Shown here: piece after piece, positions 1 through 7,354 of the stretch
Layout of the letters: each line of letters opens with the position of its first letter
Position numbering within the stretch: position 1 is the first letter of the stretch
Source of the DNA: a virus
Lineage: Duplodnaviria; Heunggongvirae; Uroviricota; Caudoviricetes
Virus record (IMG/VR): IMGVR_UViG_2609459834_000007
Direction: 5' to 3' (one strand)
Length of the DNA: 7,354 nucleotides
Notes under the pieces: generated by a model
Seen by the model: only the letters and a program-made list of their open reading frames with translations
Told to the model about the DNA's origin: nothing
Databases searched by the model: none
Made by a program: the position numbers and the translations under genes

Positions 1-236
1 AAAACGATAACCAACTGGCGATGTTATTCACGCTGGCCAACCTGTTTCGGGCGGACCAAATGATACGTCAGTGGGAGAGATCTCACTAAAAACTGGGGAT
101 AACGCCTTAAATGGCGAAGAAACGGTCTAAATAGGCTGATTCAAGGCATTTACGGGAGAAAAAATCGGCTCAAACATGAAGAAATGAAATGACTGAGTCA
201 GCCGAGAAGAATTTCCCCGCTTATTCGCACCTTCCC

Positions 237-296
237 TGGTGCTTTATGCCTGTGAAGTTTATAATTGTGTACACATAACGAGTACACGAGGTGTTT
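237..296 (+). promoter_or_regulatory. phd-doc promoter/operator region: TATAAT -10-like hexamer followed by two Phd-type palindromic sites
   Basis: TATAAT at 260-265; perfect 10-bp palindrome TGTGTACACA at 266-275 and a related GAGTACAC at 280-287, directly upstream of the phd SD (GAGG ~288-291) and ATG at 297. The phd-doc operon is known to be autoregulated by Phd binding adjacent palindromes over the promoter; the -35 is not obvious. Confidence 0.5.
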
Positions 297-518
297 ATGC
301 AATCCATTAACTTCCGTACCGCGCGTGGCAACCTTTCTGAAGTGCTCAACAATGTTGAAGCCGGGGAAGAGGTTGAAATCACCCGCAGAGGCCGTGAGCC
401 AGCAGTAATTGTCAGCAAGGCTACTTTCGAAGCCTACAAAAAAGCGGCGCTGGATGCTGAATTTGCATCCCTGTTTGACACCCTGGACTCCACCAACAAG
501 GAACTGGTTAACCGATAA
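297..518 (+). CDS. phd: Phd antitoxin (prevent-host-death), 73 aa
   Basis: ORF translation [73 protein letters not shown] matches P1 Phd as I recall it. The track's GTG at 291 lies inside the SD, so ATG 297 is preferred. Stop TAA (516-518) overlaps the doc ATG (518-520). Confidence 0.95.
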
Positions 519-898
519 TGAGGCATATATCACCGGAAGAACTTATTGCGCTTCATGATGCGAATATAAACCGCTACGGCGGCCTGCCAGGCATGTCAGA
601 TCCGGGTAGGGCAGAGGCCATTATCGGGAGAGTTCAGGCCAGAGTTGCCTACGAAGAGATCACCGACCTTTTCGAAGTCTCCGCCACCTACCTGGTGGCT
701 ACGGCGAGAGGGCATATATTCAATGATGCCAATAAGCGTACCGCGCTAAACAGTGCGCTGTTATTTCTACGCCGTAACGGGGTGCAGGTATTTGATTCAC
801 CTGAACTGGCAGACCTTACTGTAGGCGCTGCGACTGGCGAGATATCTGTATCTTCTGTCGCCGACACGTTACGTAGATTGTATGGTTCTGCGGAGTAG
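518..898 (+). CDS. doc: Doc toxin (death on curing; Fic-fold kinase), 126 aa
   Basis: 126-aa [38 protein letters not shown]... matches P1 Doc in sequence and length as I recall it; start overlaps the phd stop (TAATG), the classic toxin-antitoxin coupling. Confidence 0.95.
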
Positions 899-902
899 AT
901 TA

Positions 903-1082
903 ATGGCACGCAAATACAACAAATTGTCCCGTGAAGCGTTAAAGATGCTTCTTGATGGCGTGAGTCGCCGCGAGGTAAAGCAATACCTGGTTGGTAAGCA
1001 AATTGGAGCCAGGACTGCTATTGCTGTGTTATGCCGTCAGGAAATGGTTGTGCTTAAACAGAGAATGCCGGGCAGCAGATAA
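903..1082 (+). CDS. small hypothetical protein, 59 aa; by position possibly the post-doc gene PdcA of P1
   Basis: ATG at 903 preceded by GGAG (892-895) with a 7-nt spacer, 4 nt after the doc stop. The track ORF 882..1082 is the same frame starting inside doc; the SD-supported 903 start is preferred. Basic protein, no domain recognised; synteny with the P1 order doc-pdcA-pdcB-lpa is from memory. Confidence 0.55.
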   Translation: MARKYNKLSREALKMLLDGVSRREVKQYLVGKQIGARTAIAVLCRQEMVVLKQRMPGSR

Positions 1083-1109
1083 AGCCCAATCAGTGATGAA
1101 AGGTGTGAT

Positions 1110-2153
1110 GTGAAAGCCGTAATTACTCCCTTTGTACAAAAAGAGCTTGGCGTCGCCACATTCAAAGTGGATCAGGAAGTCAGAAAGCTGGTGGAGGCTG
1201 GCCGTAAATTTATTATGGAGCCGGTGCCGCGTGAGTTAATCGAGCACATGGACGACGGCCTCGTTGTTTCCGAGCAAACTATGGCAACAAATGAGGCGTT
1301 GCAGCCGTTTTTTAACAGCGATGAACTGTTTCGCCGTATTGGTGGAATTGACGCGCTGGTGGCGTGGTTGCGCAGGAAAGAGGGGCAATGCCAGGCCGCA
1401 GATCGTAGCTGCTGTGACAACCATATTGTCCACGCAGAACGAGACAATAGCGCGGTGTTGTTGTGCTGGCATCACGATAACCATTACCGGATGCGTGGTT
1501 TTAATGAGCTGAAAGAAACGCTGCATAATAATCGCGTTAACTGGATACTGGATGTCGCCCGTCAGGAAATGGGGCTTTCAGATGGCCATGATTTAAGTAT
1601 TCAGGAACTGTGCTGGTGGGCTTTCATGCGCAACATGATGCACCTGATGCCGGAAGAAGTTTGCCGTATATCAATAAATAAGATGAAAGCCGCAACGCAG
1701 GATAGCGGACCTCTGAAAGAGGCGGATATTCGCCCGTATGACGATCGCGCTACAGCATATGTTCAGATGATGGAAGAACGCGCCGCGCCGATGCGTGCAA
1801 AAGTATGCCCTGTGGATGTTGACTCCGACCCTGGCATGGCGCATTTCAAAATACCAAAACTGCAATCGCTAAAATTACCTGAGTACATGGACTTTGTTGC
1901 TTCCCGTCCATGCTGTGGGTGTGGAGCGGCGGGAGCTGGCGCTCACATTACGCCTTATATCGTTCGTCATAGTCGATTATGCGCGCATGACATTTACGCA
2001 ATTCCTCTGTGCCAGTCATGCCAGCGTGATATTGAGCGTGACCGCGATAATTGGGAGAAGACGCACGGTAGGCTGGCGATGCATCAACGATTGTTCTTTG
2101 ATTACGCGCTTGGAGTCGGCGCTATCACAAGTCACTCGTCGAGCGTTAGATAA
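1110..2153 (+). CDS. hypothetical Cys/His-rich protein, 347 aa; by position possibly PdcB of P1
   Basis: Long ORF with GTG start at 1110 preceded by AAAGG (1099-1103). Contains two Cys/His clusters (CCDNHIVH...LLCWHHDNH and [37 protein letters not shown]) resembling degenerate HNH / zinc-finger motifs. Function unknown. Confidence 0.75.
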
Positions 2154-2154
2154 A

Positions 2155-2171
2155 ATTGCTCTAATGTATTG
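2155..2171 (+). promoter_or_regulatory. C1 repressor operator-like site upstream of lpa
   Basis: ATTGCTCTAATGTATTG matches the asymmetric 17-bp P1 C1 operator consensus ATTGCTCTAATAAATTT at 14/17, with the 5' 11 bp exact. It lies immediately after the stop of the 347-aa ORF and upstream of lpa, which in P1 is C1-controlled. Confidence 0.6.
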
Positions 2172-2184
2172 CTATTTCTTTAAT
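2156..2184 (+). promoter_or_regulatory. candidate sigma70 promoter for lpa overlapping the C1 operator
   Basis: -35-like TTGCTC (2156-2161), 17-bp spacer, -10-like TTTAAT (2179-2184). Weak match, but the geometry fits an operator-occluded promoter. Confidence 0.3.
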
Positions 2185-2205
2185 CGAGGGTGTTATATTC
2201 CACGT

Positions 2206-2229
2206 TGATTAGTTGACATGGGCTAATCA
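2206..2229 (+). repeat. inverted repeat TGATTAG-N10-CTAATCA in the lpa leader, spacer containing TTGACATGG
   Basis: 7-bp perfect inverted arms (2206-2212 and 2223-2229) about 13 nt upstream of the lpa start codon; could be a protein-binding site or an RNA hairpin in the 5' UTR. Confidence 0.4.
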
Positions 2230-2241
2230 GTAGGTGACAGG

Positions 2242-2694
2242 ATGTTACTTAACTGGCAGGGACGCCACTTCATGGAAATAAATCACTCACGAATAACATC
2301 GTACGAGATTGCGGATTACATGATCCGCACTAAATCTCTTCTATCAGCGAAAGAACTCGCAGCAATTCTTGAAAAGGAATACCCGCATCTGGATGTCGAT
2401 AAGCGCGATGTTTATCTGCGCTTAAAGGCTATCGCTGTGTCTAAGTATTCGTCTGTTTTGATTGATGACAGTACACGCCCACGTAGATTTCAGATCCACT
2501 CTCTGAATCCTGAATTCTTTCGCCGTAGCCGCGCTCCGCGCCGGTTTGATGAAAAACTCCAGAACGAACTCTATATGACGCAGGACGAAAAGGAACGCCG
2601 GGAGCACCAGCCTTGGGTAATGGCGCGTCAACTTTTCAATAAGGTGGCCCGTCAGCACCGTCATTACGGTAATGCCACATCCGCACGTATCTGA
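2242..2694 (+). CDS. lpa: late promoter activator Lpa (P1 gene 10)-like protein, 150 aa
   Basis: ORF of the expected size sitting between a C1 operator and pacA, as in P1. The start is uncertain: ATG 2242 or in-frame ATG 2272 (MEINHSRITSY...), both with weak SDs. Confidence 0.7.
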   Translation: MLLNWQGRHFMEINHSRITSYEIADYMIRTKSLLSAKELAAILEKEYPHLDVDKRDVYLRLKAIAVSKYSSVLIDDSTRPRRFQIHSLNPEFFRRSRAPRRFDEKLQNELYMTQDEKERREHQPWVMARQLFNKVARQHRHYGNATSARI

Positions 2695-2704
2695 TTGATT
2701 GCTT

Positions 2705-2723
2705 GCCCGTTCCGGGCCTTTTG
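2705..2723 (+). terminator. possible weak intrinsic terminator after lpa
   Basis: GC stem GCCCG/CGGGC (2705-2709 / 2713-2717) with loop TTC, followed by CTTTTG. The stem is short, so at most a partial terminator. Confidence 0.3.
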
Positions 2724-2779
2724 ACATGTGACTTTCGTTACCCTCGCGTCAAAAAGAGTTTTTACGAAAGGAAGCATAA

Positions 2780-3973
2780 GTGACCTGGGACGATCACAAG
2801 AAGAATTTTGCTCGCCTGGCGCGAGATGGTGGTTACACCATCGCACAGTATGCCGCCGAGTTTAATCTTAACCCTAATACTGCACGTCGTTATCTCCGTG
2901 CCTTCAAAGAAGACACCAGGACAGCGGACAGCCGCAAGCCAAATAAGCCAGTCAGGAAGCCACTAAAAAGCATGATCATTGATCACTCTAATGATCAACA
3001 TGCAGGTGATCACATTGCGGCTGAAATAGCGGAAAAACAAAGGGTTAATGCCGTTGTCAGTGCCGCAGTCGAGAATGCGAAGCGCCAAAATAAGCGCATA
3101 AATGATCGTTCTGATGATCATGACGTGATCACCCGCGCCCACCGGACCTTACGTGATCGCCTGGAACGCGACACCCTGGATGATGATGGTGAACGCTTTG
3201 AATTCGAAGCTGGCGATTACCTGATAGATAACGTTGAAGCGCGGAAGGCCGCGCGCGCTATGTTGCGTCGGTCCGGGGCCGATGTTCTGGAAACCACTCT
3301 TCTTGAAAAGTCTCTTTCTCATCTCCTTATGCTGGAGAACGCCAGGGATACGTGTATTCGCCTGGTGCAGGAAATGCGCGATCAGCAAAAAGACGATGAT
3401 GAAGGTACTCCGCCTGAATACCGTATCGCGAGCATGCTAAACAGCTGTTCCGCGCAGATAAGCAGCCTGATCAACACCATTTACAGCATCCGGAATAACT
3501 ATCGAAAAGAAAGCCTGGAGGCGGAAAAGCACGCTTTGTCTATGGGGCAAGCTGGCATTGTTAAGCTGGCATACGAACGAAAGCGTGAAAATAACTGGTC
3601 AGTGCTGGAAGCAGCTGAATTCATCGAGGCGCATGGCGGGAAAGTGCCGCCCCTGATGCTGGAGCAAATCAAAGCCGATCTGCGTGCTCTTAAGACCAAT
3701 ACCGATGATGAGGAAAGGCAAACAGCCGTTGGTGGCCCTTCTCTTGAAGATCTGGACAAAGTTGCGCGAGAACGGGCCGCCAACCGCCGCGCCGATGCCG
3801 CATTGTGGATTGAGCAGCGTAGGGAAGAAATCGCCGATATCGTTGATACAGGCGGTTATGGAGATGTTGATACTGAAGGTGTATCAAACGACCCATGGCT
3901 GGAACAAGACCTGGACGAAGACGAGGAGGAAGACGAAGAAGTTACCCGCAAGCTATACGGGGATGATGATTAA
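2780..3973 (+). CDS. pacA: terminase small / pac-recognition subunit PacA, 397 aa
   Basis: GTG start at 2780 with SD AAGGAAG (2768-2774). N-terminal HTH-like region [39 protein letters not shown], acidic C-terminal tail, 397 aa as for P1 PacA. Contains the pac hexamer repeats. Stop TAA overlaps the pacB ATG (TAATG at 3971-3975). Confidence 0.95.
2973..3131 (+). other. pac packaging site: 4 + 3 TGATCA/G hexamer repeats (each with a Dam GATC) flanking the cleavage region
   Basis: TGATCA at 2973, 2980, 2992, 3007; then TGATCG at 3103 and TGATCA at 3115, 3126. This matches the known ~160-bp P1 pac architecture of four and three hexanucleotide elements flanking the cut sites inside pacA. Confidence 0.85.
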
Positions 3974-4827
3974 TGGCCAGAAGTTGCGTAACGGATCCAC
4001 GTTGGCGCGAGCTGGTGGCGCTATATCGTTATGACTGGATTGCGGCCGCTGATGTTTTGTTCGGCAAAACACCTACCTGGCAGCAGGATCTGATTATTGA
4101 GTCTGTGCAGGAACAGGGTAGCAAGACATCTGTTTCGTCTGGTCACGGTACCGGGAAATCAGACATGACTTCTATCATGATCATGTTGTTCATAATCATG
4201 TATCCCGGTGCCCGAGCCATTATCGTTGCGAACAAAATTCAGCAGGTAATGACCGGTATATTCAAGTACATCAAGATAAACTGGGCTACTGCCACCAGCC
4301 GTTTCCCATGGCTTGCTGATTATTTTGTTCTGACAGAAACCGCTTTCTATGAGGTTACTGGTAAAGGTGTATGGACTGTAGTACCGAAGGGCTTTCGTCT
4401 GGGAAGTGAAGAAGCTCTCGCCGGTGAACACGCAGATCATCTTCTGTATATTATCGATGAAGCCTCCGGTGTCAGTGATAGAGCTTTCGGTATCATCACC
4501 GGTGCTCTTACCGGACAGGATAACCGCATCTTATTACTGTCACAGCCTACACGCCCAAGCCAACGTCTAAGGAGGCTGCCAATATGGCTACTATCCCTAC
4601 CCCAACTCATCCTGAATTTATCTGCCGCTTTTACTCCTGCCAAAAACGTCACTATCACTTCGTTATTGCACCAACAGAAGATGAGGCCCGCTCTCAGCTT
4701 CCTGACGCCCCATGTATTTTCTCTGCCCGTTTTTCCACTGATTCACGCAATTCTCTCAGTTACTGGTGCCTCCCTGTTAACGCTTCTGCTCAGGAGGGAC
4801 TATGAGAACGTCATTAGTCACCCGTGA
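3973..4827 (+). CDS. pacB: terminase large subunit PacB-like ORF; only the N-terminal ATPase part (to ~nt 4560) looks terminase-like, the nuclease domain is absent (probable truncation or disruption)
   Basis: Walker [10 protein letters not shown], Walker [12 protein letters not shown] and motif [10 protein letters not shown] are present. After ...SQPTRPS (~4560) the frame reads low-complexity Leu/Pro/Ser-rich sequence to the stop at 4827 and overlaps SD-supported genes in other frames. A ~195-aa protein is too short for a functional large terminase (P1 PacB is ~490 aa from memory). Confidence 0.6.
4584..4805 (+). CDS. icd: small ORF (73 aa) translationally coupled to the downstream antirepressor gene; architecture resembles P1 immI icd
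   Basis: Strong SD TAAGGAGG (4568-4575) 8 nt before ATG 4584; stop TGA overlaps the next ATG (ATGA at 4802-4805). Protein has Cys/His residues (CRFYSC, HYH). The DNA is pyrimidine-rich and carries anti-SD-like segments, so a leader role cannot be excluded. Identity as icd rests on architecture and size only. Confidence 0.45.
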
Positions 4828-5920
4828 AGAGATGATCGAGGCAATTGAACAGCACATTGCCTGTATCAGTACCAGGGATATACCAGGCGTTATTGCCAAC
4901 TACTTCATGATCACCAAACAACTTTACCGGAGAAAGGACAAGAACTCGGTTCACCGTATCCTGTTGTCTGATATCCGCGAATACCTGCTCGAACAGGGTC
5001 ATCTGAATTACGCAACCGTCGCAGCCGAAGCACGCAAGGAGGCACACAGAATGAAAGCAACTAACGTTAAATCAGAAAAAATTCATGCACCTTCAGTTCA
5101 GGAATCGGAGCTGGTGGTTGTTCAGAATCAGTCTGATGAAATTCCCGTTCTGGAATGGCAGGGAGCGCGTGTAGTGACAACCGAGACTCTTGCTAGAGGG
5201 TATGGGACAGAAACAATCCGTATTCGCCAAAATCATCATGAGAACAAAGTACGCTTTGTTGAAGGGAAGCACTTTTTCAAAGTTGAAGGAGAATCATTGC
5301 GCGAGTTGAAGCACAGAGTAGCTTTAAACTACTCTGTAAAAATTGCTCGCAATGTTCGCTCACTCACCCTCTGGACAGAACGCGGCGCAGCCCGCCACGC
5401 TAAAATGCTCGAAACCGATCAGGCATGGGCATTCTTTGAAAAACTGGAAGACAGCTACTTCCGACAAAAAGAACAGCAACCGGTCGCAATCCCCCAGACG
5501 ATTCCAGAAGCTCTGCGCCTGGCTGCCGAGTTAGCTGAACAAAAGCAACTTCTGGAACAGAAAGCCCACCAGCTAAATCAGCAGCTGGTGGCCGCCGCTT
5601 CTAAAGTCGATTTTGCCGACCGGGTATCAGTAGCTAAAGGGATCCTGATTGGGAATTTTGCAAAGGTCGTTGGACTTAAACAAAATGCGCTGTTTGCCTG
5701 GTTACGGGAGAACGGCATTCTGATAGCGTCCGGAGGCCGTAAAAATGTACCGTTCCAGCAGTACATCAACGCGGGGTATTTCACGGTGAAAGAAGTGGTG
5801 CTGGATGATGAAGATGGCTACCAGATACGGTTGACGCCTCAATTAACGGGTAAAGGCCAGCAGTGGTTGACGCGTAAACTGCTCGATGCTGGTTTGTTAA
5901 AACCGGTGGCGGCTGAATAA
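4802..5920 (+). CDS. ant1: antirepressor-like protein with ORF6N-type N-terminal domain and KilAC/ANT C-terminal domain, 372 aa (Ant1-like)
   Basis: Strong SD CAGGAGGG (4791-4798) before ATG 4802. Central motif [42 protein letters not shown] fits the ORF6N family; C-terminal ...[46 protein letters not shown] fits the phage antirepressor KilAC domain. Predicted ~42 kDa, matching the reported size of P1 Ant1. Confidence 0.8.
5051..5920 (+). CDS. ant2: possible shorter in-frame isoform (Ant2-like, 289 aa) from an internal start
   Basis: In-frame ATG at 5051 (Met84 of the long ORF) preceded by a consensus SD AAGGAGG (5036-5042) with an 8-nt spacer. Predicted ~32 kDa, matching the Ant1/Ant2 pair (42 and 32 kDa) reported for P1 immI. 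Confidence 0.45.
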   Translation: MKATNVKSEKIHAPSVQESELVVVQNQSDEIPVLEWQGARVVTTETLARGYGTETIRIRQNHHENKVRFVEGKHFFKVEGESLRELKHRVALNYSVKIARNVRSLTLWTERGAARHAKMLETDQAWAFFEKLEDSYFRQKEQQPVAIPQTIPEALRLAAELAEQKQLLEQKAHQLNQQLVAAASKVDFADRVSVAKGILIGNFAKVVGLKQNALFAWLRENGILIASGGRKNVPFQQYINAGYFTVKEVVLDDEDGYQIRLTPQLTGKGQQWLTRKLLDAGLLKPVAAE

Positions 5921-5927
5921 TGGAAGA

Positions 5928-5949
5928 ATGCCCGGTTGATGCCGGGCAT
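5928..5949. terminator. bidirectional intrinsic terminator between the convergent antirepressor gene and c1
   Basis: Perfect 8-bp GC-rich stem ATGCCCGG / CCGGGCAT (5928-5935 / 5942-5949) with loop TTGATG, followed by AATTTATT on the + strand and a T-rich stretch on the - strand. It lies 8 nt after the ant stop and 3 nt before the c1 stop. Confidence 0.6.
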
Positions 5950-5952
5950 AAT

Positions 5953-6804
5953 TTATTGCGCGCTTTCGGGGTTGTCGTTTACTGGCTGCCCCTTCTTGGT
6001 TTTACGGCTGCGCGTAACTGATGCGGCTGACTTAACCTTTTTCTCTTCGCGAGTGATGGCAATTTGTTTTTTTACATTTTCAATATCTGCCAGGCGATAT
6101 ATTTTTGCTTGCGGCCAGCGGCCGCAGATGATCGGTTCTATGGAGTCATAAAGGCTAAATTTTGCTTTTTCGAATTCACCGTTGATGATAATTCCATCAC
6201 GGAGAGTTTCATCGCAGATAAACACGCCACACAGTGGCACATGGTAACTAACTGATTTACCATCATTGTAGTTAGGGCTACTGGAAATGTAGTGGACGCG
6301 CAGCATTGTTTCGCTAAAGCCGTGTACGCGCATACGGAATTTTTCATCCTCCGGGTACTGCTTCATTAGCTCTTTTGTTGCTTCCAGGTTCTCTATGTAT
6401 TTCGCACTGTGCTCATTGATCCCCGCGCTTTTTTGGATGCGAATGTCCTTATCAATCAGATGAATAATGCGGCCAGCGGTCATGTTGACGCTGTTCACAG
6501 CTTCTGTCTGATAAGTTGTAACCTTACGCACACCGCGAAGGATGTTAGGCACTGGATATAAAATAGTCTTTGGGATATTGAGGTCTGGGTACTGTTCCAG
6601 TTCCCGCGCCATTAAAGTCCATTTATCAATTTCAGCCTGAATGCTGTCAGTTTCTTTGAACGGTAGAACGACAACCGGGCGTACAGGACGACCGTCGCTG
6701 GCTGTATCAACGTGTTGGGCGCGTGCAACAGCTTTTTTTAGAAAGAGATCCCTGAAGCTGACGAACTCCTGGTACAGTTGTTCGCCGTAGACATAATTTA
6801 TCAT
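5953..6804 (-). CDS. c1: C1 repressor of lysogeny (P1 immC), 283 aa
   Basis: 283-aa ORF MINYVYGEQLYQEFVSFRDLFLKKAVARAQHVD... matches P1 C1 in sequence and length as I recall it. Strong SD GGAGGAGG (reverse complement of 6809-6816) before the ATG at 6804. Confidence 0.95.
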   Translation of the reverse strand: MINYVYGEQLYQEFVSFRDLFLKKAVARAQHVDTASDGRPVRPVVVLPFKETDSIQAEIDKWTLMARELEQYPDLNIPKTILYPVPNILRGVRKVTTYQTEAVNSVNMTAGRIIHLIDKDIRIQKSAGINEHSAKYIENLEATKELMKQYPEDEKFRMRVHGFSETMLRVHYISSSPNYNDGKSVSYHVPLCGVFICDETLRDGIIINGEFEKAKFSLYDSIEPIICGRWPQAKIYRLADIENVKKQIAITREEKKVKSAASVTRSRKTKKGQPVNDNPESAQ

Positions 6805-6819
6805 TGATCCTCCTCCAGA

Positions 6820-6834
6820 ATTGACATGGTCAAT
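6820..6834. repeat. inverted repeat ATTGAC-ATG-GTCAAT just 5' of the c1 ribosome-binding site
   Basis: 6-bp perfect inverted arms around a 3-bp centre, 3 nt beyond the c1 SD (6809-6816) on the c1 leader side. Contains TTGACATGG, which also occurs at 2213-2221. Confidence 0.4.
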
Positions 6835-6898
6835 AACGCCCGGCTGAGAAAACCGGTCATTACTGACCTATATTATAGAGGGATCAAACGAAAATAAT

Positions 6899-6915
6899 AG
6901 ATTTATTAGTGCATT
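6899..6915 (-). promoter_or_regulatory. C1 operator-like site in the coi-c1 intergenic region (Op99-type)
   Basis: + strand AGATTTATTAGTGCATT is the reverse complement orientation of the C1 consensus (AAATTTATTAGAGCAAT), 14/17 matches. It sits at the 3' end of coi, upstream of c1, consistent with C1 autoregulation. Confidence 0.5.
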
Positions 6916-7124
6916 TATTGTGAGTCTAACTGGTTAGTTGCCATGAGATATTCGATTGTGTCAGTGAGGTCATCCAGGTCGTCTTGGGTGATGCGGTACT
7001 CCTGATTGGATATCTTTGAGTAGTGTTCAGCAATGGCGCGGGCTGCGTCGGTTTCGGCAGGGTCTACAGATAAAGCGTTAGAGCAATGTCTAACGTCGTC
7101 GATGGTTGGTTGAATGAAAGCCAT
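6915..7124 (-). CDS. coi: Coi, C1 inactivator, 69 aa
   Basis: 69-aa ORF MAFIQPTIDDVRHCSNALSVDPAETDAARAIAEHYSKISNQEYRITQDDLDDLTDTIEYLMATNQLDSQ immediately upstream of c1 on the same strand; size and position match P1 coi. SD GAGG upstream on the - strand. Confidence 0.9.
   Translation of the reverse strand: MAFIQPTIDDVRHCSNALSVDPAETDAARAIAEHYSKISNQEYRITQDDLDDLTDTIEYLMATNQLDSQ
7071..7087 (-). promoter_or_regulatory. weaker C1 operator-like half-match inside the coi coding region
   Basis: - strand reads ATTGCTCTAACGCTTTA: the conserved ATTGCTCTAA half is exact (10/10), the AT-rich half diverges (12/17 overall). Confidence 0.3.
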
Positions 7125-7203
7125 AATTATGCCTCACTGTATTGACAACACAGAGCCTGAAGCTCTGACCTACTGTTTCACCCATGATCCATGCTGGGGT
7201 AAT

Positions 7204-7354
7204 CTAACAACGTTGCGCTGTGTGTAAGATGAGCAATGCATAGGGAAGGTGCGAACAAGTTCCTGATATGAGATCATCATATTCATCCGGAGCGCATCCC
7301 AGAGGGACATCATGAGCCATCAACTCACCTTCGCCGATAGTGAATTCAGCACTA
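7204..7354 (-). CDS. partial ORF (3' end; start lies beyond the right window edge), possibly an imcB-like immC ORF
   Basis: The - strand frame is open from the window edge to a TAG at 7204-7206 (...SAEFTIGEGELMAHDVPLGCAPDEYDDLISGTCSHLPYALLILHTAQRC*). No domain recognised; the positional guess is from memory of P1 immC (coi preceded by imcB/imcA). Confidence 0.3.
   Translation of the reverse strand, partial: SAEFTIGEGELMAHDVPLGCAPDEYDDLISGTCSHLPYALLILHTAQRC

Follow-up and report, generated by a model that had tools for sequence, protein, structure and literature searches.

P1-like phage-plasmids are widespread carriers of resistance genes, and among their most conserved genes is one that in P1 lies between the addiction genes phd and doc and the late promoter activator gene lpa, yet has no known function. 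Its product, rich in Cys and His, is propagated by RefSeq as an "HNH endonuclease" in hundreds of copies. The locus thus raises two questions: is this protein a nuclease, and does it belong functionally with the toxin–antitoxin pair beside which it is found? We have addressed both in a segment of a P1-like phage-plasmid of 7,354 nt (hereafter, the window) by comparison of sequences, predicted structures, and gene neighborhoods.

Identity of the gene

The open reading frame at positions 1110–2153 is pdcB of phage P1, a gene named previously; its DNA is 96.5% identical to P1 pdcB (NC_005856, 88859–89902) and 99.5% identical to the copy in phage RCS47. GenBank records call the product PdcB or unknown, and RefSeq calls it "HNH endonuclease". 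A Shine–Dalgarno-like GGTG stretch is located 5 nt 5' of the GTG start, and a homologue with 68% identical protein begins with ATG at the same codon. This shared start, together with the high identities to P1 and RCS47, the 853 plasmid copies, and the dN/dS ratios of 0.09–0.14 described below, indicates that pdcB is a real gene, encoding 347 residues as first proposed, and not a chance reading frame. The features surrounding it are as follows.

291–518, plus strand: phd
518–898, plus strand: doc
882 or 903–1082, plus strand: pdcA
1110..2153, plus strand: pdcB coding sequence (347 aa, GTG start, TAA stop included; from the list of open reading frames)
2155..2196, plus strand: Olpa (C1 operator) and Plpa, by homology with the P1 annotation (P1 record offset 1391)
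2242..2694, plus strand: lpa, late promoter activator (Pfam BPP1_LPA, E 3e-57)
2780–3973: pacA
minus strand of the window: c1

The coordinates bear out the close spacing after doc and a 59-aa reading frame that had been pointed out in the preliminary description (doc ends at 898, pdcA at 1082, and pdcB starts at 1110), and its statement that the post-doc genes of P1 were named without function agrees with the P1 record. Neither a promoter-like nor a convincing terminator-like site was found between doc and pdcB, and the P1 record annotates no promoter or terminator between Pphd and Plpa; co-transcription of pdcB from Pphd in P1 itself is plausible. Positions 2155–2171 read ATTGCTCTAATGTATTG, which is Olpa, overlapping the −35 element of Plpa as annotated in P1. 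The operator begins two bases past the pdcB stop codon, so that any read-through from pdcB in lysogens would meet a repressor-bound site.

Family assignment and predicted fold

PdcB matches Pfam DUF968 (PF06147) with residues 161–337 (profile positions 1–171; 171 bits, E 3e-50), passing the curated gathering threshold of 27.8 bits for the whole-protein score, and PHROGs assigns the whole protein to phrog_96, "HNH endonuclease"; a search of NCBIfam gave no meaningful match. The gene, its family, and its HNH label are already known. DUF968 and DUF1364 (YbcO, PDB 3G27) constitute group 7 of the His-Me finger superfamily, for which a role in recombination has been proposed (Jablonska et al. 2017, PMC5714182), and DUF968 proteins have been described as Orf/NinB–HNH fusions (Curtis et al. 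2014, PMC4118853). PdcB does not have the NinB/Orf-like N-terminal domain of such fusions (HNHc_6), no fold of this type being found in a fold search with its N-domain, and it gave no match to PF16786, the family of P1 Ref, at E ≤ 1, where Ref itself scores 172.7 bits. Neither the protein nor a profile of 38 sequences retrieved any PDB sequence, even at E ≤ 10.

An exhaustive profile search collected 821 relatives at E ≤ 1e-3, including about 35 full-length proteins with 20–40% identity, from which alignment A2 was built (38 sequences; 31 distant full-length relatives and 7 members of the P1 clade). AlphaFold2 run on this alignment gave a model with a mean pLDDT of 84 and a pTM of 0.48, the latter making the inter-domain arrangement uncertain. 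The model contains two beta-hairpin-plus-helix units, at residues 106–129 and 280–310, and displays the beta-beta-alpha-metal fold of the His-Me finger (HNH) superfamily; compared in full with the PDB by Foldseek, it had no significant hit (best E 0.1), the top rows being HNH proteins. The domain organization predicted from the alignment and model is as follows.

1110..1589, plus strand: N-terminal domain (aa 1–160), a small beta/alpha subdomain (aa 1–90), a zinc module, and a long helix, in that order
1389..1499, plus strand: first Cys/His cluster (aa 94–130), beta-hairpin 106–119 and helix 120–129
1590..1859, plus strand: helical linker (aa 164–190) and low-confidence region (aa 190–250) with conserved D238, P249, and K250
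1860..2129, plus strand: C-terminal Ref/YbcO-like His-Me finger (HNH) domain (aa 251–340)
1911..2036, plus strand: second Cys/His cluster (aa 268–309), with a putative zinc site of C268, C271, C301, and C304 and degenerate catalytic positions

The stretch 190–250 is poorly defined (pLDDT 60–67 at residues 190–240), and K250 is invariant in all 38 sequences of A2. By its DUF968 match and predicted fold, PdcB falls within the His-Me finger (HNH) superfamily, in the branch of YdfU and DUF968; the profile search and structure prediction proposed in the preliminary description thus yielded a family and a predicted HNH fold. Internal duplication of the two zinc modules was also considered; hhalign superimposed them in register, but without significance (E 0.034, probability 1.5%).

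Degeneration of the active site in the second cluster

Two Cys/His clusters had been recognized in PdcB from its sequence, and both were found again (aa 94–125 and aa 268–304) among its 13 Cys and 16 His residues. In the distant relatives, the C-terminal cluster runs from CxxC through D-P-H-H-[ILV] and a Gly-rich loop leading to K-A-H-D, and ends in P-L-C-x-x-[CH]-H-x-x-L-H (in brief, CxxC..DPHH..K..PLCx[CH]HxxLH), a His-Me motif of the colicin type. The P1 clade departs from it at each of the following positions.

Position 283: His in 29/31 distant relatives; Tyr or Phe in the P1 clade (n = 7)
Position 284: His in 29/31 distant relatives; Ile, Leu, or Met in the P1 clade (n = 7)
Position 291: Lys in 28/31 distant relatives; Cys in the P1 clade (n = 7)
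Position 305: His in 28/31 distant relatives; Gln in the P1 clade (n = 7)
Position 309: His in 28/31 distant relatives; Glu or Ala in the P1 clade (n = 7)

PdcB itself has Y283, I284, C291, Q305, and E309, the last being replaced by Ala in most of the P1 clade. The general-base His at the end of strand 1 (the second His of DPHH) is absent, position 284 being Ile, Met, or Leu in all seven P1-clade proteins, and at the three positions equivalent to the metal-ion ligands H283, H305, and H309, where His or Asn would be expected, PdcB carries Tyr, Gln, and Glu. Furthermore, the Gly-rich loop of the P1 clade is five residues shorter than that of the distant relatives in alignment A2.

A wider survey, in which 89 proteins covering the motif were aligned with hmmalign, gave the same picture: of 73 proteins not belonging to the P1 lineage, 71 keep all four catalytic His residues (69 with HHKHH and 2 with HH[T/R]HH at the motif positions), versus none of the 15 P1-clade proteins. 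Beyond these 15, degenerate motifs occur only in P0020, P0022, and P0055. P0020 and P0022 cluster with the P1 clade in a neighbor-joining tree, and the P1 clade and these two sister lineages share Tyr/Phe, Ile/Leu/Met, Gln, and Glu/Ala in place of the catalytic His residues, as well as Cys for Lys, the loss of five loop residues, and the four retained zinc Cys residues, a distribution consistent with a single loss of the active site at the base of this group, P0055 being a separate case. Where they could be placed, members of the degenerate lineage are found in phage-plasmids or adjoining lpa.

The Cys residues of the cluster have a different history. No substitution of C268, C271, C301, or C304 occurs in the P1 clade, and among the 31 relatives Cys occupies position 268 in all, 271 in 24, and 301 in 26, with Cys or His at 304 in 23. 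PdcB thus retains the CxxC...CxxC pattern of the structural zinc site of the zinc-finger HNH subgroup and is predicted to bind metal there, its zinc geometry being deduced from residue spacing and secondary structure. The preliminary interpretation is thus supported in part: the likening of the second cluster to a degenerate HNH/zinc motif agrees with the predicted fold, the DUF968 match, the four retained Cys residues, and the lost catalytic His residues, and the absence of all four of the latter lowers the probability of the nuclease-like role suggested for the protein. The mirror image of this pattern is seen in a sub-clade of P0039, P0042, P0047, P0050, P0066, P0067, and P0069, which has lost zinc Cys residues (Thr, Asn, or Ser at 271 and Glu, Ser, or Ala at 304 in alignment A2) and has kept all catalytic His residues.

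The first cluster as a probable second zinc module

The N-terminal cluster of PdcB contains the sequence LLCWHHDNH within residues 94–125. Its probable zinc ligands, judged from conservation, are C94, C102, C119, and H122: among the 31 distant relatives, C94 and C119 never vary, Cys or His fills position 102 in 30 and position 122 in all 31, and W120 is kept in 30 and D123 in 29. Interchange of Cys and His at a position is the behavior of metal ligands. The signature that characterizes the full-length YdfU/PdcB subfamily (C94, [C/H]102, C119-W120, [H/C]122-D123) is complete in PdcB, and the putative zinc Cys residues of both clusters are mostly conserved among homologues. Position 103, which occupies the place of a general base, is His in only 14 of the 31 relatives and Asp in the P1 clade; we therefore read the N-terminal module as structural across the family and have rejected it as the true active site.

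Separation of pdcB from phd–doc and association with lpa

Residence beside a toxin–antitoxin pair was the ground on which pdcB had been linked to addiction or anti-defense; this link is not borne out by gene order, each partner occurring without the other. In two P1-like plasmids (L086 and L088) whose PdcB is 67–68% identical, the order pdcB-lpa-pacA-pacB-c1 is kept without phd, doc, and pdcA, and the genes 5' of pdcB are unrelated to those of P1; a further element (L093) likewise has pdcB without phd–doc. IncF plasmids, in turn, carry phd-doc-pdcA with a truncated pdcB, a unit that is a P1-derived addiction cassette. Judged from these gene orders, phd-doc-pdcA is a mobile cassette separate from pdcB. 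PdcA was considered as a conserved partner of PdcB and discarded, pdcA being found only beside phd–doc and missing 5' of pdcB in the divergent elements.

The adjacency of pdcB and lpa, on the other hand, persists where the homologue is 68%, 67%, or 37% identical, the last being located on a metagenomic contig (L093) directly upstream of an Lpa homologue. In the phage-plasmid NZ_CP066033, which has a PdcB of the P0022 type, phd–doc lies 6.5 kb from the DUF968 gene, and lpa does not adjoin this copy. For the relatives with the canonical motif, one genome per species was scanned and 80 prophage loci of Enterobacterales were kept (L003–L082), all of which are DDPHH-positive by construction because the scan used canonical members only. 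In 76 of the 77 loci having a downstream open reading frame, the next gene falls in a cluster with a representative Q antiterminator (three Pfam Q families and a Q-like DUF1133 group), the gap being usually within about 30 nt; locus L010 (5962–7816), with a canonical YdfU-type gene and then Q, is an example, and the Qin prophage, itself among these loci, likewise has ydfU immediately preceding Q. A late-gene regulator is hence the conserved neighbor of the family, lpa in P1-like elements and Q in lambdoid prophages, and by this evidence pdcB appears to belong with lpa and not with phd–doc. On the 5' side of the canonical YdfU-type gene, an ANT/Rha anti-repressor-like gene is present in 46 of 78 loci.

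Several database proteins (P0035, P0053, P0056, P0060, P0071, P0099, and P0102) join the N-terminal part of YdfU to tail-tip J, portal, capsid, tail-fiber, or Q domains. The partners being unrelated structural or late genes, these proteins are probably deletion chimeras in defective prophages and were not accepted as informative architectures.

Selection, distribution, and dispensability

Pairwise dN/dS was 0.09–0.14 for the whole of pdcB, in pairs with dS from 0.1 to more than 2, and 0.14–0.15 for the C-domain. Full-length pdcB is contained in 853 PLSDB plasmids, and over 400 plasmid records, of IncF type where inspected, contain only a fragment encoding residues 1–114. In the IncF plasmid pKF3-140 (L090, 1688–2842), for example, phd-doc-pdcA is followed by a pdcB stump (aa 1–114, 81.6% identical) that adjoins a gene for the M subunit of a type I restriction–modification system and IS5. 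The gene has been listed as one of 21 with the highest conservation in P1-like elements (PMC9603915). It is dispensable in the laboratory, CRISPRi against pdcB giving a plating efficiency of 0.68 (PMC10695390) and a pdcB::kan phage being viable and forming stable lysogens (PMC10067587, PMC10999674); lpa, pacA, and pacB are essential for P1 (PMC10695390).

Predicted role of PdcB

The results described above lead us to consider it reasonably probable that PdcB is a non-catalytic, zinc-scaffolded protein that binds DNA or a partner protein; both the absence of cutting and the binding are predicted from the loss of the four catalytic His residues, the retention of the zinc Cys residues, and the purifying selection acting also on the C-domain. 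The P1 lineage being devoid of catalytic His residues, PdcB probably does not merit its database name of "HNH endonuclease". In the scheme that we propose, PdcB would consist of two zinc-stabilized beta-beta-alpha modules, the N-terminal one specific to the family and the C-terminal one folded like P1 Ref and E. coli YbcO. Its relatives in lambdoid prophages have a complete colicin-type active site (DPHH ... K ... [CH]HxxLH) and occupy the end of the nin region before Q, which in lambdoid phages is a place of junction-processing nucleases. These relatives have been hypothesized to be recombination-associated nucleases (PMC5714182), and nuclease activity of the canonical YdfU-type form is likewise suggested by its intact motif. 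At the root of the phage-plasmid lineage including P1, the four His residues, the Lys residue, and a portion of the Gly-rich loop would have disappeared on one occasion; the Cys4 zinc site and the remaining domain have stayed under purifying selection. The DNA bound by PdcB would probably be branched or an intermediate of recombination or replication, as suggested by the nin-region slot of the family and by the action of both Ref and Gp16 (see below) on RecA-bound DNA. Transcribed upstream of lpa, pdcB is dispensable for lytic growth and lysogeny under laboratory conditions.

The alternative that PdcB is still an active HNH-type endonuclease, working through its N-terminal module or through a rebuilt site using, for example, H293/D294, D307, D311, or Cys291, is somewhat unlikely, although the fold and zinc site are intact and the C-domain is under strong purifying selection. 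Residues suitable for such a site do lie near the former one: H293 and D294, in the adjoining loop, do not vary within the P1 clade, and D294 is constant even throughout the family, while D307 (or E307), D311, and the P1-clade-specific Cys291 are close by. Moreover, in Staphylococcus phage phiNM1 Gp16, some His substitutions reduce the effect only partly, and H157A does not abolish toxicity (PMC12817073). As Gp16 H157 aligns with the second His of DPHH in the profile alignment, reasoning from single residues is imperfect in this family. However, the position of the general base is taken by Ile, Leu, or Met in the P1 clade, those of the metal-ligand His residues by Tyr/Phe, Gln, and Glu/Ala, with position 309 varying even within the clade, and the Lys residue and five loop residues are gone; the N-terminal module, for its part, offers no conserved general-base His (14/31) and gave weak fold matches only. 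The opposite extreme, that pdcB is a decaying, functionless remnant of a nuclease gene, would account for the lost catalytic residues and the missing laboratory phenotype (PMC10695390, PMC10999674) but is barely credible, being contradicted by the selection data (dN/dS close to 0.1 in pairs whose dS ranges from 0.1 to more than 2), by a full-length, intact reading frame in 853 plasmids, and by the invariance of the zinc ligands and many other residues.

Two further proposals draw on gene order, and these, like that of a remnant, partly overlap with a binding protein or a rebuilt site. PdcB and its YdfU relatives might serve the late-gene switch or packaging, for instance by binding DNA in aid of Lpa/Q or the PacAB pacase, as some terminases are assisted by HNH proteins. 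A role of this kind would account for the genes that directly follow: lpa in each of four sublineages of PdcB (identity as low as 37%) and, in 76 of the 77 prophage loci that represent one species each, a Q antiterminator from one of three to four Pfam families. Nevertheless, we regard the proposal as unlikely, because mosaic phages can preserve gene order in the absence of functional coupling, lpa is driven by a C1-controlled promoter of its own immediately past the pdcB stop, the P0022-type plasmid lacks lpa beside its copy, and knock-down or disruption of pdcB spares plaque formation, in contrast to the essential lpa, pacA, and pacB (PMC10695390). Decidedly unlikely is a function of PdcB as an accessory of phd–doc or as a defense or anti-defense effector beside it. 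P1 pdcB is located 212 nt downstream of doc with no promoter or terminator annotated between them, the region 5' of pdcB is variable among P1-like elements, as is typical of accessory-gene hotspots, and the phage does without the gene in the laboratory (PMC10695390); against this, phd-doc-pdcA and pdcB separate freely in evolution, pdcB sits in the conserved pdcB-lpa-pacAB-c1 block as one of the most conserved P1-like genes (PMC9603915), and no match was found in PADLOC-DB 2.0 at E ≤ 0.01 for PdcB, PdcA, or YdfU, leaving the suggested anti-defense role without support.

Within our preferred reading of PdcB as a non-cutting binding protein, a more specific and rather unlikely speculation is that a dead zinc protein derived from a recombination-type HNH nuclease still recognizes RecA filaments, D-loops, or branched DNA and acts as a regulator. 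If so, PdcB might, for example, shield the recombination or replication intermediates of its own plasmid prophage or temper P1 Ref or host nucleases, and the nearly universal placement of the family directly before Q or Lpa could reflect a coupling of the sensing of DNA intermediates with the late switch.

A literature search found no published assay of PdcB or YdfU, and likewise no functional literature on ydfU, nor any paper stating the active-site loss, the second zinc module, or the pdcB–lpa grouping. The predicted lineage-specific loss of the whole active site with the zinc scaffold kept, the N-terminal zinc module, and the association with lpa instead of phd–doc therefore appear to be new. 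PdcB represents a degenerate branch of a known family, and the outcome is mainly a correction of annotation and a sharper choice of experiments: the loss of all catalytic His residues under selection corrects the expectation of a nuclease and favors binding assays over nuclease assays; setting pdcB apart from the phd–doc cassette matters for the inference of roles from synteny; and the YdfU and PdcB types offer a natural pair, presumably active and inactive, for probing a large prophage family.

Comparison with related proteins

PdcB is worth comparing with its closest known counterparts. YdfU of the E. coli Qin prophage and its relatives in Enterobacterales align with PdcB end to end at 20–30% identity and have the same two domains, with an N-terminal CQ...[CH]...LCWH[HC]DN module and a C-terminal CxxC...PLCxx[CH] zinc site, and the genes of both types stand directly upstream of a late-gene regulator. 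Whereas the YdfU type has DPHH, a Gly-rich loop with Lys, and HxxLH, and is encoded before Q in integrated lambdoid prophages, PdcB has TPYI, a loop shorter by five residues with Cys, and QxxIE, and is encoded before lpa in plasmid prophages. P1 Ref (PDB 3PLW, PF16786), a RecA-dependent HNH endonuclease that keeps its His residues and cuts DNA inside RecA filaments (PMC4330346, PMC3973344), is only 9% identical to PdcB, the likeness being structural and weak at the profile level (E 2.4e-4, probability 44%); where PdcB has its N-domain, Ref has a basic, disordered N-terminus. YbcO of E. coli DLP12 (PDB 3G27, DUF1364) is a single small domain of about 96 residues, unlike the two-domain PdcB. Gp16 of phage phiNM1 (HNHc_6), a RecA-dependent nickase (PMC12817073), contains an HNH module homologous to the C-domain of PdcB (probability 93.6%, E 2e-7) and scores 29.1 bits against DUF968, just over the threshold. 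In clear contrast to PdcB, however, it has a NinB/Orf-like N-domain, a fold that the N-domain of PdcB did not match, and keeps H157, H185, and H189, for which PdcB has no equivalent.

Other features of the window

The window is terminated by IS5 ends in the same orientation (1–235 and 7244–7354), so that the 7-kb segment from phd to coi has an IS5 copy on either side. The right-end terminal repeat (...CTTATTCGCACCTTCC) stops at about position 235, one base short of the P1 homology at the −35 box of Pphd, and the left end GGAAGGTGCGAACAAG, with the InsH start MSHQLTFADSEF, begins at 7244. The right IS5 is shared with phage RCS47, and the identity of the left one to the RCS47 copy is no higher than 87%. 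The pacB gene (3973–4827) is cut after about codon 196, at a junction near 4560 that was found in no PLSDB plasmid; the deletion measures about 1.2 kb relative to RCS47 and vB_EcoM-673R5, and the listed 284-aa reading frame is the PacB N-terminus with an out-of-frame tail. Since pacB is essential for P1 (PMC10695390), the element should be unable to package. Between pacB and c1, positions 4802–5920 encode ant, a 372-aa anti-repressor with an Icd-like N-terminal part, which is present at this place in RCS47, 673R5, and JL22 and is missing in reference P1, the latter covering 76% of the window.

Follow-up and report, generated by a model that had tools for sequence, protein, structure and literature searches.

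What remains of the large terminase subunit when a pacB gene keeps its ATPase motifs and then runs into unrelated sequence, and can the element that carries it still package its DNA? The question arises from a stretch of 7,354 nucleotides of tailed-phage DNA (IMG/VR record IMGVR_UViG_2609459834_000007; hereafter the window), in which a sequence-only reading had found a pacB frame confined to the terminase N-terminus, and had suggested, should this be real, either an element unable to package DNA on its own or a 3' part of pacB located elsewhere. From comparison with sequenced relatives, we propose that the gene is very probably a pacB pseudogene that arose when illegitimate recombination removed ~1.2 kb, in a single deletion, from a member of the RCS47 / vB_EcoM-673R5 group of P1-like phage-plasmids (Punavirus/IncY).

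The pacB reading frame in its P1-like context

The window keeps the P1 gene order phd-doc-pdcA-pdcB-lpa-pacA-pacB-c1-coi-imcB with 94.5-95.4% identity to P1 over positions 236-7243, and by this order and identity appears to belong to a P1-like phage-plasmid (Punavirus / IncY; Table 1). Phage-plasmids of the RCS47 / vB_EcoM-673R5 / JL22 type resemble it more closely, sharing the order from phd to imcA, the genes icd and ant and 97-99% nucleotide identity, and an IS5-family insertion in imcA is common to the window, RCS47 and pS1-ZIM-01-A p2. The IS5 end on the left is 100% identical to the IS5 copy beside the ttr/metQ cargo in contigs L005 and L006 but shares only 82-88% identity with the ISKpn26/IS5 end at the right, of which a complete copy in L005 is flanked by a 4-bp ATAG duplication; the left junction between IS5 and phd is shared by none of the complete plasmids. 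Pfam recognizes PhdYeFM_antitox and Fic on the phd and doc genes of L005-L009, which are identical to those in the window, and the N-terminal helix-turn-helix of PacA scores below the cut-off (HTH_23, 22.6 against 24.6 bits). The pac cleavage positions fall at ~3055-3064 when the annotated P1 coordinates are shifted by the 265-nt offset.

Table 1. Genes, sites and junctions of the window (identical genes are those on which the Pfam family was found)
Feature	Position	Strand	Remarks
IS5 3' end	1-235	+	borders the P1-like part immediately ahead of the phd promoter
phd, doc (addiction module)	291-518, 518-898	+	same position as in P1
pdcA, pdcB (DUF968)	882-1082, 1110-2153	+	collinear with P1; PF06147 on identical genes
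C1 operator Olpa, controls lpa	2155-2171	+	consensus with 3 mismatches; position as P1 Olpa (L002 2420-2436)
lpa, late promoter activator	2242-2694	+	150 aa; PF25716 BPP1_LPA on identical gene; collinear with P1
LPpac, late promoter of the pac operon	2726-2744	+	identical to P1 LPpac region (L002 2991-3009)
pacA	2780-3973	+	intact, 397 aa, the length of P1 PacA; contains pac
pac site with TGATCA/G hexamers	2985-3165		179/181 bases identical to P1
pacB-derived ORF	3973-4827	+	284 aa
pacB remnant, codons 1-196	3973-4560	+	Walker A, Walker B and SQPT kept
Deletion junction	4560/4561		BLAST break points; sequences on both sides
Non-PacB tail, 88 codons and stop	4561-4827	+	icd leader, icd and ant start in the wrong frame
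icd-like gene	4584-4805	+	intact, 73 aa; PHROG 1426 over full length, E = 2e-43
ant, antirepressor	4802-5920	+	intact, 372 aa; SD-like AGGAGGG upstream
c1, repressor	5953-6804	-	intact, 283 aa; PF27008 Phage_P7_repressor_C1 on identical gene
coi, C1 inactivator	6915-7124	-	69 aa; collinear with P1 coi
ISKpn26/IS5 5' end inserted in imcA	7243-7354	+	continues into L003 ISKpn26 and RCS47 IS5 copies

The sequence-only reading had described a pacB frame coupled to pacA through TAATG and bearing three ATPase motifs, and both features are borne out: the ATG shares TAATG with the pacA stop codon (3971-3975), and Walker A (SSGHGTGKS, residues 55-63), Walker B (residues 157-167, including LYIIDE) and SQPT (residues 190-193) all lie on columns that are invariant in an alignment of 40 PacB sequences (G57, H58, G59, G61, K62, S63, D162, E163, S190, Q191, P192 and T193). 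Residues 1-196 are 82% identical to P1 PacB in a protein alignment (E = 6e-121) and 100% identical to PacB of L003, the closest plasmid relative, and residues 197-284 give no significant match to P1 PacB; homology therefore covers exactly residues 1-196 and ends at nucleotide 4560, where the reading had placed its limit. The length it gave for P1 PacB, about 490 residues, also agrees with the 494 residues annotated for gp110 in GenBank. Like P1 PacB, the ORF directly follows pacA, with the same overlap and the same three motifs; unlike this pacase or terminase large subunit, it ceases to be PacB at residue 196 of 494 and continues into an unrelated tail of 88 residues. By its position after pacA and its high identity it would be the orthologue of P1 PacB, but evidently not a full-length one.

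The tail, which had been called rich in Leu, Pro and Ser, contains 22.7% Leu, 9.1% Pro and 9.1% Ser. As had also been claimed, it overlaps two genes with Shine-Dalgarno sequences in other frames, namely icd and the first 26 nt of ant (with pacB as frame 0, ant is in frame 1 and icd in frame 2). The icd Shine-Dalgarno sequence, AAGGAGG at 4569-4575, stands 8 nt upstream of the ATG; the L003 orthologue is annotated as a 'host cell division inhibitor Icd-like protein', and the icd stop codon and the ant ATG share the sequence ATGA. The database name of the fusion ORF, 'putative cell division repressor domain protein', is corrected by the present analysis.

Authentic PacB proteins do not end near residue 196, in agreement with the claim of truncation: nearly all of the best 120 homologues (47-90% identity; from Enterobacterales, Vibrio, Photobacterium, Aeromonas and Pseudoalteromonas) are 490-530 residues long, with query coverage of 95-100%. 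As neither form of the protein, truncated or full-length, matched a Pfam family, domains were assigned with a structure model, Foldseek and PHROGs. Of the ORF, PHROG 2 ('terminase large subunit') covers only residues 33-195 (E = 4.8e-16). In the AF2 model of full-length PacB (pLDDT 87.9), residues 261-263 link two domains; the first, the ATPase domain, extends to about residue 260, so that its helices 197-202, 232-242 and 248-253 and its strand 217-222 lie beyond the truncation. A sequence-only search of the PDB gave marginal matches (Sf6 gp2, E = 0.15), and Foldseek with the full-length model retrieved Sf6 gp2 at 2.5e-21, followed by the T4 gp17, HK97 and D6E large terminases, as well as isolated ATPase domains of about 255 residues (4znl, TMt 0.70) and isolated nuclease domains (5c10, TMt 0.71; 8dkr). 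The 40-sequence alignment shows at least 90% conservation for the acidic residues D293, D356, D358, D457 and D460, all of which fall in the missing part. The ORF is thus without a terminase nuclease domain, as the sequence-only reading had held. On its motifs it appears to retain the N-terminal ASCE ATPase signature of TerL (Walker A, Walker B and C motif), and according to the model it would not form a complete ATPase domain of core and lid. Its product, in all probability, is an ATPase fragment without the last strand and lid region and without the whole RNase H-like nuclease domain.

The deletion junction

BLAST comparison with the relatives shows that ~1,209-1,212 bp are missing, the larger value corresponding to L003 5826-7037, with a microhomology of 1 nt (C) at the junction. 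L001, L003 and L004 align collinearly with the window on both sides (236-4560 and 4560-7243/7354), at an identity of 98.5-99.1%, with the exception of 145 nt of ant (5212-5356) that do not align to RCS47, within surrounding ant sequence that is ~94% identical. In RCS47, vB_EcoM-673R5 and several IncY plasmids, the intact order is pacA, pacB, a C1-operator-like site, an isrK-like RNA, the antisense RNA C4, icd, ant and c1, and an insertion of ant between pacB and c1 has been noted (PMC6906374). The deletion takes pacB codons 197-494 together with the operator-like site, the isrK-like RNA and C4, and thus includes 315 bp of intergenic DNA outside pacB; all of these are present in the RCS47 / vB_EcoM-673R5 / JL22-type phage-plasmids and none is in the window. 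Its distal end lies 24 nt ahead of the icd ATG, so that the pacB frame continues through icd out of register and there encodes the tail. The missing codons do not exist in the DNA, which excludes programmed frameshifting or other recoding of pacB. We found no description of a 1.2-kb deletion from pacB to C4 in the literature that we examined.

The sequence-only reading had left room for the 3' part of pacB to lie elsewhere. If pacB were split and not lost, the remaining two-thirds, or a second complete pacB, would reside elsewhere in the cell and packaging would work. P1-like plasmids are indeed common (the region has matches in 512 of 5,426 complete E. coli genomes), partial pacB alleles of other kinds exist, including fragments 93-494 and 149-494, and a rearrangement is plausible, as the contigs carrying the allele all end in IS5-family copies. 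However, the deleted DNA was found neither in the window nor in the allele-carrying contigs L005-L010, which extend up to 19 kb, and a single deletion explains both break points as well as the loss of the 315 bp outside pacB, which fits loss and not translocation. A C-terminal fragment, moreover, would according to the structure model lack part of the ATPase fold, the cut lying inside the domain. We consider a split gene very improbable.

The icd-ant cassette without its upstream control region

In the L003 segment that is deleted here, Rfam detects C4 at 75.9 bits and isrK at 60.8 bits, and the segment also carries the C1-operator-like site TTTGCTCTAATAAATTG. The window itself has no Rfam match to C4 or isrK at the gathering threshold, and around the junction (4300-4900) there is none to C4 even at E <= 1. 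By k-mer complementarity, C4 and the icd leader share matches of 7 nt only, at L003 7024-7030 (deleted) and 7074-7080 (inside icd). Like P1 immI (c4, icd, ant1/ant2), the cassette has icd and ant joined by a stop-start overlap, and in its relatives it also has C4 and a C1-operator-like site upstream; unlike P1 immI, the window cassette has neither, so its cis-encoded antisense control is gone. Judged by sequence, then, it seems to have the coupled gene pair of an immI-type module and not the C4 upstream of icd. Ant contains ORF6N (2.1e-19) and ANT/KilAC (1.2e-30) domains in Pfam and matches PHROG 63, 'anti-repressor Ant' (E = 3.6e-129), and in megablast only the 3' end of its gene (5570-5904) matches P1 ant, at 86% identity. 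The c1 region shows 95% nucleotide identity to P1.

It could be argued that the deletion was selected as a rewiring, in which icd and ant were freed from the operator and C4 and placed under the Lpa-dependent late promoter of the pac operon, making the element a satellite or interference module that uses the PacB of a superinfecting P1-like phage through pac. The distal end of the deletion leaves the Shine-Dalgarno sequence, icd and ant intact, LPpac, PacA and pac are conserved, no intrinsic terminator was found on the + strand between pacA and icd, and the allele occurs in several samples. A promoter scan within the truncated pacB gave matches of 9/12 only, six against 3.1 +/- 1.8 expected, which does not amount to an internal promoter. 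However, there is nothing remarkable in a random deletion with one end in 315 bp of intergenic DNA, the carriers are near-clonal (1-2 SNPs in 7 kb) with no sign of recurrence or selection, and no copy of the allele occurs among about 5,400 complete genomes and 72,556 plasmids. We regard such a rewiring as very improbable, and equally so its fuller form, in which the terminator of the isrK-like RNA was also removed and the truncated ATPase fragment might poison the motor of the helper.

Distribution of the allele and its consequences

The exact 284-aa protein is encoded on 16 contigs in independent ENA, Logan and NCBI assemblies, and it occurs in two named E. coli isolates and one IMG/VR contig; among the carriers are E. 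coli 2-474-04_S1_C2 (GCA_000704645.1), E. coli 2-156-04_S1_C3 and ERR10687987. The carrier contigs are 99.97-99.99% identical to the window, and all are short drafts bounded by IS copies within 19 kb. The junction is spanned by none of the 5,426 complete E. coli genomes, the 72,556 PLSDB plasmids or the phage records, and the exact junction is found neither in 185,579 GTDB species-representative genomes nor in JGI metagenome contigs. On these sequence comparisons the truncated allele is real and rare. Its carriers may represent one clone, and their near identity supports the reality of the allele while saying nothing on selection. An origin of the junction in faulty assembly or sequencing, through collapse or chimerism of a contig from a molecule with full-length pacB, would agree with its confinement to short IS-ended drafts and its absence from complete records, but is scarcely credible given that the same junction was recovered from different samples and assemblers (SPAdes-style NODE, MEGAHIT-style k141, Logan, NCBI draft and IMG/VR) and that the site has no collapse-prone repeat, with only the single nucleotide of microhomology.

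We therefore return to the pseudogene formed by a single deletion. An ancestor with pacA, a 494-codon pacB, a C1-operator-like site, an isrK-like RNA with terminator, C4, icd, ant and c1 would have undergone a deletion joining pacB codon 196 to the point upstream of the icd ATG, with a product consisting of PacB 1-196 and 88 residues of wrong-frame icd sequence. The P1 GenBank annotation assigns pac cleavage to PacB, which is reportedly required for this step in P1. The element would then, as the sequence-only reading had proposed, be defective in packaging or dependent on a helper: capable of neither pac cutting nor DNA translocation, it would form no infectious or transducing particles by itself, and would persist as a plasmid or a remnant. 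As neither PacA nor the pac site is damaged, a helper phage could still package the element, with a co-resident or superinfecting P1-like phage supplying PacB in trans. Its architecture suggests that icd and ant are now without their own operator, presumed promoter region and C4 brake, and would depend entirely on read-through from the pac operon for their transcription.

The deletion is an unexceptional case of a phage decaying to a plasmid. P1-like phage-plasmids are known to lose genes and so become plasmids (Pfeifer and Rocha, Nat Commun 2024, PMC10879196). Like the defective P1-derived plasmids described there, the present element has lost a lytic-cycle function and kept its plasmid addiction and immunity genes; unlike them, it is visible as a 7-kb IS-bounded piece only. 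Our knowledge of terminases and of P1 immunity is unchanged by the finding. What it offers is one instance, resolved to the base, of the gene loss by which phage-plasmids become plasmids according to comparative studies, and it flags a P1-like lineage in E. coli whose spread is expected to require either plasmid transfer or a helper phage, which bears on the transduction of cargo such as the ttr and dms clusters and the resistance genes on its relatives.

A terminase gene cut short in a P1-like element

The window comes from a P1-like (Punavirus / IncY) phage-plasmid. Between its ends, both of them IS5-family termini, it is collinear with P1 at 94.5-95.4% identity, and RCS47, vB_EcoM-673R5 (673R5) and JL22, together with many E. 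coli plasmids, match the same segment at 97-99%. Its genes run in the order phd, doc, pdcA, pdcB, lpa, pacA, pacB' (the truncated pacB), icd and ant, with c1, coi and imcB on the opposite strand; icd, ant, c1 and coi are intact. A GC-rich 9-bp hairpin (ATGCCCGG...CCGGGCAT) separates the convergent ant and c1 and is likely a bidirectional terminator.

Coordinates of features in the window, in L003 (plasmid NZ_CP145673.1, the closest plasmid relative with intact pacB) and in two contigs carrying the truncated allele (L005 and L006)
Feature	Window	Other sequence
ttrBCA-metQ cargo		L006 1-6117
IS5 copy, 3' end	1-235	
IS5 end and -35 region of phd promoter	230-240	
39 extra bp between IS end and P1 sequence		L005 1768-1806
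P1-collinear segment	236-7243	
Left flank of deletion	236-4560	L003 1501-5825
pac site	2985-3165	
pacB' ORF	3973-4827	
Deleted DNA	absent	L003 5826-7037
Operator-like site, isrK-like RNA with terminator, C4	absent at 4560/4561	L003 6723-7037
Right flank of deletion	4560-7354	L003 7038-9834
icd	4584-4805	
ant	4802-5920	
Hairpin	5928-5949	
ISKpn26/IS5, 5' end, inserted in imcA as in RCS47	7243-7354	
ISKpn26 in imcA, ATAG duplication	7243	L005 ~8814 and 10011

The pacB' frame encodes 284 aa. The sequence-only reading had described this ORF, its TAATG overlap with pacA (start ATG on stop codon) and its Walker A, Walker B and SQPT motifs, and the ORF call, motifs and PacB alignment confirmed every detail; all three motifs fall on invariant columns of a 40-sequence PacB alignment. 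It had also placed the loss of PacB homology after about nt 4560. In pairwise BLASTP, residues 1-196 align with residues 1-196 of P1 PacB (494 aa) at 82% identity (E = 6e-121). No alignment extends past residue 196; residues 1-196 are also 100% identical to PacB of L003. The last 88 residues, read earlier as a Leu/Pro/Ser-rich tail over two genes with Shine-Dalgarno (SD) sequences, do contain 22.7% Leu, 9.1% Pro and 9.1% Ser, and overlap icd and the start of ant, each in another frame and each with an SD. The tail is nothing other than icd leader, icd and initial ant bases read in the pacB frame, and by these alignments pacB in the window is a deletion pseudogene. NCBI names the ORF 'putative cell division repressor domain protein' (KDV91267.1, KDY99630.1); this name is misleading, the product being a truncated terminase, and probably reflects the icd overlap.

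Authentic PacB does not end near residue 196, because its homologues are nearly all 490-530 aa long (best 120, at 95-100% coverage and 47-90% identity, from Enterobacterales, Vibrio, Photobacterium, Aeromonas and Pseudoalteromonas), and the truncation stands. PacB lacks a Pfam model. The match to PHROG 2 ('terminase large subunit') extends over residues 33-474 in the full-length protein versus only 33-195 in pacB'. The AlphaFold2 model of full-length PacB (P0003; mean pLDDT 87.9) consists of two domains with a low-confidence linker between them (261-263). In Foldseek searches of the PDB it matches the full-length large terminases Sf6 gp2 (2.5e-21), T4 gp17 (2e-15), HK97 (6e-14) and D6E (~1e-13), as well as isolated nuclease domains (Sf6 5c10, TMt 0.71; E217 8dkr) and isolated ATPase domains (P74-26 4znl, TMt 0.70). 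Judged by the modelled domains and these matches, the cut at residue 196 removes the last strand and helical part of the ATPase domain and the whole nuclease domain, the latter in agreement with the earlier claim. The conserved acidic residues D293, D356, D358, D457 and D460 all lie in the lost part. Further partial forms of PacB occur in the protein collection (P0109, P0007, P0008, P0054): P0109 joins PacB 1-241 to 78 unrelated residues, and the others span 93-494, 1-396 and 149-494; all of them may be either true truncations or contig ends.

The deletion and the DNA it removed

Against three relatives the window shows one alignment gap only. Because both flanks align with this single gap, 1,212 bp of L003 are missing (1,209 bp by comparison with 673R5), and a single 1.2-kb deletion accounts for the truncation. 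The junction, ...CCCAAGC/CAACGTC..., is ambiguous by one common C; it looks like illegitimate recombination, and not like a site-specific or IS-mediated event. The distal end lies 24 nt 5' of the icd ATG and spares the AAGGAGG SD.

Besides pacB codons 197-494, the deletion took a 17-bp C1-operator-like site directly after the pacB stop (TTTGCTCTAATAAATTG, 2 mismatches to consensus), an isrK-like RNA (Rfam 60.8 bits) together with its intrinsic terminator, and a C4 antisense RNA gene (75.9 bits). The window has no Rfam match to C4 or isrK even at E <= 1, and no DNA related to the deleted 1.2 kb was found elsewhere in it or in the longer carrier contigs. Between pacB and c1 the relatives carry a second immI-like module that is complete, made of the operator-like site, isrK-like RNA with terminator, C4, icd and ant. 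Insertion of ant and small ORFs at this position is on record for RCS47-type elements (PMC6906374); the published accounts we found name no more than 'two short orfs and ant'.

A real and rare allele

An assembly artefact is very unlikely, because carrier contigs 99.97-99.99% identical to the window over ~7 kb, built by different assemblers, hold the same junction. The allele is real: the exact 284-aa product occurs on 16 contigs (sources include ENA metagenome assemblies ERZ15609764, ERZ27287426 and ERZ27280935, Logan assembly ERR10687987 and NCBI draft GCA_000704645.1), with NCBI protein records from E. coli 2-474-04_S1_C2 and 2-156-04_S1_C3, and the exact junction is found on one IMG/VR contig. 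It is also rare. A 241-bp junction probe matched, by one or both halves, 512 of 5,426 complete E. coli genomes, none of which spans the junction; neither does any of 535 matching PLSDB plasmids or any phage record, and the exact junction was not found in GTDB species-representative genomes or JGI metagenome contigs. All carriers are nearly identical, which suggests a single lineage in circulation.

In E. coli 2-474-04_S1_C2 (L006), the DNA immediately upstream of phd is a ttrBCA (tetrathionate reductase)-metQ cargo with IS5; the same cargo recurs on many enterobacterial plasmids, among them some from Klebsiella, Hafnia, Citrobacter and Enterobacter and P1-like ones from E. coli. No complete plasmid with the window's left IS5-phd junction was found. 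In the window the left IS5 end directly adjoins the -35 region of the phd promoter; L005 has 39 extra bp at this IS end, so the junction varies within the lineage. ISKpn26 in imcA is flanked by a 4-bp ATAG target duplication and is therefore a simple insertion. To its right, L005 continues into cra, cre and a Tn3-family transposase, a flank shared at full identity with E. coli plasmids 75-97 kb in size. One of these, pRHB31-C22_2, has intact pacB directly beside c1. A dms gene cluster is associated with IS5-family copies at the imcA site in RCS47 and pRHB31-C22_2.

Packaging and control of icd-ant

Both pacA (397 aa) and the late promoter LPpac are intact, and so is the pac site, which lies within pacA, contains TGATCA/G hexamers and is identical to that of P1 at 179 of 181 positions. 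This cis packaging signal survives, whereas the pacase large subunit has been lost. In the P1 annotation PacA and PacB together cut pac, and from what is known of large terminases the element alone would be unable to initiate or drive headful packaging; a helper P1-like phage supplying PacB could get it packaged. The sequence-only reading of a packaging-defective or helper-dependent P1-like element is supported, directly for the truncated PacB and by inference for packaging.

The icd-ant cassette has lost its own operator-like site, its presumed promoter stretch and its cis-encoded C4 brake. No plus-strand intrinsic terminator was found between pacA-pacB' and icd-ant, and probably the cassette's only expression is as part of the Lpa-dependent late operon. 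It is highly improbable that selection favoured the deletion for turning icd-ant into a helper-responsive satellite or interference module.

In the publications consulted we found no description of this particular pacB-to-C4 deletion; the allele itself is already public in databases under its misleading name. Gene loss is documented as a route by which P1-like phage-plasmids turn into plasmids (PMC10879196), and the window adds a further defective element derived from P1, with its lesion precisely mapped.

Follow-up and report, generated by a model that had tools for sequence, protein, structure and literature searches.

A private 1,212-bp deletion joins truncated pacB to the second icd-ant module in a probably defective P1-like fragment

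The antirepressor cassette found behind the terminase gene pacB in the analyzed 7,354-nt stretch of viral DNA (hereafter the window) is, judging from sequence comparison, the second, pacB-proximal icd-ant module that is standard in RCS47-type phage-plasmids, and the window represents the decay of a known system and no new arrangement. As an explanation of the whole, we consider it very probable that a 1,212-bp deletion in this known module left a defective and mostly silent remnant, bounded by insertion sequences, in which icd and ant were kept.

The order pacA, full-length pacB (494 aa), control region, icd, ant and c1 constitutes the ordinary interval in RCS47, JL22, vB_EcoM-673R5 and pDC71-1, and the same interval is carried by at least 237 PLSDB plasmids, counting those that cover at least 80% of it. 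Venturini et al. (2019) likewise described ant as inserted in the pacB-c1 interval "as in RCS47". The preliminary description of the window had considered this an unexpected place for an icd-ant cassette, a view that does not hold and is largely refuted by these relatives with their full-length PacB; its statement that the P1 module lies at another locus, followed by kilA-repL, is correct for P1. The relatives with the pacB-proximal module also retain the canonical immI, the ant of which is a different gene (344–347 aa). Compared to P1 Ant1, the Ant of the window is a mosaic with its middle part replaced by ORF6N, and a transfer of icd-ant into pacB by recombination, whether from canonical immI or from some other prophage, could thus be envisaged. 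Such an origin is very improbable, given that hundreds of plasmids have the same mosaic ant (98.9% identical) at the same site, 3' of an intact pacB, and that the canonical immI ant differs from it. An insertion of icd-ant into pacB was moreover ruled out by colinear alignment with the intact interval of the RCS47-type relative L002, where window positions 900–4560 correspond to L002 1–3661 and 4560–7243 to L002 4873–7556, the missing stretch being positions 3662–4872 of L002. The suggested cargo swap by recombination is in fact a simple internal deletion of the ordinary interval.

The deletion took pacB codons 197–494, i.e. 298 C-terminal codons or 60% of the gene, and only residues 1–196 of the encoded protein are native in the window. 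A PHROG profile for the terminase large subunit, used to define how much of the terminase is kept, matched residues 33–195 in the truncated protein (PacB') as compared to residues 33–474 in intact PacB; a PDB sequence search with PacB gave nothing significant (E ~0.8). PacB' is presumably unable to support packaging, which would make the element a defective remnant. As initially described, the cassette directly follows pacB coding sequence: PacB homology stops at 4560, after codon 196, which is now joined 3 nt upstream of the C4 target b2 and the icd Shine-Dalgarno (SD) sequence. The reading frame continues beyond the junction across the icd SD and the entire icd and stops at TGA 4825–4827, 25 nt beyond the ant ATG, and annotators should therefore be aware that the resulting 284-aa "protein" is an out-of-frame PacB' fusion. 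All other ORFs in the window are intact (Table 1).

Table 1 Features of the window, with positions counted from its first nucleotide.
Feature	Position	Strand	Remarks
IS5 3' end	1–234	+	Terminal inverted repeat CTTATTCGCACCTTCC at 219–234; left boundary of P1-like segment
Pphd	237–265	+	Projection of P1 features
phd (addiction module)	297–518	+	ORF; Pfam PhdYeFM on same gene in carriers L006–L010
doc (addiction module)	518–898	+	ORF; Pfam Fic on same gene in carriers L006–L010
Olpa (Op94), C1 operator	2155–2171	+	Identical to P1; projection and consensus scan
Plpa, C1-repressed promoter of lpa	2169–2196	+	Overlaps Olpa; P1 annotation projected
lpa, late-promoter activator	2242–2694	+	ORF; annotated lpa in RCS47 and pDC71-1
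LPpac, Lpa-dependent late promoter of pac operon	2726–2744	+	-22 box and -10 identical to P1
pacA	2780–3973	+	397 aa, intact; lineage-private R246L, P304L
pacB' (terminase large subunit)	3973–4560	+	Codons 1–196; protein identical to intact PacB
Deletion junction	4560–4561		1,212 bp gone relative to RCS47-type relatives; 1 nt (C) microhomology
Out-of-frame tail of pacB' fusion ORF	4561–4827	+	88 codons; fusion 284 aa in total
C4 target b2, CGTCTAAGG	4564–4572	+	Overlaps icd SD; loop/target complementarity and covariation
icd homologue	4584–4805	+	73 aa, 8.3 kDa; W14C is TGC 4623–4625
ant	4802–5920	+	372 aa, 42.4 kDa; Ant1-like N-terminus, ORF6N middle, KilAC C-terminus
Terminator-like hairpin	5928–5949		Common to convergent ant and c1; 9 pairs, 6 G-C
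c1 repressor	5953–6804	-	283 aa, intact; lineage-private D228G
Pc1 -10	6872–6877	-	P1 projection
Operator Oc1ab	6888–6915	-	P1 projection
coi	6915–7124	-	ORF and P1 projection
Operator Oc1c	7071–7087	-	P1 projection
ISKpn26-like IS5-family 5' end	7244–7354	+	Inverted repeat GGAAGGTGCGAACAAG; transposase start MSHQLTFADSEFS; right boundary

Exact-protein look-up in ENA, Logan, NCBI and IMG revealed the identical 284-aa fusion ORF on 16 independent contigs of varied assembly and project origin (SPAdes, MEGAHIT, Logan, NCBI WGS, IMG), and the assembly chimerism at the junction that had been feared is excluded by these contigs. A misjoin of two loci could be argued from the shortness of the carrier contigs (all 7–19 kb, ending in IS copies) and from the absence of the junction from the 72,556 plasmids and 5,426 complete E. 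coli genomes searched, but is extremely improbable also in view of the colinearity of both junction sides with one parental interval and of the private coding alleles, 12 of the 13 checked being common to the carriers (the exception, at position 589, is found in the window only). The left IS5 junction was likewise absent from the 72,556 plasmids, and the exact junction 26-mer had one match in IMG/VR and none among GTDB species representatives or JGI metagenome contigs.

The 7-kb P1 segment, in which P1 homology begins at position 236, is bracketed by IS5 and ISKpn26, and the full IS5 copy in carriers L006 and L007 shares 99.7% identity with that of P1. The ISKpn26-like element cuts off imcA, Oc1d and P1coi; RCS47 has an insertion at the same place. 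The flank of L007 is Citrobacter chromosomal DNA, and the chromosome-IS5-P1 join, where a target-site duplication is missing, could reflect an assembler path through the repeat. A Citrobacter isolate (GCA_000704645.1 / JNRK01000040) is among the carriers. In L006 the flank is mosaic IncF-like DNA and P1 DNA (cra-cre-c8-ref) resumes past ISKpn26. The remaining P1-like genome, including the canonical immI, could reside on other contigs of the carriers; canonical c4 was found on 79 IMG/VR contigs and on none from the window's own IMG genome (2609459791), a weak negative given that IMG/VR holds viral-looking contigs only. The window segment is probably an IS-bounded, defective phage fragment.

The two genes of the cassette were compared to profile databases. 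The icd SD, TAAGGAGG at 4568–4575, is separated by the 8-nt spacer CTGCCAAT from the ATG at 4584, and the product shares 79% identity with P1 Icd and matched NCBIfam phage_ICD_like (E 1e-10, 41 bits, cutoff 25) and, over its full length, phrog_1426 (E 2e-43). The icd stop and ant start overlap in ATGA at 4802–4805. In Ant, the Pfam domains ORF6N (PF10543; residues 116–202, E 2e-19, 70.1 bits) and ANT/KilAC (PF03374; residues 260–361, E 1e-30, 106.5 bits) both scored above their gathering cutoffs (27.8 and 25.3, respectively), and the protein matched phrog_63, "anti-repressor Ant" (E 4e-129). As the E-values are very small, both genes are homologues and not chance ORFs. An internal in-frame start in ant (AAGGAGG at 5036–5042, eight nucleotides, ATG at 5051) falls at codon 84 within the motif RKEAHRM, aligns with the P1 Ant2 start, and would, as predicted from sequence, yield a 289-aa Ant2-like isoform of 32.7 kDa. 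The initial reading of the cassette is thus borne out: the TAAGGAGG-N8-ATG start of a 73-aa ORF, the ATGA overlap, the 372-aa ORF6N and KilAC protein and the terminator were all recovered at the positions first assigned, an internal isoform of about 32 kDa is predicted, and the assignment to the immI-type icd-ant is supported by the identity of Icd to its P1 counterpart, the overlap and the Ant2-position start. The identity to P1 Ant1 (55% overall, ~93% in the C-terminal part) suggests that Ant may inactivate C1 by binding. The adjoining c1, convergent to ant, gave an NCBIfam C1 equivalog match of 608 bits.

Intact relatives have a 340-bp control region between pacB and icd, comprising a C1-operator-like site, an isrK-like RNA and a C4 antisense RNA. 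Together with the 3' part of pacB, the deletion removed the Oc4-like operator, the promoter region, the isrK-like RNA and its terminator, c4 and the target a2, and spared the target b2 with the SD, icd and ant. The Oc4-like operator TTTGCTCTAATAAATTG lies directly after the pacB stop in relatives (L002 4562–4578) and is missing from the window, where an operator consensus scan returned only Olpa and Oc1a. Rfam C4 (RF01695) scored 75–76 bits in the intact relatives L001 and L002 and 69 bits in canonical P1 and pDC71-1, and in the control-region gap of relatives C4 scored 75.9 bits and isrK 60.8 bits. Searches of the window for C4, isrK and c4-a1b1 RNAs gave no Rfam match at the gathering threshold, nor with the cutoff relaxed to E ≤ 10. 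The claim that the cassette has neither c4 nor a promoter of its own is therefore upheld, with the operator and promoter region falling inside the deletion. Scanning the junction and its surroundings for promoters returned 6 sites, where 4.7 ± 2.2 would be expected, and hence no new promoter above chance.

Whole-molecule C4-leader duplex energies were uninformative, as C4's own helices were unfolded, and were replaced by a loop-versus-target helix search and a covariation count. Across five module types and 43 loci, C4 loops covaried with their targets: 98% of cells paired, as compared to 27–49% in slid controls, and the observed values were attained in 0 of 500 shuffles. The deleted c4 was thus a member of a functional regulator family. 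The b2/SD allele of the window is of the commonest type (type 0, 26/43 loci), and its partner a2 (TTGGTCT) is absent from the window. Between canonical P1/P7-type C4 RNAs and the surviving leader, no more than 6 contiguous pairs can form, and these RNAs could therefore not substitute in trans. Folding of the fused leader revealed no significant structure (z = -0.64), and the icd SD and start are not strongly sequestered. A weak a2-SD hairpin in the intact leader (z = -1.48) was not relied on.

We propose that one illegitimate deletion fused pacB codon 196 to the icd leader, after which transcription of icd-ant would depend entirely on read-through from promoters further upstream: Plpa, with C1 repression at Olpa; LPpac, which needs Lpa; and PpacB, a prediction of weak strength. 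Based only on the promoters and operators present, the cassette would probably be mostly silent at steady state and not constitutively on, since the adjoining c1 is intact. Any transcript made would be translated without C4 restraint, since polarity would be prevented by ribosomes crossing the icd start as they read the pacB' fusion ORF. The host would most likely be affected slightly or not at all, and the arrangement would be one stage in P1-like element decay.

The preliminary description had instead predicted that loss of c4 frees Ant, giving constitutive expression, inactivation of C1 and a derepressed or virulent-like immunity. The loss of c4 and a2, the lack of rescue by canonical C4 and the accessible icd start would fit such a phenotype, as would the requirement of C4 for full ant repression in P1 (PMC8198154). 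The module's own operator and promoter region are, however, also deleted, the remaining upstream promoters are C1-repressed or Lpa-dependent, and the destruction of pacB means that no virions would be made. With promoter and pacB lost as well and the segment bounded by IS elements, a virulent phenotype is unlikely. The allele is furthermore nearly unchanged (1–2 SNPs) in at least 16 assemblies with intact c1, a persistence that argues against a self-inducing element. We accordingly regard the prediction of derepressed immunity as improbable.

The lineage carries nine private amino-acid changes, classed as radical, comprising W14C in Icd and eight others in pdcB, pacA, ant and c1. Icd W14 is invariant in 107/107 copies outside the lineage, and C14 was found only in 7 deletion carriers. 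In P1, the toxic core of Icd comprises residues 12–51, and Icd lacking 11 N-terminal residues stays active while removal of 16 abolishes activity (PMC11897509); residue 14 falls inside this core. With icd and ant still open and overlapping, these data could point to a cassette that is expressed after the deletion, W14C being predicted to lower Icd toxicity and the icd frame being kept for coupling to ant in a selected, C4-independent Ant unit. This is unlikely, in that relaxed selection explains W14C equally well with nine private radical substitutions spread over several genes; the ratio of 9 nonsynonymous to 6 synonymous private substitutions, compared to 309:565 in relatives (p = 0.047), is a borderline signal of relaxed selection. 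A more elaborate variant, improbable in our view, is that the fragment is a selected mobile anti-immunity unit bracketed by IS5 and ISKpn26, with Icd detoxified by W14C and Ant made when the lpa/pac cascade fires. If so, it would constitute a C1-Ant positive-feedback switch that either derepresses co-resident or incoming RCS47-type prophages or tunes its own C1 immunity.

Under the preferred reading, what looks like an antirepressor within a terminase gene lacking c4 results from a deletion private to a P1-like fragment in decay, and a large lineage normally has icd-ant at the pacB-c1 site. The window nevertheless provides a natural c4-less and a2-less allele with Icd W14C, usable to test C4 dependence and Icd toxicity. 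RCS47-type elements as such appear to contain two complete and independent C4-controlled antirepressor circuits, the second with an isrK-like leader and at least five recombined, covarying a/b specificity "barcodes"; two C4/Ant circuits with recombining recognition loops would imply a second layer of heteroimmunity, a by-product that may interest P1 and phage-plasmid specialists more than the deletion itself.

In the c4 and vir-type immI mutants of P1, ant is deregulated while the immI promoters and a complete phage are kept. In the window, by contrast, promoters and terminase are lost, and virulence cannot be assumed. These laboratory mutants resemble the window in that C4 control of icd-ant is lost or bypassed (PMC8198154). 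In the isrK-orf45-anrP system of Gifsy-1 from Salmonella, an isrK-family RNA with a leaky Rho-independent terminator precedes a small ORF that overlaps, stop on start (AUGA), with an antirepressor-like gene, as in icd-ant, and the antirepressor is made only if the small ORF is translated (PMC4825925). This system has no C4 RNA and its 45-aa small ORF is not Icd, and the isrK-like element is found only in the intact relatives and not in the window. P1 immI is ordered Oc4/Op51, P51a/b, a1 b1, c4, a2 b2, icd and ant1/ant2, followed by kilA-repL, and shares with the window the 73-aa Icd, the ATGA, an Ant2 start at codon 84, a KilAC part of ~93% identity and b2 over the SD. It differs in locus, in its downstream kilA-repL and in the absence of ORF6N from the Ant centre, and the window lacks the operator, promoter and c4; the a1b1 leader of P1 immI corresponds to an isrK-like leader in the intact relatives, and C4 specificity also differs. 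The closest counterparts are the RCS47-type elements (RCS47, FO818745/NC_042128; pTZ20_1P; JL22; pDC71-1), which share genes, order and neighbours with the window and are 98–99% identical to it at the nucleotide level on either side of the junction, with the IS5/ISKpn26 bracketing noted on the window side only and the window set apart from them by its 1,212-bp deletion, Icd W14C and the other private changes.

The 7,354-bp window is a P1-like (Punavirus) segment, homologous to P1 (NC_005856) over positions 236–4556 and 5954–7243 (~95% identity in the alignment). The two ORFs, the Shine-Dalgarno sequence (SD), the ATGA overlap, the internal start, the terminator and the convergent c1 listed in the preliminary description are all present (see table), and the immI-type icd-ant identity it proposed holds: the 73-aa ORF encodes a homologue of Icd (79% identity to the P1 protein, with matches to NCBIfam phage_ICD_like and, over its full length, to PHROG), and the 372-aa ORF carries the Pfam domains ORF6N and ANT/KilAC. 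The window Ant shares 55% identity overall with P1 Ant1, and its internal Met falls at the exact aligned position of the P1 Ant2 start. The similarity is mosaic (window 4802–5920 compared to P1 ant1, L011 48688–49731), with residues 1–84 and about 231–372 being homologous, the C-terminus ~93% identical, and the central part consisting of an unrelated ORF6N domain, a pattern that reads as a domain swap with the Ant2 start preserved. The lack of c4 was likewise borne out by an Rfam search relaxed to E ≤ 10, which gave no hit to C4, isrK or c4-a1b1 RNA anywhere in the window. The start of pdcA is ambiguous (window 882–1082 or 903–1082), as the gene is annotated as a 66-aa form overlapping doc in P1 and as a 59-aa form in RefSeq plasmids; this has no bearing on the icd-ant finding.

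Features of the window and of the intact second icd-ant module, and changes private to the deletion lineage
Feature	Record	Position	Remarks
IS5, 3' end	window	1–234	left end and left bracket
Pphd, phd, doc, pdcA, pdcB, Olpa/Plpa, lpa, LPpac, pacA	window		in this order after IS5
pacB codons 1–196	window		after pacA; then icd, ant, terminator
b2	window	4564–4572	overlaps icd SD at 4568–4575
icd	window	4584–4805	73 aa; preceded by TAAGGAGG-N8-ATG
ant	window	4802–5920	372 aa; start overlaps icd stop as ATGA
internal ant start	window	codon 84	AAGGAGG-N8-ATG; predicted isoform 32.7 kDa
hairpin terminator	window	5928–5949	between ant and convergent c1
c1 and coi, with operators	window		minus strand, right of terminator
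IS5-family element, 5' end	window	7244–7354	right bracket
bracket, carrier contig	L007	5065–6265	
bracket, carrier contig	L006	567–1806	
pdcB W101C	window	1412	private, radical
pacA R246L, P304L	window	3516, 3690	private, radical
icd W14C	window	4623–4625	codon 14; private
ant T19I, A49S, V122A, P267S	window	4857, 4946, 5166, 5600	private, radical
c1 D228G	window	6122	private, radical
second-module control region	L002 (pDC71-1)	4562–4899	
second-module control region	L001 (RCS47)	4562–4920	
C1-operator-like (Oc4-like) site TTTGCTCTAATAAATTG	control region	directly after pacB stop	2 mismatches to 17-bp consensus
isrK-family RNA with Rho-independent terminator	control region	after operator	60.8 bits (gathering score 50)
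C4 antisense RNA	control region	after isrK-family RNA	75.9 bits (gathering score 45)
icd leader	control region	after C4 RNA	carries a2/b2

In P1 and P7, pacB and c1 are spaced by 24 bp and immI lies ~45 kb away, in the order Oc4, P51a/b, a1 b1, c4, a2 b2, icd, ant1/2, kilA, repL. The whole interval of the window from pacA through the truncated pacB (pacB'), icd and ant to c1 was matched at 93–99% identity by RCS47, JL22, vB_EcoM-673R5 and at least 237 PLSDB plasmids. The interval measures ~3.41 kb in these relatives as compared to 2.20 kb in the window, and is annotated there as pacA, full-length pacB (494 aa), a ~340-bp gap, an icd-like gene (73 aa), ant (372 aa) and convergent c1. An ant insertion between pacB and c1, as in RCS47, is already noted by Venturini et al. 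(PMC6906374), and the position once regarded as unexpected is thus the normal one in a widespread lineage. Relocation of immI to pacB was rejected, since the complete plasmid pDC71-1, which has the pacB-proximal module, also keeps a canonical immI (c4-a1b1 leader, C4, icd, 344-aa ant, kilA, repL); the pacB-proximal module is therefore a second copy. In the vB_EcoM-673R5 record (L003 1883–3074 and 6289–7112), pacA, ant and c1 are annotated in short pieces (Pac1/Pac2; c1 as three ORFs), which look like either frameshift errors or real pseudogenes.

Colinear alignment to the pDC71-1 locus (L002) placed window 900–4560 on 1–3661 and window 4560–7243 on 4873–7556, so that the two differ by one deletion of 1,212 bp, at whose junction a single base (C) is shared by both sides. 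Its left end directly follows pacB codon 196, and its right end lies 3 nt short of b2. PacB residues 197–494 are gone, as are operator, promoter region, c4, a2 and both the isrK-like RNA and its terminator; b2/SD, icd and ant survive together with the terminator downstream of ant. Beyond codon 196, the pacB' reading frame adds 88 out-of-frame codons that traverse the entire icd and end 25 nt beyond the ant ATG, resulting in a fusion ORF of 284 aa. Judging from this truncation, packaging function should be lost, because the PHROG terminase-large-subunit match, which spans residues 33–474 in intact PacB, covers only 33–195 in pacB'. Fusion of the cassette into pacB without c4 is thus genuine, but it reflects a private 1.2-kb deletion in a seemingly decaying, IS-bracketed P1-like fragment.

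The contiguous junction was absent from 535 matching plasmids and 512 matching complete E. coli genomes, and had no match in GTDB species representatives or JGI metagenome contigs. One IMG/VR contig, which belongs to isolate genome 2609459791, does carry it and is identical to window 297–7354 except for one base. An assembly artefact was excluded, as 16 contigs from several sources (ENA metagenome assemblies, Logan and NCBI GCA_000704645.1) encode exactly this fusion protein and differ from the window by 1–2 bases each. All carriers share a left IS5 (99.7% identical to P1 IS5) and a right ISKpn26-like element (~92% identical) in the same orientation, the latter at the position of an IS5-family insertion that RCS47 has as well; the left IS5-Pphd junction was found in no PLSDB plasmid. 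In contig L007, the left IS5 adjoins DNA whose lipoprotein gene has 100% protein and 90–93% DNA identity to Citrobacter braakii/pasteurii chromosomes, and has a CTAA target on its Citrobacter side with no matching duplication on the P1 side. The left flank of contig L006 is mosaic IncF-type plasmid DNA, with 39 bp more P1 sequence kept beside IS5, so the left junction differs between carriers; right of ISKpn26, P1 DNA (cra-cre-c8-ref) resumes up to a Tn3-family transposase. The segment accordingly sits in IS-rich, rearranged contexts, which suggests IS-mediated rearrangement or composite-transposon-like movement; as the carrier contigs are short, some carriers may still hold a whole P1-like genome.

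Sixteen alleles within 7 kb are private to the deletion lineage when it is compared to a panel of about 30 relatives. Its private coding changes comprise 9 nonsynonymous and 6 synonymous ones, as compared to 309:565 among the relatives' polymorphisms (one-sided Fisher p = 0.047), a weak sign of relaxed selection over the whole fragment. The radical substitutions in pdcB, pacA, ant and c1 affect positions that do not vary in some 30–45 relatives. Icd residue 14 is Trp in 107/107 other Icd copies examined, canonical and pacB-proximal, and Cys only in the seven deletion carriers; it falls within the toxic core of P1 Icd, mapped experimentally to residues 12–51 (PMC11897509). Selection following the loss of C4 could have favoured W14C as a detoxifying change, which if true would mean that the cassette is expressed, or W14C could equally be one more neutral change attributable to drift.

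RCS47-type phage-plasmids have, besides the canonical immI, a second complete C4-antirepressor circuit between pacB and c1. The 43 intact modules gathered by anchoring on the operator (loci among L172–L211) gave only five distinct C4-to-icd sequences, with three alleles each of the C4 loops and their targets in the icd leader: AGGCCAA/TTGGTCT, GTCTCAA/TTGAGAC and GTTCCAA/TTGGAAC for a'/a2, and CCTTGGACG/CGTCTAAGG, CCTTTGAC/GTCAAAGG and CCTTTTGC/GCAAAAGG for b'/b2. Every loop matched its own target in all five a/b combinations, with 98% of the cells pairing on the alignment as compared to 27–49% with the partner columns slid. Both sides had changed in 4/7 a'/a2 and 3/9 b'/b2 pairs, values reached by 0/500 shuffles, the count being based on five distinct rows with the structure drawn from one of them. 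Read from these alignments, the second module works as a circuit under C4 control that has specificities of its own, none of which is complementary to canonical P1/P7-type C4 loops. No paper describing the RNA part of this circuit was found in the literature searched. In the MFE fold of the intact leader (L002 4843–4900), GGUCUCUU in the a2 region and AAGGAGGC in the SD region base-pair with each other at a z of only -1.48; the leader may thus have a hairpin of its own that sequesters the SD and would be altered by C4 binding or by the deletion. One locus (L187, IMGVR_UViG_2698536372_000019) has two Oc4-like operator 26-mers 1.57 kb apart (1209–1234 and 2775–2800), which may stem from a duplication or from rearrangement of the second module.

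The cassette in the window has lost every dedicated regulator, from the operator, promoter region and isrK-like leader to C4 and a2, and a consensus scan found no promoter above chance near the junction. The only P1-conserved promoter features upstream are Pphd, Plpa with the C1 operator Olpa, LPpac and a weak predicted PpacB, where Olpa and the boxes of the Lpa-dependent late promoter LPpac are identical to P1. We infer that icd-ant now lies at the distal end of the lpa/pac transcription units and would be largely silent, because the intact c1 nearby would keep Plpa repressed, leaving no Lpa and LPpac off; control would then have changed from dual C1 and C4 to indirect C1, and not been released. 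If these promoters fire, icd-ant translation would be unrestrained, because canonical C4 RNAs can pair with at most 6 nt of the surviving leader, the icd SD has no significant structure in the fused leader, and ribosomes translating the fusion ORF would cover the icd start region; firing could also give C1-Ant positive feedback. No phage would arise from the window DNA alone, as pacB is destroyed, and the virulent-like phenotype predicted in the preliminary description is unlikely, since promoter and terminase were lost together with c4.

The cassette probably arose by deletion from the standard second immI module and lies in an element that is defective and bounded by IS copies; any particular expression state is proposed with much less confidence. 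Two features are of greater interest than the deletion: the organisation of C4/Ant control in RCS47-type elements as two circuits, with specificity loops that recombine and covary, and the lineage-specific Icd W14C.

Among known systems, the closest is the RCS47-type pacB-c1 module, of which the window cassette is a degenerate variant, set apart by the deletion and a small number of substitutions. The coding part resembles P1 immI (Icd, ATGA coupling, Ant1/Ant2), whereas c4, operator and promoter are absent and only half of the target remains. Laboratory P1 c4/vir mutants are a functional analogue of the C4 loss, but retain their own promoters and a complete phage. The intact relatives share with the isrK-orf45-anrP operon of Gifsy-1, the leader of which has a leaky terminator (PMC4825925), an isrK-family leader preceding a small ORF coupled to an antirepressor, to which the relatives add the C4 RNA.

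What the first reader, a model, noticed from the sequence alone, without database searches (positions are those of the whole stretch)
4584..4805. Small coupled ORF with pyrimidine-rich sequence and a hairpin that can sequester the antirepressor SD
The 73-aa ORF has an excellent SD and overlaps the downstream ATG, implying that antirepressor translation depends on upstream translation. Its DNA is unusually C/T-rich and contains anti-SD-like segments: CTCCTG (4633-4638) and CCTCCCTG (4769-4776) can pair with the ant1 SD CAGGAGGG (4791-4798). The second forms a hairpin with a 14-nt loop (6 Watson-Crick pairs, 1 wobble, 1 mismatch). This suggests the ant1 ribosome-binding site is masked until ribosomes translating the small ORF open it. 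The pacB frame read-through (from ATG 4681) also encodes a hydrophobic TM-like peptide, so which frame is translated is itself uncertain.
Basis: partly seen in the sequence, partly recalled or inferred. Interest (0 to 1): 0.45.

Follow-up and report, generated by a model that had tools for sequence, protein, structure and literature searches.

The report
P1-type icd gene before antirepressor
The small ORF is the already known phage P1-type cell-division inhibitor gene icd, which overlaps and is coupled to the antirepressor gene. The proposed hairpin over the antirepressor ribosome-binding site is predicted but is no better than chance for this C-rich RNA, and this copy has lost its antisense-RNA regulator through a 1.2-kb deletion.

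Summary
The ORF at 4584-4805 is icd. It scores 41.3 bits on NCBIfam phage_ICD_like (cut-off 25), is 73% identical to P1 Icd, has the same 73 codons, and has the same ATGA overlap with ant1. Comparison of 13 lineages shows the icd frame is under selection (pN/pS 0.27). The pacB read-through frame is not (1.53, with stops in relatives).

The pyrimidine richness is real: 63% pyrimidine, C/G 2.0, the extreme of the window. It is conserved in all 12 lineages and exceeds what synonymous recoding gives. This fits the Rho-loading tract reported for P1 icd (my recollection of the literature).

The anti-SD/SD hairpin is predicted locally at -9.2 kcal/mol. However, shuffled or recoded upstream sequence masks the ant1 SD equally well. 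SD complementarity is not above chance in any of 11 lineages, no compensatory changes occur, and D6-like lineages lack the motif. The hairpin is therefore probably a by-product of composition.

It fuses pacB codon 196 to 24 nt upstream of the icd ATG and removes the C4 antisense RNA gene, which is present upstream of icd in all ten relatives with enough upstream sequence. This deletion creates the pacB read-through frame.

Verdict: a known system. Interest is low.

The parts
3973..4560 (+). pacB' : the first 196 codons of the large terminase gene, cut off by the deletion
   Evidence: Collinear with pacB of relatives up to window 4560 = L001 5161. PHROG terminase families match only residues 1-196 of the 284-aa ORF.
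4560..4561 (.). Junction of a 1210-bp deletion, with 1 nt of microhomology. It removed pacB codons 197 to the end, the intergenic promoters, the c4 RNA gene and the a2 target.
   Evidence: The junction 26-mer occurs only in IMGVR_UViG_2609459791_000005. It is absent from metagenome contigs. None of 523 plasmid records or 516 E. coli records spans it.
4561..4827 (+). Out-of-frame tail of pacB', in the +1 frame across icd. It stops at TGA 4825-4827, 23 nt past the ant1 ATG.
   Evidence: This frame has pN/pS 1.53 and contains stops in several relatives, and ATG 4681 is not conserved.
4564..4572 (+). Retained b2-type target of C4 antisense RNA (CGUCUAAGG), overlapping the icd SD
   Evidence: Complementary to the loop CCUUGGACG of the C4 RNA of relative L001. 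The same method recovers the annotated a2 and b2 sites of P1.
4568..4575 (+). icd Shine-Dalgarno sequence, TAAGGAGG
   Evidence: duplex -11.3 kcal/mol, unpaired probability 0.61
4584..4805 (+). icd, encoding the 73-aa host cell division inhibitor Icd-like protein. It carries the private substitution W14C at 4623-4625.
   Evidence: NF033153 41.3 bits against a cut-off of 25, and phrog_1426 at 2e-43. 73% identical to P1 Icd. pN/pS 0.27 in this frame.
4588..4665 (+). Core of the C-rich, G-poor tract (28 C, 6 G), a candidate Rho-loading (rut) region. All 78-nt windows with C/G of 2.5 or more start between 4535 and 4698.
   Evidence: The skew is conserved in 12 lineages and exceeds synonymous recodings in 10 of 12.
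4769..4776 (+). Anti-SD-like CCUCCCUG, formed by the codons for Cys-Leu-Pro-Val of Icd
4791..4798 (+). ant1 Shine-Dalgarno sequence, CAGGAGGG, lying inside the end of icd
   Evidence: duplex -10.8 kcal/mol, unpaired probability 0.13
4802..4805 (+). ATGA: the ant1 start codon overlapping the icd stop codon
   Evidence: The same overlap occurs in P1 and P7.
4802..5920 (+). ant1, encoding the 372-aa antirepressor
   Evidence: Pfam ORF6N and ANT domains, and phrog_63 at 3.6e-129
5051..5920 (+). ant2, an in-frame internal start with its own SD AAGGAGG at 5036-5042. It begins 83 codons after the ant1 start, as in P1.
   Evidence: P1 ant1 at 789, ant2 at 1038; unpaired probability 0.50

Best explanation
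The feature is icd, the small gene that precedes the antirepressor gene in a P1-type immI module (c4 RNA, icd, ant1/ant2). In this lineage of P1-like phage-plasmids the module is an extra copy sitting between pacB and c1.

How intact relatives work:
1. C4 antisense RNA pairs with two short sites around the icd SD and blocks icd translation.
2. The untranslated icd RNA is C-rich, G-poor and weakly structured. It then serves as a loading site for Rho, which ends transcription before ant.
3. When icd is translated, ribosomes cover this tract. On reaching the UGA of AUGA they hand over to the ant1 start.
4. The G-rich ant1 SD is poorly accessible on its own, because almost any stretch of the C-rich upstream RNA can pair with it. 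The CCUCC(C)UG/CAGGAGG hairpin is one such pairing, not a dedicated conserved element.

How this contig differs: a 1210-bp deletion has removed the 3' 60% of pacB, the module's promoters, c4 and the a2 target. As a result icd-ant now hangs on the truncated pacB transcript, and the pacB frame reads through icd out of frame.

Shown here: the gene's identity, the frame under selection, the conserved overlap, C4 upstream of icd in relatives, the deletion, the composition skew beyond codon expectation, and the fact that SD masking is not sequence-specific.

Inferred from published P1 work (my own knowledge, papers not held in the library): translational coupling (Riedel, Heinrich and Schuster 1993, J Bacteriol 175:2833; Heinrich et al. 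1994, J Bacteriol 176:4931) and Rho-dependent termination within icd/orfx (Biere, Citron and Schuster 1992, Genes Dev 6:2409).
For: Identity:
- NF033153 phage_ICD_like 41.3 bits against a cut-off of 25, and phrog_1426 over the full length.
- 73% identity to P1 Icd, with the same length and the same ATGA overlap.
- Annotated as Icd in relatives.
- The module between pacB and c1 has been described for RCS47-like plasmids (PMC6906374).

Frame:
- pN/pS is 0.27 in the icd frame, against 1.53 and 1.15 in the other two.
- Variable columns by codon position are 36, 34 and 57 of 63.

Coupling architecture:
- The overlap or abutment is kept in 8 distant relatives although the downstream gene changes (ANT, Phage_pRha, small ORFs).
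- The P1 record notes 'apparently required for expression of ant'.
- The Gifsy-1 orf45-anrP pair, which lies downstream of isrK, was shown to be coupled by a stop-codon insertion (PMC4825925).

C4:
- RF01695 lies about 55 nt upstream of icd in 10 of the 10 relatives that have enough flank. It is absent from the window and its contig.

Rut-like tract:
- GC skew reaches -0.38.
- C/G is 1.35-2.0 in icd, against 0.78-1.01 in the next 600 nt, in 12 lineages.
- Native C/G exceeds at least 97% of synonymous recodings in 10 of 12 lineages.
- The fold is weaker than its shuffles, z = +1.47.

Non-specific masking:
- Unpaired probability of the ant1 SD is 0.13 native, 0.16 for shuffles of the same composition, and 0.32 with ordinary coding sequence placed upstream.

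Deletion.
Against: - Rho dependence and translational coupling were not measured here. The primary papers could not be read in the held library, so those steps rest on my recollection and on homology.
- The C>G skew is partly explained by Icd's amino-acid make-up: recoded sequences still average C/G 1.2-1.5. Two of 12 lineages are not significant. The lineages are related, so they are not independent tests.
- The local hairpin is the dominant predicted structure in contexts up to about 220 nt (probability 0.8-0.99). A real contribution to masking therefore cannot be excluded.
- The deletion is known from one draft contig and could be an assembly error.
Confidence: 0.85

Rival explanations
1. 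A dedicated hairpin between CCUCCCUG (4769-4776) and the ant1 SD (4791-4798) keeps the ant1 ribosome-binding site closed. It opens only when ribosomes translating icd pass through, and this is the basis of the coupling.
For: - The helix is in the minimum-free-energy fold. It is -9.2 kcal/mol on its own and has probability 0.8-0.99 in local contexts.
- The ant1 SD is far less accessible than the equally strong icd and ant2 SDs (0.13 against 0.61 and 0.50).
- CCUCC/G-rich SD pairs are also present in the P1, P7 and P0012 lineages. One-sided changes there keep wobble pairs, and 92% of cells are paired.
Against: - Masking is not better than dinucleotide shuffles (35% as low) or synonymous recodings (16% as low).
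- The best SD-upstream duplex is no better than shuffles in the window (25% of shuffles as good). In 10 of 11 lineages it is weaker than the shuffle mean.
- There are no compensatory changes.
- D6, P0013 and P0015 encode the same Leu-Pro with CUG/UUG, which breaks the motif.
- Helix probability is 0.09 when the icd leader is in the fold.
Confidence: 0.15
2. The pyrimidine richness has no RNA-level role. It simply reflects the Pro/Ser/Phe/Leu/Thr-rich Icd protein and local codon usage.
For: Synonymously recoded icd still has C/G of 1.2-1.5, above the 0.8-1.0 of neighbouring genes. The protein sequence therefore contributes much of the skew.
Against: - Native C/G exceeds all 2000 recodings in the window, and at least 97% of recodings in 10 of 12 lineages.
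- G at third codon positions is 0.08-0.24, against 0.21-0.32 in the downstream gene.
Confidence: 0.15
3. The frame that matters is the pacB read-through frame or the ATG 4681 frame, which encodes a hydrophobic membrane-like peptide.
For: The frame is open from 3973 to 4827 in the window. From ATG 4681 it encodes a hydrophobic peptide.
Against: - The frame is joined to pacB only by the deletion found in this contig alone.
- pN/pS is 1.53, with stops in D6, P0015, P0022, P0029, P0032 and P0033.
- ATG 4681 depends on an Asp codon that most lineages replace.
- Hydrophobic residues are expected from any U/C-rich reading frame.
Confidence: 0.02

Closest known systems
icd-ant1/ant2 of the immI operon of phages P1 and P7 (c4, icd, ant)
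   Same: - A 73-codon icd, 73% and 70% identical in protein.
- ATGA overlap with ant1.
- The ant2 internal start 83 codons after the ant1 start.
- A G-rich ant1 SD inside the end of icd, preceded by CCUCC from Leu-Pro codons.
- C4 RNA about 50 nt upstream in intact relatives.
   Different: - The module sits between pacB and c1 instead of next to sim/kilA-repL.
- The C4 loops and targets have a different sequence (b2 is CGUCUAAGG, against GUUAGUGA in P1), so immunity specificity probably differs.
- In this contig c4, its promoters and the a2 site are deleted.
- Icd carries W14C.
pacB-c1 accessory antirepressor module of RCS47/pTZ20_1P-type P1-like phage-plasmids
   Same: The same position and 93-99% DNA identity. 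Described in PMC6906374 as two short ORFs and ant inserted between pacB and c1.
   Different: Every other record examined has a complete pacB and the c4 region. None of the plasmid or E. coli records spans the window's junction.
Gifsy-1 isrK-orf45-anrP locus of Salmonella (PMC4825925)
   Same: A small ORF upstream of an antirepressor gene, with experimentally shown translational coupling and an RNA regulator acting at the small ORF's ribosome-binding site. Rfam isrK and c4-a1b1 hits lie upstream of C4 in relatives of this module.
   Different: In Gifsy-1 the trans RNA activates translation, whereas C4 represses it. I did not test whether orf45 is an Icd homologue.
Translational coupling through a masked downstream ribosome-binding site, as described in general terms in PMC4825925
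   Same: The downstream SD lies inside the upstream ORF, is predicted to be paired, and would be opened by elongating ribosomes.
   Different: Here the pairing is not specific, not conserved at the sequence level and not above what the composition predicts.

Membership tests
Icd (host cell division inhibitor, NCBIfam NF033153 phage_ICD_like) | Sequence match above the curated cut-off | tested here: met
   41.3 bits against a cut-off of 25. phrog_1426 at 2e-43 over residues 1-73. 73% identity to P1 Icd.
Icd (host cell division inhibitor, NCBIfam NF033153 phage_ICD_like) | The reading frame is under purifying selection | tested here: met
   pN/pS is 0.27, against 1.53 and 1.15 in the other frames. 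There are no stops in 13 lineages.
Icd (host cell division inhibitor, NCBIfam NF033153 phage_ICD_like) | The protein inhibits cell division | not testable with these tools
   Reported for P1 Icd (cited in PMC8201110). The window's copy has W14C at an otherwise invariant Trp.
P1-type immI operon controlled by C4 antisense RNA | A C4 RNA gene (Rfam RF01695) upstream of icd on the same strand | tested here: not met
   No C4 hit in the window or its contig L101. C4 is present in all 10 relatives with enough flank. The region was lost in the 1210-bp deletion.
P1-type immI operon controlled by C4 antisense RNA | C4 target sites a2 and b2 flanking or covering the icd SD | tested here: inconclusive
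   The b2-type site at 4564-4572 is retained. The a2-type site (L001 6345-6351) is deleted.
Translationally coupled gene pair | Stop/start overlap, with the downstream SD inside the upstream ORF | tested here: met
   ATGA at 4802-4805 and the SD at 4791-4798. The arrangement is conserved in P1, P7 and 8 distant relatives.
Translationally coupled gene pair | Downstream translation depends on upstream translation | not testable with these tools
   Reported for P1 (Riedel et al. 1993; Heinrich et al. 1994; my own knowledge). The GenBank note reads 'apparently required for expression of ant'.
Coupling by a dedicated SD-sequestering hairpin | Predicted stable pairing of the downstream SD | tested here: inconclusive
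   Helix probability is 0.8-0.99 in contexts up to 220 nt and 0.09 in longer ones. The SD stays paired with other partners.
Coupling by a dedicated SD-sequestering hairpin | Pairing stronger than expected from the composition or from the protein sequence | tested here: not met
   35% of dinucleotide shuffles and 16% of synonymous recodings mask the SD as well. The duplex test is non-significant in all 11 lineages.
Coupling by a dedicated SD-sequestering hairpin | Conservation with compensatory changes across homologues | tested here: not met
   No pairs change on both sides. The motif is absent at the homologous Leu-Pro codons of D6, P0013 and P0015.
Rho-dependent polarity site (rut) inside a regulatory small ORF | A C-rich, G-poor tract of about 80 nt with little secondary structure | tested here: met
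   4588-4665 holds 28 C and 6 G, the extreme of the window. GC skew is -0.38. Fold z = +1.47.
Rho-dependent polarity site (rut) inside a regulatory small ORF | The skew is conserved and exceeds what the codons require | tested here: met
   Seen in 12 of 12 lineages (C/G 1.35-2.0). It exceeds at least 97% of recodings in 10 of 12.
Rho-dependent polarity site (rut) inside a regulatory small ORF | Rho-dependent termination when the ORF is not translated | not testable with these tools
   Reported for P1 orfx/icd by Biere et al. 1992 (my own knowledge; paper not held).

The most novel reading that the evidence does not exclude
In this one contig, the deletion has rewired an immI-type module.
- icd-ant has lost C4 control and its own promoters.
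- It is now read only as the tail of the late pacA-pacB' transcript.
- Ribosomes in the pacB' frame run across the whole of icd and 23 nt past the ant1 start.
- The private W14C change at an invariant Trp of Icd could be a compensatory knock-down of a toxic protein that is no longer repressed.

More generally, c4-icd may act as a portable cassette of antisense RNA plus translated leader. It would impose Rho-mediated control on whichever antirepressor-type gene is recombined downstream of it.
Probability: 0.2. Interest if true: 0.3.

Novelty: already known. Interest (0 to 1): 0.15.

Why it matters
It matters little as a discovery. icd, its overlap with ant1 and their coupling have been part of the textbook P1 immunity circuit since the early 1990s.

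Three results from this check are useful:
1. It gives a clean answer on which frame is selected.
2. It shows that the C>G skew of icd is a conserved feature that extends to synonymous sites across the whole Icd family. This gives a sequence-level rationale for the reported Rho-dependent polarity.
3. It shows that SD masking in a C-rich leader ORF arises without any dedicated hairpin. This is a caution against reading anti-SD motifs as regulatory elements.

The c4-less deletion derivative is a curiosity. It shows how such accessory immunity modules decay in phage-plasmids.

Tried and rejected
- **Literature.** I looked for the primary P1 papers: Lobocka 2004 (PMC523184), Riedel 1993 (PMC204598) and Heinrich 1994 (PMC196329). 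None is held. Five full-text searches found no open paper that describes Rho termination in icd or an ant1 SD hairpin. Those points rest on my recollection.
- **Wider family for a covariation test.** tblastn against phages found only P1- and D6-like records. The protein search found only 43 clusters, all at least 65% identical to the query. Statistical power is therefore limited to about 9-12 related lineages.
- **Shuffle control of the count of structure pairs.** It is uninformative, because the 3' (SD) side hardly varies.
- **Intrinsic terminators or repeats inside icd.** There are none. Only weak chance-level repeats were found.
- **A non-coding reading and the two alternative frames.** Both were rejected.
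- **CTCCTG at 4634-4639 as a second anti-SD.** The motif count in the window is at chance level (4 found, 2.55 expected). It is not a partner of the SD in the folds.
- **The deletion as a common variant.** This was rejected. The junction occurs in a single contig.

Full report
**What the window is.** The window is a segment of a P1-like (Punavirus) phage-plasmid. It is 98-99% identical over most of its length to Escherichia phage vB_EcoM-673R5 and to hundreds of E. coli and Salmonella plasmids. The gene order is phd/doc, pdcA/B, lpa, pacA, pacB, a small gene annotated 'Icd protein' or 'host cell division inhibitor Icd-like protein', an antirepressor gene, and c1 on the other strand. An antirepressor module inserted between pacB and c1 has been noted for RCS47 and pTZ20_1P-type plasmids (PMC6906374).

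**The observation.**
- The ORF at 4584..4805 (73 aa, ATG) exists.
- Its SD is TAAGGAGG at 4568-4575, 8 nt before the ATG.
- Its TGA overlaps the ATG of the 372-aa ant ORF as ATGA at 4802-4805.
CTCCTG is at 4634-4639, one base off.
- The ORF is 63% pyrimidine with C/G 2.0. Only 0.4% (pyrimidine) and 1.4% (C/G) of 222-nt windows on this strand reach these values, and all of them overlap the ORF. GC skew reaches -0.38.

**Identity.**
- The protein passes NCBIfam NF033153 phage_ICD_like (41.3 bits, cut-off 25) and matches phrog_1426 end to end.
- It is 73% identical to P1 Icd and 70% to P7 Icd.
- P1 and P7 icd also have 73 codons and the same ATGA overlap with ant1. The in-frame ant2 start lies 83 codons after the ant1 start in both P1 and the window.
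- The downstream protein has ORF6N and ANT domains and matches phrog_63, anti-repressor Ant.

**Which frame is selected.** I collected 13 lineages: the window, RCS47, P1, P7, D6 and eight more distant relatives recovered through the protein search and their encoding contigs.
- In the icd frame, pooled pN/pS is 0.27. Variable columns number 36, 34 and 57 of 63 at codon positions 1, 2 and 3, and there are no stops.
- The +1 frame, which is the pacB read-through frame, has pN/pS 1.53 and stops in several lineages.
- The +2 frame has pN/pS 1.15 and 34 stops.
- ATG 4681 depends on an Asp codon that most lineages replace.
- The hydrophobic peptide is what any U/C-rich frame encodes.

- Window 236-4560 is collinear with relative L001 837-5161. 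Window 4560 onwards resumes at L001 6371.
- The window therefore lacks 1210 bp. The lost segment holds pacB codons 197 to the end and the whole intergenic region, including the C4 antisense RNA gene (Rfam RF01695, 75.9 bits in L001; no hit in the window).
- The junction has 1 nt of microhomology.
- PHROG terminase families match only residues 1-196 of the 284-aa 'pacB' ORF.
- The junction 26-mer occurs in one IMG/VR contig only, IMGVR_UViG_2609459791_000005. That contig is 100% identical to the window over the 3219 nt compared.
- The junction is absent from the metagenome contigs. None of 523 plasmid records or 516 E. coli records spans it.
- C4 lies about 55 nt upstream of icd in all ten relatives that have enough flank.
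- The retained 24 nt upstream of the icd ATG still carry a b2-type C4 target, CGUCUAAGG at 4564-4572. It is complementary to the C4 loop CCUUGGACG of relatives. The a2-type site is gone. The same search recovers the annotated a2 and b2 sites of P1.
- The pacB read-through frame is thus a by-product of this deletion.

**The hairpin.**
- RNAfold places the ant1 SD in a helix with the CCUCC motif. The preferred register is CCUCC/GGAGG plus UG/CA with C4774 bulged. The hairpin alone is -9.2 kcal/mol.
- Its probability is 0.8-0.99 in contexts of up to about 220 nt. It drops to 0.09 when the icd leader is included, although the SD guanines remain paired with other partners.
- The region as a whole folds less well than its dinucleotide shuffles (z = +1.47 for 4560-4830 and +0.18 for 4750-4830).
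- The ant1 SD has an unpaired probability of 0.13, much lower than the equally strong icd SD (0.61) and ant2 SD (0.50).
- This masking does not depend on the actual sequence. The table gives the unpaired probability of the ant1 SD under each control.

| Upstream sequence | Unpaired probability of ant1 SD | Fraction as low as native |
|---|---|---|
| Native | 0.13 | - |
| Dinucleotide shuffles of the upstream 100 nt | 0.16 | 35% |
| Synonymous recodings of Icd | 0.29 | 16% |
| Ordinary coding sequence from the same window | 0.32 | 6% |

- The same shuffle test on 10 other lineages gave no significant result.
- The best SD-upstream duplex is no better than the shuffles in the window (25% of shuffles as good). 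In 10 of 11 lineages it is weaker than the shuffle mean.
- On 16 distinct junction sequences of the window, P1 and P0013 types, 92% of cells pair. No pair changes on both sides; there are only three one-sided changes to wobble pairs.
- The CCUCC arises from conserved Leu-Pro codons. The window, P1 and P0012 use CUC CCN. D6, P0013 and P0015 use CUG or UUG, which breaks the motif.
- My conclusion is that the SD is masked because it is a G-run behind a C-rich, G-poor RNA, not because of a dedicated hairpin.

**The composition.**
- C/G is 1.35-2.0 in icd in all 12 lineages, against 0.78-1.01 in the 600 nt downstream. G at third codon positions is depleted.
- Native C/G exceeds all 2000 synonymous recodings of the window's icd. 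It exceeds at least 97% of recodings in 10 of 12 lineages.
- The most extreme 78-nt stretch of the whole window is 4588-4665, with 28 C and 6 G.
- A C-rich, G-poor, weakly structured RNA is the signature of a Rho-loading site.
- From my own knowledge, Biere, Citron and Schuster (1992, Genes Dev 6:2409) reported that when C4 blocks translation of this ORF (then called orfx) in P1, transcription ends prematurely in a Rho-dependent way, so that ant is not transcribed. Riedel et al. (1993) and Heinrich et al. (1994) showed that icd and ant are translationally coupled. I could not read these papers here.
- Support available in the tools is limited to three items. The P1 GenBank note says 'apparently required for expression of ant'. 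Recent open papers cite these works. The related Gifsy-1 orf45-anrP pair, which lies downstream of isrK, was shown to be coupled by a stop-codon insertion (PMC4825925).

**Mechanism.**
- In intact relatives, C4 binds the a2 and b2 sites around the icd SD. icd is then not translated, Rho loads on the naked C-rich RNA, and no ant mRNA is made.
- When icd is translated, ribosomes cover the tract and reinitiate at AUGA. The generally inaccessible ant1 SD limits independent initiation.
- In this contig the module has lost c4, its promoters and the a2 site. It can be transcribed only from upstream, as part of the pac operon, or perhaps from promoter-like sites at 4425-4496. Ribosomes in the pacB' frame would traverse icd and stop 23 nt past the ant1 ATG.
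- The element cannot make a complete PacB, so it should be defective for packaging.
- These consequences are inferences.

**Verdict.** The finding is a correct reading of a known gene arrangement. The coupling idea agrees with published work on P1. The specific hairpin is not supported beyond chance, and the frame question is settled. Novelty: already known. Interest is low.

Noticed in passing
window 4560/4561 (relative L001 5162-6371): A 1210-bp deletion, found in this contig only, removes the 3' 60% of pacB, the module's promoters, the C4 RNA gene and the a2 target. It fuses pacB codon 196 out of frame to the icd leader. It may be a real defective derivative or an assembly error.
   Followed up: yes
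window 4623-4625: Icd has Cys instead of Trp at position 14 (TGG to TGC). Trp14 is invariant in every other Icd relative seen (about 90 loci and 43 protein clusters). The change could be a loss-of-function mutation in a copy that has lost C4 control, or a sequencing error.
   Followed up: partly
L004, L006, L093, L095, L096, L099, L100, about 950-1035 (upstream of C4): Rfam isrK (RF01394) and c4-a1b1 (RF03163) matches lie directly upstream of C4 in relatives. This links the module to the Gifsy-1 isrK-orf45-anrP locus. I did not test whether orf45 is an Icd homologue.
   Followed up: partly
L093-L100 (relatives of icd): The c4-icd pair is followed by different overlapping genes in different elements: ANT, Phage_pRha, or 62-70-aa ORFs followed by ORF6N proteins. 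The last 10-20 codons of icd vary with the partner. This suggests recombination breakpoints inside the 3' end of icd.
   Followed up: partly
window 4564-4578 with 4697-4709: The icd leader and SD (CGUCUAAGGAGGCUG) pair with CAGCUUCCUGACG inside icd in both the MFE and the centroid fold of 4560-4830. The second segment encodes the conserved SQLPD motif. This is probably chance, and I did not test it in other lineages.
   Followed up: no
window 4425-4454 and 4469-4496, + strand: Promoter-like hexamer pairs (9 of 12 matches) lie inside pacB'. Five sites were found in 3900-5300, against 1.6 expected. Because of the deletion they now sit 90-160 nt upstream of icd.
   Followed up: no
L099 about 1375-1400 (P0032 lineage): In this lineage a CCUCC lies just after the downstream gene's ATG (GGAGGGcgcggccATGagCCUCC). 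This would enclose the start codon in a hairpin loop, a different geometry from the window.
   Followed up: no
L001 6059-6394 and many viral loci: The icd frame stays open upstream through the c4 RNA gene. Gene callers therefore report 114-210-aa 'Icd' proteins in many records. This is an annotation artefact.
   Followed up: partly
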